DNA of 50,137 bases from positions 1 through 50,137 of the forward strand of contig JAZDJT010000006.1 in assembly GCA_043803845.1 (NCBI GenBank), read 5' to 3'. Shown here one piece after another: positions 1 to 50,137 of the stretch. Under the pieces are notes generated by a model that did no database searches, was not told where the DNA came from, and worked only from the letters and a program-made list of their open reading frames with translations. How positions within the stretch are numbered: the first letter of the stretch is position 1; each line of letters begins with the position of its first letter. The DNA comes from Patescibacteria group bacterium. Its GTDB lineage: Bacteria; Patescibacteriota; Minisyncoccia; Minisyncoccales; GCA-002788555. The position numbers were made by a program, and so were the translations under genes.

Positions 1-291
1 ACCGGTACTTGGGAACAAGCACAAAAATATATGGAGATGGGATTTTATCTGGGTTTCAACGGAATCATTTTTAAATTAAATTTAGATGAGGTGATAAAAA
101 AGACTCCCCTTGATAAAATTTTAATTGAAACGGACTGTCCTTATTTAACGCCTCCCCCTTTTGAGAAAGAGAGAAACGAACCACTGTATCTAAGATACAT
201 AGTAAATAAGATTGCCCACTTAAGGAAAACAACTTCGGCACAAATTATTGATGTCACAACCAAAAATGCGCGAAAACTCTTCAAAATATAA
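1..291 (+). CDS. TatD-family metal-dependent hydrolase, C-terminal fragment (5' end lies outside the window)
   Basis: Frame 1 is open from base 1. The tail reads GFYLGFNGIIF...ILIETDCPYLTPPP...NEP, matching the conserved TatD C-terminal motifs (ETDxPYL, NxP). Confidence 0.75.
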   Translation, partial: TGTWEQAQKYMEMGFYLGFNGIIFKLNLDEVIKKTPLDKILIETDCPYLTPPPFEKERNEPLYLRYIVNKIAHLRKTTSAQIIDVTTKNARKLFKI

Positions 292-814
292 CTGGTATGT
301 CGTCACCGGAGGCCCGTCGTCAGGCAAGACTACCGTCTTGAAAGAGTTAGAGAGAAGAGGATATATAATTTTTCCCGAGGCGGCAAGATTGTTAATCGAT
401 GAAGAGATGGGGGAAGGCAAGACGTTAGAAGAGATTAGAAGTAATGAAGCAGAATTTCAGAAAAGAGTTTTAAAGAAGAAATTGGAGATAGAGAAAAAAG
501 CGCCGCGGGATAAAATTATTTTCTTTGACAGAGCTATACCTGATAGTATTGCTTATTATCAACTTTGCGGGCTAAAGGCGGCAGATGCTCTTAAATTCTG
601 CAAAAAGGGTAGGTACAAAAAGGTATTTCTTTTTGAGCAGCTGTCTTTCATCAGAGATTATGCGAGAAACGAAAATGACAGAACCGTTAAGAAATTAAAC
701 AGGTTACTTGAAGAAAGTTATAAAAGACTGAATTATAAAATAATCAGAGTTCCCGTTGCTTCAGTCGATAAAAGAGTTAAAAGAATACTGGAAGAGATAG
801 AAGCATTTATCTAA
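248..814 (+). CDS. P-loop AAA-type ATPase (NadR/AAA_28-like)
   Basis: 188-aa ORF with Walker A VTGGPSSGKTT near the N-terminus and FFDRAIPDSIAY downstream. The start is uncertain (ATG at 248, 251 or 266) and overlaps the TatD end. Confidence 0.6.
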   Translation: MMSQPKMRENSSKYNWYVVTGGPSSGKTTVLKELERRGYIIFPEAARLLIDEEMGEGKTLEEIRSNEAEFQKRVLKKKLEIEKKAPRDKIIFFDRAIPDSIAYYQLCGLKAADALKFCKKGRYKKVFLFEQLSFIRDYARNENDRTVKKLNRLLEESYKRLNYKIIRVPVASVDKRVKRILEEIEAFI

Positions 815-1907
815 AACATCTCCAATATTTTTTGAGGATTTCTTTCAATTTTTTAACTGTCTCCTTAGTTTCTGTAAGTTTAGCGTCTTTTGATGGGGCT
901 AATTTTCCTTGAGGATCCGTTATCGAAACAGGCAAATCCAAAAGGCCCGCTAATAATGATGTCCAGGCCAACGGCAAGATCTCTCTATTGTAACCGGAGG
1001 CCAGAAGGTCTACTTCTCTGCCGCCGCAGAATAATTTGCTAAGCCTTTTTACGTTTTCTCCTATCATTTTAAAACCATCCAAGGTTAATCCCAAATTAGC
1101 CAAACCATCATTGAAGTAAGCATCAGAGCCGCCGTATCTTATTATCAATTCAGGCTTAAATTCTTCTGCCAGAGGGAAAATTATCTCTCTGAAAACATAT
1201 TGATAAGCGTTATCGCCGGCTCCAATCGCGAGAGGCACGTTTACGATAAGTCCTTCTCCTTTTTTGCTTCCAATCTCTTCGAGGAATCCTGTGCCTGGAT
1301 AGATTGTTCGGGGATTCTGATGCAAGTCTATAAGAAGAACTCGGCCATCTTCATAAAAAGCCTCGGCAGTGCCATTGCCGGCGTGGACGTCGGTATCTAA
1401 AATCAAAATTTTTTTAGCTCCCTGGGAGAGAAGTTTCTTGGCAGCGATTACAACATCGTTATAAAAACAAAATCCCTCGCCTCTTCGTGCCTTGGCGTGA
1501 TGAAGTCCTCCTCCAAGGCTTACCGCTTTCTGAAATTTTCTTTCAAACACTAATTCTGCGGCTTTTATAGAGCTACCGACAGAAATTCTTGCCGCTTTTT
1601 CAATGCCTTTTGGCAGATAACCCGTTTGAGGGTCTGTATTATCCGGGGTTATGTATTGAAAAATTTCTTCTGAGATAGTTTCTTTTGAAGCGGCGGTTAT
1701 TACTTTGATATAATCCTTACTGTGAAAAAGCTCTAAATCTTTTTCTTCTGCCGCTGGAGGGTTAATTAATTGAAAGTAATCTTCAAAGTCAGCCAACTCT
1801 CTTTTAAGAAAATCAAAAAATCTCTTAAATCTTTCACCATCAAAAGGATGTCCCTGTCCAAAATTATATTTCTGGATTTCTGGGTTATACAAAAGGGCGG
1901 TTTTCAT
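807..1907 (-). CDS. Histone deacetylase-family protein (acetoin utilisation AcuC / acetylpolyamine amidohydrolase-like)
   Basis: 366-aa ORF with GGGLHHAKARRGEGFCFYND and LDTDVHAGNGT, the zinc and catalytic motifs of class I/II HDAC-like enzymes. Confidence 0.85.
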   Translation of the reverse strand: MKTALLYNPEIQKYNFGQGHPFDGERFKRFFDFLKRELADFEDYFQLINPPAAEEKDLELFHSKDYIKVITAASKETISEEIFQYITPDNTDPQTGYLPKGIEKAARISVGSSIKAAELVFERKFQKAVSLGGGLHHAKARRGEGFCFYNDVVIAAKKLLSQGAKKILILDTDVHAGNGTAEAFYEDGRVLLIDLHQNPRTIYPGTGFLEEIGSKKGEGLIVNVPLAIGAGDNAYQYVFREIIFPLAEEFKPELIIRYGGSDAYFNDGLANLGLTLDGFKMIGENVKRLSKLFCGGREVDLLASGYNREILPLAWTSLLAGLLDLPVSITDPQGKLAPSKDAKLTETKETVKKLKEILKKYWRCFR

Positions 1908-2020
1908 ATGATGCTATTTAATTATACAGCATTAATCTGCCTCTAAAAAGCATTAACTCCGCTTTAAAAAATTATTCTTTTGTGATAAAATGAGGCAGTA
2001 AAATAATCCGAATAAAATTT

Positions 2021-2587
2021 ATGCTGAAGTATAATGAACTTAAAAAGGGGACGATTTTTTTATTCGAAGGAGACCCCTATGAAGTTTTGGAGTACGACTT
2101 TTTGAGAAAACAACAGCGGCGTCCCGTCGCCAAAACAAAAATCAGAAACTTGAAAAATGGAAAGGTTATCTCCCGTAATTTTCAGCAAAGCGAAGTGTTT
2201 GAAGAGGCGGAACTGGAAATCAAAAATATAAAATTCATTTACGGCCACCGAGGGAAATTCATGTTCGCCTATGTCGATAATCCCTCCCAGAGATTTGAAT
2301 TGCCAGCCGAAGTCTTGGGAGAAAAAACCGATTATCTAAGGCCCAATTCTCAAGTGGAAGCAATTTTATTCGAGAACAACGTAATCAACATCAGGCTTCC
2401 CATAAAGATGGATTTTAAAGTGATTGAGTGCCCACCGTCTTATAAAGGCAACACCGCCCAGGGCGGAGGGAAAACGGCCGTCATTGAAACGAATGCCAAA
2501 ATTGAAGTGCCGATGTTTATTAAAGAAGGGGATTTTATCAGGGTGAACACCCAGGACCATAAATATATCGAGAGAGTCTCTAAATAA
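2021..2587 (+). CDS. efp: Translation elongation factor P
   Basis: 188 aa. The N-terminus LKKGTIFLFEGDPYEVLEYDF...KPGKG-like loop (RRPVAKTKIRNLKNGKV) and the overall length are typical of EF-P. Confidence 0.93.
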   Translation: MLKYNELKKGTIFLFEGDPYEVLEYDFLRKQQRRPVAKTKIRNLKNGKVISRNFQQSEVFEEAELEIKNIKFIYGHRGKFMFAYVDNPSQRFELPAEVLGEKTDYLRPNSQVEAILFENNVINIRLPIKMDFKVIECPPSYKGNTAQGGGKTAVIETNAKIEVPMFIKEGDFIRVNTQDHKYIERVSK

Positions 2588-2595
2588 TATTTTCT

Positions 2596-3105
2596 ATGGA
2601 TAACATAGAGGCGGAAAATATCTTAAAGGGTAAAATAGCCGAGGTTTTGGTTGAGGAGTTGTTGAGAAGATGCAGGAATAAGGTTTATCGGTTTGGCAAC
2701 GGAGAGATTTTAAAAAACTTGTCACAATCAGAAAAATTTTTTGACAGAGAGGGCGGAATCGGCAGAAAAATTTCTTCCATTCCTGACTTTTTGGTAACCA
2801 CAAAGGAAAGGAAAATCTATTTCTTAGAAGTGAAATTCAGAAGCGATCCCGAGGCCTTAGAAGAAGAGCTTTTGCTGGAGAAAGAAATCATTGAAAAAAT
2901 CTGGAAAGCAAAGATAGTTTTGGTAACCTCGAAAGAGAAACCCTATTTCCGGGTTCTGATACCGCCTTACTTCGCGAAAGAGAAAAGAGAAGGTTGGCCG
3001 ATTCCAGTTTTGAACTGGCTGCCCTTGGAAGACGATCCGGACCTCAATGTGAAATCAAAAGTTCTCAAGGAGTTCAATGAACTTATAGAAAAGTATTACA
3101 GATAA
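2596..3105 (+). CDS. Hypothetical protein, possible PD-(D/E)xK nuclease-fold protein
   Basis: 169-aa ORF. GKIAEVLVEELL...(SIPDFLV)...YFLEVKF gives an E...D...E-x-K spacing like Hjc/YraN-type nucleases. This rests on motifs only. Confidence 0.35.
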   Translation: MDNIEAENILKGKIAEVLVEELLRRCRNKVYRFGNGEILKNLSQSEKFFDREGGIGRKISSIPDFLVTTKERKIYFLEVKFRSDPEALEEELLLEKEIIEKIWKAKIVLVTSKEKPYFRVLIPPYFAKEKREGWPIPVLNWLPLEDDPDLNVKSKVLKEFNELIEKYYR

Positions 3106-3118
3106 AAAAGTATCTCTC

Positions 3119-3643
3119 ATGGAAAAAGGGATTTTGGACCCAAGGCTTCATCGCGTTTCGTCCACAGCTATTATTCATAAAAATGGCAAGTATTTAATAG
3201 TAAAAAGATCTCCAAAAGTAAAAGCTTTTCCCGTCCAGTGGACTGTTCCTGGCGGTGGATTAGAAGTGGAAGATTATATTAATACCCCCAAAACTACTTC
3301 GGATTCCTGGTATTTTGGAGTAATTAATTCTTTAAAAAGAGAAATACGAGAAGAGGTGAATCTTGAAATCAAAGATTTAAGATACCTTGTTGATATAATT
3401 TTTATTCGGCCAGATAAAATACCGGTTATAGTCTTAAGCTATTTTTGCCAATGGAAATCTAGCAAGGTAAAGCTTAGTGATGAACACACAGATTATGCCT
3501 GGGTGGATTGTAAGGAGGCGAAAAAATATAATCTCATTTCCGGAATCCTTGAAGAAATAGAACTTGCCGATAAAATTTTAAAGGGAGAAAAAATTGACGA
3601 AAATAACATGATTGAAAAATTTAAAAAGAGATATGGAGTATAA
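3119..3643 (+). CDS. NUDIX hydrolase
   Basis: 174 aa. The Nudix box elements are GGGLEVED ... REIREEVNL, with an unusually long spacer between the G and REx2EE parts. Confidence 0.8.
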   Translation: MEKGILDPRLHRVSSTAIIHKNGKYLIVKRSPKVKAFPVQWTVPGGGLEVEDYINTPKTTSDSWYFGVINSLKREIREEVNLEIKDLRYLVDIIFIRPDKIPVIVLSYFCQWKSSKVKLSDEHTDYAWVDCKEAKKYNLISGILEEIELADKILKGEKIDENNMIEKFKKRYGV

Positions 3644-6089
3644 TCATCGAGAAATTGAAAAAAATTGGCAGGAATACTGGCAAAAAGAGGGATTTTATAA
3701 GGGGGAAGATTTTTCCAAAAAGAAGAAAAAATATATTTTAATCGAATTCCCTTATCCCTCCGGCGCGGGACTCCACGTCGGCCATGCCAGGAGTTATTCG
3801 GCTCTTGATGCGATAGCCCGTAAAAAAAGAATGGAGGGTTATAACGTCCTCTTTCCTATTGGATGGGACGCCTTCGGACTACCTACCGAAAATTATGCCT
3901 TAAAGACCGGCGTTCACCCGAGCGTTGCCACCGCCAAAAACATAGAGAACTTTAAAAGGCAGTTGAAAAGCTTGGGACTCTCTTTTGACTGGTCTCGCGA
4001 GATAAACACGACCGACCCCAAATATTACAAATGGACGCAGTGGATTTTCTTGAAGCTTTTTGAGAAGGGTTTAGCCTACCAAGCGGAGATACCTATAAAT
4101 TGGTGCCCGTCTTGTAAGATTGGATTGGCCAACGAGGAGGTTCTCGAGGGAGAGTGCGAGCGCTGCCATACTAAGACGGGTAAAAAAACGATAAAGCAGT
4201 GGATGTTAAAGATAACCGCTTATGCCGATAGGCTGATAGATGACTTGGGAAGCGTTGATTATCCGGAGAAGGTGAAGAGTCAACAGAAAAATTGGATTGG
4301 CAGAAGCTACGGTACCGAAATAGACTTTAAAGTAGAAGGATCTTCAAAAATCATTAAGGTTTTTACAACCAGGGTCGATACCATTTTCGGAGTGACGGCG
4401 GTTGTTTTGGCTCCGGAGCACGCTTTGGCTCAAGAATTAATCACCAAAGAAAATGAAGGGAAGGCGAAAGAATACATTGCCGCCGCCAGGGGAAAGAGTG
4501 ATTTTGAAAGAGAAAAGGCAGGAAAGAAAAAAACCGGTGTTTTCACCGGCTCCTATTGCCTGAATCCCGTTAACTCGAAAAAGGTACCAATATGGATAGG
4601 GGATTACGTTCTCGCTTCTTACGGCGGGGGAGCGGTGATGGTGGTTCCGGCGCACGACAGGAGAGATTATGACTTTGCTAAAATATATAAATTGCCGATA
4701 GTCAAAGTAATAGTCCCACCTGAGGTCATGTCTCATCCTTTTCAAAGATCGGCTGGGATTTGGGGTAAATCAGAATCAGATTTAGAAAGTGAATGCTGGG
4801 AAGGGGAGGGGAAATTAATAAATTCCGATCAGTTCGACGGGTTGTCTTCAGAGGACGCGATAGAAAAAATAAATCAATGGGTAGAGAAAGATAATTCCGG
4901 AGGGAAAGCAACCCATTATAAATTTAGGGACTGGGTTTTTTCGCGTCAGCATTATTGGGGTGAGCCGATACCGATTATCCATTGCCAAAGATGTGGTACG
5001 GTTGCGGTGCCAGAAAAAGATTTGCCGATTGAGCTTCCCTACATAGAAAAATACCAGCCGACGGGAACTGGAGAATCGCCTCTGGCAGTAATAAAAGAGT
5101 GGGTCAATACAAAATGCCCGAAATGTGGAGGACCAGCCAAAAGAGAAACCGACACGATGCCTAACTGGGCGGGTTCCAACTGGTATTATATGCGTTATAC
5201 GGACGCACACAATGATAAATCTTTGGCCGATAGAAAAAAACTGGATTATTGGATGCCGATTGACTGGTATAACGGCGGATTCGAACACACCACCTTACAT
5301 CTTTTGTATTCTCGTTTCATCTATAAATTCCTTTTCGATATTGGAGTCGCTCCGCAGAGTGAACCCTATAAAAAAAGGACTTCTCACGGAATAGTTTTGG
5401 CGGAGGACGGGAGAAAAATGTCCAAATCTTTCGGTAACGTTATCAATCCCGATGAGATTGTCGAAAAATACGGCGCGGATACTTTGAGATTGTACGAAAT
5501 GTTCATGGGACCTTTTGAGCAAGCGATATCCTGGAGCGCCAGCGGAGTCAGAGGCGTCTGGAGATTTATTGAGAGATTAATCAGTCTTTTTGAAGAGACA
5601 CTCGGCAAAAAGAATAGCAGTAAAGAAATTCTTAGTGCCGTTAACAAATTAAATAAAAAGGTAGATGGAGATTTAGAATCGATGAAATTTAATACCTCGG
5701 TGGCCGGCTTTATGGAATTTTTGAATCTTTGCATTGAAAAGAAAAAAGACGTCGGGAGGGATGCCATTGAAAGATTCCTGTTGCTTCTCGCGCCCTTTGC
5801 ACCGCACATCGCAGAAGAGCTTTGGCGCAAGCTAGGTAATCAAAAAAGTATTTTTGGCCAAGATTGGCCACATTATGACAGCAAAATAATCAAAGAAAAA
5901 TTTGTTACGATGATAGTTCAGGTTGACGGAAAAGTTCGAGACAAGATAAGAATCACTCCAGAAATTTCAGAGAAAAAAGCCAAAGAGATTGCGCTTTCCA
6001 GCCCAAGAGTTAAAAAATGGATAAAAGGCAAGGAGGTCAAAAAAGTAATCTCTGTTATACCAAAGTTAATCAATATAGTTGTAAAATGA
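3633..6089 (+). CDS. leuS: Leucyl-tRNA synthetase
   Basis: It has the class I HIGH variant (HVGHARSY), KMSKS, and Zn-binding CPSC...CERC, with the MEYNHREIEKNWQEYW N-terminus typical of LeuRS. The ORF is open from 3612; I chose the ATG at 3633. Confidence 0.95.
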   Translation: MEYNHREIEKNWQEYWQKEGFYKGEDFSKKKKKYILIEFPYPSGAGLHVGHARSYSALDAIARKKRMEGYNVLFPIGWDAFGLPTENYALKTGVHPSVATAKNIENFKRQLKSLGLSFDWSREINTTDPKYYKWTQWIFLKLFEKGLAYQAEIPINWCPSCKIGLANEEVLEGECERCHTKTGKKTIKQWMLKITAYADRLIDDLGSVDYPEKVKSQQKNWIGRSYGTEIDFKVEGSSKIIKVFTTRVDTIFGVTAVVLAPEHALAQELITKENEGKAKEYIAAARGKSDFEREKAGKKKTGVFTGSYCLNPVNSKKVPIWIGDYVLASYGGGAVMVVPAHDRRDYDFAKIYKLPIVKVIVPPEVMSHPFQRSAGIWGKSESDLESECWEGEGKLINSDQFDGLSSEDAIEKINQWVEKDNSGGKATHYKFRDWVFSRQHYWGEPIPIIHCQRCGTVAVPEKDLPIELPYIEKYQPTGTGESPLAVIKEWVNTKCPKCGGPAKRETDTMPNWAGSNWYYMRYTDAHNDKSLADRKKLDYWMPIDWYNGGFEHTTLHLLYSRFIYKFLFDIGVAPQSEPYKKRTSHGIVLAEDGRKMSKSFGNVINPDEIVEKYGADTLRLYEMFMGPFEQAISWSASGVRGVWRFIERLISLFEETLGKKNSSKEILSAVNKLNKKVDGDLESMKFNTSVAGFMEFLNLCIEKKKDVGRDAIERFLLLLAPFAPHIAEELWRKLGNQKSIFGQDWPHYDSKIIKEKFVTMIVQVDGKVRDKIRITPEISEKKAKEIALSSPRVKKWIKGKEVKKVISVIPKLINIVVK

Positions 6090-6131
6090 TAAACTAAGTG
6101 ATAGTATAAAAAAAATAATTATAGCAACCAT

Positions 6132-7964
6132 ATGTGCGGTATCGTAGGTTATATAGGCAAAAGTAAAGACCCTCGCATCGGTCTTGAAGCGTTAAAGAGG
6201 TTGGAGTACCGTGGTTATGATTCGGCAGGAATGGTAGTGATAAGCCAGGAGAAGAAAGAAATTTTTGCTTTAAAAACGGTTGGCAGAATCTCATCTCTGG
6301 AGAAAAAGTTTTCCGAATTCAAGATAAAAGGAGAACCTTTCATAATGCACACCCGTTGGGCTACTCACGGTGAGCCCTCCGAAGTTAATGCTCACCCCCA
6401 CTGCGACTGCAAAAAGAACATCTGGGTTGTACATAATGGCATCATTGAAAACTACAAGGCGCTAAAGAAAAAACTGGAGAAAAAAGGGCATAAATTTATA
6501 TCGCAGACCGATACGGAAGTTCTTCCCCACCTGATTGAACACTTTTTCAAGGGTAATTTAGAGGAGGCAGTGAGAAAGGCATTAAAATTGGTAAAGGGTA
6601 CTTACGGCATAGCGGTGATATCGAAGGAAGACCCTCAAAAAATAGTAGCCGCCAAGAATTCCAGTCCGTTAGTTATGGCCTTTAATGACGATGGCGGTAT
6701 TTTGGCTTCTGATGCCGCAGCTATAATTTCTCATTCCAGAAAAGTGATTTTTTTAGAAGATAGAGAGATTGCTGTAGCCACCCCTCGGGACTTTTTTGTT
6801 ACTGACCTGGAGAATCATTTAAAAGAAAAGGAGGCGACCGAACTCGATTGGACGGTGGAGAAAGCGCAAAAGAGCGGTTATCCGCATTTTATGCTGAAAG
6901 AGATAATCGAGCAGCCAGACAGTTTAACCGATTCCCAAAGAGGAAGAGTTATGGTCGAGGAGGGCATGGCAAAACTGGGAGGGCTGGAAGACGTTAAGGA
7001 TAAGTTGAGAGAAATTCAAAGGTTAATCATCGTCGCCTGCGGCACTGCTTATTATTCGGGACTTGTAGGCGAGTATATGTTGGAAGAATATGCTGGCATA
7101 CCGACCGAAGTAGAATTAAGCTCGGAATTCCGCTACAGGAAACCTATTCTCGATAAAAAAACGGCGGTTATTGCCATTTCTCAGAGTGGAGAGACTGCCG
7201 ACACATTAGCGGCAGTGAGAGAAGCGAAAGAAAAGGGTATCATGTCTTTGGGCATTGTCAACACGGTGGGTTCAACCATCGCTCGGGAGACAGATGCCGG
7301 CGTCTACAACCACGCAGGTCCGGAGATCGGAGTCGCCTCAACAAAAGCATTCACTTCACAGCTTGAAGTTTTGGCTCTGTGGACATTGCTGCTTGGCAGG
7401 CAGCGTCAGATGTCGCTGGTGATGGGTCAGCGTATCGCCAAAGAAATACTCAAATTACCCACATTGGTTAAAAAAACTCTTTCATTAAAAGATGAGATTG
7501 AAAGACTAGCTAAAAAATACAAGAACTACGAAGATTTTCTATTCATCGGAAGAAAATATAATTACCCAATTGCACTCGAGGGAGCATTAAAATTAAAAGA
7601 AATATCATATATTCATGCAGAGGGCTATGGTGGCGGAGAGATGAAGCACGGACCAATCGCGCTGATAGATAAAAATTTCCCAACGTTTGCTATCGTGCCA
7701 GTGGATAGCGTCTATGAAAAAATGATATCCAACATACAGGAGATCAAGGCGAGGAAAGGGAAAATCATCGCCATGACCACAGAGGGTAACAAAGAAATGA
7801 AGAGCTTGGTTGATGACGTCATTTATATTCCCAAAACCCTCGAGATGCTCACTCCGATTTTATCGGTTATCCCCTTGCAACTCTTCGCTTATTTTACAGG
7901 AGTTTTAAGGTCCTGCGACGTAGATAAGCCTAGAAACTTAGCAAAGTCGGTGACGGTTGAGTAA
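6132..7964 (+). CDS. glmS: Glutamine--fructose-6-phosphate aminotransferase
   Basis: The 610-aa ORF starts MCGIVGYIG (Ntn Cys2) and has two SIS domains. The C-terminus DKPRNLAKSVTVE is canonical. Confidence 0.96.
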   Translation: MCGIVGYIGKSKDPRIGLEALKRLEYRGYDSAGMVVISQEKKEIFALKTVGRISSLEKKFSEFKIKGEPFIMHTRWATHGEPSEVNAHPHCDCKKNIWVVHNGIIENYKALKKKLEKKGHKFISQTDTEVLPHLIEHFFKGNLEEAVRKALKLVKGTYGIAVISKEDPQKIVAAKNSSPLVMAFNDDGGILASDAAAIISHSRKVIFLEDREIAVATPRDFFVTDLENHLKEKEATELDWTVEKAQKSGYPHFMLKEIIEQPDSLTDSQRGRVMVEEGMAKLGGLEDVKDKLREIQRLIIVACGTAYYSGLVGEYMLEEYAGIPTEVELSSEFRYRKPILDKKTAVIAISQSGETADTLAAVREAKEKGIMSLGIVNTVGSTIARETDAGVYNHAGPEIGVASTKAFTSQLEVLALWTLLLGRQRQMSLVMGQRIAKEILKLPTLVKKTLSLKDEIERLAKKYKNYEDFLFIGRKYNYPIALEGALKLKEISYIHAEGYGGGEMKHGPIALIDKNFPTFAIVPVDSVYEKMISNIQEIKARKGKIIAMTTEGNKEMKSLVDDVIYIPKTLEMLTPILSVIPLQLFAYFTGVLRSCDVDKPRNLAKSVTVE

Positions 7965-7998
7965 AAGTTGCCATTTGAAGATTTTAAAAGAATTCCTC

Positions 7999-8027
7999 TT
8001 GACATTCTTTTCATTTTAGATTAATAT
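7999..8027 (+). promoter_or_regulatory. Putative rpoBC promoter
   Basis: TTGACA (7999-8004), 17 nt, TAATAT (8022-8027). A second TTGACA follows at 8028. Confidence 0.5.
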
Positions 8028-8169
8028 TGACAAGATACAGATTAATTTAATAACATAATCTTTGTTTTGCAGTCCCATCTTTAAATTTTAGGATTAATCT
8101 CGAAGACCCCTTCTCTTGATTTCGGGTTCTTTTTATCATTTTAGTTCAATCAAAAGAGAGAGAATAACT

Positions 8170-11100
8170 ATGAGAAAAAAGAATTTTGGAAAATATTCTT
8201 TTAAATTTCCTTATCCCAACCTTATAAGGTTCCAGATTGATTCTTACGAAGATTTTTTTAAGAAATCTCTCAAAAATCTCTTAAAAGAGTTTTCGCCGAT
8301 AAAAGATTATACGGGTAAGGAATTCGAGCTTTATTTCGATGACTTTATTCTGAAAGAGCCCGAGTCAACTCCTACTGAAGCCAAGTCTAACAACGCTTCT
8401 TACGAAGCACCTCTCTTCGTTCGCTGCAATCTCAAAATAAAGAGCACTGAAGACAGCATACAGAGGGAGGTTTATTTTTGTGATTTTCCCTTGATTACCG
8501 AAAGGGGCACTTTTATTTTGAACGGCGTTGAGAGAATACTGGTTTCACAGTTAATCAGAAGCCCGGGAGCGTTTTTCACAATAAATAATTTTTACGGAAA
8601 GAAATTGGCCGGGGCAAAGATAATTCCTAACCGAGGAGCTTGGCTGGAATTTGAGACGGATCCAGCCGGTGTTATTTGGGTTAAGATTGACCGGAAGAGA
8701 AGGGTGCCGTCAACTATGCTGCTCAGAATATTCGGTATAGGCGACAACGAAAAAATAAAAAAGGTTTTTGAAAAGAACATTGAAGGAAGTGAAATAGATT
8801 ATATCGGAAAGACTCTTGGAAAGGATACGACCAAGAATAAAGATGAGGCGATGGTTGAATTGCATACGCATCTAAGGCCCGGTGACTTGGCTACACTCGA
8901 AAACGCAAAAGAGTACTTGGAGGGAATGTTTTTCAACTCCAAACGCTATGAGCTATCCGAAGTAGGAAGGTGGAGAATTCAGCAAAGATTGTCTCTGGCG
9001 GAAAGGCCAACTTTTAAAGATAACCAAACATTAAGTCTAGAAGACATCATTTTAACTCTACAGGAGATTATAAGACTAAATAAATATCCTAAAGCTCAGT
9101 CCGATAATATTGACCACTTGGGAAATCGTCGGATAAGGGCGATAAGCGAGCTTCTAGAATCAAGACTAAGAGTGGGAATGTTGAGGATGGAGAGGATAAT
9201 CAAGGATAGGATGTCTACCATAGACATTTCTGAAGCTGACCCCAAGAGCATTATTAATCCTCGTCCCTTCGCTTCGCAGGTAAAAGAATTTTTCACGCTT
9301 TCCCAGTTATCCCAGTTCATGGACAATGAGAATCCCTTAGCAGAGCTTGAACACAAAAGAAGATTATCAGCCATGGGTCCCGGCGGATTAACAAGAGAAA
9401 GGGGTGGTTTTGAAGTTAGAGACGTTCAGCCAAGCCATTACGGAAGAATCTGCCCGATACAAACCCCCGAGGGTCAGAACGTCGGTTTGATTACCCATCT
9501 AGCCTCTTTTTCCAGGATAGACCGTTTTGGTTTTCTCTTGACTCCTTACCTTAAAGTAAAAGATGGCAAGGTATCAAAAGAAGTAGATTATCTTAATGCT
9601 TACCAAGAAGAAAAATATAATATCGCTCCGGCAAATACGCCTCAAGATTCTTCCAGGAAGATTATCGGCAAGAGAGTGGAGGCGAGAGTAAAAGGAGAGC
9701 CGGGCACTATCGATGTCAAAAAAATAGACTATATAGACGTTTCCCCTCAACAGATTCTGTCAATCGCATCTTCTCTGGTTCCTTTTTTGGAGCACGATGA
9801 TGCCAACAGAGCGCTGATGGGTTCTAATATGCAACGTCAAGCCGTTCCCTGTCTAAGTCCGGAAACGCCGTTGGTTGCGACAGGCGTGGAAGAAAAGGTT
9901 GCTCAAGATTCTGGGCAAGTTATTTTTGCGGATGAAGACGGGGAGATTACTGACTCCGATGCGTCGTGCATAACTCTCTTAACAAAAAAAGGGGTGAGAA
10001 AAAATTACGCACTTTTAAATTTTATAAGGTCTAATCAATACACTAGCATCTCCCAGATTAACAAAGTCAAGAAAGGAGATAAAGTGAAAAAGGGAGAAGT
10101 CCTGGCCGATGGCGTGGCTATCTCTTCGGGAGAATTAGCCTTGGGAAAAAATCTTCTATGTGTTTTTCTTCCTTGGTATGGCGCCAACTATGAAGACGCC
10201 ATTATTCTTTCCGAGAGAGTTGTTGAAGAGGATTTGTTTACTTCTTGCCACATTGAGGATTTTACCTGCGATGTCAGAGAGACGAAATTAGGGCCAGAAG
10301 AAACCACCAATGACATTCCCAATGTCTCCGAAACGAAATTAAAAAATCTCGATAAAGACGGCATAATAAGGATCGGAGCAGAGGTGTCTTCCGGAGACGT
10401 TCTTGTCGGAAAAGTTTCTCCTAAGGGAGAAGAAGAGTTATCTCCCGAGGAGATGTTGCTAAAAAAGATTTTTGGCGAGGAGGCAAAAGAAATAAAAGAC
10501 ACCTCACTATCTTTGTCCCACGGCAAGAGAGGTAAAGTGATCAGAATTAAAATTTTTGACAGGGAAAAAGGCGATAAACTTGAGCCAGGGGTAATTAAGA
10601 GAATTCAAGTCGAGATAGCATACCTGAGAAAAATAAGAGTGGGAGATAAATTAGCTGGACGTCACGGCAACAAAGGAGTTATCTCAAAAATATTGCCCGA
10701 GGAGGAGATGCCTTTTCTGGAAGATGGTACGCCCGTGGATATAATTTTAAATCCTCTATCAGTAGCCTCCAGAATGAATATCGGTCAGATCTTGGAGACG
10801 CACCTGGGCTATGCCGCCAAGAAACTGAATTATCAGGCGATCTGTCCCTCTCTTGACGGACCTAAAGAAATTGAGATTCGAGAAGAACTAAAGAAGGCAA
10901 AAATTTCAGAAGATGGGAAGGAGACAATCTTCGATGGACTAACCGGTAAACCCTTTAAGGAAAGGGTTACTGTTGGATACATTTATATGATGAAACTCAT
11001 TCACATGGTGGAAGACAAGATACATGCGCGTTCGATTGGACCTTACTCTTTGATTACCCAACAGCCCTTGGGCGGAAAATCTCAATTTGGCGGTCAAAGA

Positions 11101-11334
11101 TTCGGTGAAATGGAAGTCTGGGCATTGGAAGGATACGGAGCGGCTTATACATTACAGGAGATGCTTACTATAAAATCGGATGATGTTCCAGGCCGTGCGG
11201 CGGCTTATGAGTCAATTGTTAAAGGTGAGGAAATCAAAACTCCAAACATTCCTTCGTCGTTTAACGTATTGGTTGCCGAGCTAAAATCATTGGGATTGAA
11301 CGTTGAGCTAGTAAAAAAACCTCAAGTTAAATAA
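8170..11334 (+). CDS. rpoB: DNA-directed RNA polymerase beta subunit
   Basis: Contains conserved blocks such as [24 protein letters not shown] and [12 protein letters not shown]. The ORF is open from TTG 8116; I chose the ATG at 8170 (MRKKNFGKY). Confidence 0.97.
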
Positions 11335-11363
11335 AAAAACGTTGAATAAAAAAATAGCTACAT

Positions 11364-14300
11364 ATGCCAAAAGTTGAGGAATTTGAAACAATCAAGATTC
11401 GTCTAGCCTCTTCCGAAGAGATTCTCTCTTGGTCGTGGGCAGAAAAGAATCTTGGAAGGGGCAGCGGCGAAGTCCATAAACCAGAGACTATTAACTACCG
11501 GACCCAGAGGCCCGAAAAGGACGGGCTTTTCGATGAGAGGATTTTTGGACCGACTCGCGATTACGAGTGCTACTGCGGAAAATACAGAAGAATAAGATAT
11601 AAGGGAGTAATTTGTGACAAGTGCGGGGTTGAAGTAACAAAATCTTCTGTTCGAAGAGAGAGAATGGGTTATATAAAATTGGCAGCTCCAGTCGTACACA
11701 TCTGGTTTTTGCGCGGTGTTCCTTCCAGAGTCGGGCTTTTACTTGGAAAATCAATGCAACAGATAGAAAGAGTTGTCTATTTTATGGCTTATATCATTAC
11801 TCAGGTGGACGAGGAAGCCAAGAAGAAAATATTGTCGGAGATAAAAGGAGAGTTCAAAAAAAAGCAAGGTAAAGAGAGGGATGAGTCAAAAGATGAATTC
11901 AAAACAATGAAAGAAGAAATCGGACTTTTAAAAAGAGGAAACGTTCTCTCCGAGACCGAATACCAAAAGTTTTCTTTAAGATACGGGGAGTGTTTTAAAG
12001 CGGGGACGGGAGCTGAGGCCTTAAAGAGATTGTTGCAAGAGATAGATCTTTTTAAGATGGAGAGAGAATTAAGGATTGAATATAAAGAAGCAACTGTTAA
12101 AAAAGCTGTTCTACAGAGGTTAAGACTGGTGGAAGCTTTAATAAAGTCAGGGGTAAGACCAGATTGGATGTGTTTAACATATTTGCCCGTCATGCCGCCG
12201 GATTTGAGACCGATGGTTCAGTTGGACGGCGGAAGGTACGCCTCCTCCGATCTTAACGATTTATACAGAAGAGTCATTAACAGAAACAACAGATTGAAAT
12301 ATTTAAAAGAGATTGGCGCACCGGAGGTTATAACCAGGAACGAGAAGAGGATGCTCCAAGAAGCTGTTGATGCCCTTATCGACAACTCCAAGAGAAAAAC
12401 TAAAGTAGTCCAAGCCTCAACAGGTGGCGCAAGGCAGCTAAAGAGCCTTACCGATATTTTGAAAGGTAAACAAGGTAGATTTAGACAAAACCTACTTGGT
12501 AAAAGAGTAGATTATTCAGGAAGGTCGGTTATTGTCATAGGACCAGAATTGAAATTTGACGAAGTCGGCTTTCCTAAAAAAATGGCTCTGGAGATATTTA
12601 AGCCTTTTGTCATCAACAGAATTCTCGAAAACAAACTCGCCCATAATGTGAGGTCTGCCGGAGTCTTAATTTCCGAAGGCCGAGAAGAAGTGTGGAAGAT
12701 TCTTGAAGAGGTTACCAAAGGTAAATACATTCTCTTGAATAGGGCTCCGACCCTTCACCGACTCTCAATTCAAGCCTTCAGGCCAATTCTCATTGAGGGC
12801 GAGGCAATCCAAATACATCCTTTAGTTTGCCCTGCTTTTAACGCGGACTTTGACGGAGACCAAATGGCTATACACTTACCCCTTTCTCAAAAAGCCCAAG
12901 AAGAGGCAAAGAACCTAATGGTGTCAACGAGAGGAGTCTTAAAGCCAGCAACGGGCCTGCCTATTGCCATCCCCAGACAAGAGATGGTTTTGGGTTGTTA
13001 TTTTTTGACCAATATAAGGCTCGGCGTAAAAGGCGAGGGTAAGATTTTCTCTTCTCCTGAACAGTCCAAGATGGCCAATGAGTTTGAAAAGGTTGATATT
13101 CAGGCCAAGGTAAAAGTTAGAATGGGAAATGAGATCGTCGAAACCTCTGTCGGCAGAATAATTTTCAACGAAATATTGCCTGAAGACTTTCCTTACCAGA
13201 ACGAAGCTCAGAATTCCAAAAAGATTCAAAAACTCATTTCTAATCTTATCGATAAATACGGCGAGGAAAAGATAATTCCCATCCTTGACAAGATAAAGGA
13301 CCTCGGTTTCAGATACGCTACTTTTTCCGCCAATACATGGGGTATGAACGATCTGAACGTTCCTCGCGAGAAAGAAAAATTAATCAAAGAAGCAGAGAAG
13401 AAAGAGGAGGAAGTCAGGAGACAATACCTTCAAGGGTTTTTATCCGATGAAGAGAGGAGAAATGAGATTATCGAGATCTGGCAAGGGGTAAAAGACACTA
13501 TTTCTAAATTAGTGCCCGGTAATCTTCCTAAATTTGGTTCTGTTTTTTCAATTATAGATTCCGGCTCTCGGGGTTCCTGGTCTCAACCAGCCCAGATGGC
13601 TGGGATGAAGGGTTTGGTAGCCAGTCCATCGGGAGAGATTATCGAACTGCCGGTAAAAAATAGTTACAAAGAAGGGCTAACGACTCTTGAATATTTCATT
13701 TCCACCCATGGCGCCAGAAAAGGAACAGCCGATACCGCTCTGAGAACGTCAAGCGCCGGCTACCTGACGAGAAGATTAGTAGATGTCGCGCATGAATTGA
13801 TAATAAAGGAAGAGGATTGCCAAGACAAAAAAGGTTTTGTCATCTTAAAATCCGACGCCGAAGAAATTGACCAGGATTTCTCCCAAAAAATAATGGGTAG
13901 GGTTGTATTGGAGGATGTTAAAATAGACAATAAGACTATTTTAAAGAAGGGAGAGGTCATAGACAAAAAAACGGCGCAGCTAATCGAAGACTCAAAAATA
14001 AATAAGATTAGGGTAAGGTCGCCCTTAAGTTGCAAGTCGAGCACCGGCGTTTGTCAATCTTGCTATGGTTACGATCTTAACACGCACAGTTTAGTTGCTT
14101 TGGGCACTCCGGTCGGCGTAATCGCCGCCCAATCAATTGGAGAACCTGGCACGCAGTTGACCATGAGAACATTTCACACTGGAGGAGTTGCGGGATTGGG
14201 AGACATCACTTTGGGTCTGCCGCGAGTCGAAGAGCTATTTGAGGTAAGACCACCAAAAGGTGAAGCGGTTATTTTTGAAGAGAAAGGGAAGGTGGAAAAA

Positions 14301-14903
14301 ATCGTTGAGGAAAAAGACGGTATTGTCATAAGGATAAAGGCAGAAAAAGGTCCTGCTAAGGAATACGAAGTGCCGGTAAAAACCGGTATCTTGGTGAAAA
14401 CAGGGGATACGATTTTCCCAGGGGAACCGATATTTGAAGGAAGAATAGATATCAAAAAACTTTTCAAGGTGGCGGGGAAGGAAGAAACTCAAAAATACAT
14501 ATTAAAAGAGATACAAAAGATTTACACCGGAGAGGGGGTAGTCATACACGATAAACACATTGAGATTATCCTTCATCAGATTTTTTCACGCGTTAAAATA
14601 ACAAAGTCTGGCGATTCTGTTTTTTCTCCGGGTCAGATCTTATCTCAGTCAAAGTTCTTTGAAGAAAATGCGAAGCTAAGGAAAAAGGGTAAGAAAGAAG
14701 CTAAGGCAAGGCATATGTTGCTGGGCTTGACAAAGATAGCTCTCTCTACCGATAGCTTTCTCTCTGCTGCTTCTTTCCAAGAGACTTCCCGGGTTCTGAT
14801 AAAGGCGGCTCTTGAAGGTCAGGAAGACAAATTGACTGGTCTGAAGGAGAACGTAATTATCGGTAAGCTTATACCAGTTGGAACAGGCTTTCAAAAAAAA
14901 TAA
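11364..14903 (+). CDS. rpoC: DNA-directed RNA polymerase beta' subunit
   Basis: Has the zinc motif CYCGKY...CDKCGVEV, the catalytic NADFDGDQMAIH, and the trigger-loop/bridge regions. It follows rpoB directly. Confidence 0.97.
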   Translation: MPKVEEFETIKIRLASSEEILSWSWAEKNLGRGSGEVHKPETINYRTQRPEKDGLFDERIFGPTRDYECYCGKYRRIRYKGVICDKCGVEVTKSSVRRERMGYIKLAAPVVHIWFLRGVPSRVGLLLGKSMQQIERVVYFMAYIITQVDEEAKKKILSEIKGEFKKKQGKERDESKDEFKTMKEEIGLLKRGNVLSETEYQKFSLRYGECFKAGTGAEALKRLLQEIDLFKMERELRIEYKEATVKKAVLQRLRLVEALIKSGVRPDWMCLTYLPVMPPDLRPMVQLDGGRYASSDLNDLYRRVINRNNRLKYLKEIGAPEVITRNEKRMLQEAVDALIDNSKRKTKVVQASTGGARQLKSLTDILKGKQGRFRQNLLGKRVDYSGRSVIVIGPELKFDEVGFPKKMALEIFKPFVINRILENKLAHNVRSAGVLISEGREEVWKILEEVTKGKYILLNRAPTLHRLSIQAFRPILIEGEAIQIHPLVCPAFNADFDGDQMAIHLPLSQKAQEEAKNLMVSTRGVLKPATGLPIAIPRQEMVLGCYFLTNIRLGVKGEGKIFSSPEQSKMANEFEKVDIQAKVKVRMGNEIVETSVGRIIFNEILPEDFPYQNEAQNSKKIQKLISNLIDKYGEEKIIPILDKIKDLGFRYATFSANTWGMNDLNVPREKEKLIKEAEKKEEEVRRQYLQGFLSDEERRNEIIEIWQGVKDTISKLVPGNLPKFGSVFSIIDSGSRGSWSQPAQMAGMKGLVASPSGEIIELPVKNSYKEGLTTLEYFISTHGARKGTADTALRTSSAGYLTRRLVDVAHELIIKEEDCQDKKGFVILKSDAEEIDQDFSQKIMGRVVLEDVKIDNKTILKKGEVIDKKTAQLIEDSKINKIRVRSPLSCKSSTGVCQSCYGYDLNTHSLVALGTPVGVIAAQSIGEPGTQLTMRTFHTGGVAGLGDITLGLPRVEELFEVRPPKGEAVIFEEKGKVEKIVEEKDGIVIRIKAEKGPAKEYEVPVKTGILVKTGDTIFPGEPIFEGRIDIKKLFKVAGKEETQKYILKEIQKIYTGEGVVIHDKHIEIILHQIFSRVKITKSGDSVFSPGQILSQSKFFEENAKLRKKGKKEAKARHMLLGLTKIALSTDSFLSAASFQETSRVLIKAALEGQEDKLTGLKENVIIGKLIPVGTGFQKK

Positions 14904-14971
14904 CAAATATCCTACTGCGTCCTGAAGACAAGCCAAAAAGAGAAAGTTTGGTTCTTTTTCCGTTCACTTTA

Positions 14972-15035
14972 TTGACGATTACCTTATCCCGTTCTTTGGC
15001 ACGAGGTATAAGGTAATAACAATAGAAGGCGTCAA
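14972..15035 (+). other. Nested three-tier hairpin in the rpoC-ftsK spacer
   Basis: TTGACG/CGTCAA (14972-77 with 15030-35) encloses TACCTTAT/ATAAGGTA (14980-87 with 15008-15). That in turn encloses CCCGT..ACG(A)GG. Confidence 0.4.
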
Positions 15036-15142
15036 CGAAGATTTAACTCCCTTGGTCTTTGGTCGGATGGGATTGAAAAGCCTCGCCCAAACGTTATTTT
15101 ACTTATCTCTCAAATTTAGATAGAATATTTAAGATAGATTTT

Positions 15143-17284
15143 ATGGTAAAGAATAATAAGAGAAACAAGAAAAGAGGGATTAAAGTGCCCTCTCTACACC
15201 TCTCCGAAGACACTCAAAAGAGTATATGGGGGGTAGTCCTTATTTTTATTGCTATTTTTTTTACTCTTTCCTTGCTTAATCTTGCGGGCAAGATGGGAGA
15301 GGGTACCGCCAAGGTATTGGAACTTTTTTTTGGTAGGGGAGCCTGGATAATCGTTTCTTTGTTCTTTTTGGGCGGTGTAGTTTTTTTGACGTCCGACCGT
15401 CCTTCTCCCTATCTTTCCACCACCATAGGAGGCGTTTTGTTTTTGATTGCTATTTTTTCTATTCTCGAATTGTCTCGGGATAACCTCGGCGGTTATTTTG
15501 GTAAAATTCTTATCTCCTTACCCAAGACCCTAATAGGAATCTGGGGTAGTTGGGTTTTCTTCATTTTTCTTTTTCTGATTTCTTTTGCGTTGTTTTTTAA
15601 TACACCGATTATAAGAATAAGAAAGAGAAAAGCTCCTGATGAAAAAAAATATGATGAAAAAATGAAAATGAGAGAAGGAGAAGGGGTGGAGTTTAAAGTT
15701 AAAGAGATATCTCCAGTCAGGGAGGTAAAAGAAAAAATAAAGATGCCATTCCCCAAGATTGTTAGGAAGATAGATAAGACTATTCAATATAAATCTCTCC
15801 CACTAGCGCTTCTAGATTCTGAGGAAAATCACGCTGTCGCTGGCAATTTGAGGATTAACGCCCAGATTATAAAAAAGATGTTAAAGACGTTTGGCATCGA
15901 AGTTGAGATGGGCGAAATTAACATTGGTCCCACCGTTACTCAATACACTTTAAAACCCGCAGAGGGCGTTAAACTTTCTAAGATATTATCTCTGCAGAAA
16001 GATTTGTCTCTGGCTCTGGCAGCTAACCCTATTCGTATAGAGGCTCCTATTCCTGGAAGGTCTTTGGTAGGGGTAGAAGTTCCTAATCAAAAAAGAGCCG
16101 AGGTCAAATTAAAAAGTCTTCTATCTTCAAAAGATTTTCTCTCTTCTGCGCCTCTGTCATTTCCTTTAGGGAAGGACGTGAAGGGCAACCCCTGTTTTGC
16201 TAATCTCGGCTCGATGCCGCATCTTCTCGTAGCTGGAGCCACGGGGACAGGTAAGACCGTTTTTTTAAACACCTTGATTTTGTCACTCCTGTGGAGAAAC
16301 TCACCTCAAGACTTAAGGATAATCTTAGTAGATCCTAAAAGAGTAGAATTCACTCTCTATTCCTTAATACCCCACTTGCTTTGTCCTCCGGTAACAAAGC
16401 ACGGTAAAATAATTCCGGTTTTGAAATGGTTAGTAGAAGAAATGGAGGGAAGATTTGAAATTCTTCATCAGGCCGGTGTTAAAGATATCGAATTTTATAA
16501 TCAGGAATTAAAAGAAAATTCTAAGAAAGAACAAAAAGAAGAAAACTCAGAAGGAGGGGAGGAATCAAAACACCTGCCCTACATAGTTTTTGTCGTCGAT
16601 GAATTAGCCGCTATCATGATGGCTTCCAAAAGTAAAGAGTTTGAGGCCGGTATCGTAAGATTGGCTCAAATGTCAAGGGCCGTCGGAATTCACTTGGTGC
16701 TGGCCACTCAGAGGCCGTCAGTGGAAGTTTTAACCGGTCTAATCAAGGCCAACATTACATCGAGAATTGCCTTCCAAGTAGCTTCACAGATAGACTCAAG
16801 AACGATATTAGACATGGCCGGAGCCGACCATCTTCTCGGCAGGGGAGACATGCTCTTTCTGTCAGCCGAATCGGCAAGACCTCGCCGTTTTCAGTCAGCT
16901 TTGGTTCTACCCAGGGAAGCAAAAAAAGTTATCGAATATATTCAGAAAACCGAGAAAAAAACAGAAACAGAGGTTGACGAGGAGGAAAGTTTACAAAGTT
17001 CTTTGGAAGAGTCTAGCGAGACTGAAGGGACCGAACATTTAGATTTTAGCGAGGGAGACGAAGAATTGTGCGAGGAGGCAAAAAACGTAGTGATAAGAGC
17101 CAGAAAAGCCTCGGCCTCTCTCTTGCAGAGGAGACTGAAGATCGGTTATGCCAGAGCTGCCCGAATTTTAGACATTTTAGAGCAAAAAGGCGTCATCGGT
17201 CCCGCAAGAGGTTCCAAGCCTCGCGATGTGTATATATCAAACGAAGAAAATGGCAATAATGACCAAGGATTAAATAACATATGA
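15143..17284 (+). CDS. ftsK: DNA translocase FtsK/SpoIIIE
   Basis: Has N-terminal TM segments, Walker A GATGTGKT, Walker B VVDELA, and the C-terminal gamma winged helix LLQRRLKIGYARAARILDILEQKGVIG. Confidence 0.9.
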   Translation: MVKNNKRNKKRGIKVPSLHLSEDTQKSIWGVVLIFIAIFFTLSLLNLAGKMGEGTAKVLELFFGRGAWIIVSLFFLGGVVFLTSDRPSPYLSTTIGGVLFLIAIFSILELSRDNLGGYFGKILISLPKTLIGIWGSWVFFIFLFLISFALFFNTPIIRIRKRKAPDEKKYDEKMKMREGEGVEFKVKEISPVREVKEKIKMPFPKIVRKIDKTIQYKSLPLALLDSEENHAVAGNLRINAQIIKKMLKTFGIEVEMGEINIGPTVTQYTLKPAEGVKLSKILSLQKDLSLALAANPIRIEAPIPGRSLVGVEVPNQKRAEVKLKSLLSSKDFLSSAPLSFPLGKDVKGNPCFANLGSMPHLLVAGATGTGKTVFLNTLILSLLWRNSPQDLRIILVDPKRVEFTLYSLIPHLLCPPVTKHGKIIPVLKWLVEEMEGRFEILHQAGVKDIEFYNQELKENSKKEQKEENSEGGEESKHLPYIVFVVDELAAIMMASKSKEFEAGIVRLAQMSRAVGIHLVLATQRPSVEVLTGLIKANITSRIAFQVASQIDSRTILDMAGADHLLGRGDMLFLSAESARPRRFQSALVLPREAKKVIEYIQKTEKKTETEVDEEESLQSSLEESSETEGTEHLDFSEGDEELCEEAKNVVIRARKASASLLQRRLKIGYARAARILDILEQKGVIGPARGSKPRDVYISNEENGNNDQGLNNI

Positions 17285-18534
17285 GAAAAAATTACGCCAT
17301 AAAGTCAATTCGGGGAAGAGAGATTCTAGATTCTAAGGGAAATCCAACTCTCAAAGTTTACCTGGAGACCGAGGATAACGAATCGAGCTTTTCCGTTCCC
17401 GCTGGCGTATCCGAAGGCAAATACGAGGCTTTGGATATCAGAGATAATGACAAAAATAGATATTTCGGGAAGGGCGTAAGGAGGGCGGTAGAGAAAATAA
17501 ATCGGATTATCGCGCCGAAATTAAAAGGTGAGGACGTAACGAAACAAGAAAAGATAGATAGACTCTTGATAAAGTTGGACGGAACCAATCAGAAATCTAA
17601 TCTCGGGGGGAATACTATTCTGGGAGTCAGTGTAGCTTCTCTAAAAGCGGCGGCGGAGGTTAAAAAAATACCTTTATGGAATATCGTCAGCAGGATTTTT
17701 TTTAAGGATAAGAAAAAAATCAGCAGGTTGCCCCTCCCGTCGGTTTTACTAATAGAGGGAGCGTTGCACGGTGGAAACGATCTCCAGTTTCAGGAGTTTA
17801 TGATAATTCCCCAGCTCAAAGAAATCGAAGAGAATATAAGATCAGCCGCTGAAATTTACCACACGCTAAAAACAATTCTTAAGGAAAAATACGGCGCAAC
17901 GGCGACTAATGTCGGTCTTGAAGGAGGATTTGCTCCGCCGCTGAATAAAGCCGAGAAAGCCTTAGATGTAATAATGGCGGCTATAAAAAAGTCTAATTAT
18001 CTTTCAGAGGTTAAGATAGCCATCGATGTCGCCGCCTCAACGTTTTTTCAGAAGAATTCTTATAAGTTTGAAAACAAGTTTTTTACCGGTTCCGGTCTTT
18101 TGAATTATTATTCAGAAATATCTAAAAACTATCCCGTTGCTTCCATAGAGGATCCTTACTTTGAAGAGGATTGGGAGAACTTTAAATTAATTACCCAAAA
18201 GCTAAAAAACAAAGTTACTATTTTTGGCGATGACCTTTTAGCAACCAACCCCGAGAGAATAAAAAGAGCGGCAAAATTGAATGCTTGCAACGGTCTAATC
18301 CTCAAGCCCGACCAGATAGGAACCGTTACTGAAGCAATTGAAGCGGCAAGACTTGCCAGACAAAATAAATGGAAAATTATGGTCTCTCACCGAGGAGGCG
18401 ATACGTGTGATTCTTTTATCGCTGACTTCGCCGTAGGAATCGAAGCGGATTTTACTAAGTTCGGTGCTCCCAGCCGAGGAGAAAGAGTGGCACGGTACAA
18501 TAGATTATTAGAGATAGTAGAGGAATTATCTTGA
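17281..18534 (+). CDS. eno: Enolase (phosphopyruvate hydratase)
   Basis: 417 aa with IRGREILDSKGNPTLKV, the SVPAGVSEGKYEA loop, and LKPDQIGTVTEAIEA. Confidence 0.94.
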   Translation: MRKNYAIKSIRGREILDSKGNPTLKVYLETEDNESSFSVPAGVSEGKYEALDIRDNDKNRYFGKGVRRAVEKINRIIAPKLKGEDVTKQEKIDRLLIKLDGTNQKSNLGGNTILGVSVASLKAAAEVKKIPLWNIVSRIFFKDKKKISRLPLPSVLLIEGALHGGNDLQFQEFMIIPQLKEIEENIRSAAEIYHTLKTILKEKYGATATNVGLEGGFAPPLNKAEKALDVIMAAIKKSNYLSEVKIAIDVAASTFFQKNSYKFENKFFTGSGLLNYYSEISKNYPVASIEDPYFEEDWENFKLITQKLKNKVTIFGDDLLATNPERIKRAAKLNACNGLILKPDQIGTVTEAIEAARLARQNKWKIMVSHRGGDTCDSFIADFAVGIEADFTKFGAPSRGERVARYNRLLEIVEELS

Positions 18535-18538
18535 AAAT

Positions 18539-18769
18539 ATGCTGACTCCCTATCTTTGGCCAATATTCTGTTATCTTATCGCTTCTGTGCCTAATGGTTA
18601 TCTTATTACTAAGTTGTTAACCGGAAAAGACATAAAGAAGATTAGTGGAAAGAAACTGAGCGGTTCTAATGTCATTCAGAATACTGGTTTTTTTCCTGGC
18701 GCGATCTCGGAAGGTTTAAACATTTGCTCTCTCTGCGTTTTTGTTAATAATACAAAGGATTCTTGGTAG
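18539..18769 (+). pseudogene. Truncated PlsY-like (glycerol-3-phosphate acyltransferase) N-terminal remnant
   Basis: Of the 76-aa ORF, the first ~55 aa (YLIASVPNGYLITKLLTGKDIKKISGKKLSGSNVIQNTG) align by eye to the PlsY N-terminus and motif 1 (GSIP..Y..K...G.DIR..GSGNxGATN). The frame then stops, and I found no continuation in the other frames. Confidence 0.5.
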
Positions 18770-18877
18770 TCTTGGCAGTTTGGGTCGCCTCAAGGACAAA
18801 AAAATAATCTTGTGGAGACTGTCCCTGGATAGGGACACGAAGTAATTTTAGGATAACTAATAACGAAGAAGATTAAT

Positions 18878-19633
18878 ATGAGTAAAAAAAACATCATTAT
18901 CGCCAACTGGAAGTGCAACCCCTCAAAAGAGAAAGATGCTCTCTTGTTGGCAAAATCAATAGTTAGAGGCGTGAGTGGAAGTAAGAATGTTGAAATCGTA
19001 ATTTCCCCGCCATTTATTTATTTGCCAATCCTAAAGAAAACAAACCTTAAGTTAGCCGCCCAAGATTGTTTCTGGCAAGGTTCTGGCCCTTTTACTGGAG
19101 AGATTTCTCCCCTGATGTTGAAGAATCTAAACGTTGAATATGTAATTTTGGGTCACAGCGAAAGGAGAAAATATTTTAACGAGACGGATGAAATTATAGC
19201 GAAAAAGACAGAGGCTGCACTTATAAATAAGCTGTCCCCCATACTTTGTGTTGGAGAAACTATAGCAGAGAGAGAGAAGAAAAAGACTAAGGAGATTTTA
19301 ACTAATCAGCTGAGAAAAATTCTCCTCTTGATTAATAAAAGTAAATTTAATGTTGATAATTTTGTCATCGCTTATGAACCGAGATGGGCCATAGGTAGCG
19401 GAAATTCCTGCGATCCCTCTTTGGCAAAAGACATTCTGGTTTTCCTGAAAGATAAATTAGCAAGAAATCTAAAGGGGAAAATAATCAGAAATATTAGAAT
19501 TATCTATGGCGGTAGCACCGATTCACAGAACGCCGAGAAATATCTTACTGTCGGTTTTAAAGGGTTTCTTGTCGGTGGATCCTCCCTCAAGGCCCAAGAA
19601 TTTATTAAGATAATGAAATCTTGTGATTCTTAA
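18878..19633 (+). CDS. tpiA: Triosephosphate isomerase
   Basis: 251 aa with IIANWKCN, VILGHSERR, AYEPRWAIGSG and YGGS motifs. Confidence 0.92.
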   Translation: MSKKNIIIANWKCNPSKEKDALLLAKSIVRGVSGSKNVEIVISPPFIYLPILKKTNLKLAAQDCFWQGSGPFTGEISPLMLKNLNVEYVILGHSERRKYFNETDEIIAKKTEAALINKLSPILCVGETIAEREKKKTKEILTNQLRKILLLINKSKFNVDNFVIAYEPRWAIGSGNSCDPSLAKDILVFLKDKLARNLKGKIIRNIRIIYGGSTDSQNAEKYLTVGFKGFLVGGSSLKAQEFIKIMKSCDS

Positions 19634-19672
19634 AGGTCGTAAATTTTGTTTTTTTGACAAAAATACAAAGAC

Positions 19673-20032
19673 ATGAGTAATGTTTTCGAGAACAAAAAAG
19701 AAATAAAGATTGAGGTGACTCCAGCCGGCCGCTTGGCATTTCTGGCTGGCCTAATCGTCGCTATAGTCTCAGCTTTTTTCGAAATACCCCATTTATCAAT
19801 AGTACTCTTTTTGTTGGGACTGTTAGTGGGTGCCATTAATGTCAGGGAAGGAGAGACAACCTCTTTTTTAACCGCCGTGATAGCTCTGGTAATTGTCGGA
19901 ATGGCTGGTATCCAATTCGGTACCCTGACGCAGATGATTCAAATTATATTTGAGAATTTTACCGCCTTCACTTCGGCGGCGGCCTTGATTGTCGCCTTGA
20001 GGGAGATTTTCTCTGCCGCGAAACCTCGCTAA
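19673..20032 (+). CDS. Hypothetical small integral membrane protein
   Basis: 119-aa ORF with about 3 hydrophobic helices. No family recognised. Confidence 0.5.
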   Translation: MSNVFENKKEIKIEVTPAGRLAFLAGLIVAIVSAFFEIPHLSIVLFLLGLLVGAINVREGETTSFLTAVIALVIVGMAGIQFGTLTQMIQIIFENFTAFTSAAALIVALREIFSAAKPR

Positions 20033-20107
20033 AATATTTTTGATTTCAAAAAAAAGAACTCTGTTTTTAAAAGGGTATTTTGAGATATTTGCAAAAATTG
20101 CGACCTT

Positions 20108-22648
20108 ATGGACAAGCGCTATCAATCAAAAGAGATAGAAAAAAAAATATATTCTTTTTGGGAGAAGAACGGTTTTTTTAATCCCGACAACCAAGACATA
20201 AAGACAAAAAGTAAAAAAACTTTTTGTATTTTAATGCCGCCGCCCAATGCTAATGGCCCTTTGCACATAGGTCATGCCGTTTTCGTTACCATTGAGGATA
20301 TCTTGACTCGTTTCTGGCGAATGAATGGTGTTTCCGCACTCTGGCTGCCGGCTTTTGACCACGCTGGTTTCGAAACGCAAGTGGTATTCGATAAAAAATA
20401 TCCGTTGGTCGTCAGGGAACTTAAAAGGGAAGAGCTTTTAAAAAAAATCTGGGATTTTACTCAGGGAAACAAAAAAATTTGCCGCGAGCAACTGAAAAGC
20501 CTTGGCGCTTCAGCCGACTGGTCGAGAGAAAAATTCACACTCGATAAGGAGATTGTGGAGACTGTTTATGAAACTTTTGAAAAGCTATACAAGGACAAGC
20601 TTTTGTATAGAGGTGAGAGGATAGTTAATTGGTGCACCCATCATCAAACTTTTCTCTCCGAATTGGAGGTAAGACACAAGGAAGTTGATGGAGTCCTTTG
20701 GTATGTTAGATATAAACTCAAAACACCGAGCGCTAAAACTAAATATATTATCGTAGCCACAACGAGACCGGAAACGATTTTGGGAGACACCGCTGTTGCC
20801 GTTAATCCCGGGGATAAAAGATATAAAGGTTTAATAGGGAAAACTGTTATTGTTCCTTTGGTTAATCGCCGGGTTCCTATCGTCGCCGACAGAGCGGTTG
20901 ATAAAAAATTCGGAACCGGCGCTGTGAAGATTACCCCCGCCCATGACTCTAATGATTTTAAAATCGCCCAGCGAAACAGTCTGCCAAAAATCGAGGTTAT
21001 CGATAAGACAGGCAAAATAAAGGCTTTTGGCGATTCGGAGTCGCTATCGAACAAATTTATAGGGTTAAAGATATCAGAAGCACGAGACGAAGTTATCAAG
21101 GAGTTGAAAGAGCTAAATCTTTTAGAGAGAGAAGAACCATATCGGCACACCATCGGAGTCTGTTATAAGTGCGGCAGGTTTGTAGAATATCTGCCGTCTT
21201 CCCAGTGGTTTATTAAAATTAAACCATTGGCCGAAAAGGTAATCAGAATTGTAAAAAAAGATAAAATTAGATTTCATCCTAGGCACTATAAAAGAATCTT
21301 TCTGAACTGGATGAAGAATATCCGTGACTGGAACATAGGACGCCAAATCATCTGGGGAATAAGGATGCCCGTCTGGTATAGAAAAATCGAAAAAAATAAT
21401 CCGAAAGTCTGGGATGTCAAAATATACGGTGAGGATATTTTTAGAGCGATTTTAGAGGGTACAAAAAAAATAGAAACCCGAGCCGGAAGGAAAAAGGGAG
21501 AAAGCAAATACTGGGGTGATTTTCAGGCAGGGGATACCATCGATTTTTATTTAGCCGATGAGAAAACAGACGCAGTAAATACTTCTATAAAACCAGTAAG
21601 AAAGATTGTAAAAAGAGTTTCTCATTATAAAACGATTAATGATTTATTTAAGATTTATTCTCCGGAGTTGGATTATCCTGGTAAGACGGCAGAGGATATA
21701 AAAAATTGGTGGAAAGGTCACCCCACTCTTCACGCTCGTATAAAAGAATACGGCATTTGGGCGATTGAGTTAGCTGATAGTTTTGACGTAGATGAGGTCT
21801 ACGTCGGAAAAAACCCTCCCGACGGCTTAACTTGGCGGCAAGAAAACGATGTTTTCGACACATGGTTTTCTTCGGGACAGTGGCCGTTTGCCGTCCTGGG
21901 TTATCCCGACGGCCGAGATTTTAAAAAATTTTATCCGACATCCGTGATAGAAACTGGATGGGACATTTTATTTTTTTGGGTGGCGAGAATGATAATGCTT
22001 TCTCTGTATCGAACCGGCAGAATACCTTTTCGCGATGTTGTTCTGCATGGCCTCGTCAGAGACAAAGACCGACAAAAAATGTCGAAATCAAAAGGTAACG
22101 TGATTGACCCCCTGGCGGTTGTGTCCGATTACGGAGCCGATGCTCTGCGCATAGCGCTGGTTTTCGGAACCTCTACCGGTTCGGATGTGATAATCTCAGA
22201 AGAAAAAATTAGGGGGCAGAGAAATTTTACCAATAAAATCTGGAACGCCAGCCGCTTCGTGATGATGAATCTGAAAGAAGATTTTAAACCCCAAAATGTG
22301 AAACCAAAATTAACCAGTAAAGATAAATGGATTCTAGGCGAGCTGAAAAAGACCATTCGAAAAATTACCCTCTCGATTAAAAGTTATCGATTTCATCGCG
22401 GAGCCGACGAGGTTTATCAGTTTTTCTGGCACAAATTCTGCGATAAGACTATAGAAGACTGCAAGAAAAGGATTTTTGAGTCAAAGACCGAAAAAGAAAA
22501 AGAGACCCCACGCTGGGTTTTATGGACTGTTTTATACCAATCCTTAAAAATTCTTCATCCTTTTATGCCATTCGTTAGCGAAGAGATATATCAGAAATTG
22601 CCATCAAGGCCAAAGATTGCATTAATTATAGAAGAGTGGCCGGGATAG
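20108..22648 (+). CDS. valS: Valyl-tRNA synthetase carrying an inserted ASCH/PUA-like domain
   Basis: Has PPPNANGPLHIGHA (HIGH), TTRPETILGDTAVAV, KMSKSKGN and DVFDTWFSS. About 156 codons lie between WGIRMPVWY and DVFDTWFSS (see findings). Confidence 0.95.
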   Translation: MDKRYQSKEIEKKIYSFWEKNGFFNPDNQDIKTKSKKTFCILMPPPNANGPLHIGHAVFVTIEDILTRFWRMNGVSALWLPAFDHAGFETQVVFDKKYPLVVRELKREELLKKIWDFTQGNKKICREQLKSLGASADWSREKFTLDKEIVETVYETFEKLYKDKLLYRGERIVNWCTHHQTFLSELEVRHKEVDGVLWYVRYKLKTPSAKTKYIIVATTRPETILGDTAVAVNPGDKRYKGLIGKTVIVPLVNRRVPIVADRAVDKKFGTGAVKITPAHDSNDFKIAQRNSLPKIEVIDKTGKIKAFGDSESLSNKFIGLKISEARDEVIKELKELNLLEREEPYRHTIGVCYKCGRFVEYLPSSQWFIKIKPLAEKVIRIVKKDKIRFHPRHYKRIFLNWMKNIRDWNIGRQIIWGIRMPVWYRKIEKNNPKVWDVKIYGEDIFRAILEGTKKIETRAGRKKGESKYWGDFQAGDTIDFYLADEKTDAVNTSIKPVRKIVKRVSHYKTINDLFKIYSPELDYPGKTAEDIKNWWKGHPTLHARIKEYGIWAIELADSFDVDEVYVGKNPPDGLTWRQENDVFDTWFSSGQWPFAVLGYPDGRDFKKFYPTSVIETGWDILFFWVARMIMLSLYRTGRIPFRDVVLHGLVRDKDRQKMSKSKGNVIDPLAVVSDYGADALRIALVFGTSTGSDVIISEEKIRGQRNFTNKIWNASRFVMMNLKEDFKPQNVKPKLTSKDKWILGELKKTIRKITLSIKSYRFHRGADEVYQFFWHKFCDKTIEDCKKRIFESKTEKEKETPRWVLWTVLYQSLKILHPFMPFVSEEIYQKLPSRPKIALIIEEWPG

Positions 22649-22671
22649 TTTAATTAAGTTTGCTCTAACCT

Positions 22672-23656
22672 ATGATTTTTGGCCATCGGAGACAGTTAAA
22701 AGTCCTATCCTGCCTTTTAAGGAAGGATTCCTTGCCACACGCGATATTATTTACAGGTCCTTCTAAGATTGGTAAAAAAACAATTGTTCTGGAAATCGTG
22801 CGATACCTCTGCCATTCTCCTAAAATTAATGAGAGTTTTTTTGATTTTCTCAAAAGAGATTGCGATTGCCACAATTGCGACTTGATTAAAAGCGGCAGAT
22901 TTCCCGGTGTTTTAAAGGTGGAAAGGGATGAAGATTTCTCCATAAAAAAAATCAGAGAGATTAGAGAACAAATCATCCTCTCTTCGGTCTATCCTTATAA
23001 AATTGTTGTTTTGGACAATATAGAAGGACTTTCTCGTGAGGCTACGGGTGCCCTACTAAAAATGTTGGAAGAGCCGCGAGGTAAAACTGTTTTCTTCCTG
23101 ATAGCGAAATTTCCTCATCTTCTGCCCAGGACCATTCTTTCTCGATGCGAAGCAATAAGATTCTATCCGCTGTCGAGAGAAGACATGAAAAAATTTATCG
23201 AGGCGGAGATAGGAAAAAACAAACTAAAAGTTCCTAGCCAAGAGCAGAGTAGAATTTTAGACTTTAGCATGGGTAGACCGGGCTTGACTCGAGAGCTTTT
23301 ACTTGACAAAAGATTATTAATTTGGTATAATTTATTTCTGGAGAGTGTGATTGGGATAAAAAAGTCTTCTTTATTTGAAAGGATGATGTTGGCGGAAAGG
23401 TTAGATAAGGAACGTGAGATTGATGACTTTCTTTTTTTTTACCGAGTATTATTTTCGAGACGTTTTAGCGACAAAAAAAGAAGTCGATAAATTATTTTTA
23501 GAATCCTCAAGGAAGGAATTGAAGAGAGAATCAGATTCTTTTTCAGAAAGGGAATTAAAAAAAATCATCAAGGATATACAAAAAACAAAAAAACATTTGT
23601 TTTTCTCTAATATCTCTCCACGTCTGGCAATAGAGAATTTTCTTTTGGGTATTTAA
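22672..23656 (+). CDS. holB: DNA polymerase III delta' subunit, reading frame broken at a T9 run
   Basis: The N-terminal ORF (22672-23490) has HAILFTGPSKIGKKT, LLKMLEEP and SRC motifs. The frame +2 ORF (23414-23656) supplies a plausible C-terminal domain ending RLAIENFLLGI. The two frames meet at T9 23432-23440. Confidence 0.8.
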
Positions 23657-23667
23657 GATTAACAATT

Positions 23668-24759
23668 ATGTTTAAAGAAATCGGTTGGGCAATATTGTGT
23701 TTTTTTATCGCTTACCTGGCTTTTGAGGGAGTATTTTATTTATTGGAAAAAGATTATGGCATAAAATTGCCCATCGCCGAAGAATTCTTTTTGTCTTATG
23801 ACGGTGGTGATGAATGGCTAGCGATAGAAGTACCGGACAATAAGGTAGTAACCAGCGGTGCCCTATCTTTTGACCCAGAAAACCCCCAGAGGCTTTATTT
23901 GGCTTCGCCGCGCGGCATTTTTTACAGGGACGAGGGTAGCAAGACCAAATTTCAAAAGACAGAGGCAAAGTTCGAGACAGAAAACGCTCCTCTTTTGATT
24001 TCTCAGACCATCACTTCGCCGCACAGCGATGAGACGATTTATATTATCTCTGAAGACATAGAGAGAAATAAGGTTTTGGTCTCTTATAATAAAGGGGAAA
24101 TCTTTCGGCCGATCTTCATCTCTCAGATAGATGACAAAATCTCGGCCTTCTCGGTTGATCCTTTTTATCCCAACGTTCTTTATGTTGGCACAAGGCTCGG
24201 CAACTTTCTAAAAAGCGAGGATTTCGGCAATTCTTGGGGGCAAAAGGACAACTTTATCCAAGAAGTGGGTCAAATCTCTCCAAATCCGCACACAAGAAAT
24301 GAGATTTATCTCTTACTTTCAAGAAGAGAAAGAGATCTTTATGACTATTACTCTCAACTTATGCCTTCAAAAATCATGGTAAGTATTAACGGCGGCACTA
24401 AATTTAGAGAACTCTCTTCGAAAATCGTTATGCCCGAGACAAGAAAAATAGTTTTTGATCCAATTATCAATAGAGTTTATTTCTTTTCCGATCTATCTCT
24501 TATTAGAAAGGAAGGTGAAAAAATTAAGATTGTGAATGTGGTAAAGCCATCTTTCGATAATAAAATTAAAAGCTTTACAATCGACCCTCAAAATTCTAAT
24601 ATATTATACGTGGGAGCTGACAATTTGATTTATAAATCGGAAGACGGAGGGAACAACTGGCAGATAATAGAATCACCGGTAAGAGGCGACGTCAAAGAAA
24701 TAAAGATTAATCCCGAAGATTCTCAGACTCTCATTATCTCAATCGAAAAAACTTTGTAA
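23668..24759 (+). CDS. Membrane-anchored BNR/Asp-box repeat beta-propeller protein
   Basis: Has an N-terminal TM helix and repeated S-x-D-x-G-x-x-W-like boxes (SYDGGDEW, SEDFGNSW, SINGGTKF, SEDGGNNW). Confidence 0.6.
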   Translation: MFKEIGWAILCFFIAYLAFEGVFYLLEKDYGIKLPIAEEFFLSYDGGDEWLAIEVPDNKVVTSGALSFDPENPQRLYLASPRGIFYRDEGSKTKFQKTEAKFETENAPLLISQTITSPHSDETIYIISEDIERNKVLVSYNKGEIFRPIFISQIDDKISAFSVDPFYPNVLYVGTRLGNFLKSEDFGNSWGQKDNFIQEVGQISPNPHTRNEIYLLLSRRERDLYDYYSQLMPSKIMVSINGGTKFRELSSKIVMPETRKIVFDPIINRVYFFSDLSLIRKEGEKIKIVNVVKPSFDNKIKSFTIDPQNSNILYVGADNLIYKSEDGGNNWQIIESPVRGDVKEIKINPEDSQTLIISIEKTL

Positions 24760-24770
24760 ATCAAAAAAAA

Positions 24771-25337
24771 ATGTCTTCTGGCAACACCGAAACAGTTCTA
24801 AAAGAGACAAAAGACTCATTTCAGAAAACATTGGAATGGTTTTCCAAGGAGGTTTTGGTGTTTCGCGGCTCAAGACTTTCTTTGGGTCTTCTCTACAACA
24901 CGCCGGTTGAATATTACGGTTCAAGAATATCCCTAAAAGAGATAGCTTCTCTTTCTTTTGCCGATTCTAACACAATATCCATTGAACCCTGGGATAAGTC
25001 GGCTATCAAAAACATAGAGCAGGCACTTTCCAAAATGGAAATCAGCGGCAATATAAGAATTGATGGAGCAAAGATTTTATTCAGTTTTCCCCCGTTCACG
25101 CAGGAAGACAGGGAGAAGATGGTTAAAATTCTTAATCAGAAGGCGGAAAAAGCAAAAATCGTCTTGCGTCAGACGAGGGAAAAAACCTGGCACGTTCTCC
25201 AAGAGATGGAAAAGCAAAAAGAGATATCCGAAGACGAAAAATTCAGAGGCAAAGACAATCTTCAAAAATTAACAGATGAATTCCAGGAAAAAATAGAAAA
25301 ATTAAAAGAGAAAAAATCAGGAGAGATTCTAGGTTAA
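24771..25337 (+). CDS. frr: Ribosome recycling factor
   Basis: 188 aa. ISIEPWDKSAIKNIEQAL, the coiled C-terminal half and the length are typical of RRF. Confidence 0.9.
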   Translation: MSSGNTETVLKETKDSFQKTLEWFSKEVLVFRGSRLSLGLLYNTPVEYYGSRISLKEIASLSFADSNTISIEPWDKSAIKNIEQALSKMEISGNIRIDGAKILFSFPPFTQEDREKMVKILNQKAEKAKIVLRQTREKTWHVLQEMEKQKEISEDEKFRGKDNLQKLTDEFQEKIEKLKEKKSGEILG

Positions 25338-25372
25338 CCCATTAGCATTAAATTACATTCTCTTAATTTTTT

Positions 25373-26467
25373 ATGGTAATTTTAAGTATTTTAATTTTTC
25401 TTTTAGTCATAAATTTTTTGGTAGTCTCTCACGAGCTTTTTCATTTTATCGCTGCAAAAAGGGCCCACCTCAAAGTGGAGGAATTTTGTATCGGTTTTCC
25501 TCCGAGAATCTTTAAAAAGAAGCGAGAAGAAACAGTCTATTCTATCGGCCTACTTCCTCTTGGGGGTTTTGTCAAAATAGAAGGGATGGACACGTCCGAC
25601 AGGACCCCCACTTTTTATTCAAAGAGTGTTAGAGAGAGGTTTTGGATTATTTTTGCCGGAGTCGTGGCAAATTTTTTTCTAGCAATAATTTTGTTTTCCA
25701 TAGGTTTTTCCGTCGGCTTGCCGCAGGCTATAGAAAAAGATGTTCCTCCTGGAGCTCGAAATATAGGTATCTCAATAGTAGAGGTAGCGGCTGACTCTCC
25801 AGCAGAAAAAGCGGGTATAAAATTAGGCGACAAGATAATTAAGATAACAGAAACTCTTTCGGGCCAGGAAAAGTTAATCAAAGAGATTGACGAGGTAAAA
25901 AATATTACCGACGGCAATAGGGGTAAAACCCTTATTTTCACTTTGGGGAGAGGCAATAAAATTATAAAAAAAGAAGTTCTCGCCAGAACATCTCCTCCGG
26001 AAAACGAGGGAGCTATAGGTATAGCCATGGCTAGGACCGCTATCGTCTCTTATCCCTGGTACCAATCTATTTTGAAAGGAGTTAGGACAACTCTTGATTT
26101 GTCATCGGCTACCTTTAAATACCTGTTCCAAGCCGCAAGAGACGCTATTTCAGGTAAAGAGGTAAAAGGCATAGAATTCAGAGGACCAATCGGTATCGGA
26201 GTTATGGTCTCCCAAATGCTGGAGCTAGGAGGAGTTTATGTTTTGCAATTTACTGCTATTTTGTCACTAAATTTAGCCATACTCAACGCCTTACCCTTTC
26301 CTGCTCTTGACGGCGGAAGATTATTTCTCTTGCTAATTGAAAAGATTAGAAAACGTCCTCTCTCTTATAAAATTGAGAGCCTGATAAATAATGTTGGATT
26401 TGCGATATTGATAATTTTGATGATTATTGTAAGTTTCCAGGACGTGAGAAGACTTTTAAGAGGCTAA
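25373..26467 (+). CDS. rseP: RIP (site-2) zinc metalloprotease RseP, M50 family
   Basis: Has HELFHF (HExxH), an internal PDZ-like segment (SPAEKAGIKLGDKI), the NALPFPALDGG motif and multiple TM helices. Confidence 0.87.
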   Translation: MVILSILIFLLVINFLVVSHELFHFIAAKRAHLKVEEFCIGFPPRIFKKKREETVYSIGLLPLGGFVKIEGMDTSDRTPTFYSKSVRERFWIIFAGVVANFFLAIILFSIGFSVGLPQAIEKDVPPGARNIGISIVEVAADSPAEKAGIKLGDKIIKITETLSGQEKLIKEIDEVKNITDGNRGKTLIFTLGRGNKIIKKEVLARTSPPENEGAIGIAMARTAIVSYPWYQSILKGVRTTLDLSSATFKYLFQAARDAISGKEVKGIEFRGPIGIGVMVSQMLELGGVYVLQFTAILSLNLAILNALPFPALDGGRLFLLLIEKIRKRPLSYKIESLINNVGFAILIILMIIVSFQDVRRLLRG

Positions 26468-26532
26468 AAATTACATATCCTCGGGATAAAATATTTTCAG
26501 TCGGTTTTAAATTAATTATCTTTTAAAGACTC

Positions 26533-26561
26533 TTGATATTAATTAATCAATTTGTTAATAT
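26533..26561 (+). promoter_or_regulatory. Putative infA / alpha-operon promoter
   Basis: TTGATA (26533-26538), 17 nt, TAATAT (26556-26561). Confidence 0.45.
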
Positions 26562-26566
26562 AAATA

Positions 26567-26604
26567 CTTCTCTGATGAGAAGGCAAAACTTCTCTAACGA
26601 GAAG
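26567..26604 (+). promoter_or_regulatory. Twin identical-stem hairpins in the infA leader
   Basis: CUUCUC-UGAU-GAGAAG (26567-26582) and CUUCUC-UAAC-GAGAAG (26589-26604). Confidence 0.4.
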
Positions 26605-26629
26605 ACAAAAGGACCGATAAAATCGAAAA

Positions 26630-26845
26630 ATGAAAAAAATTCGATATCTAAAGGAAGGAGAAGTAATCGAGGCATTGCCCAATACGACTTTTAAAGTAAA
26701 ATTAAGCGATGGGAAAGAGGTTTTAGCTCACCTTTCGGGCAAGATGAGGTTAAACTTCATCAGGATTCTACCCGGAGACAGAGTAAGGGTAGAGATTTCT
26801 CCATATGACGAGAGAAGGGGAAGGATAATATACAGAGGGAGATAA
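26630..26845 (+). CDS. infA: Translation initiation factor IF-1
   Basis: 71-aa S1-like protein with [17 protein letters not shown]...[16 protein letters not shown]...SPYD. Confidence 0.95.
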
Positions 26846-26861
26846 TTAAGGTTAAAATCAT

Positions 26862-26978
26862 ATGAAAGTAAGAGCTTCAGTAAAAAAAATCTGTAAAGAT
26901 TGCAAGATCGTGAGAAGAAAAAGTAAATTGTACGTAATTTGTAAAAAGACCCCAAAGCATAAACAAAGACAGGGTTGA
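26862..26978 (+). CDS. rpmJ: 50S ribosomal protein L36
   Basis: This is below the ORF-track cutoff and was translated by hand as [38 protein letters not shown] (38 aa). It sits between infA and rpsM as in the canonical alpha operon. Confidence 0.9.
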
Positions 26979-27059
26979 TTCAAATAACTACAATAGTTTA
27001 GTAACGCCGCTTAAGCGGCAAATTAGTTTTCAAAAAGGAATTAAAGTTTTCAGAAAAAT

Positions 27060-27449
27060 ATGGCGAGAATTGCTGGCGTCAATATACCAGACAAGAAACA
27101 AGTCTTAGTATCCCTGACTTACATTTACGGGATAGGTTTGTCTCTGGCTAAAAAGATATTAACGGAGGCAAGTGTTGATCTCACAAAAAAGGCAGAGGAT
27201 TTATCAGCGCAAGAACTCGAAAGGGTAAAGGATGTAGTGGAAAAAAAATACAAGATAGAAGGGGAACTGAAAAGAGAAAGACTAATGAATATCAGAAGAT
27301 TGAAAGAAATCGGTTCTTGGAGAGGCGCGAGGCATCAGAAAGGCTTACCAGTTAGGGGTCAGACTACGCGTCATAATTCTAGAACTGTTAGAGGTAATGT
27401 GAAAAAAACGGTTGGCAGCGGTAGAAGAAAGGCACCGACAGCAACATAA
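27060..27449 (+). CDS. rpsM: 30S ribosomal protein S13
   Basis: MARIAGVNIP...YIYGIG...RGxRHxxGLPVRGQxTxxNxRT pattern, in the conserved operon position. Confidence 0.95.
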   Translation: MARIAGVNIPDKKQVLVSLTYIYGIGLSLAKKILTEASVDLTKKAEDLSAQELERVKDVVEKKYKIEGELKRERLMNIRRLKEIGSWRGARHQKGLPVRGQTTRHNSRTVRGNVKKTVGSGRRKAPTAT

Positions 27450-27462
27450 TGAATAATTAACT

Positions 27463-27915
27463 ATGGGCAAGAAACGTGTTATAAAACCGACTAAAGAAAC
27501 CCTTTTGAAAGAGAGAGAAAGAGTTGAAGAGAAGACTGGAGAGGTTAGCGGTGCGGGAGTTAGGAGAAAAATTGAGAGAGGAAGAATATACATTCAGTCT
27601 ACTTACAACAACACAATGATAACCCTTACGGACAGCAAGGGAGACGTTATTTTTTGGACCAGCGCCGGCAAGGTCGGATTCAAGGGAACGAAGAAAGGGA
27701 CGCCTTTTGCCGCCACTAAAACTGCGGATTTTGTCGCTGGCGTCGTAAACAAAATAGAAATAAAAAGCATAGAAGTTTTTGTTAAGGGGATCGGGCAGGG
27801 CAGGGAGGCTGCCCTTCGAGCCTTGGCTAATAGAGGAATTGATATAATCTCCATAAAAGACATAACCCCCGTTCCTCATAACGGGACTAAACCTCCTAAT
27901 CCTAGGAGAGTCTAA
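27463..27915 (+). CDS. rpsK: 30S ribosomal protein S11
   Basis: Has IYIQSTYNNTMITLTD, GFKGTKKGTPFAA and ITPVPHNGTKPPNPRRV. Confidence 0.95.
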   Translation: MGKKRVIKPTKETLLKERERVEEKTGEVSGAGVRRKIERGRIYIQSTYNNTMITLTDSKGDVIFWTSAGKVGFKGTKKGTPFAATKTADFVAGVVNKIEIKSIEVFVKGIGQGREAALRALANRGIDIISIKDITPVPHNGTKPPNPRRV

Positions 27916-27956
27916 TTAGATTTTTTAATTATTTTCTAATCTTTTTAAAATCATTT

Positions 27957-28586
27957 ATGTCTATTAACGACAAATGTAGAATTTGTAGAAGAGCCGGAGA
28001 AAAGCTCTTTTTAAAAGGAGAGAAATGTTTTTCCCAGAAGTGTTCGATTTTAAGGAAGCCTTACGCACCCGGCGTACCGCCCAAAAGAAGAAAAAGTAGA
28101 TCATCTGAATACGGAATTCAGCTAAGAGAAGCCCAGAAATTAAAGAAAACTTACGGTATAGACGAGAAACAGTTCAAAAGAATAGTTAAGGGGGTGCTTA
28201 AAAAGAGAGGAAAGGAAGACGTTTCCCGGTTGCTTTTGAAGAGAATTGAAAAAAGAATTTCCAATGTCATTTTCCGAGTGGGACTAGCCAAATCAAGAAG
28301 AAACGCTCAACAGCTAGTTTCCCATGCTCACTTTTCGCTCAACGGCAAAAAAATTAATATTTCCTCTCAAGAGGTAAAATTAGGCGACGAGATAAAATTA
28401 TCAGAGAAATCAAAAAAAAATAATTATTTTAAGAAAATCCTTCCGTTGGTAAAAAAAGAGAGCATACCTTCCTGGCTTTCCTTCGACAAGGAAAAAGGAC
28501 TAATAAAAGTTGCTCAGGAGCCTAAAGTTGAAGAGATAGGAATGAAAATAAACATACCATTGGTACTGGTATTTTATTCAAAATAA
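27957..28586 (+). CDS. rpsD: 30S ribosomal protein S4
   Basis: Has the N-terminal Cys cluster CRICRRAGEKLFLKGEKC, YGIQLREAQKLK, and the S4 RNA-binding domain RRNAQQLVSHAHFSLNGKKINI. Confidence 0.95.
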   Translation: MSINDKCRICRRAGEKLFLKGEKCFSQKCSILRKPYAPGVPPKRRKSRSSEYGIQLREAQKLKKTYGIDEKQFKRIVKGVLKKRGKEDVSRLLLKRIEKRISNVIFRVGLAKSRRNAQQLVSHAHFSLNGKKINISSQEVKLGDEIKLSEKSKKNNYFKKILPLVKKESIPSWLSFDKEKGLIKVAQEPKVEEIGMKINIPLVLVFYSK

Positions 28587-28641
28587 ATTCATTACTTTTA
28601 AGGTCTTTTTAAGAAATATTTAATAAAAAAAATTAAAAAAT

Positions 28642-29556
28642 ATGATTATTCTACCAGATTCCGTAAAAATATTAGAGAAAGATCCTAAAAAAATTATTTT
28701 CGAGGTAAGACCGCTTTATCCCGGTTACGGAATCACCCTAGGTAATGCCTTGCGGCGAATATTATTGTCCTCCATAGAAGGAGCGGCCATCACGCAGGTG
28801 AAAATAAAAGGAGCCTCTCACGAATTTAGTGTTCTGCCGGGGATGAAAGAGGATGTTTTAAATATGCTTTTAAACTTGAAGCAGGTTAGACTCAAGATTG
28901 TTGGTAACGAGCCGCAAAAAATTGAATTAAAAGCCAGTGGAGAGAAAGAAATTAAGGCCGCTGACATTAAAGTTCCTGCCCAAGTGGAGATCGTTAATAA
29001 GGATCAGCACATAGCTTATCTCTCTTCCTCAAAGAACAAACTAGAAATAGAAATGCAGGTTGAAAAAGGGCTCGGCTATGTTGACGCCGAGGACTTAAAA
29101 GAGGATAAAGCCCCCGTGGGAGTGATATATTTGGATGCGGTTTTTAGCCCCGTCAAAAAGGTTTCATTCTGGATAGAAAACATAAGATTTGAAAAAAGGA
29201 CCGATTATAACAAACTGAAGATGGAGGTGGAGACGGATGGCACCGTCAATCCAGAGTGGGCCATAAAAGAAGCCTGTAAAATTTTGATAGATCACGTTGG
29301 CAAGATTAATGAGGCCTTCACAGTAAAAGAAGAAAAAAACCTCAAATCTGATAAAGATACGCAGGAACTCACGCTTGAGAATCTCAATTTATCCACCAGG
29401 ACTTTAAAGGCCATTAAAGAAGGCGGTATCAAAAATTTAAGCCAGCTACTAAAGAAAAAAGAGGAAAAATTAAAAGAAATAAAAGGTCTGGGAGAAAAAG
29501 GCGTTAGTGAGATAAAAAAGAGATTGAAGAAGAAGGGACTGGAACTGAAGCAATAG
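28642..29556 (+). CDS. rpoA: DNA-directed RNA polymerase alpha subunit
   Basis: Has YGITLGNALRRILLSSIEGAA and the C-terminal domain LSTRTLKAIKEGGIKNLSQL, in operon context. Confidence 0.95.
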   Translation: MIILPDSVKILEKDPKKIIFEVRPLYPGYGITLGNALRRILLSSIEGAAITQVKIKGASHEFSVLPGMKEDVLNMLLNLKQVRLKIVGNEPQKIELKASGEKEIKAADIKVPAQVEIVNKDQHIAYLSSSKNKLEIEMQVEKGLGYVDAEDLKEDKAPVGVIYLDAVFSPVKKVSFWIENIRFEKRTDYNKLKMEVETDGTVNPEWAIKEACKILIDHVGKINEAFTVKEEKNLKSDKDTQELTLENLNLSTRTLKAIKEGGIKNLSQLLKKKEEKLKEIKGLGEKGVSEIKKRLKKKGLELKQ

Positions 29557-29576
29557 TTATCTTTTAAATCAATAAT

Positions 29577-29930
29577 ATGAGACATCAAAATAAAGGAAGA
29601 AAACTTTCCCGCGAGAGAGACCAGCGCCGCGCTTTTTTGAAAATCCTGGGCAGTAATTTTATTTTAAAAGAAAAAATTATTACCACTGAGGCTCGTGCGA
29701 AAGAACTGAGAGGTTTTATTGAGAAGAAAATCACGCGAGCGAAAAGAGGAGATGTCGCCGCCGTGAGACAATTGAGAAAATTTTTTCCTGAAAAAGTGAC
29801 TTGGAAAATGATTAAAGAAATAGCCCCCTCCCTGAAAGACAGAAAAGGCGGCTATACGAGGATTACAAAAATCGGTCCAAGGAAGAACGATGCGGCGGAA
29901 ATGGTAAAAATAGAATTAATCAAGAAATAA
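29577..29930 (+). CDS. rplQ: 50S ribosomal protein L17
   Basis: Reads MRHQNKGRKLSRERDQRRAF...GGYTRITK. Confidence 0.94.
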   Translation: MRHQNKGRKLSRERDQRRAFLKILGSNFILKEKIITTEARAKELRGFIEKKITRAKRGDVAAVRQLRKFFPEKVTWKMIKEIAPSLKDRKGGYTRITKIGPRKNDAAEMVKIELIKK

Positions 29931-29938
29931 ATCTTTTT

Positions 29939-30289
29939 ATGAAAATCGACGCTCAAAACAAAAACTTAGGGAGACTGGCGAGCGATATTTCCAAGATTTT
30001 ACAAGGAAAGCACAGGACTGATTTTCAACCCTACAAAGAAGGCAATGAAACTGTAGAGATAGAAAACGCCGACAAAATCAATTTTACCGGAAGGAAATTA
30101 GAAAACAAAATTTACTATCGCTACACCGGTTATCCCGGCGGCATAAAAAGCATCACGCTCGGGGAACTTTTCGAAAAAGATCCCGGAGAAGTTTTAAAGA
30201 GGGCCGTCGCCGGAATGCTCCCGCGCAACCGATTAAAAAAGCTAAGATTAAAAAGATTAATAATTAAGAAAAGAAAAGAAGAAAAATAA
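29939..30289 (+). CDS. rplM: 50S ribosomal protein L13 (short N-terminus)
   Basis: Has GRLASDISKILQGKH, YYRYTGYPGG and GMLPRNRL. At 116 aa it is shorter than the usual ~145 aa. Confidence 0.9.
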   Translation: MKIDAQNKNLGRLASDISKILQGKHRTDFQPYKEGNETVEIENADKINFTGRKLENKIYYRYTGYPGGIKSITLGELFEKDPGEVLKRAVAGMLPRNRLKKLRLKRLIIKKRKEEK

Positions 30290-30310
30290 TTTTTTAAATA
30301 AGTCAAAAAC

Positions 30311-30850
30311 ATGCAGCAGAAGAATCCAAAAAAGGTAAAACCCAAGACGGTTCATGAGAAGAAGGAAATAAGGAAAAAAACAGCGCCAAGAAAGAAAAGG
30401 GTGGGAATAAAATCGGTTAAAAAAGCCGTTGTGACGTCGGAAGCGAAAGAAAAAAAAGAAAAATACATAGAAGCGATAGGAAGACGCAAGACCGCCGTCG
30501 CTCGAGTGAGGCTGTTTCCAGAAATCAAAGAAAAAACTTTTTTAATCAATAAAAAAAAGTCAGATATTTACTTTAGTGACTTTGAGTTGCAAAAAATCGT
30601 TTCCTCGCCGCTGGAAAAAACCAATCTGATTGATAATTTCAGAATTGAGATTCAGGTAAGGGGAGGAGGAAAAAGAGGTCAGGCTGAGGCCGTGAGATTG
30701 GCGCTGTCAAGGGTTTTGGTAAAAAAAGACGAAAAACTGAGAGAGATTTTGAGAACGGTTGGTTATATGACTCGGGATTCTCGAGAGGTAGAGAGGAAAA
30801 AGTTTGGTCGCAAGAAAGCCAGACGCTCTCCTCAATGGTCGAAAAGGTAA
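30311..30850 (+). CDS. rpsI: 30S ribosomal protein S9 with a Lys-rich N-terminal extension
   Basis: The core is GRRKTAVARVRL...GGGKRGQAEAVRLALSRVL...RKKFGRKKARRSPQWSKR. It is preceded by ~50 K/R-rich residues. Confidence 0.93.
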   Translation: MQQKNPKKVKPKTVHEKKEIRKKTAPRKKRVGIKSVKKAVVTSEAKEKKEKYIEAIGRRKTAVARVRLFPEIKEKTFLINKKKSDIYFSDFELQKIVSSPLEKTNLIDNFRIEIQVRGGGKRGQAEAVRLALSRVLVKKDEKLREILRTVGYMTRDSREVERKKFGRKKARRSPQWSKR

Positions 30851-30858
30851 TCAAATAT

Positions 30859-31086
30859 ATGAGAAAAATTATTCTATCGCAGTTTATAATATTACTTTCG
30901 GGGACGCTTTTTGCCTGGTACAATTTCTTTGTAGAGTTAGTTAACTGGCTAAAAGATAGTCCCTGTCAGTCCTGTGCAGTCGGTTTGGTGAATCCTTTTC
31001 TGACGCCCTGTTTTTACGGCGCGATATTCTTTACTATCGCCCTTGTTTTAAGTTCTATTATCTTAAAGAAATTTTCTAAAAAATAA
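30859..31086 (+). CDS. Small two-TM membrane protein with a CxxC motif (VKOR/DsbB-like resemblance only)
   Basis: 75 aa from ATG 30859 (the ORF is open from 30835, overlapping the rpsI stop). It has two hydrophobic helices flanking SPCQSCAVG...TPCFYG. Confidence 0.4.
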   Translation: MRKIILSQFIILLSGTLFAWYNFFVELVNWLKDSPCQSCAVGLVNPFLTPCFYGAIFFTIALVLSSIILKKFSKK

Positions 31087-31117
31087 TCAGAAATCAATTA
31101 AAATTTTAAATTCCATT

Positions 31118-31148
31118 GAAAAAGAACGAATATGATTCGTTCTTTTTC
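31118..31148. terminator. Bidirectional intrinsic terminator
   Basis: GAAAAAGAACGAAT-ATG-ATTCGTTCTTTTTC, with perfect 14-nt arms whose outer parts are A/T tracts. Confidence 0.6.
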
Positions 31149-31239
31149 AATTCTTGAAATATTTATTGATTTTTTTGAAAATCTTTCTATTTTACTGAAA
31201 ATTTAATAGAATTATAATGAGGTATTATTTTAAAAAAAT

Positions 31240-31527
31240 ATGGAGATAAAAAAACACATCGGTACCATTACCTTTTTAGTTCAAAAAAGAGAGATTGTAT
31301 CTCGAGAAATTAATGAAATTCTTACTAATAATAGTCGATTAATCACCACTCGTTTGGGAGTGAATATTAAACCGAGCTGCATTAAAAATTGTAGCGGACT
31401 GATTGCATTAATTGTGGAAGGTACAGTAGAAGAGATTAATAAATTAACTAATCAGTTAAATTCCATAACCGGAGTGAAGGCTAGGAACAATATTATGACA
31501 ATCAAATCTTCTAACATCTGTGAATAA
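31240..31527 (+). CDS. TM1266-like ACT/NikR-C-like small regulator (family annotated as putative iron-only hydrogenase system regulator)
   Basis: 95 aa. The pattern IGTITFLV..RE....INEIL......I..RLGV........G.IALIVEG..EEIN.LT..L....GV matches my recollection of the TM1266 family. Confidence 0.45.
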   Translation: MEIKKHIGTITFLVQKREIVSREINEILTNNSRLITTRLGVNIKPSCIKNCSGLIALIVEGTVEEINKLTNQLNSITGVKARNNIMTIKSSNICE

Positions 31528-31600
31528 ATCAACAGAAATTTTTATAAATATATACAAGGTCGATTGCCAAGCAATCTTCAATTAAGTTATAAATTGATTT

Positions 31601-31843
31601 ATGAATACCAGGAGAGAAAACATTCACGGTTTTTTTGTAGAATTTGACCCGACGGAAAAAGAGATTATCTACGCAGGGCGTTACCTCCGAGATGATTTGC
31701 AGCTTACCGAAGCAAAGACGTTTTTTGATGCGGCGAGGCTTAACGGTAGCGCCGATTTTGAAGATGATTATGACCGTGACTGGACGATAATTTATAATAG
31801 AGGTACCAACGTCTATAATTTAGTTCGCCGCCAGAGAGAGTAA
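31601..31843 (+). CDS. Hypothetical protein
   Basis: 80-aa acidic ORF. No family recognised. Confidence 0.4.
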   Translation: MNTRRENIHGFFVEFDPTEKEIIYAGRYLRDDLQLTEAKTFFDAARLNGSADFEDDYDRDWTIIYNRGTNVYNLVRRQRE

Positions 31844-31909
31844 AGCGTCTCAGTTTAAAGCCGTTTTTGTAAGGAGCGGTCTTTATTTTATTGAAGAAAA
31901 GAGGTAAAA

Positions 31910-32476
31910 TTGGGAAAAGTAAAAAATGATATGATAAAAGGATTCCTAAAAACAATCTTAGAAACGATTGAAATATTTCTGATAGCCTTGGCTATAGTTA
32001 TTCCCATAAGGTACTTTCTTTTCCAGCCATTTTTTGTCAGCGGGGCTTCAATGGAGCCAAATTTCCAATCCGGAGAATATCTCTTGATAGACGAAATTTC
32101 TTACAGAGTAAGAGATCCGCAGAGAGGCGAAGTAGTTGTCTTTCGTTATCCGCAAAACCCCTCAATCTTTTTTATAAAAAGAATTACGGCCCTTCCCGGC
32201 GAGACTATTGAAATAAAGAGAGGGACAATAAAAATATATAACTTAGAATTTCCCCAGGGAAAAATTTTAAAAGAGTCTTATATTGAGGATCCGACGGCGG
32301 GTGACATAAAAATGTCTTTAAAGAAAGACGAGTATTTTGTAATGGGTGACAATAGGGACCACTCTTCCGACTCACGAAGCTGGGGCGGCGTAAAAAGAGA
32401 GTACATAGTCGGCCGTGCCTGGCTCTCGGTATTTCCCTTAAAGGGAATCAAATTTTTACCATCGCCAAACTATTAA
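31910..32476 (+). CDS. lepB: Signal peptidase I
   Basis: Has an N-terminal TM helix, SGASMEPN (catalytic Ser), IKRITALPGE (Lys box) and GDNRDHSSDSR. The start may be the downstream ATG at 31931. Confidence 0.9.
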   Translation: MGKVKNDMIKGFLKTILETIEIFLIALAIVIPIRYFLFQPFFVSGASMEPNFQSGEYLLIDEISYRVRDPQRGEVVVFRYPQNPSIFFIKRITALPGETIEIKRGTIKIYNLEFPQGKILKESYIEDPTAGDIKMSLKKDEYFVMGDNRDHSSDSRSWGGVKREYIVGRAWLSVFPLKGIKFLPSPNY

Positions 32477-32494
32477 TTATTAAATTATTTTTTT

Positions 32495-33376
32495 ATGAGT
32501 ACTAAGAAGATCTTTAGTGCTGCCCAAAGAAGGCATATCCCTCTCTATCAATTTAATTTTTCTGACCTTTCTCAGCTGTGGGGGATAATTAATGCTACCA
32601 AGAATTTTAAAACACCTTTCATCTTGGGTACCTCGGAAGGCGAAAGCAGATTTCTGGGTTTAAATTTTACGGTGGCTTTAAAGAGAGAAGCCGAAAAGGA
32701 ATTGGGATTTCCAATCATCTTGAATTTAGACCATGGGAAATCACTGTCTTATATAAAGGAAGCTGTAAATGCCGGATATGACATGGTTCATTTTGACGGT
32801 TCAAGTCTTCCCTTAAAAGAGAATATTGAAATAACAAAAAAGGTGGTGGGTTATGCTCGAAAAAGAGGAATAATAGTTGAAGGGGAAGTAGGTGTAGTTA
32901 GAGGTAGCTCAAGGCTTCACAAAGGAATCGCTAAGGTCAGTAAAAAAGACATGACAAAGCCCGAAGAAGCGGAAGTTTTTGCGAAAGAGACTAAGGTTGA
33001 TGCCCTAGCCACGGTTTTTGGCAATATTCATGGTGTATATGAGAAAATGGAATCGCTTGACCTTAAACGCCTTTCTATGATAAAAAGAAGGGTGGGTGAA
33101 AGGGTTTTTTTGGTTCTGCACGGAGGCTCCGGGATTCCTATCCCGCAAGTCAAAAGTGCTGTCAAGAAGGGCATAGTAAAGATAAATATTAATACCGACA
33201 TAAGGTGCGCCTGGAGAGAAGCCCTAGAGAGAGCTTTAAGGATCGATCCCTACGAGGTTGCGCCGTCAAAGTTAATGCCTTCGGTAGTCGAAGCGGTGGA
33301 AAAAGTTATAAATAAAAAAATGAAATTATTCAATGAAAATCATTCAAGACACCAATACTTGTATAAGATGCGGTAA
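32495..33376 (+). CDS. fba: Class II fructose-1,6-bisphosphate aldolase
   Basis: Has NLDHGKS, HFDGSSLP, VEGEVG and VLHGGSGIP motifs. Confidence 0.87.
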   Translation: MSTKKIFSAAQRRHIPLYQFNFSDLSQLWGIINATKNFKTPFILGTSEGESRFLGLNFTVALKREAEKELGFPIILNLDHGKSLSYIKEAVNAGYDMVHFDGSSLPLKENIEITKKVVGYARKRGIIVEGEVGVVRGSSRLHKGIAKVSKKDMTKPEEAEVFAKETKVDALATVFGNIHGVYEKMESLDLKRLSMIKRRVGERVFLVLHGGSGIPIPQVKSAVKKGIVKININTDIRCAWREALERALRIDPYEVAPSKLMPSVVEAVEKVINKKMKLFNENHSRHQYLYKMR

Positions 33377-33545
33377 TTGTATAAACATTTGTCCAAAATT
33401 TTTTGAGTTTCAAGGAGATAAAGTGGTCTTAATCGGCGGCAAGGAAGGTAAAGAGTTAGGCAAGACCGAAAGAGAAGTTGAAAAGATTGAATGCGCCAAA
33501 GAAGCAGCCGATACTTGTCCGGTAAGCGCTATCGAGGTCAAGTAG
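33333..33545 (+). CDS. Small [4Fe-4S] ferredoxin
   Basis: 70 aa with CIRCGNCINICP plus a distal CP (TCPVSAI). It overlaps the fba 3' end by 44 nt. Confidence 0.75.
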   Translation: MKIIQDTNTCIRCGNCINICPKFFEFQGDKVVLIGGKEGKELGKTEREVEKIECAKEAADTCPVSAIEVK

Positions 33546-33603
33546 TTTCTTTAAAGAATAATTATATATTTACCGATTTATAAAGGCGGTTTTTTAAAAA
33601 ATT

Positions 33604-34320
33604 ATGCTTACTTTGAGCGCCAAAATCAGGAAAGAAAAAGGTAAAAAAATCGGAATCGTGAGAAAAGAAAATGCCATACCTGGAATTGTTTACGGAAGAG
33701 AAATAGGCAGTCTGCCTATAAAAGTTAATCAAATGGGTTTTGAAAAAATCTGGAAGGAGGCGAGTGAAGGAACGATTATAAATCTAAAAATAGAAAAAGA
33801 CGGCGGCAAGGGAAAGAAAATCCAAGATTACCAGGTGTTAATTAGAGAAATCCAGCGGGATCCCGTTTCTGAGAAAATTCTACACGTTGATTTTTATCAA
33901 CTGCCTCTCGACAGGGAAGTTGAAGTTACGATTCCTTTAATATTTGAAGGAGAAGCGCCTGCCGAAAAAGAACTTGGTGGGGTCCTTATTAAGAACCTTC
34001 ACGAGATTAAAATTAAAGGTCTTCCAAAGAATCTCATTCCCTCTATCAAAATAGATGTTTCTGCGTTTAAAAACATAGGCGATAGAATCAAAATTAAAGA
34101 GATTAATCTTGCACTAGGAGTAAAGATAGCAGCTGACCCTGAAGAGATAGTAGCGCTGGTCAGAAAGGTTGAGGAAGAAAAGATAGAGGCGGCTCCGGAA
34201 GAAGTTAAGTTAGACGAGATAGAAGTGGTTGGAAAGGAAAAGAAAGCCGAGGAAGAAACGGTGGAGGGGGAAGAAAAAGAAGAATCCGTGGCGAAACACA
34301 AGCCATCTGCCAATAAATAG
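33604..34320 (+). CDS. rplY: 50S ribosomal protein L25 / general stress protein Ctc
   Basis: Has RKENAIPGIVYG, ...VLIREIQRDPVSEKILHVDF and two beta-barrel domains, plus an acidic tail. Confidence 0.87.
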   Translation: MLTLSAKIRKEKGKKIGIVRKENAIPGIVYGREIGSLPIKVNQMGFEKIWKEASEGTIINLKIEKDGGKGKKIQDYQVLIREIQRDPVSEKILHVDFYQLPLDREVEVTIPLIFEGEAPAEKELGGVLIKNLHEIKIKGLPKNLIPSIKIDVSAFKNIGDRIKIKEINLALGVKIAADPEEIVALVRKVEEEKIEAAPEEVKLDEIEVVGKEKKAEEETVEGEEKEESVAKHKPSANK

Positions 34321-34375
34321 CCGTCTGCCAATAAAATAAGAACAATCTTTTAATAAATAGAGAAAATCAATCTTT

Positions 34376-35593
34376 ATGCCTAAGGGAAATTATCTTTTTG
34401 CTCTGGATATCGGTTCTTGTAATATCAGGTCGGTGGTTGGAGAAGTTTTACCGAACTTGCCCTTACAGATTATCTCTGCCGCTGTTTCAGAAGCTCATGG
34501 CATAAGGAGAGGACAGATTTTTGACATTGAAGATGCGGCTGATTCTATTCGCTCAAATATCGAGGAGATTGAAAAAAAAATAGGGGAGAAACCTACGGAA
34601 ATCATTTGTAGCATCGGCGGCTCCCATATTCAATCAACAACCTCTCGGGGTGTGGTAGCGGTTTCTCGCGCAGATGGAGAAGTCTCGCAAGAAGACATAG
34701 ATAGAGTTCTGAAAGCCGCTGAAGCTATCTCTCTGCCCAAGAACAAAGAAATTTTGCATGTTTTGCCTAGGAAGTTTATTCTCGATAAAGAGGAAGGAAT
34801 AAAAGATCCTCGCGGAATGCACGGCGTAAGACTCGAAGTTGAAGCCGAGGTGATTTTCGGTTTTATTCCTTATATCAATAATTTAGTAAAAGCCGTCGAA
34901 GAAGCGGGACTGAATTGTAGAGATTTAGTCTTTTCTGCCTTAGCGGCCTCGGAAGCCGTTTTACCCAAACGCCAAAGAGAACTAGGATGTTTAGTTTTAA
35001 CTTTGGGCGGCGGTTCAACCGGCCTTTGCGTATTTGAAGAAGGCGATTTATTGACAACGGCTGTTCTACCGATAGGCGCCTCACATATTACCAACGACAT
35101 TGCAATCGCTTTTCAGCTGCCGATCGATAGCGCCGAGAAACTAAAATTGAGATACGGTTTCGCCTACGAGGAGGGAGTTTCTAAGAAAGAGGAAATAAAC
35201 TTAAAAGAGATAACGGGTGAAGATAAAGTTATTTTAAGAAGAAAATTGGTCGAGGTTATTGAAGCTAGAGACATTGAAGTGTTGGAGTTGGTTAATAAAG
35301 AACTGAAAAGGATTGGCAGAGAAAGGCTTTTGCCCGGCGGAGTGATTGTTACCGGCGGTGGTGCAAAAATGCCAGGGATCGACAGCTTGGTGAAAAGAGA
35401 ACTTCACCTCCCTTGCCAGGTTGGTTTTCCTAAAGATGTGGAAGGTATCGTGGACAAAATTGACGACCCCTCTTTTGCAACGGCGGTAGGATTATTGCTA
35501 TGGGATAGCAAGGAAGAGAAGTCTCAGAGGAAAATGAAAGTAGGTGAAACTTTTTCCAAAATAAAGAAATGGTTTGAGGGATTGATGCCGTAA
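34376..35593 (+). CDS. ftsA: Cell division protein FtsA
   Basis: Actin-fold ATPase with ALDIGSCNIR, LTLGGGSTGL and VTGGGAKMPG. It lies directly upstream of ftsZ. Confidence 0.92.
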   Translation: MPKGNYLFALDIGSCNIRSVVGEVLPNLPLQIISAAVSEAHGIRRGQIFDIEDAADSIRSNIEEIEKKIGEKPTEIICSIGGSHIQSTTSRGVVAVSRADGEVSQEDIDRVLKAAEAISLPKNKEILHVLPRKFILDKEEGIKDPRGMHGVRLEVEAEVIFGFIPYINNLVKAVEEAGLNCRDLVFSALAASEAVLPKRQRELGCLVLTLGGGSTGLCVFEEGDLLTTAVLPIGASHITNDIAIAFQLPIDSAEKLKLRYGFAYEEGVSKKEEINLKEITGEDKVILRRKLVEVIEARDIEVLELVNKELKRIGRERLLPGGVIVTGGGAKMPGIDSLVKRELHLPCQVGFPKDVEGIVDKIDDPSFATAVGLLLWDSKEEKSQRKMKVGETFSKIKKWFEGLMP

Positions 35594-35642
35594 TTAAGGT
35601 ATGGTAAAATTTCTTTTTAAAAAACCTTTTTAATTATTTAAT

Positions 35643-36731
35643 ATGCCACAAGTAAAACCAGAAATAGAATCATTCGCCCGAATAAAATTAGTAGGGGTAG
35701 GGGGTAGTGGTTGCAATGCGGTCTCCAGGATGGTTACGAAAAAAATCAAAGGAGTAGAATTCATAGGAATTAACACCGACGCCCAGGCTCTCCACTTTTG
35801 CAAAGCTCCTGAAAAAATTCTTATCGGTAAAAACACAACAAAGGGTCTCGGAGCGGGTATGAATATTGAAGTCGGCAGAGGAGCTATTGAGGAGTCGCGC
35901 CAGGAAGTCGAAGATGCATTAAAAGGAGCCGATATGGTTTTTGTCACCTGTGGCTTAGGGGGCGGTACGGGAACACCAGGCGCTCCCGTGGTTGCAGAAA
36001 TCGCCAGGTCGTTAGGTGCTCTAACTATCGCCATAGTGACTAAGCCCTTTGCCTTCGAAGGTAAAAAGAGAACGGAGTTTGCCGAAAACGGCTTGGCAGA
36101 ACTAAGGGATAAGGTTGATAGCTTAATCGTGATACCCAACGATAAAGTTCTTAGTATAATAGATGAAAAAACAACGCTCCTGAACGCTTTCTCTATAATT
36201 GATGATGTCTTGGCCCAAGGAGTTCAGGCTATTTCTGATATTATCGTAAAGCCCGGGATAATTAATGTCGATTTCGCCGACGTAAAAACAATAATGAAAG
36301 ACTCTGGATGGGCTTTAATGGGTATCGGTAAAGCGAAGGGAGAAAAAAGAATGGAAAGCGCCGCAAAGCGAGCCGTTAATTCGCCGCTCCTGGAGGTCTC
36401 TATAGAGGGGGCCAAGGGAGTTCTCTTTACCGTGTCTGGCGGAGACGATCTCACGATGAAAGAAGTTGATGAAGGGGCGCGGCTCATTACCAAATCCGTT
36501 GATCCCGAAGCTCAAGTTATCTTTGGCGCTGTCATAGACGAGACTCTTAAAAAAGGAGAAGTAAAAACCACTGTTATTGCCACGGGTCTTTCTAATCTTC
36601 CGGAGATAAAACCTAAAACTTACTTTCAACCACCAAAAATTGAAGAGGAAATGCCCAGAGAAAAAGAGGAAGAGTGGGATGTGCCAGCGTTTTTGAGAAA
36701 AAAAGTTTCCAACAGACAGATAAAAAAATAA
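35643..36731 (+). CDS. ftsZ: Cell division GTPase FtsZ
   Basis: Has VGVGGSGCNAV and the tubulin signature GLGGGTGTPGAPVVAEIA, plus NVDFADV. Confidence 0.97.
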   Translation: MPQVKPEIESFARIKLVGVGGSGCNAVSRMVTKKIKGVEFIGINTDAQALHFCKAPEKILIGKNTTKGLGAGMNIEVGRGAIEESRQEVEDALKGADMVFVTCGLGGGTGTPGAPVVAEIARSLGALTIAIVTKPFAFEGKKRTEFAENGLAELRDKVDSLIVIPNDKVLSIIDEKTTLLNAFSIIDDVLAQGVQAISDIIVKPGIINVDFADVKTIMKDSGWALMGIGKAKGEKRMESAAKRAVNSPLLEVSIEGAKGVLFTVSGGDDLTMKEVDEGARLITKSVDPEAQVIFGAVIDETLKKGEVKTTVIATGLSNLPEIKPKTYFQPPKIEEEMPREKEEEWDVPAFLRKKVSNRQIKK

Positions 36732-36757
36732 CTTAAAATTTTTTTGTTTTTTTTTGT

Positions 36758-38875
36758 ATGACAAGGCCAAAATTCACAAGAATTCGGAAAAGAGATGGTC
36801 AGATAGTTGATTTCAACCTGAGGAAAATAGAAAAAGCTATTTTTAAGGCCATCACCGCTACCGACCAGGGTGACGGCAAGTTGTCAAAAAAACTCTCTCA
36901 AAAAGTAGAACAACTTCTAGAAAAAAGACTCAAAAAGGACCAAGTTCCTTCAATTGAACAGATTCAAGACATAGTCGAGGAGGTTTTAATTTTAGAAGGG
37001 TATACTAAGACCGCTAAGGCCTATATTCTATACAGGGAACAGCATCGAAGAATAAGAGAGGCAAAAAAAGCCATAGAAGATGCGGTCGGAATGGTTGAGC
37101 AATATTTAGAAGAAATTGATTGGGAAGTTCACGAGAACAGTAATATGGCTTATTCCCTTCAGGGGTTGAATAATTATGTCTCTTCGGCAATTATCAAGAA
37201 GTATTGGTTAAACAAAATCTATCCACCGGAGATAAGAGAAGCGACAAAATCTGGTGATTTCCACGTCCATAATCTACAAACTCTCGGTGCTTACTGCTGC
37301 GGATGGGACCTATACGATTTATTATTGAAGGGTTTTAGAGGAGTTTTTGGTAAGGTTGAATCGAAACCGGCTAAACACTTCAGAACCGCCTTGGGACAAT
37401 TGGTCAATTTTTTCTATACGCTTCAGGGAGAAGCAGCTGGAGCCCAGGCCGTCAGCTCTCTTGATACGCTCCTCGCGCCTTTTATTAGATATGACAATTT
37501 GAACTATCAACAGGTGAAGCAAGGCATGCAGGAATTCCTTTTTAATTGTGCTATTCCCACTCGCGTTGGTTTCCAGACGCCTTTCACCAATGTGACACTG
37601 GATATTAAGCCTCCCTCGACTCTCGCCAATCAGCCGATCCTTATTGGAGGTAAGACGCAAAAAGAGACTTACGGCGAATTTCAAGAGGAAATGAACATGT
37701 TTAACCGAGCTTTTTACGAGGGCATGATAGAAGGAGACGCTAAGGGTAGACCCTTCACTTTCCCCATACCAACAGTGAATATCACTCCTGATTTTGATTG
37801 GCAGAGCAGCACGCTCAATCCTTTATGGGAGGCCACCGCCAAATACGGAGTCAATTACTTCTCTAATTTTATCAATTCCGAAATGAAGCCCGATGACGTA
37901 AGGTCGATGTGTTGTCGTTTGAGACTAGACAAGAGAGAGTTATACCATCGAGGAGGGGGTTTGTTTGGTTCAAATCCTCTAACCGGTAGTATCGGTGTCG
38001 TCACTATCAACATGCCTCGCATCGGCTATCTGTCGAAGAATAAAAAAGATTTTTTTGAGAGGCTGACTCGGCTGATGGATCTGGCTAAGCAGAGTCTTGA
38101 GATAAAGAGAAAAACAGTAGAGGGGCTAACTGAAAAAGGATTATATCCCTACTCTCGCTATTACCTGGAAGGAGTAAAGAAGATGAGAGGCCACTACTGG
38201 GCAAATCATTTTTCAACAATAGGCTTAATCGGATTAAATGAAGCGTTGCTTAACTTCAAGCAAATAAAAAGCGACATCGGTACAAAAAAGGGTAAAGAGT
38301 TCGCAGAGGAAGTCTTGACTTTTATGAGAGAAAAGATGATTGATTACCAAGGAGAGAATGGAAATATGTATAACCTGGAAGCGACTCCCGCTGAAGGGAC
38401 TTCTTATCGTCTAGCCCAGAAAGACAGGGAGAAATATCCAAATATCATCACCGCCGGAACAAAAGAAGTTCCTTATTATACCAACTCAAGTCAATTGCCG
38501 GTGGACTACACCGATGATGTTTTTGAAGCTTTAGACTTACAGGATGACCTTCAGACAAAATACACCGGCGGAACAGTGTTGCATCTCTTTTTGGGAGAGA
38601 GGATTAACGATATAGAAACGGTGAAAAAACTAATGAAGAAGATATTCGAGAAACATCAATTGCCTTACGTAACTCTAACCCCAACTTTCTCTATCTGTCC
38701 CGTTCATGGTTATATCTCCGGTGAGCATTTTACTTGCCCGAAGTGCGTTATACCTCAAACCTGCGAAGTTTATTCCAGGATTGTAGGTTATTTAAGGCCC
38801 GTTCAGCAGTGGAACAAGGGTAAACAAGAAGAATTTAAAGAAAGAAAGACCTTTGAACCAACCCTTCAAAATTAA
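36758..38875 (+). CDS. nrdD: Anaerobic ribonucleoside-triphosphate reductase (class III)
   Basis: Has an N-terminal ATP-cone (IRKRDGQIVDFNLRKIEKAI), a C-terminal Zn ribbon CPVHGY...CPKC, and the glycyl-radical-type motif SRIVGYLRP. Confidence 0.95.
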   Translation: MTRPKFTRIRKRDGQIVDFNLRKIEKAIFKAITATDQGDGKLSKKLSQKVEQLLEKRLKKDQVPSIEQIQDIVEEVLILEGYTKTAKAYILYREQHRRIREAKKAIEDAVGMVEQYLEEIDWEVHENSNMAYSLQGLNNYVSSAIIKKYWLNKIYPPEIREATKSGDFHVHNLQTLGAYCCGWDLYDLLLKGFRGVFGKVESKPAKHFRTALGQLVNFFYTLQGEAAGAQAVSSLDTLLAPFIRYDNLNYQQVKQGMQEFLFNCAIPTRVGFQTPFTNVTLDIKPPSTLANQPILIGGKTQKETYGEFQEEMNMFNRAFYEGMIEGDAKGRPFTFPIPTVNITPDFDWQSSTLNPLWEATAKYGVNYFSNFINSEMKPDDVRSMCCRLRLDKRELYHRGGGLFGSNPLTGSIGVVTINMPRIGYLSKNKKDFFERLTRLMDLAKQSLEIKRKTVEGLTEKGLYPYSRYYLEGVKKMRGHYWANHFSTIGLIGLNEALLNFKQIKSDIGTKKGKEFAEEVLTFMREKMIDYQGENGNMYNLEATPAEGTSYRLAQKDREKYPNIITAGTKEVPYYTNSSQLPVDYTDDVFEALDLQDDLQTKYTGGTVLHLFLGERINDIETVKKLMKKIFEKHQLPYVTLTPTFSICPVHGYISGEHFTCPKCVIPQTCEVYSRIVGYLRPVQQWNKGKQEEFKERKTFEPTLQN

Positions 38876-38897
38876 CGATTAAGAGTAATCTTGCCAA

Positions 38898-39593
38898 ATG
38901 GAGATAGGCGGTCTTCAAAAATTGACTCTCATCGACTACCCGGGTAAAATCGCCGTTACAGTTTTTACCGTCGGTTGTAATTTTCGCTGTCCCTTTTGTT
39001 ACTCAACGGAGATTGTTTTGCCGGAAAAATTAAAAAATCATCCGCGGATTTCTCAAGCCGCTTTTTTTTCTTTCCTGGAAAAGAAAAATGGATTGATTGA
39101 AGGCGTGGTTATCTGCGGCGGTGAACCGACTTGCCAAAAAGACTTACCGCTCTTCTCTTCGAAGATCAAAAAAATGGGCTTTGACGTAAAGTTAGATACC
39201 AACGGTTCTAATCCCAAGATGCTAAAAAAACTAATTGATGAAGGATTGATAGACTATGTGGCGATGGACATCAAATCACCAAAGGAGAAATACCCGTTCT
39301 TTAGCGGCAGAAAGGATAATGTTCTCGATGTTGAAAAAAGCATAAACATTTTGAAGCAAGAAAAAATAGAATACGAATTTAGAACAACGGTAGCTCCTGG
39401 GCTGACAAGCACTGACATTTTCCAAATAGCTGAATGGATTGGTCCGGCTAGGGCTTATTTTTTACAAGCGATTAATTTAGAAAAGGACGTTGTTAATCCC
39501 GAAATAAAAAAACTTCCCTTACTTTCAAAAGAAGAAATCCAAAGAGTAATCTCAAAAATAAAAAACAAATTCAAAATCTGCAAATTTAGGTAA
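38898..39593 (+). CDS. nrdG: Anaerobic RNR activating protein (radical SAM)
   Basis: Has CNFRCPFC (CxxxCxxC) and the GGEP motif. It is adjacent to nrdD. Confidence 0.9.
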   Translation: MEIGGLQKLTLIDYPGKIAVTVFTVGCNFRCPFCYSTEIVLPEKLKNHPRISQAAFFSFLEKKNGLIEGVVICGGEPTCQKDLPLFSSKIKKMGFDVKLDTNGSNPKMLKKLIDEGLIDYVAMDIKSPKEKYPFFSGRKDNVLDVEKSINILKQEKIEYEFRTTVAPGLTSTDIFQIAEWIGPARAYFLQAINLEKDVVNPEIKKLPLLSKEEIQRVISKIKNKFKICKFR

Positions 39594-39652
39594 AGAATCA
39601 GCCGATTTTTGGTATTGAAAATATTCCATAAACAGAATAGAATAGGACTAAT

Positions 39653-40249
39653 ATGAGAGCATTGATTTCTATCGTTATAGGCTATCTTTTGGGTTCTATT
39701 CCTTCGTCTTATTTAATTGCCAAAAGCAAAGGCATTGATATCACTAGAAAAGTTAAAGATGGACGGATTGGAACCGTCTCTACAATCTCTGAGGTGGGTA
39801 AGTTTTACGGATTCCTGGTAGGTCTTATGGATTTTTGCAAGGGTGCCATATCTATCATTGCCGCTGAAAAGATAGCGCAAGAAGAATGGGTGATGATAGC
39901 CTCGGGGATAGCCGCTATCATAGGTCATAATTGGTCACTGTTTCTCGGTTTCAAAGGAGGTAAAGGGGCGGCCACTACATTCGGAAATCTTTTTTATCTT
40001 CTGCCCTTACAATTTCTTTTTTCGGCGGTAATAATTATCGTTCTTGGGCATTTTTTTAAAAAGATACCCACAAAAAGAGAGGATTTTCTTTCTCTGCCGT
40101 TCAATAGGCAAATGAGAAAAAGTACTTTTTTAACTATCGTGCTTTTCTCCCTCATATCCTTTTTCGCCTTCCTGAAAGCATATCCTCCGATATATATTTT
40201 TTCTCCATTGTTTTTTTCCCCGCCCATTTTACTTAAAAAAAACAAGTAG
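39653..40249 (+). CDS. plsY: PlsY-family glycerol-3-phosphate acyltransferase with a divergent motif 1
   Basis: Has YLLGSIPSSYLIAK..GIDI, DFCKGAISI and IIGHNWSLFLGFKGGKGAATTFG. The GSGNxGATN motif is replaced by KDGRIGTVS. Confidence 0.7.
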   Translation: MRALISIVIGYLLGSIPSSYLIAKSKGIDITRKVKDGRIGTVSTISEVGKFYGFLVGLMDFCKGAISIIAAEKIAQEEWVMIASGIAAIIGHNWSLFLGFKGGKGAATTFGNLFYLLPLQFLFSAVIIIVLGHFFKKIPTKREDFLSLPFNRQMRKSTFLTIVLFSLISFFAFLKAYPPIYIFSPLFFSPPILLKKNK

Positions 40250-40283
40250 ATATCTTAACATTTTTTAAAAAAAACAAAAAAAT

Positions 40284-40745
40284 ATGAAGATAATTCTTTT
40301 AAGAAGCATCGAAAATTTGGGAAAAAAATTTGATGTCAAAAATGTGAAACCGGGTTACGCCAGGAATTTTCTTATACCTCAAAAATTAGCTATTCCCGCG
40401 AACATTCCCAATCTAAACTGGCAGAAAAAAGGCCTGGAGAATATAAAAAGAGAAAAAGAACGATTATTGAAAGTGAGAGAGGCTCTTGGAGAAAAAATCA
40501 AGGGACTCGTTTTGGAAATTAGGGTAAAGACAGGTGTAAAAGGAGAACTTTTTGAAAAAATTAATCAGGAAAAGATTGCAAGACTGCTCAAGGAGAAGGG
40601 ATTTGAAGTGGACAAAAGCAGTATTCTTCTTAAAGAGCCCTTGAGCAAAATTGGAGAATATTCCTTGAAGATAAAATTGGAAGAAGGCATCGAAACCAAA
40701 GTAAAATTAATAATATCAAAAGAAGGTAAAGAAAAAAGAATATAA
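40284..40745 (+). CDS. rplI: 50S ribosomal protein L9
   Basis: Starts MKIILLRSIENLGKKFDVKNVKPGYARNFLIPQKLA; the two-domain length fits L9. Confidence 0.92.
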   Translation: MKIILLRSIENLGKKFDVKNVKPGYARNFLIPQKLAIPANIPNLNWQKKGLENIKREKERLLKVREALGEKIKGLVLEIRVKTGVKGELFEKINQEKIARLLKEKGFEVDKSSILLKEPLSKIGEYSLKIKLEEGIETKVKLIISKEGKEKRI

Positions 40746-40762
40746 CCGAGAAGCTTACACAC

Positions 40763-42412
40763 ATGAGAGAAACAAGATACATTTTTGTTTGTGGAGGAGT
40801 AATGTCTGGGATCGGTAAGGGTATTGCCACTGCTTCTATCGGTAACATCATTCAATCTCGAGGGTTTAATGTAACAGCCATAAAGATTGATCCCTATATC
40901 AACGTTGATGCCGGAACGATGAATCCCATCGAGCACGGAGAGGTTTTTGTCACCGACGACGGCACTGAATGCGACCAGGATATAGGAAATTACGAAAGAT
41001 TTCTAGACAGGGATATTTACGACGATAATTACATCACAACTGGAAGGGTTTATGAGTCGGTCATTAAAAGAGAAAGGGATTTGTGCTATGACGGGAAATG
41101 CGTGGAAGTTGTTCCGGATATTCCTAACGAAGTAATCCGCAGAATAAAAAAAGCCGGCAAAAAAGCTGATGCCGACTTCGTCTTGATAGAAATAGGCGGA
41201 ACGGTTGGTGAATACCAGAACGCTCTTTTCTTGGAGGCCGCCAGAATGATGAAATTGTCCAACCCCAAAAGAGTAATTTTCGTCTTAGTCAGTTATCTTC
41301 CCGTCCCTCATTATCTCGGAGAAATGAAGACAAAGCCCACTCAGACTGCCGTAAGGACATTAAACGCCACCGGTATCCAACCCGATATTATTCTCGCACG
41401 CTCAGAGTATCCAGTTGACGAGAAGAGAAAAGAAAAAATTTCTGTTTTCTGCAATATTCGCAAGGAAGACGTAATCTCCGCTCCCGATATAAAGTCCATT
41501 TACGAAGCCCCTTTAAATTTTGAGAACGAGAATCTGTCTCGAAACATTTTACGAAAATTCGGTTTAAGGGCAAAGAAAGAAGACTTAAAGAGATGGAAAA
41601 AATTGGTTAGCGTGATAAAAAAGCCAAAAAGAAAGGTTAGGATAGGCATCGCCGGAAAATATTTTAGGTCGGGTAAGTTCACCCTAATGGATTCTTATAT
41701 TTCGGTTATCGAAGCTATCAAGCACGCTTGTTATTATTTTCAAGTAGAACCAGAGATTACCTGGCTTGATACGGAAGACTACGAAAGAAATCCCAATCTC
41801 TTAAAAAACATCAAAAAATTTAACGGCATCATCGTGCCGGGCGGTTTTGGCTCTCGAGGAACTGAAGGTAAAATTATGGTTATTAAGACTTGCCGAACCA
41901 AAAAAATTCCTTATTTGGGACTGTGCCTAGGAATGCAATTAGCTGTAGTGGAGTTTGCAAGGTCTGTTTCTGGTCTTAAAGGAGCTAACTCCATAGAGAT
42001 TAATCCCGACACAAGGTATCCGGTGATAGATTTAATGGAGGAACAGAAAAAACTCTTAAACCAGAAGAAATATGGCGGGACGATGAGGCTGGGAGCTTAT
42101 TCTTGCCAAATTTCGCCGAGAACCATAAGTGCAAGAGCTTATGGCCGAAAATTAATCTCAGAGAGACACAGGCATCGCTACGAGTTAAATAACGCATTTA
42201 GGTCAAGACTAGAAAAAGACGGTTTAGTTATGGCTGGTAAAAATCCCAAGAGCGATTTGGTCGAAATCATTGAAATTAAAAATCACCCCTTCTTTGTGGC
42301 AACTCAATTCCATCCCGAATTTAAGTCAAGACCGTTAAAACCGCATCCTTTGTTCAGAGAATTTATTAAAGTTCTTTTATATAAACCGCCCCCTTTCGGG
42401 GGTGGTTTATAG
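40763..42412 (+). CDS. pyrG: CTP synthase
   Basis: Has YIFVCGGVMSGIGKGI, KIDPYINVDAGTM, and a GATase domain with GLCLGMQ and HRHRYE. Confidence 0.97.
   Translation: MRETRYIFVCGGVMSGIGKGIATASIGNIIQSRGFNVTAIKIDPYINVDAGTMNPIEHGEVFVTDDGTECDQDIGNYERFLDRDIYDDNYITTGRVYESVIKRERDLCYDGKCVEVVPDIPNEVIRRIKKAGKKADADFVLIEIGGTVGEYQNALFLEAARMMKLSNPKRVIFVLVSYLPVPHYLGEMKTKPTQTAVRTLNATGIQPDIILARSEYPVDEKRKEKISVFCNIRKEDVISAPDIKSIYEAPLNFENENLSRNILRKFGLRAKKEDLKRWKKLVSVIKKPKRKVRIGIAGKYFRSGKFTLMDSYISVIEAIKHACYYFQVEPEITWLDTEDYERNPNLLKNIKKFNGIIVPGGFGSRGTEGKIMVIKTCRTKKIPYLGLCLGMQLAVVEFARSVSGLKGANSIEINPDTRYPVIDLMEEQKKLLNQKKYGGTMRLGAYSCQISPRTISARAYGRKLISERHRHRYELNNAFRSRLEKDGLVMAGKNPKSDLVEIIEIKNHPFFVATQFHPEFKSRPLKPHPLFREFIKVLLYKPPPFGGGL
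42383..42408. terminator. Hairpin between convergent pyrG and rpmA
   Basis: AAACCGCCCCC-TTTC-GGGGGTGGTTT (11 bp including one GU). It overlaps the last codons of pyrG. Confidence 0.5.
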
Positions 42413-42442
42413 AATTAGGTAAAAGCCTAAAAGACTAAGCGT

Positions 42443-42718
42443 TTAAGAAGCAACACTGACTATTTTTACCTGCTTCTTCTTTCCATCAAAACAGTTCTTT
42501 CTTGTAATTACGAATTTTACGCGACCCTCTTTAAGGGCGTAAAGCGTGTCGTCCTTGCCCTTTTTGACATTATCACCCGCGACAAAATTGGTCCCTCTTT
42601 GCCTAATAATAATATTACCAGGTTCCACAGACTGACCGTCGAAAATCTTGACTCCTAGCCTTTGAGAGTAAGAATCTCTGCCAAGAGATGTGGAACCTTT
42701 TGATTTAGTTTTTGCCAT
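42443..42718 (-). CDS. rpmA: 50S ribosomal protein L27
   Basis: Reads [44 protein letters not shown] chose the second ATG of the ORF. Confidence 0.95.
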
Positions 42719-42852
42719 CATCTCACCCCGACCCCCGTATTAGATACCGTCGGTTTCCAACTCTCTCTTTTCGTCCTGTCTGTCTAACGACAGGCAAGCG
42801 GTAGTTGTTTTTCCACAACGGTGTAAGTGGCGGTAGGGGAATTAAAAATATA
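42719..42852 (-). promoter_or_regulatory. Structured 5' leader of rpmA
   Basis: It is about 134 nt. It has a CCUGUC-GUUAGACA-GACAGG hairpin. A 5' CCCCUACCG segment is complementary to CGGUA...GGGG, which overlaps the G-rich ribosome-binding region. Confidence 0.3.
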
Positions 42853-42858
42853 ATCATT

Positions 42859-42887
42859 ATGATATCAGATATTGAGAAATTTTTCAA
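42859..42887 (-). promoter_or_regulatory. Putative rpmA promoter
   Basis: On the minus strand: TTGAAA (42882-42887), 17 nt, TATCAT (42859-42864). Confidence 0.45.
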
Positions 42888-43006
42888 GGACAACGAAGCG
42901 GATATTATAATCGTAGCCGGAGTCATATTGATTTAGTTAATCAGCTTTGGAGTGGTTTGTTACTGGTCAGCGCTTCAAGCCTTACGCTATTTTATAGGTT
43001 TAGAGA

Positions 43007-43035
43007 TTGACAGATTCCGAGACGTAAAATATAAT
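43007..43035 (+). promoter_or_regulatory. Sigma70-type promoter, exact consensus (U1)
   Basis: TTGACA (43007-43012), 17-nt spacer, TATAAT (43030-43035). Confidence 0.7.
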
Positions 43036-43412
43036 AAAATTAGCACCTGAGAGAATTATTAATCAATTCTCAGCAGAAAAGGCTTACGGTCTCGCTTGAT
43101 AATGTCTTGCAACAATTGACTTTGATCCTTTGAGGATTTTTGATGACAGTAAAACAGTCTCCGATACTTGGAGAATCATTTTTAGGAAGGTTCTCTCCTA
43201 ATGACATTTCTTCTTTGCGACTTAAAGTATCGTTGTAATTCAAAAAATCCTTTCTCCTTACTCTTATTTAGGACGCAAGCCATAAATTCACTTTCGCTAC
43301 ATTGTTAGCGCCTTCTGGACTGATAGGTCTCTGCAGAGAGAATTGTTAATAATTTCTCTCTCTTTTCTTTTTAGAACAAATCGAAAAAGAAATTTTTTGG
43401 TTTCAGTAAAAG

Positions 43413-43445
43413 TTTTTTTGACCGAGAATCACGGTCTTTTATTTT
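43413..43445 (+). repeat. 33-nt terminator module, copy A
   Basis: TTTTTTTGACCGAGAATCaCGGTCTTTTATTTT, which is 32/33 identical to copy B. Confidence 0.85.
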
Positions 43446-43449
43446 TTTT
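43420..43449 (+). terminator. Intrinsic terminator (U1)
   Basis: GACCG-AGAAUCA-CGGUC followed by TTTTATTTTTTTT. Confidence 0.65.
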
Positions 43450-43499
43450 GAACAATTTCCTGTTGAGTTTACCCCGCCCGATCTTGTGGGGGTTTACTA

Positions 43500-43528
43500 T
43501 TGACATTTTACCTATAAAGTAATATAAT
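43500..43528 (+). promoter_or_regulatory. Sigma70-type promoter, exact consensus (U2)
   Basis: TTGACA (43500-43505), 17-nt spacer, TATAAT (43523-43528). Confidence 0.7.
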
Positions 43529-43855
43529 TTAGACAGCTCTAAAGTTCCAAATACGTGGAGAAAGACTTCTGTCTGTCGCAGAAATAGCAAGGTAGCCGGC
43601 AAAAGGGCGGAGACGTGGTTTTAATACAAGGAAGGAAGCCGATTAGGCAGCCCCTCTAAGGAATATGACAACCTTCAGCGCTTTCCTTTAAAAGGAAGAC
43701 GTAAAGGTACTCGAATCCTTAGCGTCGAAAGGCAATGTGTGTCCTAGAAACCACATCTATCGGGTACCCCCTCTCGCACAACGGAAAAGCATTAATCCGC
43801 CTTGCACTGCAGAGAAAGATAGATTAAAAGTCTTTCTCCTTTTTTTTCAACATCC

Positions 43856-43888
43856 TTTTTTTGACCGAGAATCTCGGTCTTTTATTTT
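43856..43888 (+). repeat. 33-nt terminator module, copy B
   Basis: TTTTTTTGACCGAGAATCtCGGTCTTTTATTTT, located 443 nt downstream of copy A. Confidence 0.85.
43863..43888 (+). terminator. Intrinsic terminator (U2)
   Basis: GACCGAG-AAT-CTCGGTC (7 bp) followed by TTTTATTTT. Confidence 0.75.
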
Positions 43889-43954
43889 AGACTAGTGTGG
43901 TAAGACAGTGATTTTTCTTTTTGTACCTCCACATTCGTGATATGATAGAAATCA

Positions 43955-43970
43955 ATGGGCTAACGCCCAT
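43955..43970 (+). other. GC-rich hairpin ATGGGC-TAAC-GCCCAT
   Basis: Perfect 6-bp stem with a 4-nt loop, in an AT-rich spacer. Confidence 0.6.
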
Positions 43971-44054
43971 GGCTTGCGTACCTTCAAAATTTTTCTTTGT
44001 AAAATTTTGAGATTTGTGTATTTTTCTCCGCTACGCTCCGGGCTTGCCTTGTTT

Positions 44055-44074
44055 CTACGGGCTTACGCCCGTAG
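44055..44074 (+). other. GC-rich hairpin CTACGGGC-TTAC-GCCCGTAG
   Basis: Perfect 8-bp stem. It has the same GGGC-UNAC-GCCC core as the hairpin at 43955. Confidence 0.6.
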
Positions 44075-44100
44075 TCTTGGAGCAAGAAAATATAAACATT

Positions 44101-44439
44101 ATGGAAGAACAAGATAATGAAAGTTATAGCCAACCGACGAAATATTTAAAGTTTTTTCTGATATTGATAAGCATTCTTTGCCTTATCTCCTCAACTCTTA
44201 CAGTTAAAAACTCTACCGGATTGACTTTCGCAGAGAATTTATCAACCGGCAAACTCTACATCACCAAGGATGCCTGTTTTTCAATTTGGCTTATCTCCTG
44301 TTTAAGTCTTTTTAGTTTTATCTTGGCGATTTTTAATTTTAGAAGAACGAAAATATTGGTCGTCTTTTTGATAATCGGATTGTTTCTATTGCTGTTTTCT
44401 CAAAACGCTCCGTTAGTAAAAGTTTGCATTCCTGACTAA
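44101..44439 (+). CDS. Hypothetical small membrane protein (about 3 TM)
   Basis: 112 aa from ATG 44101. The upstream TTG-initiated extension (44014) runs through GC-rich hairpins and was discarded. Confidence 0.5.
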   Translation: MEEQDNESYSQPTKYLKFFLILISILCLISSTLTVKNSTGLTFAENLSTGKLYITKDACFSIWLISCLSLFSFILAIFNFRRTKILVVFLIIGLFLLLFSQNAPLVKVCIPD

Positions 44440-44504
44440 AGAAGGCAGTTGGACTATCTAAAAGAAAAATTATAAAATACGGTTTACGTGAAATATAGAA
44501 ATAT

Positions 44505-44870
44505 ATGAAAAAAACTTTCCCTAAATTGAGTTTACCGATAAATCAAAAAAGGGTAAAGCCAAATAGAGACCCGTGCGGACTGATCAGGGAGCTTTATCAT
44601 TCTGCCAATTTAAGTATTGCCCATAATACCATTGTTGACTGCGCCAGGGAACATCTGCACAGCAAGATTGATGAGACTTACTATGTTTTAAAAGGTAAGG
44701 GACAGTTGGTAATAAATAAGAATAAATTAGAGATAAGGGAAGGCGATATTATTCCTGTCGAAAAGAATAACTGGCACTACCTGAAAAAAACTAACGACGA
44801 ACCTCTTGAGGTTTTGGTCATAACTTACCCCCGCTACAACCCGAAAGATTTGTTTTTAACCGGACATTAG
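44505..44870 (+). CDS. Single-domain cupin protein (copy 1)
   Basis: 121 aa with EHLHSKIDETYYVLKGKG (HxH..E..G) and GDIIPVEKNNWHYL (P....H). It is a paralog of 46492-46839. Confidence 0.75.
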   Translation: MKKTFPKLSLPINQKRVKPNRDPCGLIRELYHSANLSIAHNTIVDCAREHLHSKIDETYYVLKGKGQLVINKNKLEIREGDIIPVEKNNWHYLKKTNDEPLEVLVITYPRYNPKDLFLTGH

Positions 44871-44917
44871 ACTATAATGTCCTTAAAGATAAGAGAGTAA
44901 GAAATTACTCTCAAAAT

Positions 44918-44970
44918 CCTCCTCTCGATAACTGACTTATGCCAGCGGTTGAGAGGAGGTCTTTATTTTT
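44918..44970 (+). terminator. Terminator after cupin copy 1
   Basis: CCTCCTCTC ... GAGAGGAGG (9 bp with a long loop) followed by TCTTTATTTTT. Confidence 0.5.
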
Positions 44971-45025
44971 GACAATTTATAAAAAAGGCCCTTTGCTCTT
45001 TTTAGCTCGGGCCCGAGGGGTTATA

Positions 45026-45208
45026 TTATTTTTCTTCGTCGAGTAATATTTTCAGTATTGTAGCTATCTGTAGCTTTCGGCTTTTTCCTTCGAATCTTAA
45101 TTTCCAGCAGTCGAGGCAGATAAGAATTTCTAAAATGGCTCCATTCGGGAACACTACTTTAATTGGCTTGACGGCAAGAGTAATGTCACCACACAGATCG
45201 CACCACAT
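45026..45208 (-). CDS. Small zinc-ribbon-like protein (CxxC...CxxC)
   Basis: 60 aa from ATG 45208 (MWCDLCGD...CLDCWK). GGTGA lies upstream of the ATG. It overlaps the stop of the upstream membrane gene by 23 nt. Confidence 0.5.
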   Translation of the reverse strand: MWCDLCGDITLAVKPIKVVFPNGAILEILICLDCWKLRFEGKSRKLQIATILKILLDEEK

Positions 45209-45443
45209 TCTTATCACCGTTTACGGAAGTGATTAGAGCTACCGCAACGAAGATAGTCAAAGCGACCATGAAAGACAGGATGTAGAAACATTGCCAAAGC
45301 CTAGGTACAAAACACCAGAATATGATGTCTTTTTCCATCATCTTTGCTATCAGTTCAAAAAAGTAATAGCATGGTATGATTATCGCCAGCGATAGTCCTG
45401 CAGAAAATGCACTAGCAGCTAATATTTTACCCATTGTTTTCAA
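45186..45443 (-). CDS. Hypothetical small membrane protein
   Basis: 85 aa with 2-3 hydrophobic helices and AAGGAGAG upstream of the start. Confidence 0.5.
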   Translation of the reverse strand: MKTMGKILAASAFSAGLSLAIIIPCYYFFELIAKMMEKDIIFWCFVPRLWQCFYILSFMVALTIFVAVALITSVNGDKNVVRSVW

Positions 45444-45534
45444 TCACTCTCCTTTTGATATATTGGTTCTTTAACCCCCCTCCTCTTTAAGAATATTGAT
45501 TTTCCGAAGCCTCTTTATTAAAGACACTATTTTT

Positions 45535-45563
45535 ATAGTAGCACATAAATTGAATTACGTCAA
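45535..45563 (-). promoter_or_regulatory. Putative promoter of the 45443-45026 gene pair
   Basis: On the minus strand: TTGACG (45558-45563), 17 nt, TACTAT (45535-45540). Confidence 0.45.
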
Positions 45564-45648
45564 ATAAATCGGTTCACCTTTTTTAAAAGAGGAAATTGGG
45601 TTCTGCTATCAATCAAAAAAGCGCTTGAATCTAAAAAGCGCCGCCATA

Positions 45649-45678
45649 TTGACTAATCTTTTCTTGTGTGCTTATAAT
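45649..45678 (+). promoter_or_regulatory. Putative promoter of the 45707 gene
   Basis: TTGACT (45649-45654), 18 nt, TATAAT (45673-45678). Confidence 0.5.
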
Positions 45679-45706
45679 CAAAACAGCTCTTACGGAGGTG
45701 GTTAGA

Positions 45707-46216
45707 TTGGAAAATATCGAGGAGATAAGGAAAAAAGTCAGACAGATGGTAGATAAAGCTGGTAATCATGTGGAAAAGGGCATAGAAGACCTCGTAATAG
45801 GTCTTCAGTGGCTAAAAATAGCTACCAAGAGTTCTTGTGAAGGACACTTGACTCATGGAGGAAAATATCCTTGGATAGATGTGTCTTTTTCCGAGGCGGA
45901 AAAAATCTGCCAGATAGTTTTCTGGCAAAACAAATCGCAGACATCCTCTAAAGCGCAGAACAGAAATACATGGATTATTCGACCAGGTGTATTCCTAAGA
46001 TTGATTCCGGAGAATAGAAACCTACCCTTGGAAAGACTGCAAAAATTTGCTCAAGAATTCGGTCTCGCGTTGCAGAGAATCCGTATTGAATTGTCAGAAG
46101 GAAAACCCTTCCAGCTAGAAACTATCAGCATGTCTCTTCCAAATATAGAGAACATAGAGACATGCTTTTTTATTTTCAATAATCTCTCTTTTTGTTTATT
46201 TTTTAAATTTTGTTAA
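45707..46216 (+). CDS. Hypothetical protein
   Basis: The ORF is open from GTG 45668, but a -10 TATAAT lies at 45673-45678. TTG 45707 is preceded by GGAGGTG with 6-nt spacing, giving a 169-aa product. No family recognised. Confidence 0.5.
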   Translation: MENIEEIRKKVRQMVDKAGNHVEKGIEDLVIGLQWLKIATKSSCEGHLTHGGKYPWIDVSFSEAEKICQIVFWQNKSQTSSKAQNRNTWIIRPGVFLRLIPENRNLPLERLQKFAQEFGLALQRIRIELSEGKPFQLETISMSLPNIENIETCFFIFNNLSFCLFFKFC

Positions 46217-46250
46217 TATTAGATAAGGATAAATAATTAATAGAAAAAAT

Positions 46251-46472
46251 ATGAAAAACAAAATTATATTTATAACTATCGTAGTAATAATTTTAATCAT
46301 AATTGGTTTTATTTGGTATATCTATTCAACTCCTAGCAGAAACGGCTCTAATGACTCTTGTCAGGACCTTTGTGGCGACGGGATTTGCCAGGAGGTCGTC
46401 TGCGCGGCAATTGGCTGTCCCTGCGCTGAAAGTTCAAAAAATTGTCCGCTGGATTGCCCACCCTCATTATAG
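46251..46472 (+). CDS. Small membrane-anchored or secreted Cys-rich protein
   Basis: 73 aa with an N-terminal hydrophobic helix, then 10 Cys in 37 residues, including CGDGICQ and CPLDCP. Confidence 0.6.
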   Translation: MKNKIIFITIVVIILIIIGFIWYIYSTPSRNGSNDSCQDLCGDGICQEVVCAAIGCPCAESSKNCPLDCPPSL

Positions 46473-46491
46473 TGAAAACCACTCTCCTTAA

Positions 46492-46839
46492 ATGACTAAA
46501 AAGATAAACAAAAAGGACGTCAAGCCGAAAATAGACCCTTGCGGATTGCTAAGAGAGCTTTGTAATTCAGAAAATGTCAGCATCGCTCATGATACCGTTC
46601 TGGGCACCGCCAAGGAGCATATGCACCATCAGATGGAAGAAATATATTACGTAGAAAAAGGTGAAGGACAATTGGTTATTGACAAGGAAATTTTAGATAT
46701 CACAGAAGGGGATTTAATCCCAATTCCTAAAAATACCTGGCACTACCTAAAGAAAATAGCTGGTAAAAACCTTGAAGTTTTGGTTATAACTCATCCAAAA
46801 TACATTCCTGAGGATTTAATTTTAAAGAAAAATAAATAA
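46492..46839 (+). CDS. Single-domain cupin protein (copy 2)
   Basis: 115 aa with EHMHHQMEEIYYVEKGEG and GDLIPIPKNTWHYL. By eye it is about half identical to copy 1 along its whole length. Confidence 0.75.
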   Translation: MTKKINKKDVKPKIDPCGLLRELCNSENVSIAHDTVLGTAKEHMHHQMEEIYYVEKGEGQLVIDKEILDITEGDLIPIPKNTWHYLKKIAGKNLEVLVITHPKYIPEDLILKKNK

Positions 46840-46849
46840 AAAATAAAAC

Positions 46850-47404
46850 ATGGAAATATCGAAAAAATTACCGCAATTTAATGAAGAAAAGGTTTTAATT
46901 ATCACCGTCGGAGGATTAGAGATGAAGTTTTATTTGGCTCAAGATGGTGTTATCGAAGAGGTATCAGAATTTAAGTTGTCTCGGCCTCAATTCAAAGATA
47001 AACCTGGTTTTTTTATGTCGCGAGGCACAAATAAAGTTTTTCGAGCAAGTTCTGTTGAATTGCCAATAAAAAGAAAATTGGAAAAAAGTTTCTTGGAAAA
47101 TTTTAGGAAAATTATCCAACGTATCTTTAATAAAAACATCGATAGTGAAAAAAAAATAGACTATCTATATATTTTTTCACCGCCACACCTTTTTAATAAA
47201 GTGAAAGAAGAATTACCAGTAGCTTTTTCAAGAAAAGTAAAAAAGTATTTTAAGGGCGATTATTTCCACAAACACCCTTTCGAAATATTAGGAGAAATAG
47301 AAAAAGCAAAGAGAGGACCTACCACCTTTGCAAGAGAAGAGGAAGAGAAAATCTTTAAGGAATCGGAGCAGGCAAGAAAATTTTCAAGAGGCAGAAAACG
47401 ATAA
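46850..47404 (+). CDS. Host-attachment-protein / baeRF1 (bacterial eRF1-like) family protein
   Basis: 184 aa. VLIITVGGLEMKFYL, DKPGFFMSRG, YLYIFSPPHLFNKVKEEL and the ...HKHPFEIL pattern match my recollection of Pfam Host_attach. Confidence 0.5.
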   Translation: MEISKKLPQFNEEKVLIITVGGLEMKFYLAQDGVIEEVSEFKLSRPQFKDKPGFFMSRGTNKVFRASSVELPIKRKLEKSFLENFRKIIQRIFNKNIDSEKKIDYLYIFSPPHLFNKVKEELPVAFSRKVKKYFKGDYFHKHPFEILGEIEKAKRGPTTFAREEEEKIFKESEQARKFSRGRKR

Positions 47405-47456
47405 TTATCTAAAAATTTTTAATTTAAAAGGTCAAAAAAAAATAATTTTTTTTAAA

Positions 47457-47699
47457 ATGACCGCTCGTCGGTCAAAAAAAATGATAGTAGGAGCTTTCAT
47501 AATAATTTTGGGAATAATTCTCTTGCTGAAAAATATCGGAATTTTAACTGATAGCGTCTGGGATGTTTTTTGGAGCATCTTTTGGCCATCGCTGGTAATA
47601 GCTATAGGACTGAGCATGATATTTCCAAAAGGGAAGTGGTACCATTGCTGTGGTATGAACTGGGGTAAAGAAAAGGAAAAAGAAGACATAAAAAAGTAA
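47457..47699 (+). CDS. DUF5668 / LiaF-N-like small membrane protein
   Basis: 80 aa from ATG 47457. It has two TM helices (GAFIIILGIILLLKNIG...FWPSLVIAIGLSMIF), as in the LiaI/LiaF-like TM module. Confidence 0.5.
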   Translation: MTARRSKKMIVGAFIIILGIILLLKNIGILTDSVWDVFWSIFWPSLVIAIGLSMIFPKGKWYHCCGMNWGKEKEKEDIKK

Positions 47700-47713
47700 A
47701 GAAGGTAAAAACT

Positions 47714-48796
47714 ATGAAAGTTATTTTTATAGTAATCATTGTTTTAATTCTGGTCGCTGGCTTTCTATCTTATCAATACTGGTGGTTGCCGCAGCAAAAA
47801 ACAAAAGAAGGAGGGGGGACTACTTTACAGGAAAAATCATGCCTTGACTCCGGAGGCAGCATTTCTACTTCATTATGCTGTAAAACTGCCGCTGATTTTC
47901 CTAATACTTGCACTATCGACGCCTGCGGCTGTTCAGCTGACAACAGCCATCAGGTTAAAATCTGTAATTGTGGCACCGATAAATGTTTTAATGGTAATAA
48001 ATGTACAAACATAGCGGTGACTAAAGATAATACTTCTGGATGGAAAACTTATAAGAATAGTACTTACAATTTCGAATTAAAATATCCCAATAATTGGTAC
48101 TACCACATTAGCGATTTCAGCGAAGTAAAACGTCAAATGATATGCTTCAACCCCCAAGAACTAAGCGAGGACGACTGCTCTGTCCCTTTAATCATAGATT
48201 GGGATAACTTATTAGAGAGCATGTATAATACCGCTAAAAATAATTTTCAAAAGGATGCTACTATCAAAGAATCGACTTTGTCTGTCGGCGGCGTCCAAGC
48301 TAAAGTCATTGACGTCACAGCCCAAACCGGCATCATCAAAACAATTTTCTTTGAGAAAAATGACGTAGTCTATAATTTTGCCATGGAAGCGGGGCATGAA
48401 TCATACTTCGGTAATATGGTATCTAGCTTTAAATTCAATGAGGTAAAGGTAATAAATGGCTTTATTGAGGGTTCTTTGAGCTATCCCAGCGAGTTTATTC
48501 CTGAAGACATGGTCATCTGCGCTGAAAATACCATCACCAAAAAATCCTATTGCGCTGAAGAGCATCTAGATAACGACAAATACACTTATAAAATAGGCTA
48601 CAAAATCGAAGTACCAGCAGGAGAATATCTTGTTTACGCCTACCTTCCAGACGATAAAGATTATAAAGCTTATTATTCGGAGTTTGTTACCTGCGGTTTT
48701 GATATCAAATGCCCTTCTCACGAACCAATAAAAGTTACCGTTCAGGCCAATAAGACCAGTGCTAATATAGACCCGCAAGACTGGTACAATCAATAA
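47714..48796 (+). CDS. Membrane-anchored or secreted protein with an N-terminal Cys-rich module
   Basis: 360 aa. It has a TM or signal anchor, then CLDSGG..LCCKT...CTIDACGCSADN..KICNCGTDKCFNGNKC, followed by WKTYKNSTYNFELKYPNNW-type and C-terminal beta-rich domains. Confidence 0.6.
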   Translation: MKVIFIVIIVLILVAGFLSYQYWWLPQQKTKEGGGTTLQEKSCLDSGGSISTSLCCKTAADFPNTCTIDACGCSADNSHQVKICNCGTDKCFNGNKCTNIAVTKDNTSGWKTYKNSTYNFELKYPNNWYYHISDFSEVKRQMICFNPQELSEDDCSVPLIIDWDNLLESMYNTAKNNFQKDATIKESTLSVGGVQAKVIDVTAQTGIIKTIFFEKNDVVYNFAMEAGHESYFGNMVSSFKFNEVKVINGFIEGSLSYPSEFIPEDMVICAENTITKKSYCAEEHLDNDKYTYKIGYKIEVPAGEYLVYAYLPDDKDYKAYYSEFVTCGFDIKCPSHEPIKVTVQANKTSANIDPQDWYNQ

Positions 48797-48825
48797 ATTA
48801 AGGGCGTCATTTTAAGAATTAGACC

Positions 48826-48854
48826 TTGACGATAAAACTTAAATGTGATATAAA
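48826..48854 (+). promoter_or_regulatory. Putative promoter of the 48883 gene
   Basis: TTGACG (48826-48831), 17 nt ending in TGA, TATAAA (48849-48854). This is extended -10-like. Confidence 0.5.
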
Positions 48855-48882
48855 AGGGCAGCACAAAAGGAGTGAATGAATA

Positions 48883-49218
48883 GTGAAAACAATCAAGGTT
48901 TGGATATACAAAAAGATATCAGGAGATGGCAAAAAAGAAATCTTCGGTGTGACGGTGATGACAGACACTCAACTACATTGGCCCGAAACGCAAAGCTTTG
49001 ACTGCCAGTGCCGAGAGGATATCTCAATCATCCTAATCAATCTGCGTAAAAAAATTAATAACTCTGACATTCTGGGAATCAGTTTTGAACCACCCTGGGA
49101 ATACGAAATTAAATCAGATGGACTGACTATCTACCAACGCCTCACGGACAACGAAAAGTTCCGAACAATGACCGAGTATAGAAAAATTGGTGATAAATTA
49201 CCAAGACCTTACTCATAA
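48883..49218 (+). CDS. Hypothetical protein
   Basis: 111 aa from GTG, with AAAGGAG upstream and its own promoter and terminator. No family recognised. Confidence 0.45.
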   Translation: MKTIKVWIYKKISGDGKKEIFGVTVMTDTQLHWPETQSFDCQCREDISIILINLRKKINNSDILGISFEPPWEYEIKSDGLTIYQRLTDNEKFRTMTEYRKIGDKLPRPYS

Positions 49219-49228
49219 ACTCCTACGC

Positions 49229-49265
49229 GCGGTTCTTAAATATATATGAACCGCTTTTTCTTTTT
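49229..49265 (+). terminator. Terminator after the 48883 gene
   Basis: GCGGTTC-(12 nt)-GAACCGC followed by TTTTTCTTTTT. Confidence 0.65.
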
Positions 49266-49370
49266 AATAAATCTCTGGCCTTTATAATTTTTAATGTTTT
49301 TTTTATAATGGGACTGTCAGTCTAATAAACTAACAAAAGGCCTAAATATAAAGTTAAAAAAAATAAAATT

Positions 49371-50108
49371 ATGGAATTTAAAAATAAAGTGGCAATCGTC
49401 ACCGGCTCTCGCCAAGGAATTGGTTATGGCATAGTTCTCGCCTTGGCTAAAGAGGGCTGCGATGTGGTGGTCAGCGATATCAACCAAGAAGATTGCGAGA
49501 AGGTCGTTAAAGAGATAGAAGATATGGGCGTTAAAGGATTAGCGGTTAAATGCGATGTCTCCCAGAAAGAAGAGGTGGATAATTTAATCAGCAAAACAAT
49601 GGAAAAATTTGGGCGCTTGGATATCCTGGTCAATAACGCCGGCATTTACCCCTTTGTTCCATTCCTGAAAATGACTGAGGAAAACTGGGACAAGGTTTTA
49701 GATGTCAATCTGAAAAGCGTATTTTTTTGCTCGCAGGCCGCTGCAAAAGTGATGAAAGATAATAGTAAAATCATTAGCATTTCTTCAATAGCTGCCTTGG
49801 TTGGTTTTGAGGGTTTAACCCATTACTGTGCTTCCAAAGGTGGAATAATCAGCATGACCAGGGCTTTGGCCCTGGAAATGGTGCCAAAGAAGATCAACGT
49901 GAATGCTATCGCTCCTGGCGCCATTGATACTCCTGGAGCAAGCCAGTCATCTGAAGAAGTAAGAAAACAGACTATAGCGATGATTCCTCTGGCCAGAATG
50001 GGTAAGCCGGAAGATATCGCCAATACTGCAGTTTTTTTGGCTTCGGAAAAATCTAACTATATTACTGGCCAGACAATCGTTGTTGATGGCGGTTGGTTAC
50101 TTAGATAA
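49371..50108 (+). CDS. Short-chain dehydrogenase/reductase (FabG-like 3-oxoacyl reductase)
   Basis: Has TGSRQGIGYGI (TGxxxGIG), NNAG and YCASKGG (YxxxK), with the C-terminus GQTIVVDGGW. Confidence 0.87.
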   Translation: MEFKNKVAIVTGSRQGIGYGIVLALAKEGCDVVVSDINQEDCEKVVKEIEDMGVKGLAVKCDVSQKEEVDNLISKTMEKFGRLDILVNNAGIYPFVPFLKMTEENWDKVLDVNLKSVFFCSQAAAKVMKDNSKIISISSIAALVGFEGLTHYCASKGGIISMTRALALEMVPKKINVNAIAPGAIDTPGASQSSEEVRKQTIAMIPLARMGKPEDIANTAVFLASEKSNYITGQTIVVDGGWLLR

Positions 50109-50137
50109 GCAAAGTATAAAGACCGAAAAATTAATAA

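Follow-up and report, generated by a model that had tools for sequence, protein, structure and literature searches.

A valS gene with a cysteine-free CP3 segment

The window, a stretch of 50,137 nt of Patescibacteria DNA, carries a valS gene whose features are collected in Table 1. Its product matches the NCBIfam valS equivalogs TIGR00422 and NF004349 at E values of 4e-268 and 2e-262 (892 bits, cut-off 704, and 873 bits, cut-off 612), in two stretches that break off near residues 428 and 575. Equivalog scores, HIGH and KMSKS motifs and CP1 editing motifs all identify the protein as a valine--tRNA ligase (ValRS); TTRPET and GTGAVKITPAHD are what we take, from established ValRS knowledge, to be the editing motifs. 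An AF2 model of the full-length protein (pLDDT 87.7) has the Thermus thermophilus ValRS–tRNA structure as its best PDB match (1GAX_A; Z 42.8, r.m.s.d. 2.2 Å over 685 residues). A Pfam scan shows that the C-terminal tRNA-binding arm, PF10458, is missing from this short-type ValRS. Genes for tRNAVal(GAC) and tRNAVal(UAC) lie on contig C33 of the genome.

No second ValRS was found in the 434.8-kb, 82%-complete genome, in which valS is the only ValRS match above cut-off; we therefore rejected the idea that a second enzyme had released valS for a new role. The gene is the sole valS of this very small Patescibacteria genome, its HIGH, KMSKS and editing motifs are all preserved and the core of its product superposes on 1GAX; the enzyme is therefore apparently functional.

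Table 1. Features of the valS gene and its CP3 cassette (nucleotide positions in the window; residue numbers refer to ValRS)
Feature	Position	Strand	Basis or remark
valS, valyl-tRNA synthetase, 846 aa	20108..22648	+	Single open frame; short type without C-terminal coiled coil
HIGH motif, H53–H56, intact	20264..20275	+	H53, G55 and H56 invariant in alignment A1
CP1 editing-site motifs TTRPET (218–223) and GTGAVKITPAHD (269–280), intact	20759..20947	+	Pfam editing-domain match
WGIRMPVWY, residues 416–424, conserved left border of cassette	21353..21379	+	Recombination in the L040/L041 pair of cassette alleles has its left breakpoint here
CP3 cassette, 156 Cys-free codons	21380..21847	+	29–37-aa zinc knuckle at the same place in relatives
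ASCH domain, residues 431–558	21398..21781	+	AF2 model, Foldseek, profile against PDB, hhalign, ESM Atlas
ASCH octapeptide G451-T-K453-K-I-E456-T-R458, 'GKER' type	21458..21481	+	G-x-K-x-x-[ET]-x-R pattern kept
Cys-less CP3 hairpin remnant EVYVG..PP.G..W.QEN, accompanying the ASCH domain	21794..21847	+	Alone in 13 insert-less ValRS
DVFDTWFSS, residues 581–589, conserved right border of cassette	21848..21874	+	Right breakpoint in the L040/L041 pair
KMSKS motif, 657–661, intact	22076..22090	+	Sequence reading and alignment A1

The unusual part of the enzyme is CP3, the surface peptide that runs from the WG.R.P.WY strand to the D.FDTWFSS motif and that forms a 4-Cys zinc knuckle in close relatives. 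An initial annotation of this DNA had counted about 156 codons between the two motifs; there are exactly 156, and residues 425–580 contain no Cys. The peptide that the annotation quoted from 21,422–21,772 (I439 to L555) also reads as written. The canonical knuckle is indeed missing, since the nearest ValRS backbones (65–70% identical) carry 29–37 residues with a CxxC..CxxC pattern at this site. Hence the cassette is a replacement within the CP3 surface subdomain. The annotation had placed an ASCH domain in the catalytic core of ValRS; the domain does lie within ValRS, but it stands in for the CP3 knuckle at the Rossmann-fold surface and is not an insertion into the active site. The hairpin that follows it forms a strand (residues 562–566) in the full-length model, and 13 ValRS without an insert have this hairpin on its own (21–30 aa). 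Third-position GC content is 0.35 in the cassette and 0.43–0.45 elsewhere in valS.

The insert is an ASCH domain beyond the reach of Pfam

Direct searches with family profiles do not recover the ASCH domain. The check proposed at the outset, hmmscan with PF04266, gave nothing at E ≤ 1 for residues 420–585 or for the whole protein; scanning the insert against Pfam and NCBIfam produced no ASCH match, and a six-frame search of the genome with PF04266 was likewise empty. Deeper methods were therefore needed. Single-sequence phmmer of the insert against the PDB returned one spurious 14-bit match only, and a feature-based ESM Atlas search had no usable match.

Structure-based comparison is clear. 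The AF2 model of the domain has a pLDDT of 95.6, and its top 27 Foldseek matches in the PDB, PH0355, PF0455, ZmASCH and YqfB among them, are all ASCH or ASCH-like entries, with a probability of 1.00 for ranks 1–19. The best is 2z0t (E 2.5e-7, TM 0.69/0.80), followed by 1s04, 2kku, 3iuw, 5y6b and 9kyf. A profile of the insert finds 2z0t (E 8.6e-5), 1s04 (2.4e-3) and 1xne (5.4e-3) in the PDB, and hhalign of alignment A2 against A3, the latter made of stand-alone ASCH proteins of which three score above the Pfam cut-off, gives a probability of 99.8% (E 3.6e-28, 111 columns). Structural neighbours in the ESM Atlas are ASCH clusters at TM 0.65–0.70; some of these neighbours occur fused to cytidine deaminase, NUDIX or HAD phosphatase domains.

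A transitive link at the sequence level supports the same identity: the insert matches stand-alone proteins, among which P0042, P0033 and P0035 pass the Pfam ASCH gathering scores. In P0024, a second, Pfam-positive ASCH domain immediately follows the first. Close stand-alone relatives score 15–33 bits on a Pfam profile whose cut-off is 21.2 bits, and the profile is, to judge from these sequences, too narrow for the subfamily to which the nested domain belongs. The assignment of residues 431–558 as an ASCH domain, proposed from the sequence by the initial annotation, is supported by fold, by profile search against the PDB, by profile–profile comparison and by the signature octapeptide.

Conservation, distribution and lateral exchange of the cassette

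The insert is conserved in 22 other ValRS clusters (E 1e-20 to 1e-49), and is therefore not a chance feature of the reading frame. On average the insert is better conserved than the remainder of the protein: identity to P0001 is 37–63% in the insert and 41–63% overall, the insert being the higher in most pairs. Of 128 insert columns, 16 are invariant and a further 17 nearly so, K453, E456 and R458 included; across 23 ValRS, E456 and R458 never vary and K453 is at least 90% conserved. This pattern suggests that the ASCH domain is a module under selection and not a mere spacer. The net charge of nested ASCH domains ranges from −4 to +14, with a median pI of 9.0.

Among the 105 closest ValRS in which the motifs can be read, CP3 is a Cys4 knuckle (at least 4 Cys) in 87, a short Cys-less hairpin in 13 and a long insert in 5. 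The zinc knuckle is thus not universal in ValRS. Sampled genomes of the same order or the same class yielded no nested ASCH domain. The ASCH insert in ValRS is rare and unannotated, and not a widespread, known variant. In a sample of 400 genomes from the phylum, where stand-alone genes related to the cassette are conserved, six of seven long-frame matches fall in class I aminoacyl-tRNA synthetases, namely a ValRS, two LeuRS and three class I enzymes without further typing; the seventh falls in an unassigned 406-aa protein. The position of the domain varies: P0015 has its homologous ASCH elsewhere, and LeuRS and other ValRS have theirs at further points. The domain also occurs in long-type ValRS with the PF10458 arm. 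This group of synthetases has histidine phosphatase, serine hydrolase and Ham1 domains as well, nested or fused, and the only His_Phos_1 domain of the genome sits in its IleRS.

Exchange of the cassette is exemplified by P0012 and P0056. The two are nearly identical in protein and DNA on both sides (0–3 mismatches per 100 nt) but completely different in the cassette, which is ASCH in one and a zinc knuckle in the other, with breakpoints at the two conserved motifs. A near-identical genome pair that differs only in this respect points to lateral exchange at the two motifs, and the comparison indicates that the cassette moves between valS genes by recombination there. P0012 comes from a single Logan contig, and an assembly chimera is an unlikely source of its cassette. 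ASCH-bearing ValRS occupy at least 5 places in the backbone tree, which calls for no fewer than 5 changes of insert state; P0001, P0002, P0009 and P0012 each lie among insert-less ValRS behind starred branches. Short-type cassettes are nested inside those of long-type ValRS, and the ValRS-nested ASCH domains form one clade whose nearest relatives are stand-alone ASCH proteins of 114–146 aa from the same phylum. An apparent single clade of 18 'long-type' carriers was rejected as evidence of one origin, because insert-less long-type ValRS had been left out of that sample.

We searched for traces of a mobile element. Repeats at 21,250–21,980 amount to short matches only, none of which bracket the cassette, and the 50,697 phage records searched with the cassette by tblastn contained no match. 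The CP3 of the window's enzyme is a laterally acquired cassette, consisting of a complete, PH0355-like ASCH domain of the 'GKER' octapeptide group and then a short Cys-less hairpin.

What the nested domain may do

ASCH proteins have recently been reported as tRNA N4-acetylcytidine (ac4C) 'erasers': 19 of the 19 assayed took ac4C off tRNA in vitro, and the Lys and Glu of the octapeptide were essential for this in TthASCH, EOLA1 and TRIP4 (bioRxiv 10.64898/2026.02.27.708502). Stand-alone cores were active without a need for RNA binding, one of them without any tRNA binding; nucleic-acid binding varied widely in the family and was strong towards tRNA in some members; and free ac4C was hydrolysed by YqfB-type and many GKER proteins and left intact by ZmASCH and TRIP4, both of GKER type (bioRxiv 10.64898/2026.02.27.708502). 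A copy of such a domain inside a tRNA-handling enzyme is hence a natural test case for action on tRNA in vivo.

The best explanation of the whole, to which we would give an even chance, is a laterally acquired and selected ASCH cassette in the sole ValRS, most likely one that binds or de-acylates a cytidine-type base. The synthetase would keep its normal charging and editing. The nested domain would be a working module, probably catalytic, either an N4-acyl-cytidine-type amidohydrolase or a cytidine binder; a cytidine-type base is the most likely target because the Lys-Glu-Arg pocket for N4-acetylcytidine hydrolysis is kept. Tethering to ValRS would expose the domain to a high local concentration of tRNA or of RNA-derived nucleosides. 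The ac4C writers TmcA (acetyltransferase domain PF13718) and TmcAL (PF05636) were not found in the window's own genome, which is 82% complete, nor were PF13718 and PF05636 found in five other carrier genomes, while control genomes gave the expected matches. The erasure of the cell's own ac4C is therefore doubtful. Other points also count against this reading. The ASCH domain appears dispensable for ValRS, since near-identical strains differ in having it and most relatives are without it. The spread of net charge implies no uniform RNA-binding surface, the varying insertion sites make a finely set geometry relative to bound tRNA less likely, and the GKER-type proteins ZmASCH and TRIP4 are inactive on free ac4C.

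It is possible, if unlikely, that the PUA-like domain only binds RNA and so aids tRNA capture or positioning on a minimal ValRS; its target could then be, for example, the cytidine of the CCA end or the acceptor or D arm of tRNAVal, at the same low likelihood. The strong tRNA binding of some ASCH proteins, the basic median pI of the nested domains and their association almost only with class Ia synthetases speak for such a role, as does the missing PF10458 arm of short-type ValRS. The same domain is, however, present in long-type ValRS that have the arm, and hence does not compensate for its loss. Invariant or near-invariant catalytic Lys, Glu and Arg are not required for pure binding, and ASCH cores can act without holding RNA. 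The varying insertion sites also speak against such a handle. We consider it improbable that the domain is a YqfB-like amidohydrolase for nucleoside or nucleotide house-cleaning or salvage, functionally unlinked to tRNA charging and nesting in a loop that tolerates inserts, within an essential protein that is always expressed. The activity of YqfB-type and many GKER proteins on free ac4C fits this account, as do the fusions of structural neighbours to nucleotide-related and phosphatase domains, the other enzyme domains in the same synthetase group, including that in IleRS, and a presence or absence at strain level that is typical of accessory metabolism. The concentration of long-frame carriers in class I synthetases counts for a link of the ASCH domain to translation and against an unlinked enzyme, as no other housekeeping carrier was seen in the 400-genome sample. 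Moreover, neither a cytidine deaminase nor a uridine/cytidine kinase to take up the product was found in the incomplete genome, so that a nucleoside-salvage route is not evident.

Very improbable, in our estimate, is a neutral or selfish passenger that spreads by homologous recombination, favoured by the highly conserved stretches on either side of it in an essential gene, with no benefit to the cell. Clean exchange at conserved motifs between near-identical genomes, a patchy distribution and the slightly lower GC3 of the cassette would suit it. Against it stand the strong purifying selection that the ASCH signature shows in hosts with backbones of only 41–63% identity, the conservation of related stand-alone genes in the phylum, and a cassette with no flanking repeats, nuclease, recombinase or phage relatives. 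The selected, cytidine-directed cassette could also be part of something broader, though we regard this as quite improbable: the ASCH amidase, histidine phosphatase and serine hydrolase nested in Patescibacteria ValRS, IleRS and LeuRS may be built-in repair or de-modification modules that work in cis on whichever tRNA or aminoacyl-tRNA the synthetase is handling and that are exchanged as cassettes under conflict-driven selection. They might, for example, strip acyl groups that toxins from hosts, phages or competitors had added to tRNA bases or to the aminoacyl moiety.

Significance and comparison with known systems

Few enzymes are as conserved as the aminoacyl-tRNA synthetases, whose accretion of extra domains is usually a eukaryote topic. 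Here an entire enzyme-type domain has taken the place of a structural zinc knuckle in a bacterial ValRS, and this cassette is all that separates near-identical strains. The CP3 loop is thus shown to admit swapped-in domains in the organisms whose genomes are the smallest. The literature that we searched on ASCH and tRNA synthetases, on valyl-tRNA synthetase and on synthetase insertions in Patescibacteria/CPR contains no description of this layout, in line with the initial suggestion that no ASCH domain had been described within an aminoacyl-tRNA synthetase. The nested domain is also a test case for the substrate of an ASCH protein where no known ac4C writer is present. If it is active, it would tie tRNA charging to the repair or de-modification of RNA; if inactive, it would be a clear example of passenger domains in essential genes of reduced genomes.

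The closest known ASCH proteins by fold and profile are archaeal: PH0355 (2Z0T, the top Foldseek match, 24% identical to the nested domain), PF0455 (1S04) and PF0469/PF0470 (1XNE). We know of no assigned function for any of them. They share with the nested domain its size and a helix-rich C-terminal half, but are free-standing proteins of about 110 aa, whereas the nested form lies inside ValRS and has two extra segments, GR.KG.GKYWGDF and the hairpin LADEKTD..(10 aa). The invariant K467 and W469 of these segments are absent from stand-alone relatives. The 'GKER' tRNA ac4C deacetylases TthASCH (TTHA0113, 2DP9), EOLA1 and the ASCH domain of TRIP4 have the same G-x-K-x-x-E-x-R type of octapeptide and match in fold at Foldseek rank 19 and below, with 10–16% identity. 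They differ in being free or part of a co-activator, and the genomes that carry the nested domain yielded no ac4C writer. Escherichia coli YqfB, an N4-acetylcytidine amidohydrolase (9KYF/9KYH), shares the fold (Foldseek E 8e-4, though with a TM of only 0.46–0.58) and has its octapeptide at the same position, with Thr (GKTR) in place of Glu (GKER); the free nucleoside is its main substrate.

On the synthetase side, the core of T. thermophilus ValRS (1GAX) is 41% identical to that of the window's enzyme and all catalytic and editing motifs are shared, but about 160 residues of the latter have no counterpart in it. Compared with this and bacterial ValRS in general, the window's enzyme lacks the CP3 zinc knuckle and the C-terminal coiled coil. 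A precedent for a class Ia synthetase with an extra enzyme domain is NCBIfam NF040702, 'isoleucine--tRNA ligase, N-acetyltransferase domain-containing', which differs from the ValRS described here in both the enzyme family and the synthetase.

ValRS of the window carries an ASCH domain in place of a zinc knuckle

The valS product matches the NCBIfam equivalogs NF004349 and TIGR00422 with 892 and 873 bits, far above their cut-offs, each match being split in two with breaks near residues 428 and 575. The enzyme retains intact HIGH (residues 53–56), KMSKS (657–661) and CP1 editing motifs, and the full-length model (pLDDT 87.7) superposes outside the ASCH domain on T. thermophilus ValRS (1GAX) with an r.m.s.d. 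of 2.2 Å over 685 residues. The protein has all the features of an active, editing enzyme and is the sole ValRS found in the window's genome (40 contigs totalling 434.8 kb; 82% complete). WGIRMPVWY and DVFDTWFSS lie where the initial annotation placed them, and exactly 156 codons (21380–21847) separate the two motifs, with no cysteine among them.

In IleRS nomenclature, CP3 is the connection between CP2 and the latter half of the Rossmann fold, and in some species it has a zinc motif (PMC7191050). The site of the 156-codon cassette is the counterpart of this class Ia subdomain. The nearest ValRS backbones (65–70% identical, ~712 aa) all have a CxxC..CxxC knuckle of 29–37 residues here, and 105 close relatives with readable motifs divide into 87 with a knuckle, 13 with a short Cys-less hairpin (EIYVG..PP.G.GW.QD) and 5 with long inserts. 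In the window, WY is followed by the ASCH domain and then by the same Cys-less hairpin as in the 13 relatives, so the zinc knuckle was swapped for another CP3 type bearing a nested domain. The cassette lies on the ValRS surface, outside the active site. The initial annotation placed an ASCH domain within the catalytic core; the domain stands, whereas the core insertion gives way to exchange of a surface knuckle. A different Cys-poor insert of ~105 residues, beginning KTSVGS.., occupies the 105–108-residue CP3 segment of P0086 and P0097, two close ValRS of the short type, which lacks the C-terminal coiled coil.

Identity of the nested domain

Direct scanning of the insert against Pfam and NCBIfam, the former a check suggested at the outset, gave no ASCH match, and a PDB search with the insert as a single sequence returned nothing real. 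All deeper methods concur on ASCH. An AlphaFold2 model of residues 431–558, built from 23 homologous inserts, has a mean pLDDT of 95.6; its best PDB match is PH0355 (2Z0T; E 2.5e-7, TM 0.69/0.80), followed in order by PF0455, AF2351, an Enterococcus 'activating signal cointegrator' protein, ZmASCH, YqfB, TTHA0113 and TRIP4. Structural neighbours of residues 432–559 in the ESM Atlas model of the window's own ValRS are ASCH clusters (TM 0.65–0.70), and a sequence-only profile of the inserts recovers 2Z0T, 1S04 and 1XNE. HMMER with the insert, run exhaustively over 1.84 billion representatives, found only 21 proteins; these include small stand-alone ones, three of which exceed the Pfam ASCH cut-off, and profile–profile comparison of the insert with the stand-alone proteins gives a probability of 99.8% (E 3.6e-28). 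The insert's ASCH octapeptide reads G451-T-K-K-I-E-T-R458, with E456 and R458 invariant and K453 nearly invariant across 23 ValRS. In the full-length model the secondary structure of the domain is unchanged, and the domain is suspended between strands 422–426 and 562–566. Predicted fold, PDB matches, profile–profile comparison and octapeptide agree that the ASCH reading of the insert was correct.

Distribution and lateral exchange

The cassette was found in 22 further ValRS clusters and in 21 species genomes with labels such as Staskawicz-, Lipton-, Komeili-, Kuenen- and Berkelbacteria. Relatives of the domain are present in 27 of 400 genomes sampled evenly across the phylum, mostly as stand-alone genes of 114–146 codons; neither cassette nor domain was found in those of the sampled genomes that belong to the same order or class as the window.

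The sharpest evidence for lateral exchange comes from contigs L040 and L041, which derive from different samples, share neighbour genes and have 0–3 mismatches per 100 nt for kilobases on both sides. Their difference is confined to valS between the IRIP.WY and NDVFDTW codons (L040:1700–2200), where L040 (P0012, 843 aa) has the ASCH cassette and L041 (P0056, 723 aa; valS 3001–5172) a CxxC..CxxC zinc knuckle, the product expected from homologous recombination at both conserved motifs. Downstream of valS in the window (22672–24759) lie a holB-like gene (DNA_pol3_delta2) and then a BNR/Sortilin-repeat protein, an arrangement shared with L040 and L041; the locus is thus syntenic across carriers and non-carriers. 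No repeats flank the cassette in the window. Its GC3 is 0.35 versus 0.43–0.45 in the valS stretches on either side, a difference of ~2 standard errors that hints weakly at foreign origin.

In a backbone tree computed with insert columns removed, the insert state changes at least five times, and the window's enzyme, P0002, P0009 and P0012 are each isolated among insert-less ValRS on well-supported branches. Eighteen long-type carriers (those with the PF10458 arm) form one group only because the tree sampled no insert-less long-type ValRS. In the domain tree the ValRS-nested copies are one clade (SH-aLRT 98), with short-type cassettes nested among long-type ones. P0015, a Candidatus Liptonbacteria ValRS (L012), has a homologous ASCH (residues 510–636, 58% identical) ~25 residues further on, between ..TLGWP and YHPTS, and retains its CP3 knuckle. 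This second insertion site implies that the domain entered ValRS more than once or moved within it. ASCH-bearing ValRS is a real, rare, laterally exchanged variant. Its architecture is not described in the literature found: our searches returned no account of ASCH nested in ValRS, just as the initial annotation was aware of none in any aminoacyl-tRNA synthetase.

Domains nested in other class I synthetases

Some cassette-type ValRS hold further domains in the same loop: one or two histidine phosphatases, a serine hydrolase or a second ASCH. In one ValRS, P0024, the CP3 loop contains a tandem of two distinct ASCH domains (residues 448–574 and 576–663), the second matching Pfam ASCH at E 6e-11. 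More distant ASCH domains occur at other positions in another ValRS, two LeuRS and three synthetases typed only to class I. The IleRS of the window's genome contains that genome's sole His_Phos_1 domain (residues 495–662, L042:1705–2208; E 6e-30), immediately ahead of the DVWFDS motif, a site equivalent to that of the ValRS cassette.

Coordinates of valS, the cassette borders and synthetases with nested domains
Feature	Position	Strand	Description	Source
valS open frame	20108-22648	+	846 residues, valine--tRNA ligase	window
WGIRMPVWY	residues 416-424	+	left border of cassette	window
DVFDTWFSS	residues 581-589	+	right border of cassette	window
LeuRS	L033:1507-4965		serine hydrolase + distant ASCH	Patescibacteria
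LeuRS	L034:2059-4830		distant ASCH	Patescibacteria
Class I synthetase	L031:2523-5873		N-terminal Ham1 domain + distant ASCH	Patescibacteria
ValRS	L030:121-4068		distant ASCH at ~ residue 215 + His_Phos_1	Patescibacteria
IleRS	L042:223-3705		1161 aa	window's genome, contig C39

Possible function of the nested domain

Purifying selection acts on the folded ASCH domain, whose conservation exceeds that of the backbone in most ValRS pairs. That it is a neutral or selfish passenger is highly improbable. A nucleoside or nucleotide house-cleaning enzyme merely riding in a permissive loop would accord with fusions of ASCH to deaminase, NUDIX and HAD domains and with the phosphatases co-nested in synthetases, but its carriers are almost exclusively class I synthetases and neither cytidine kinase nor deaminase was found in the window's genome (82% complete); we consider this explanation improbable. 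The domain might alternatively be a non-catalytic PUA-like tRNA handle, which we regard as unlikely, though less so than the house-cleaning enzyme.

Our preferred explanation, for which we see about an even chance, takes the nested domain to be a working cytidine-directed module: it would act on a cytidine-type base, most likely as an N4-acyl-cytidine-type amidohydrolase, and being part of ValRS would hold it near tRNA. Four observations argue against a simple 'ac4C eraser' role. The ac4C writers TmcA and TmcAL were not found in the window's genome or in five other carrier genomes, strains can dispense with the domain (L040 and L041), insertion sites vary and the net charge of nested domains ranges from −4 to +14. 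The cytidine-directed reading draws on ASCH proteins already characterized: all 19 assayed are reported to remove N4-acetylcytidine from tRNA in vitro; these cover Thr (YqfB) and Glu (TthASCH, EOLA1, TRIP4) octapeptide types, and the octapeptide Lys and Glu are reported to be essential (bioRxiv 10.64898/2026.02.27.708502, 2026 preprint). The nested domain retains the Lys, Glu and Arg of this ASCH pocket.

Follow-up and report, generated by a model that had tools for sequence, protein, structure and literature searches.

The question raised by this locus is what is transcribed between rpmA and the small membrane-protein gene that follows it in the window, by which we mean the whole 50,137-nt stretch of patescibacterial DNA that was analysed. 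The genomes of Patescibacteria measure about 1 Mb and contain almost no intergenic DNA, and a sequence-only reading had described this region as an ORF-free locus carrying two tandem non-coding transcripts. The features on which the following analysis draws are listed here.

42443-42721, minus strand: rpmA, the upstream flank of the putative RNA locus
42859-42951, plus strand: remnant of the N-terminus of an Ada-like gene (Ada_Zn_binding-type, membrane-anchored), found by tblastn and translation
43007-43035, plus strand: promoter of unit 1
43042-43376, plus strand: predicted RNA body of unit 1, with an inferred start and a rod-like predicted fold
43336-43360, plus strand: hairpin of the first terminator-like element (T1) of unit 1, followed by a U-run, recognised from sequence
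43413-43445, plus strand: second terminator-like element (T2) of unit 1, consisting of U7, the hairpin GACCGAGAAUCACGGUC (43420-43436) and a U-run
43500-43528, plus strand: promoter of unit 2
43535-43848, plus strand: predicted RNA body of unit 2, orthologous by position to the RNA found in relatives
43812-43838, plus strand: hairpin of T1 of unit 2, followed by U8, a local alternative hairpin in which 43812-43819 pairs with 43831-43838
43856-43888, plus strand: T2 of unit 2, consisting of U7, the hairpin GACCGAGAAUCUCGGUC (43863-43879) and a U-run
43889-44100, plus strand: spacer of 210 nt between T2 of unit 2 and the next ATG
44101, plus strand: ATG of the small membrane-protein gene, the downstream flank of unit 2

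Only short ORFs were present from rpmA to the ATG at 44101, and none of them had a Pfam match, which bears out the description of the locus as ORF-free with one correction: the stretch holds the Ada-like remnant. Over 31 aa this remnant was 77% identical to the protein of the related locus L082 (tblastn, E 4e-10) and 61% identical to that of L084 (E 2e-7). Translation of its 31 codons revealed an in-frame TAG at 42934-42936, and the remainder of the gene is missing from the window, an intact Ada-like gene being present in L082, L084 and L121. A possible C-terminal remnant at 43473-43496 was rejected, since its match (E 2.1 across 8 aa) was not significant. At the position matching the spacer downstream of unit 2, L082 and L084 carry an AsnC_trans_reg gene of 77-78 aa, for which tblastn found no match in the spacer of the window, where nothing of it is left. 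The ORF-free state of the locus is owed partly to the decay of the Ada-like gene and the loss of the small AsnC-type gene, and unit 1 appears to occupy the place where the body of the decayed Ada-like gene formerly sat.

Both promoters that had been claimed for the locus are present, each matching TTGACA-N17-TATAAT at 12 of 12 positions, and no such site arose in 100 dinucleotide-preserving shuffles of the window. Three exact sites occur in the window as a whole, the third at 23303-23331, and allowing 11 of 12 matches on either strand added one further site. The third exact site was considered as the start of a third RNA unit and rejected, since it falls within coding sequence and the 328 nt downstream of it are unstructured (z +0.9). 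Its position in coding sequence also qualifies the suggestion that promoters of this strength mark stable or regulatory RNAs, as the mark is not exclusive. The start of each RNA was placed relative to the promoter, that of unit 1 (43042) being 7 nt past the -10 element. The two units would be tandem, independently transcribed genes for candidate RNAs of about 330-380 nt (330-420 nt in the family), with ends placed by the promoter and terminator motifs.

Each unit contains two terminator-like elements, of which T1 lies about 300 nt past the promoter. The nearly identical hairpin and T-tract terminators reported earlier correspond to the T2 copies, which share 97% identity over 33 nt and whose hairpins follow the -10 element by about 385 nt in unit 1 and about 335 nt in unit 2. 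The stem of T2 in unit 1 has one mismatch. A T2-like hairpin at 47454-47480 on the minus strand was judged to be a chance occurrence, as it coincides in part with the beginning of a membrane ORF on the plus strand.

Between promoter and terminators, each unit is predicted to fold upon itself from end to end. In unit 1, the 5′ strand at 43049-43071 forms an inverted repeat with 43338-43360, and this 3′ arm doubles as a local hairpin followed by the U-rich run of T1. Unit 2 is closed by a perfect 12-bp inverted repeat, in which GGAGAAAGACUU (43557-43568) pairs with AAGUCUUUCUCC (43828-43839). The predicted folds had z scores of -4.15 (unit 1) and -4.19 (unit 2). Nesting depth was 92 in unit 1, against 51 ± 14 in shuffles (0 of 100 reached 92), and 71 in unit 2, against 45 ± 11 (1 of 100 reached 71); in all six sequences tested, it exceeded 99 to 100 of 100 shuffles. 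From the inferred start to the first U-run, the units of the window measure 314-335 nt and the RNAs of relatives about 375-420 nt. Since the two strands fold about equally well, it is the promoters and the U-runs that assign the units to a strand. Together with a G-U share of only 8-10% of pairs, this also means that the rod is an imperfect palindrome at the level of DNA. Such symmetry is compatible with non-functional DNA, that is, with remnants of genes in decay and an inverted repeat of the fold-back (MITE-like) kind in which promoter and terminator words arose by chance, and so are the pseudogene remnant in the locus and a poorly conserved interior.

Comparison with related genomes bears directly on this explanation. 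A single RNA gene was found at the same position in the nearest available Patescibacteria (L082, L084/L085/L094, L115 and L121), where the gene order is rpmA on the minus strand, then the Ada-like gene, then the RNA gene. The layout recurs as well, with a near-consensus promoter (TTGACA-N16/17 followed by TATAAT, TATATT or TATACT in L082, L084, L115 and L121), a purine-rich 5′ strand and pyrimidine-rich 3′ strand, and a CCGAG...CUCGG terminator whose stem is conserved across all lineages. Between L082 and L084, the RNA is 81% identical, as conserved as pyrG (80% at the DNA level), whereas the adjacent spacer is only 49% identical and cannot be aligned, which argues that the RNA region is under purifying selection. 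Moreover, the gene is single-copy and syntenic in relatives. No additional copies beyond units 1 and 2 were found within the window, no further members were found on either strand of 3.3 Mb of related loci scanned for a promoter, 5′-3′ complementarity and a U-run, and a phage collection held no match to the RNA. When the T2 pattern was searched for, viral contigs gave 0 matches and metagenomes gave 23, comprising six further copies of the family and 17 unrelated terminators. With the promoter, the closing helix and T2 retained in five lineages with compensatory changes, and with no exact promoter site in shuffles, we regard non-functional DNA as very unlikely.

The two units of the window relate to this gene in different ways. 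We built a covariance model of the 3′ module (R1) from the other lineages without the window; its best match in the window was unit 2 (43801-43882, 30.2 bits, E 2.5e-5 for 100 kb), and an nhmmer profile of the same module from the other lineages also matched the 3′ end of unit 2 (E 4e-4). The second-best match of the model was unit 1 (43329-43397, 18.1 bits, E 0.022 for 100 kb). A profile of the 5′ module detected neither unit. Unit 2 shows every feature proposed for the family, namely the near-consensus promoter, the purine/pyrimidine pairing of the ends, the U-run, the CCGAG...CUCGG terminator and a significant rod fold, and unit 1 shows them too, with a weak homology score. The sequence-only reading had expected both units to be conserved in related genomes; this holds for unit 2, with a positional orthologue in four other lineages, but not for unit 1, for which no orthologue was found. 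Unit 2 appears to be the orthologue of the single-copy RNA gene of relatives, and unit 1 a window-specific, diverged paralogue of unit 2, a homology that E 0.022 supports weakly. Further afield, nhmmer found no match to the units in 80 pyrG loci from GTDB species representatives, because these relatives are too distant (pyrG identity of at most 71%). In relatives at about 75% pyrG identity the RNA is absent from the locus, and it is therefore either dispensable in them or has moved.

Structure was compared within a sample of five lineages and about nine distinct sequences, so small a number that the evidence from covariation is thin. Since the purine-rich strand at the 5′ end pairs with the pyrimidine-rich strand at the 3′ end, the whole RNA would close as one long irregular hairpin, or rod. 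Among five sequences from three lineages, 94% of cells were paired, and 12 pairs showed compensatory change, compared with 3.0 ± 1.6 in shuffles (0 of 500 reached 12), in a structure derived from the same sequences; sliding the partners as a control left 1-5 pairs. The closing helices, 12-22 bp long, nearly perfect and lengthened by further helices, vary in sequence and keep their pairing, as in GGGAGGAAAG/CUUUCCUCCC, the repeat of unit 2 given above, and GAGAGAAUUAUUAA/UUAAUAAUUUCUCUC. The basal third, in which a small hairpin protrudes from the 3′ strand, is conserved and covarying, and the consensus contains multi-helix junctions and an asymmetric bulge of 22-26 nt in the 3′ strand; aligning units 1 and 2 and L115 to this consensus retains the basal helices only. 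A 5′ hairpin stands out clearly in L082 and L084/L094 but not in L115, L121 or the two units. The apical two thirds cannot be aligned between lineages. An RNA with an elaborate tertiary fold would not usually leave so large a part unconserved.

In this structure, the U-run after the closing helix is the first terminator, and the conserved CCGAG...CUCGG hairpin with its U-tail is the second. The pyrimidine strand has two alternative partners, the far 5′ strand or a nearby copy with which it forms the terminator, and the three-part arrangement is conserved. A choice of this kind would be expected if the RNA were a cis-acting leader or attenuator (a riboswitch, T-box or similar) of the downstream genes, in which the 5′ strand competes with the terminator hairpin for the pyrimidine strand. 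However, in every lineage a further terminator of conserved sequence comes next, and the downstream genes vary: a membrane protein in the window, AsnC78 in L082 and L084, an unrelated ORF in L115 and a 148-aa protein in L121, with a promoter-like site belonging to the downstream gene in L082, L084 and L121. In addition, the local hairpin of L082-type RNAs is weak and distant from the U-run, and no riboswitch or T-box model matched. Because of the two terminators and the lineage-variable downstream genes, some with their own promoter-like sites, we do not read the units as cis leaders, and we hold that explanation to be highly improbable.

An mRNA encoding a small protein, such as a type I toxin of the hok kind locked by 5′-3′ pairing, would also fit an RNA of 300-400 nt with a strong promoter and long-distance pairing of its ends, a feature that hok-type mRNAs share with the rod, and the purine-rich 5′ strand resembles a Shine-Dalgarno sequence. 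Coding was nevertheless not borne out by the orthologues, among which no ORF is conserved between lineages, and indels are not multiples of three, many of them being of 1, 2 or 4 nt that shift the frame. Most lineages have no start codon at a usable distance after GGAGG, and the short ORFs match no family and are not hydrophobic, so that the conserved small hydrophobic ORF of hok-type mRNAs is absent from the rod. The missing Pfam matches and the pattern of indels argue that the units are not coding, and among the explanations considered we give a small-protein mRNA the least credence.

The claim that the units resemble no common RNA class was upheld by searches of Rfam 15, which gave no match for the window or for any of the orthologous RNAs. 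At gathering score there was nothing in the whole window and nothing in 118 kb of relatives; at E ≤ 10 with relaxed filters there was nothing relevant in 42650-44150 or in the orthologous RNAs (four short stretches). ARAGORN found no tRNA or tmRNA in the window, and no tmRNA in L082, L084, L088 and L089. A housekeeping RNA (RNase P RNA, tmRNA, SRP RNA or true 6S RNA) so divergent that the Rfam models missed it would have much the same length (330-420 nt), strong promoter and paired ends, and two short words point the same way: GGGAGGAAAG is like GAGGAAAG, a word of CR-I in RNase P RNA, and the GGAAGGAAGC of SRP helix 8 is also present in unit 2. Both words vary between lineages, however, and the purine strand, which contains the word resembling GAGGAAAG, is paired to the 3′ end and leaves no P4, in line with the failure of the RNase P models (CR-I to CR-V/P4) to match at E ≤ 10. 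The interior also evolves too fast for a catalytic core, and the gene is missing from the locus in close relatives and duplicated in the window. This explanation is thus hardly tenable. We conclude that the units are very probably genuine genes for a conserved structured RNA whose family is absent from Rfam, a candidate new family of narrow distribution. We found no literature on 6S RNA or RNase P RNA in Patescibacteria or the candidate phyla radiation, whose regulatory RNAs appear to be little studied.

How such an RNA would act can be discussed on the basis of its architecture. Action as a sponge of the CsrB/RsmZ type was considered and rejected, as each RNA has 5-9 GGA motifs, no more than the 0.019 per nt seen across the genome would give, and these are almost all paired. 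Alternatively, the rods could be double-stranded precursors in which RNase III cuts the closing helix and frees one or more smaller RNAs, comparable to the processing stalks of rRNA or to hairpin-derived regulators, and the apical part would be the functional one, for example by base-pairing with targets. This would account for the strong promoters, for the long and near-perfect closing helices (12-22 bp, extended by more helices), and for a conserved base below a fast-evolving apical region. Within the 50-kb window, about 5% of the genome, complementarity to either unit did not exceed the level of chance, which speaks against antisense targets there. We consider processing by RNase III rather unlikely; it would leave the identity of the RNA the same and differ in mechanism alone.

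In the reading that we prefer, an abundant, stable RNA would bind a protein through its conserved base, and would act neither by coding nor by cis control of the next gene. Taken jointly, the claims that this is a lineage-specific structured non-coding RNA and that it is a trans-acting, protein-binding stable RNA seem to us moderately probable. A more tentative proposal, for which the chances are a little short of even, is that the units belong to a hitherto undescribed class of rod-shaped regulatory RNA, large at 330-420 nt and confined to one lineage of Patescibacteria. The conserved base, where the two ends pair, would dock a protein, for which RNA polymerase is one possibility, and the fast-evolving apical domain and the duplication would reflect lineage-specific tuning or an arms race. 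By analogy with known RNAs, RNA polymerase itself could be the partner, although we think this identification unlikely.

What makes the locus of interest is that the lineage retains, and the window duplicates, a predicted non-coding RNA gene of about 400 bp under the best promoters. Should RNA polymerase or another central protein be sequestered by the RNA, growth-phase control would become approachable in organisms that do not grow in culture by themselves, and if the reading as an undescribed class is true, a rare regulatory RNA would be defined in minimal, uncultured episymbionts. At minimum, the units provide a new family for RNA databases and a target for metatranscriptome mapping.

Among known systems, few structured bacterial RNAs exceed 300 nt, and the functions of those solved so far turned out to be unusual. 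Like OLE, GOLLD, ROOL and raiA, the RNA described here is longer than 300 nt, structured, lineage-restricted and, as predicted, independently transcribed; it differs from them in having no Rfam match and a much narrower distribution, and a complex tertiary fold is less likely for it, because only the basal part is conserved. Y RNAs, which bind Ro60/Rsr, have a conserved stem of the 5′ and 3′ ends, a variable apical part, a 3′ U-run and tandem bacterial paralogues, all of which have counterparts in the rod. In comparison, Y RNAs are about 100 nt long, lie beside rsr and carry a tRNA-like module in bacteria, none of which was seen in the rod RNA, and Rfam gave no match.

6S RNA (RF00013) binds the sigma-70 holoenzyme and templates pRNA. 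It and the RNA described here are both rods closed by 5′-3′ pairing and served by a sigma-70 promoter, with the high expression of 6S RNA predicted for the rod RNA as well, sequence changes fast under a conserved shape in both, and pairs of paralogues such as 6S-1 and 6S-2 of Bacillus recall the two units. However, 6S RNA is about 160-200 nt long, so that the rod RNA (330-420 nt) has twice its typical length of about 180 nt, and neither RF00013 nor 6S-Flavo was matched at E ≤ 10 in 42650-44150 or the orthologous RNAs. The large two-sided central bubble with which 6S RNA mimics an open promoter has no clear conserved counterpart in the rod consensus, which shows junctions and an asymmetric 3′ bulge. 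Synteny with 5-formyltetrahydrofolate cyclo-ligase is likewise not a consistent link; the gene is absent near the RNA of the window and was found only in L121, 2.3 kb away.

The closest architectural analogue appears to be Ms1, a 6S-like RNA of Actinobacteria that binds the core of RNA polymerase (PMC4191392, PMC9130861) and forms a rod of about 300 nt with short hairpins at its 5′ and 3′ ends (PMC9130861). Ms1 belongs to another phylum, and no sequence, covariance-model or synteny match links the two; no conserved central bubble is evident in the rod RNA, and the family described here has, as features of its own, a closing helix of purine and pyrimidine strands and a conserved CCGAG terminator. 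Of the Ms1 arrangement, the length, the rod and a 3′ hairpin (T2) occur in all lineages examined here, with the 5′ hairpin clear only in L082 and L084/L094. Both RNAs are longer than 6S RNA and largely rod-like, both are independent transcripts (abundant in Ms1, candidate here), and both are so poorly conserved in sequence that their homologues were found largely through gene synteny.

Between rpmA (42443-42721, - strand) and the ATG at 44101 we found only short ORFs, for which a Pfam search matched no family. The sequence-only reading had called this locus ORF-free, which holds in that sense, although part of its empty space is gene decay, as described below. Two tandem candidate non-coding RNA genes, unit 1 (predicted body 43042-43376) and unit 2 (predicted body 43535-43848), lie here on the + strand, each promoter being followed by two terminator-like elements, T1 and then T2:

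43007-43035, + strand, unit 1 promoter, exact TTGACA-N17-TATAAT (motif scan)
43336-43360, + strand, T1 of unit 1, hairpin and U-run
43413-43445, + strand, T2 of unit 1, 33-nt element
43500-43528, + strand, unit 2 promoter, exact TTGACA-N17-TATAAT (motif scan)
43812-43838, + strand, T1 of unit 2, hairpin and U8
43856-43888, + strand, T2 of unit 2, 33-nt element

Both exact promoters and the nearly identical terminators after them had been noticed by eye. The motif scan confirmed the promoters, with no exact site in 100 dinucleotide-preserving shuffles of the window, and the terminators are present, the two T2 elements being 97% identical. The window holds three exact promoters in total, and 11/12 matches on both strands added one more site only. 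The third exact promoter (23303-23331, +) falls within the C-terminal part of the DNA polymerase III delta' ORF (22672-23490), and the 328 nt downstream of it are unstructured (z +0.9); it could serve the gene at 23668 as an internal promoter or else be a chance occurrence. The earlier failure to place the units in a known family was borne out by Rfam 15, which gave no match at gathering score in the whole window and no relevant match at E <= 10 in 42650-44150. ARAGORN found no tRNA or tmRNA genes in the window.

The flanking CTP synthase assigns the window to Patescibacteria (candidate phyla radiation). By this protein, the best GTDB species representative is only about 70% identical, and the nearest sequences in a collection of 5.8 billion protein clusters are 82%, 82%, 78% and then about 75% identical. 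A 1-kb JGI contig (L001) that is 99.6% identical to the window represents the same species. In the relatives L082 (82% pyrG identity) and L084/L085 (78%), the gene order is L9, pyrG, rpmA (- strand), a gene for a small membrane-anchored Ada_Zn_binding protein (the Ada-like gene), a gap of about 520 nt, and a small AsnC_trans_reg gene (77-78 aa). In L082 and L084 this gap contains a promoter (TTGACA-N17-TATATT or TATACT), a short 5' hairpin, the strand GGGAGGAAAG, an interior of about 300 nt and the complementary strand CCUUUCCUCCC, followed by a U-run and a CCGAG-loop-CUCGG hairpin with a U-tail. The same arrangement occurs directly 3' of the Ada-like gene in two further lineages, L115 (reached via the cupin gene; exact TTGACA-N17-TATAAT) and L121 (reached via the Ada-like protein; TTGACA-N16-TATAAT). 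Scanning JGI metagenomes with the T2 pattern yielded six more copies, all near L082 or L084, plus 17 matches to unrelated terminators. An Rfam search of the relatives' RNAs matched no family. Relatives of about 75% pyrG identity (L086-L091 and L120) keep the rpmA and Ada-like pair and have no RNA-sized gap after it. A tyrosine integrase lies near the Ada-like gene in two of these RNA-less relatives (L089, 8438-9400; L120, 4578-5519), and this may be a site prone to integration or rearrangement.

A 3'-module profile HMM, trained on L082, L084, L115 and the homologous locus L094, matched unit 2 at 43804-43882 (E 4e-4 over all sequence collected), its best match outside the training lineages. A covariance model of that module, built from five sequences of other lineages only, placed its best window match at the 3' end of unit 2 (43801-43882, 30.2 bits, E 2.5e-5) and its second-best at the 3' end of unit 1 (43329-43397, 18.1 bits, E 0.022), so that homology support is weaker for unit 1. 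Neither unit was detected with a 5'-module profile. The third-best 3'-module match (15 bits, E 0.13) was UUUUUUUUGACCGACGAGCGGUCAUUUU at 47454-47480 (- strand), which is T2-like with 13 nt identical; it was judged coincidental because the beginning of a small + strand membrane ORF overlaps it. Unit 2 lies where relatives have their RNA gene, and its position, architecture and 3' sequence together make it the orthologue of their RNA. The gene is single-copy in all relatives, which makes the tandem pair a peculiarity of the window lineage. We conclude from sequence comparison that unit 2 is a member of a small conserved family of predicted RNAs, not listed before, in one Patescibacteria lineage, and that unit 1 is probably a paralogue, a lineage-specific duplicate. 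The original interpretation, tandem non-coding units outside known families, is supported, and for unit 2 the conservation asked of it is found in L082, L084/L085, L115 and L121, at the same place.

Unit 1 stands where the body of the Ada-like gene is missing, and of that gene there remains:

42859-42951, first 31 codons of the Ada-like gene (77% identity to L082, E 4e-10)

L115 and the window, which are independent lineages, both carry an in-frame stop in this gene, TAA in the former (3098-3100) and TAG at codon 26 in the latter (42934-42936), where the rest is lost. The Ada-like gene thus seems to be decaying while the adjoining RNA gene is retained. No remains of the AsnC-type gene were found in the window; the 210-nt spacer at its position in relatives (43889-44100) carries two G+C-rich hairpins (e.g. 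43955-43970) and no recognisable remnant of it. Both units, unlike other lineages, have GCAGAAA close to the 5' strand, CUGCAGAGA ahead of the 3' hairpin (found elsewhere only in part, in L121) and the near-identical T2 elements. Their interiors are unalignable to each other. The 17-mer AAAATATAAnCATTATG at 42845-42861, at the Ada-like remnant's start codon, recurs at 44087-44103 at that of the membrane-protein gene (16/17 identical), which could reflect a shared translation-start context or chance.

Both units fold far better than shuffled sequences (z -4.15 for unit 1 and -4.19 for unit 2; equally good shuffles 0/100 each). Six sequences were folded, and in each the minimum-energy structure is in essence a single long, irregular hairpin that the two ends close, with a nesting depth of 71-117 against 45-54 +/- 11-17 in dinucleotide shuffles, of which at most 1/100 reach the observed value. 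In the closing helix the 5' strand stays purine and the 3' strand pyrimidine despite sequence change between lineages. The RNAalifold consensus of five sequences (L082, L084, L094, L121 and a further homologue, L107) has 95 pairs with 94% of cells paired, and two-sided changes at 12 pairs against 3.0 +/- 1.6 in column shuffles (0/500 reach 12) and 1-5 with slid partners, counts that come from few sequences and from a structure derived from those same sequences. Adding unit 2, unit 1 and L115 by sequence alignment left pairing in the basal helices only (unit 2: 9/10 in helix 1, 6/8 in helix 4); it follows that the basal third is the conserved core, the apical part being too diverged to align. 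This core comprises helices 1-4, the first 30-40 transcribed nt, T2 and a 3'-strand bulge of 22-26 nt in which there is a small hairpin as well as an ACCCCCU-like word. RNA identity between L082 and L084 is 81%, compared with 80% for pyrG DNA, 76% for rpmA, 72% for the Ada-like gene and only 49% for the post-T2 spacer; at greater distance RNA identity is 51-64% while rpmA holds 65-76%. These comparisons demonstrate purifying selection on the base of the predicted rod.

Many indels, with lengths of 1, 2 and 4 nt, separate the orthologous RNAs, in which no ORF or start codon is conserved, and the RNAs are therefore non-coding; a hok-type toxin mRNA was rejected for want of ORF conservation. The - strand folds about as well as the + strand, with G-U making up only 8-10% of pairs, and the strand was assigned from the conserved promoters and the U-runs after hairpins. 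A cis-acting leader is contradicted by the two terminators and by downstream genes that vary by lineage, some with their own promoter-like sites. We also rejected a CsrB-type sponge (GGA motifs at background rate, and paired), an antisense regulator (no targets above chance within the window), a MITE-like repeat (single-copy and syntenic, no further copies found) and RNase P, SRP or tmRNA in divergent form (matched by no model; suggestive words unconserved).

Two neighbouring features were also observed. The 131-nt rpmA 5' leader (42722-42852, - strand) has a fold z of -3.0 (0/200 shuffles equal), an upstream promoter (TTGAAA-N17-TATCAT with TG extension, 42887-42859, -) and a CCCC stretch pairing with GGGG beside the ribosome-binding site; in relatives only 40-90 nt separate rpmA from the next gene on the opposite strand, and the leader may be a lineage-specific ribosomal-protein leader. 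Two paralogous Cupin_2 genes (44505-44870 and 46492-46839) are 61% identical and 1.6 kb apart, the first being in synteny with the L082 and L115 cupin gene.

The predicted family combines a conserved promoter, a closed rod, a double terminator, no coding potential and no fixed downstream gene. Such a gene would make an abundant, stable RNA, with the conserved base as a binding platform. Two partners are available to the pyrimidine strand, the distant 5' strand and a copy of it close by. A local hairpin lies immediately before the U-run in units 1 and 2 and should terminate transcription; in L082-type RNAs this hairpin is weak and 4-8 nt from the U-run, and T2 is therefore probably the real terminator there. 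Processing of the rod by RNase III as the main event seems improbable to us. By analogy with Ms1, RNA polymerase could be the partner, which we rate as unlikely, if slightly less so: no two-sided central bubble is conserved and no 6S or Ms1 model matches. Most of our expectation falls on some other partner. 6S RNA is the better-known relative of the Ms1-type idea; its typical folate-cyclo-ligase synteny is absent in the window and only loose in L121, which also counts against RNA polymerase as the partner. In architecture the closest known RNA to this rod family is Ms1, which is described as a rod of about 300 nt that has a bubble at its centre and short 5' and 3' hairpins, and which binds the RNA polymerase core (PMC9130861; PMC4191392).

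What the first reader, a model, noticed from the sequence alone, without database searches (positions are those of the whole stretch)
43535..43888. U2: 283-nt RNA core closed by a perfect 12-bp helix, with long-range helices, a pseudoknot and a possible pairing switch
The following pairings were made by hand.
- **Closing helix:** 43557-43568 (GGAGAAAGACUU) is perfectly complementary to 43828-43839 (AAGUCUUUCUCC). It is followed by U8 (43840-43847) and then a second terminator.
- **Inner helices near the closure:** 43572-43577 with 43818-43823 (6 bp, one GU), and 43578-43581 with 43807-43810 (GCAG/CUGC).
- **Possible switch:** 43587-43592 pairs with 43800-43805 (GCAAGG/CCUUGC). Mutually exclusively, 43603-43611 pairs with 43796-43803 (AAG-G-GCGGA / UCCGCCUU, 8 bp with one bulged G). 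These are two competing partners for the same CCUU segment.
- **Further helices:** 43612-43621 with 43748-43757 (9 of 10), 43656-43662 with 43716-43722 (CUAAGGA/UCCUUAG), and a local hairpin at 43679-43701.
- **Pseudoknot:** 43706-43713 with 43761-43768 (GGUACUCG/CGGGUACC, one GU) crosses the two preceding long-range helices.
- **Unpaired motifs:** C-rich stretches CCCCUCU (43651-57) and CCCCCUCUC (43767-75) remain unpaired.
- **Coding:** the ATG-initiated frames I traced are under 10 codons.

The AAG-bulge-4bp geometry is reminiscent of RNase P helix P4. However, the bulge is G rather than U, I find no P3 hairpin, and the CR-I and CR-V strings (GGAAAGUCCGG, ACAGAA..CCGGCUUA) are absent. This is therefore either an extremely divergent housekeeping RNA or a new class.
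Basis: partly seen in the sequence, partly recalled or inferred. Interest (0 to 1): 0.75.

Follow-up and report, generated by a model that had tools for sequence, protein, structure and literature searches.

The report
Orphan structured RNA gene in Patescibacteria
The flagged stretch is a real, separately transcribed non-coding RNA gene of about 350 bases that belongs to a small, previously uncatalogued family of folded RNAs found at the same chromosomal spot in a few related ultra-small (CPR/Patescibacteria) bacteria; it is not RNase P, and what it does is still unknown.

Summary
A 12/12 consensus sigma-70 promoter (43500-43528), the perfect 12-bp closing helix, a U8 run and a strong terminator (43863-43879) bound a ~354-nt transcription unit on the + strand.

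No Rfam 15 family matches it, even at E<=10 on the core alone. ARAGORN finds nothing, and no ORF is conserved.

The window is a whole contig of a Parcubacteria-like CPR bacterium. In related metagenomic contigs the same position carries a 345-360-nt RNA, here called X (L081, L083, L096, L097) and Y (L100, L102). That position is immediately after the stop codon of a membrane-anchored Ada_Zn_binding gene. The relatives' RNAs have the same promoter, the same terminator and the same nested helix stack.

A covariance model trained only on X and Y finds one hit in the 50-kb window. It runs exactly from P1 to P1 of U2 (43556-43840, 29.8 bits, E=4e-5). The same model finds nothing else in 1 Mb of other Patescibacteria DNA.

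Comparison supports P1, P2a, P2b, P3 and the 43611-21/43748-58 helix. A weaker P4 would use the "unpaired" C-rich stretch. The proposed switch, the pseudoknot and the RNase P P4 analogy are not supported.

Function is unknown. My best guess is a stable, trans-acting, protein-binding scaffold RNA.

The parts
43500..43528 (+). Sigma-70-type promoter, TTGACA (43500-05), 17-nt spacer, TATAAT (43523-28), 12/12 consensus
   Evidence: It lies at the same distance from the Ada_Zn stop-codon remnant as the X and Y promoters in the relatives.
43535..43888 (+). Predicted primary transcript of U2 (about 354 nt): 5' leader, P1-to-P1 core, U-rich spacer, terminator
   Evidence: Promoter and terminator positions. 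Not tested experimentally.
43535..43556 (+). 5' leader upstream of P1. X and Y carry a related leader with a shared UUAACGU motif; U2 has AAAUACGU
   Evidence: Alignments, plus the L100/L102 sequences. Read directly from the sequence.
43557..43567 (+). P1, 5' strand (pairs with 43829-43839).
   Evidence: P1 is kept in X, Y and U1 with changes on both strands. Aligned as P1 by model R1.
43568..43577 (+). P2a, 5' strand (pairs with 43814-43823; 9 of 10, with a G.A mismatch at 43575/43816)
43578..43581 (+). P2b, 5' strand GCAG (pairs with 43807-43810 CUGC)
   Evidence: X has GGAG/CUCU; Y, U1 and U2 have GCAG/CUGC, so the second pair is flipped G-C to C-G (pair 27-96).
43582..43586 (+). J2/3, 5-nt A/U-rich 5' bulge (AAAUA). 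X has AAAAAA, Y has UUUUU
43587..43592 (+). P3, 5' strand GCAAGG (pairs with 43800-43805 CCUUGC). P3 is 10 bp in X and Y
43599..43607 (+). P4, 5' strand GCAAAAGGG (tentative; pairs with 43769-43777 CCCUCUCGC at 7 of 9 positions)
   Evidence: Homologous helix in X and Y with compensatory changes (pairs 51-58/289-296). Costs only 2.8 kcal/mol relative to the MFE. Model R1 did not align it in U2.
43611..43621 (+). P6, 5' strand AGACGUGGUUU (pairs with 43748-43758, 10 of 11).
   Evidence: Counterparts: X AUACUC(AGCC)/(GGCU)GAGUAU and Y GAUGUUC(AGCC)/(GGCU)GAACAUC, with changes on both strands.
43622..43747 (+). Apical domain (126 nt; 161-164 nt in X and Y). Predicted branched. Only patches are alignable with Y, for example GGCAAUGUGUG against GCCAAAUGUGA
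   Evidence: Its structure is not resolved.
43748..43758 (+). P6, 3' strand
   Evidence: As for the P6 5' strand.
43759..43768 (+). J6/4 junction AUCGGGUACC. Its sequence is conserved (X CUGGUUAAC, Y CUUGGGUAC).
   Evidence: The pseudoknot partner is not conserved.
43769..43777 (+).
43778..43799 (+). J4/3, 22-nt 3' strand of a strongly asymmetric internal loop (23-26 nt in X and Y; begins ACA in all)
43800..43810 (+). P3 3' strand (43800-05), single unpaired A (43806), P2b 3' strand (43807-10)
43811..43813 (+). AGA bulge on the 3' strand between P2b and P2a. Identical in all X, Y, U1 and U2
43814..43839 (+). P2a 3' strand (43814-23), A/U-rich bulge UUAAA (43824-28), P1 3' strand (43829-39)
43840..43888 (+). 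U8 (43840-47), spacer, U7, terminator hairpin GACCGAGAATCTCGGTC (43863-79) and U-tract
   Evidence: Homologous to the X and Y terminator CCGAG-N-CTCGG, which is flanked by T-runs.
43470..43499 (+). Context: remnant of the C-terminus of the Ada_Zn_binding gene (YPARSCGGL against YRPAKNCPGL* in relatives). It fixes U2 as the positional ortholog of X and Y
43007..43445 (+). Context: U1, a second unit lying inside the disrupted Ada_Zn gene. It has a perfect promoter (43007-35) and a near-identical terminator (43420-36). It shares with U2 the P2b/AGA motif (GCAGAAA ... CUGCAGAGA) and a P1-P2a-P3 rod. Possible paralog
   Evidence: Not detected by model R1.

Best explanation
What it is.
U2 is a stand-alone gene for a stable, highly structured non-coding RNA. 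It is read on the + strand from a consensus sigma-70 promoter and ended by an intrinsic terminator.

It is the window's copy of a lineage-restricted RNA family. In related Parcubacteria-like CPR bacteria that family sits immediately downstream of a membrane-anchored Ada_Zn_binding gene.

Shared architecture.
- The 5' and 3' ends pair into a long, interrupted rod: P1, P2a, an invariant 3'-strand AGA bulge, P2b, an A/U-rich 5' bulge, P3, an asymmetric internal loop with a 22-26-nt 3' strand, P4 and P6.
- The rod carries a 126-164-nt apical domain.

How it probably works (inferred, about 0.3 likely).
The RNA acts in trans as an abundant protein-binding scaffold or decoy. The conserved rod, with its AGA bulge and asymmetric loop, would be the docking surface. 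The apical domain would carry lineage-specific contacts. This resembles how 6S/Ms1 RNA or Y RNA use a helix formed by their paired ends.

Shown versus inferred.
- Shown: the gene boundaries, non-coding nature, absence from Rfam, orthology by position, and conservation of the outer helices with compensatory changes.
- Inferred: expression, stability, trans action and any protein partner.
For: Transcription unit:
- Promoter 12/12 consensus and terminator.
- Fold z = -3.6.

Non-coding:
- No ORF is conserved among U2, X and Y, and indels are not multiples of three.

Not a catalogued RNA:
- No Rfam family at gathering thresholds in the window.
- None at E<=10 on the region or the core, none at E<=1 on the whole window.
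- Only chance-level matches to unrelated families at E<=10 for X and Y; nothing at gathering thresholds in L081 and L083.
- No tRNA or tmRNA.

Positional orthology:
- In the relatives the gene order is pyrG, rpmA(-), Ada_Zn, RNA.
- In the window the Ada_Zn C-terminal remnant abuts the U2 promoter.
- The downstream small membrane protein is conserved, 43% identity.
- Promoter and terminator are alignable.

Structure conservation:
- In a helix-only alignment of X81, X83, X97, Y100, Y102, U2 and U1, 96.5% of cells pair.
- 27 of 59 pairs change on both sides.
- 0 of 500 shuffles reach this, and slid partners pair at only 42-52%.

Independent test:
- Covariance model R1 was trained on X and Y only.
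- It gives a single hit in the window at 43556-43840 (+), 29.8 bits, E=4.2e-5, covering the full model length.
- With filters off the hit scores 29.9 bits.
- In 1.01 Mb of other Patescibacteria loci it finds only X and Y members and nothing else at E<=1.

Compatibility:
- The comparative structure costs only 2.8 kcal/mol more than the MFE.
Against: - There is no expression data.
- The family is known from only about five lineages (X81-type, X83, X96/97, Y100/102, U2). These come from metagenomic contigs, so covariation counts rest on few independent events.
- The alignment used for counting was made by hand to fit the helices.
- Primary-sequence searches (nhmmer) do not link U2 to X or Y.
- Global identity of U2 to X is 54% against 48% for shuffles, lower than for neighbouring genes at 65-73%.
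- The neighbouring Ada_Zn gene is a pseudogene and the AsnC-like gene is missing, so the locus could be decaying.
- P4 is weak in U2 (7/9), and model R1 skipped it.
- Nothing in the data identifies a protein partner, and no RNA-binding gene is linked.
Confidence: 0.72

Rival explanations
1. It is the organism's 6S-type (or Ms1-type) RNA. The rod formed by the paired ends, with its internal loop, would mimic open promoter DNA and sequester RNA polymerase. U1 and U2 would be two paralogs, like 6S-1 and 6S-2 of Bacillus.
For: - Ends paired into a long interrupted rod, with sequence diverging fast while helices are kept.
- Very strong promoter.
- A possible second copy next door.
- 6S RNAs are hard to find by sequence, and the papers searched describe none for Patescibacteria.
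Against: - No RF00013 or other 6S-like hit even at E<=10 on the core.
- At 283-350 nt the core is 1.5-2 times the usual 6S size.
- The largest internal loop is strongly asymmetric (4-6 nt against 22-26 nt), not a two-sided bubble.
- The apical part is a large, sequence-conserved, apparently branched domain in X and Y, not a simple terminal stem.
Confidence: 0.12
2. It is an extremely divergent RNase P RNA. CPR bacteria are known to carry RNase P RNAs that fall below Rfam thresholds.
For: - Lui et al. 2021 (PMC8172020) report that 10 of 35 complete CPR genomes needed lowered thresholds, and that helices such as P12-P18 can be missing.
- The size and the series of nested long-range helices are superficially similar.
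- X carries GGGAGGAAAG and GCCGGCUUA strings resembling CR-I and CR-V (read).
- U2 has AAG-bulge-GCGGA/UCCGCCUU.
Against: - No RNase P model hit at E<=10 on U2, X or Y.
- In X the GGGAGGAAAG string is the 5' strand of P1. It covaries with the 3' end: AAAG/CUUU becomes AAGG/CCUU.
- GCCGGCUUA lies mid-molecule and has no AAG-U-CCGG partner.
- The helix at the P4 position varies freely among lineages and has no bulged U.
- There is no P3 hairpin.
- The U2 'P4-like' pairing is absent from X and Y.
- A catalytic core would not tolerate the divergence seen between U2, X and Y.
Confidence: 0.03
3. It is a decaying remnant. The locus is degenerating, and U2 is a no-longer-functional descendant of the X/Y RNA.
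For: - The Ada_Zn gene is split and disrupted.
- The AsnC-like gene is missing.
- U2 is 60-70 nt shorter than X and Y and only 54% identical to X.
- P4 is weakened.
Against: - The promoter is a perfect 12/12 consensus and the terminator is intact.
- P1 is a perfect helix.
- P1, P2a, P2b, P3 and P6 are all kept through changes on both strands.
- The fold is significantly stable.
- Neutral decay would break the helices first.
Confidence: 0.07
4. It is a mobile or repeat element (MITE-like), not an RNA gene. The paired ends would be terminal inverted repeats at the DNA level, and U1 would be a second insertion.
For: - U1 lies inside a disrupted gene. Its ends are 23-nt palindromic repeats (D2).
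- The terminator is duplicated, 32 of 33 identical (D1).
Against: - X and Y sit at one conserved syntenic position in lineages whose pyrG DNA is only 72-80% identical.
- There are no further copies in the 50-kb contig or in 1 Mb of related loci.
- There is no similarity to phage or plasmid records.
- No transposase is nearby.
- The pairing is kept by compensatory change, which indicates selection on RNA.
Confidence: 0.04
5. It is a cis-regulatory leader, a 3' UTR, or a missed small protein gene.
For: It lies between genes. One 30-codon ATG ORF exists at 43735-43827.
Against: - It has its own promoter and its own terminator. The downstream genes differ among lineages (AsnC-like, small Cys-rich ORF, 148-aa protein, membrane protein) and have their own promoters.
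- The upstream gene is dead in the window, yet the unit is intact.
- ORFs are not conserved in frame or position.
Confidence: 0.02

Closest known systems
6S RNA (Rfam RF00013) and Ms1 RNA of Actinobacteria
   Same: - Abundant stand-alone RNAs whose 5' and 3' ends pair into a long interrupted rod.
- Structure is conserved while sequence drifts quickly.
- Paralog pairs occur.
- Ms1 is about 300 nt.
   Different: - No model hit.
- The family here has a one-sided (asymmetric) internal loop instead of a central bubble.
- It has a large, sequence-conserved, apparently branched apical domain.
- No link to RNA polymerase has been shown.
Bacterial RNase P RNA (RF00010/RF00011), including the diverged CPR forms described by Lui et al. 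2021
   Same: - Similar size (about 280-360 nt).
- Paired ends.
- A series of nested long-range helices.
- An A-rich strand before the third long-range helix.
- A single unpaired A before the 3' strand of P2.
   Different: - No CR-I or CR-V motifs.
- No bulged U in the P4-equivalent helix, and that helix is variable.
- No P3 hairpin.
- No model hit at permissive thresholds.
Orphan large structured bacterial ncRNAs (OLE, raiA, ROOL, GOLLD)
   Same: - Long, intricately folded, non-coding and lineage-restricted.
- Found by comparative analysis, with function unknown at discovery.
- OLE is genetically linked to a small membrane protein. Here membrane-protein genes flank the RNA.
   Different: - No sequence or structure similarity to any of these (Rfam 15).
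- Much narrower known distribution.
- The linkage to membrane proteins may be plain synteny.
Y RNAs / YrlA
   Same: A conserved helix formed by the paired 5' and 3' ends with a conserved bulge, a variable remainder, a U-rich 3' end, and tandem paralogs in some bacteria.
   Different: - Y RNAs are about 100-130 nt.
- They carry a specific Ro-binding bulged helix and are encoded next to rsr.
- No rsr/TROVE gene is present in the window, and there is no model hit.

Membership tests
Bacterial RNase P RNA (RF00010/RF00011) | Covariance-model match | tested here: not met
   No hit at gathering thresholds. No hit at E<=10 on an 801-nt region, on the 299-nt core, on X, or on Y.
Bacterial RNase P RNA (RF00010/RF00011) | P4 helix with a universally conserved bulged U and the CR-I / CR-V sequence motifs | tested here: not met
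   - U2: AAAAGGGCGGA has G where U-C is required.
- The pairing is not conserved in X or Y.
- The helix at the P4 position (P3 here) differs among lineages and has no 5'-strand bulge.
- The feature definition is from established knowledge of RNase P.
Bacterial RNase P RNA (RF00010/RF00011) | P3 hairpin between P2 and P4 | tested here: not met
   Only 5-7 unpaired A/U residues lie between P2b and P3 in U2, X and Y.
Bacterial RNase P RNA (RF00010/RF00011) | Single essential copy; no other RNase P in the genome | not testable with these tools
   The window is the whole 50,137-nt contig (P0001). The rest of the genome is not available.
6S RNA (RF00013) | Covariance-model match | tested here: not met
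6S RNA (RF00013) | Closing stem, two-sided central bubble, terminal stem; about 180-200 nt | tested here: inconclusive
   A rod of paired ends is present. The main internal loop is 4-6 nt on one side against 22-26 nt on the other. The core is 283-350 nt and the apical domain appears branched.
6S RNA (RF00013) | Binding to sigma-70 RNA polymerase holoenzyme and templating of product RNA | not testable with these tools
   Needs biochemistry.
tmRNA | tRNA-like domain plus tag reading frame | tested here: not met
   ARAGORN finds none in the window. No Rfam hit.
SRP RNA (small or large) | Domain IV motif / covariance-model match | tested here: not met
   No hit. The GGAAGGAAGC string at 43631-40 resembles 4.5S RNA only at the sequence level and is not in a GNRA-type hairpin.
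New family defined here (X/Y RNAs downstream of Ada_Zn_binding in Parcubacteria-like CPR) | Position: immediately after the Ada_Zn_binding stop codon, with its own near-consensus promoter and a CCGAG-N-CTCGG terminator flanked by T-runs | tested here: met
New family defined here (X/Y RNAs downstream of Ada_Zn_binding in Parcubacteria-like CPR) | Match to a covariance model trained on the other members only | tested here: met
   R1: 43556-43840 (+), 29.8 bits, E=4.2e-5, model positions 1-114 of 114, the only hit in the window. No false hit at E<=1 in 1.01 Mb of control loci.
New family defined here (X/Y RNAs downstream of Ada_Zn_binding in Parcubacteria-like CPR) | P1, P2a, AGA bulge, P2b, A/U bulge and P3 stack; long-range P6 | tested here: met
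New family defined here (X/Y RNAs downstream of Ada_Zn_binding in Parcubacteria-like CPR) | P4 helix (G-rich 5' strand with C-rich 3' strand) | tested here: inconclusive
   7 of 9 positions pair in U2. The energy cost is small. R1 did not align it.
New family defined here (X/Y RNAs downstream of Ada_Zn_binding in Parcubacteria-like CPR) | Apical domain sequence blocks conserved between X and Y | tested here: not met
   Profile HMMs of X+Y or Y alone do not hit U2. Only short patches are alignable.

The most novel reading that the evidence does not exclude
U2, X and Y represent a new class of large (about 280-360 nt) structured RNA specific to a clade of ultra-small, host-dependent CPR bacteria.

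It would be kept under selection in roughly 1-Mb genomes because it is the RNA subunit of an as yet unknown ribonucleoprotein or a ribozyme. That is, a new housekeeping-type RNA rather than a regulator.

The window would then carry a duplicated, diverged second gene (U1).
Probability: 0.2. Interest if true: 0.85.

Novelty: categorically new. Interest (0 to 1): 0.62.

Why it matters
CPR/Patescibacteria make up a large share of bacterial diversity. They have minimal genomes and are almost unstudied at the RNA level.

A 300-nt non-coding gene with a consensus promoter, kept through compensatory changes in several lineages of such streamlined genomes, is very likely doing something important.

Large orphan structured RNAs are rare. 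Past examples (OLE, raiA, ROOL, GOLLD, HEARO/omega RNA) each opened new biology.

This work also gives practical handles:
- exact gene boundaries
- a helix map
- a working covariance model
- a syntenic anchor (the Ada_Zn_binding gene) for finding more members

It also corrects the RNase P lead. That matters because CPR RNase P RNAs really are hard to find.

Tried and rejected
- Rfam at gathering and permissive thresholds on the window, the region, the core, X and Y: nothing relevant.
- ARAGORN: nothing.
- U1 against U2 by MAFFT and local alignment: only the terminator and end motifs are shared. The similarity is not significant by sequence alone.
- nhmmer with U1, U2, X or an X+Y profile against all fetched loci and the window: sequence profiles do not bridge U2 and X/Y.
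- pyrG-anchored loci from 80 GTDB species: pyrG itself is found in all of them, but none of the 80 loci contains the RNA.
- Metagenome scan with a 19-mer of X: found only contigs with L081-type X (two identical to L081, one near-identical), plus two chance hits.
- tblastn of the Ada_Zn and AsnC proteins on the intergenic region: showed that U1 and U2 are not degraded copies of those genes. It did reveal the split Ada_Zn pseudogene.
- Antisense or target search of U1 and U2 against the window: only noise.
- Pseudoknot between J6/4 and the interior: not conserved.
- GGA-motif (CsrA sponge) idea: a hand count gives about 8 GGA against about 5.7 expected from rough base frequencies, so it was dropped.
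- K-turn reading of the AGA bulge: the flanking pairs are Watson-Crick, not tandem G.A, so it was dropped.
A second model including U2, meant to test U1, could not be built because MAFFT misaligned the helices.
- Phage and plasmid collections: no match.
- Literature searches: no description of such an RNA. Only Lui et al. 2021 on diverged CPR RNase P RNA was relevant.
Full report
**1. The observation**

The 12-nt closing helix (43557-68 / 43828-39) is perfect. It is the only perfect inverted repeat of that length in the surrounding 2.1 kb.

- a 12/12 consensus TTGACA-17-TATAAT promoter at 43500-43528, which places the 5' end near 43535
- a strong terminator at 43863-79, after the U8 run

The + strand folds to -105.7 kcal/mol, z = -3.6. 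The reverse strand folds equally well, so orientation rests on the promoter and terminator. Apart from P1, the individual 6-8-bp helices are of a length expected by chance in a 283-nt RNA. Their status therefore depends on comparative evidence.

**2. Not a catalogued RNA, not coding**

- Rfam 15 gives no hit in the whole window at gathering thresholds.
- It gives only noise at E<=10 on 43300-44100.
- It gives nothing at E<=10 on the 299-nt core alone, and nothing relevant at E<=1 on the whole window.
- ARAGORN finds no tRNA or tmRNA.
- The only ORF of at least 25 codons within the predicted transcript is a single 30-codon ATG frame. It has no counterpart in the orthologs.

**3. Where the window comes from**

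The window is an entire 50,137-nt contig. Its CTP synthase is at most 70-71% identical to any GTDB species representative. The best matches are all Patescibacteria (Parcubacteria/Paceibacteria-like) MAGs.

The local gene order is rplI, pyrG, rpmA(-), a 1.4-kb stretch without intact genes, a small membrane protein, then a cupin.

**4. Orthologs**

The closest relatives in the large protein collection have pyrG 82% and 78% identical. Their gene order is pyrG, rpmA(-), Ada_Zn_binding, a ~520-nt gap, an AsnC-like 78-aa gene, and so on.

That gap holds a promoter, a ~345-nt RNA whose ends pair (GGGAGGAAAG/CUUUCCUCCC), a U-run, and a terminator CCGAG-N-CTCGG that is alignable with the U2 terminator. 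I call this RNA X.

Searching with the neighbouring AsnC-like and Ada_Zn proteins gave more copies:
- L096 and L097
- a more distant branch, Y, in L100 and L102

Neither X nor Y matches Rfam.

In the window the Ada_Zn gene is a split pseudogene:
- Residues 4-34 survive at 42859-42951 (E=2e-11).
- The C-terminal YRPAKNCPGL motif survives as YPARSCGGL right in front of the U2 promoter.

The small membrane protein downstream of U2 is the ortholog of the one downstream of X and AsnC in L081 (43% identity). U2 is therefore the positional ortholog of X and Y. The AsnC-like gene is absent in the window.

**5. Shared structure**

With Y as a bridge, the RNAs can be laid side by side. All share the following elements, in order:
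- P1, formed by the two ends
- P2a
- an invariant AGA bulge on the 3' strand
- P2b (GGAG/CUCU in X; GCAG/CUGC in Y, U2 and U1)
- a 5-7-nt A- or U-rich 5' bulge
- P3
- an asymmetric internal loop (4-6 nt on the 5' side, 22-26 nt on the 3' side, beginning ACA)
- P4, a G-rich strand paired with a C-rich strand
- a conserved junction (CUGGUUAAC / CUUGGGUAC / AUCGGGUAC)

I built a helix-only alignment by hand, using N as a gap placeholder and leaving out bulged residues. The pair counts on it were:
- 96.5% of 345 cells form standard pairs.
- 27 of 59 pairs show changes on both strands.
- None of 500 column shuffles reaches these values.
- Sliding the partners by 1-3 columns drops pairing to 42-52%, with at most 4 covarying pairs.

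Caveats: the alignment was fitted to the structure, and the sequences represent only about five lineages.

**6. An independent test**

I trained covariance model R1 on X and Y only:
- X81 was used full length.
- X83, X97, Y100 and Y102 were cut down to P1-P4.
- In each training sequence one or two bulge/junction nucleotides were removed so that MAFFT kept the helices in register.

Results:
- On both strands of the whole window it finds exactly one hit: 43556-43840 (+), 29.8 bits, E=4.2e-5. The hit spans the full model and coincides with U2 from P1 to P1.
- With filters off, the next best hit in 42000-45000 scores 14.3 bits and is a terminator hairpin.
- In 1.01 Mb of other Patescibacteria loci the model finds only the X and Y members (69-83 bits) and nothing else at E<=1.

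This places U2 in the family on grounds that do not depend on my hand alignment. The model did not align P4 in U2.

Forcing P1, P2a, P2b, P3, P4 and P6 on U2 costs only 2.8 kcal/mol relative to the MFE.

**7.

|---|---|
| Closing helix and both inner helices | Supported. The two inner helices are better read as P2a (43568-77/43814-23, 9 of 10) plus P2b, separated by the AGA bulge. |
| GCAAGG/CCUUGC | Supported; it is P3. |
| 43612-21/43748-57 helix | Supported; it is P6. |
| Competing AAG-G-GCGGA/UCCGCCUU pairing ("switch", "P4-like") | Not supported. It has no counterpart in X or Y. Its 5' arm overlaps the 5' strand of the conserved P4. |
| C-rich 43767-75 "unpaired" motif | Its counterpart is the 3' strand of P4 in X and Y. 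In U2 it can pair at 7 of 9 positions. |
| Pseudoknot | Not supported. Its 3' arm is the conserved J6/4 junction, but the best interior partner differs in place and strength in each lineage. It beats shuffles only in U2 and X81. |
| 43656-62/43716-22 helix and the 43679-701 hairpin | Remain single-sequence predictions inside the poorly alignable apical domain. |

**8. RNase P and other housekeeping RNAs**

Lui et al. 2021 (PMC8172020) show that CPR RNase P RNAs can fall below Rfam thresholds, so I examined this lead by hand.

X does contain GGGAGGAAAG and GCCGGCUUA, which recall CR-I and CR-V. However:
- The first string is the 5' strand of P1 and covaries with the 3' end.
- The second lies mid-molecule without an AAG-U-CCGG partner.

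The helix at the topological position of P4 is variable, lacks the universal bulged U and is not preceded by a P3 hairpin.

tmRNA, SRP RNA and 6S RNA models also fail. A 6S/Ms1-like role remains possible on general architecture only.

**9. Evolutionary rate**

| Comparison | pyrG | rplI | rpmA | RNA |
|---|---|---|---|---|
| L081 vs L083 (DNA identity) | 80% | 81% | 76% | 81% |
| Window vs L081 (DNA identity) | 73% | 66% | 65% | 54% |

For the window against L081, shuffled U2 gives 48.4 +/- 1.3%. So U2 has diverged somewhat faster than its neighbours and lost about 60 nt, mostly in the apical domain, while keeping the rod. Together with the perfect promoter, this argues for continued selection rather than decay. 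Decay cannot be excluded.

**10. U1**

Upstream, inside the disrupted Ada_Zn gene, lies a second unit:
- a perfect promoter at 43007-35
- a ~370-nt RNA with z = -3.2
- a terminator identical to that of U2 at 32 of 33 positions

It shares with U2 the motifs GCAGAAA and CUGCAGAGA, the AGA bulge and a P1-P2a-P2b-P3 rod.

A descriptor built from these features picks out only X, U1 and U2 with strong flanking pairing in 1.09 Mb; the Y loci were fetched after this scan. The descriptor was derived from these same sequences.

Model R1 does not detect U1, and its interior is unrelated. Its ends are also 23-nt palindromic direct repeats. I regard U1 as a possible diverged paralog. This is unresolved.

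**11. Mechanism**

The data establish a gene and a conserved architecture, not a function. No RNA-binding or partner gene is linked. The downstream genes vary and have their own promoters, so a cis-regulatory role is unlikely.

My best guess, at about 0.3, is a stable trans-acting protein-binding scaffold or decoy. It would be recognised through the conserved rod (AGA bulge, asymmetric loop).

The most novel reading not excluded is a new ribonucleoprotein or ribozyme RNA specific to this CPR clade.

**12. Verdict**

U2 is a real feature with correctly drawn boundaries. It is a new, narrowly distributed structured RNA family with no relationship to any catalogued family.

The RNase P analogy, the switch and the pseudoknot are not supported.

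Noticed in passing
window 43007-43445 (+): U1: a second promoter-to-terminator unit (perfect TTGACA-17-TATAAT at 43007-35; terminator 43420-36 identical to U2's at 32 of 33 positions). It has a rod-like fold (z = -3.2). It shares with U2 the GCAGAAA / CUGCAGAGA motif and the AGA bulge. Its ends are 23-nt palindromic direct repeats (43049-71, 43336-58). The X+Y covariance model does not detect it.
   Followed up: partly
window 42859-42951 and about 43470-43499 (+): Split pseudogene of the membrane-anchored Ada_Zn_binding protein that is intact in all relatives. The N-terminal 31 residues are followed by a stop. The C-terminal motif remnant lies just before the U2 promoter. U1 occupies the space between the two fragments.
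   Followed up: yes
window 43889-44100, compared with L081 3894-4130: The AsnC_trans_reg-only 78-aa gene that follows the RNA in L081, L083, L096 and L097 is absent from the window, and no remnant is detectable. That protein family is very narrow: only 4 clusters in the 5.8-billion-protein collection at E<=1e-10.
   Followed up: partly
window 42722-42887 (-): rpmA (L27) stands alone on the minus strand, without rplU. It has a promoter-like site (TTGAAA-17-TATCAT with TG) and a ~135-nt leader. No Rfam ribosomal-protein leader matches it.
   Followed up: no
L102 1908-2099 (+): Directly after the Y RNA terminator there is a strong Shine-Dalgarno sequence and a ~60-codon ORF. It encodes a basic N-terminus and a Cys-rich C-terminus (..GSWGCTVNGWLLCPYNFPACKGCGG..). 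It is absent from the otherwise near-identical L100 locus. It may be a small secreted or bacteriocin-like peptide.
   Followed up: no
L096 612-963, compared with L097 591-971: One X variant carries a clean 31-nt deletion inside the apical domain (it removes GCGGUAGGACC..CUUG). This is either an assembly variant or natural evidence that this part of the apical domain is dispensable.
   Followed up: no
window 44897-44973: A long GAGAGGAGG...CCTCCTCTC inverted repeat follows the cupin gene and looks like a bidirectional terminator. It is the second-best (14 bits, chance-level) hit of the family model, purely because of its purine/pyrimidine stems.
   Followed up: partly
L098 1400-3271: The radical SAM gene near the X locus in one relative appears to carry an intein with a LAGLIDADG domain (faint Pfam hits in the precomputed list).
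   Followed up: no
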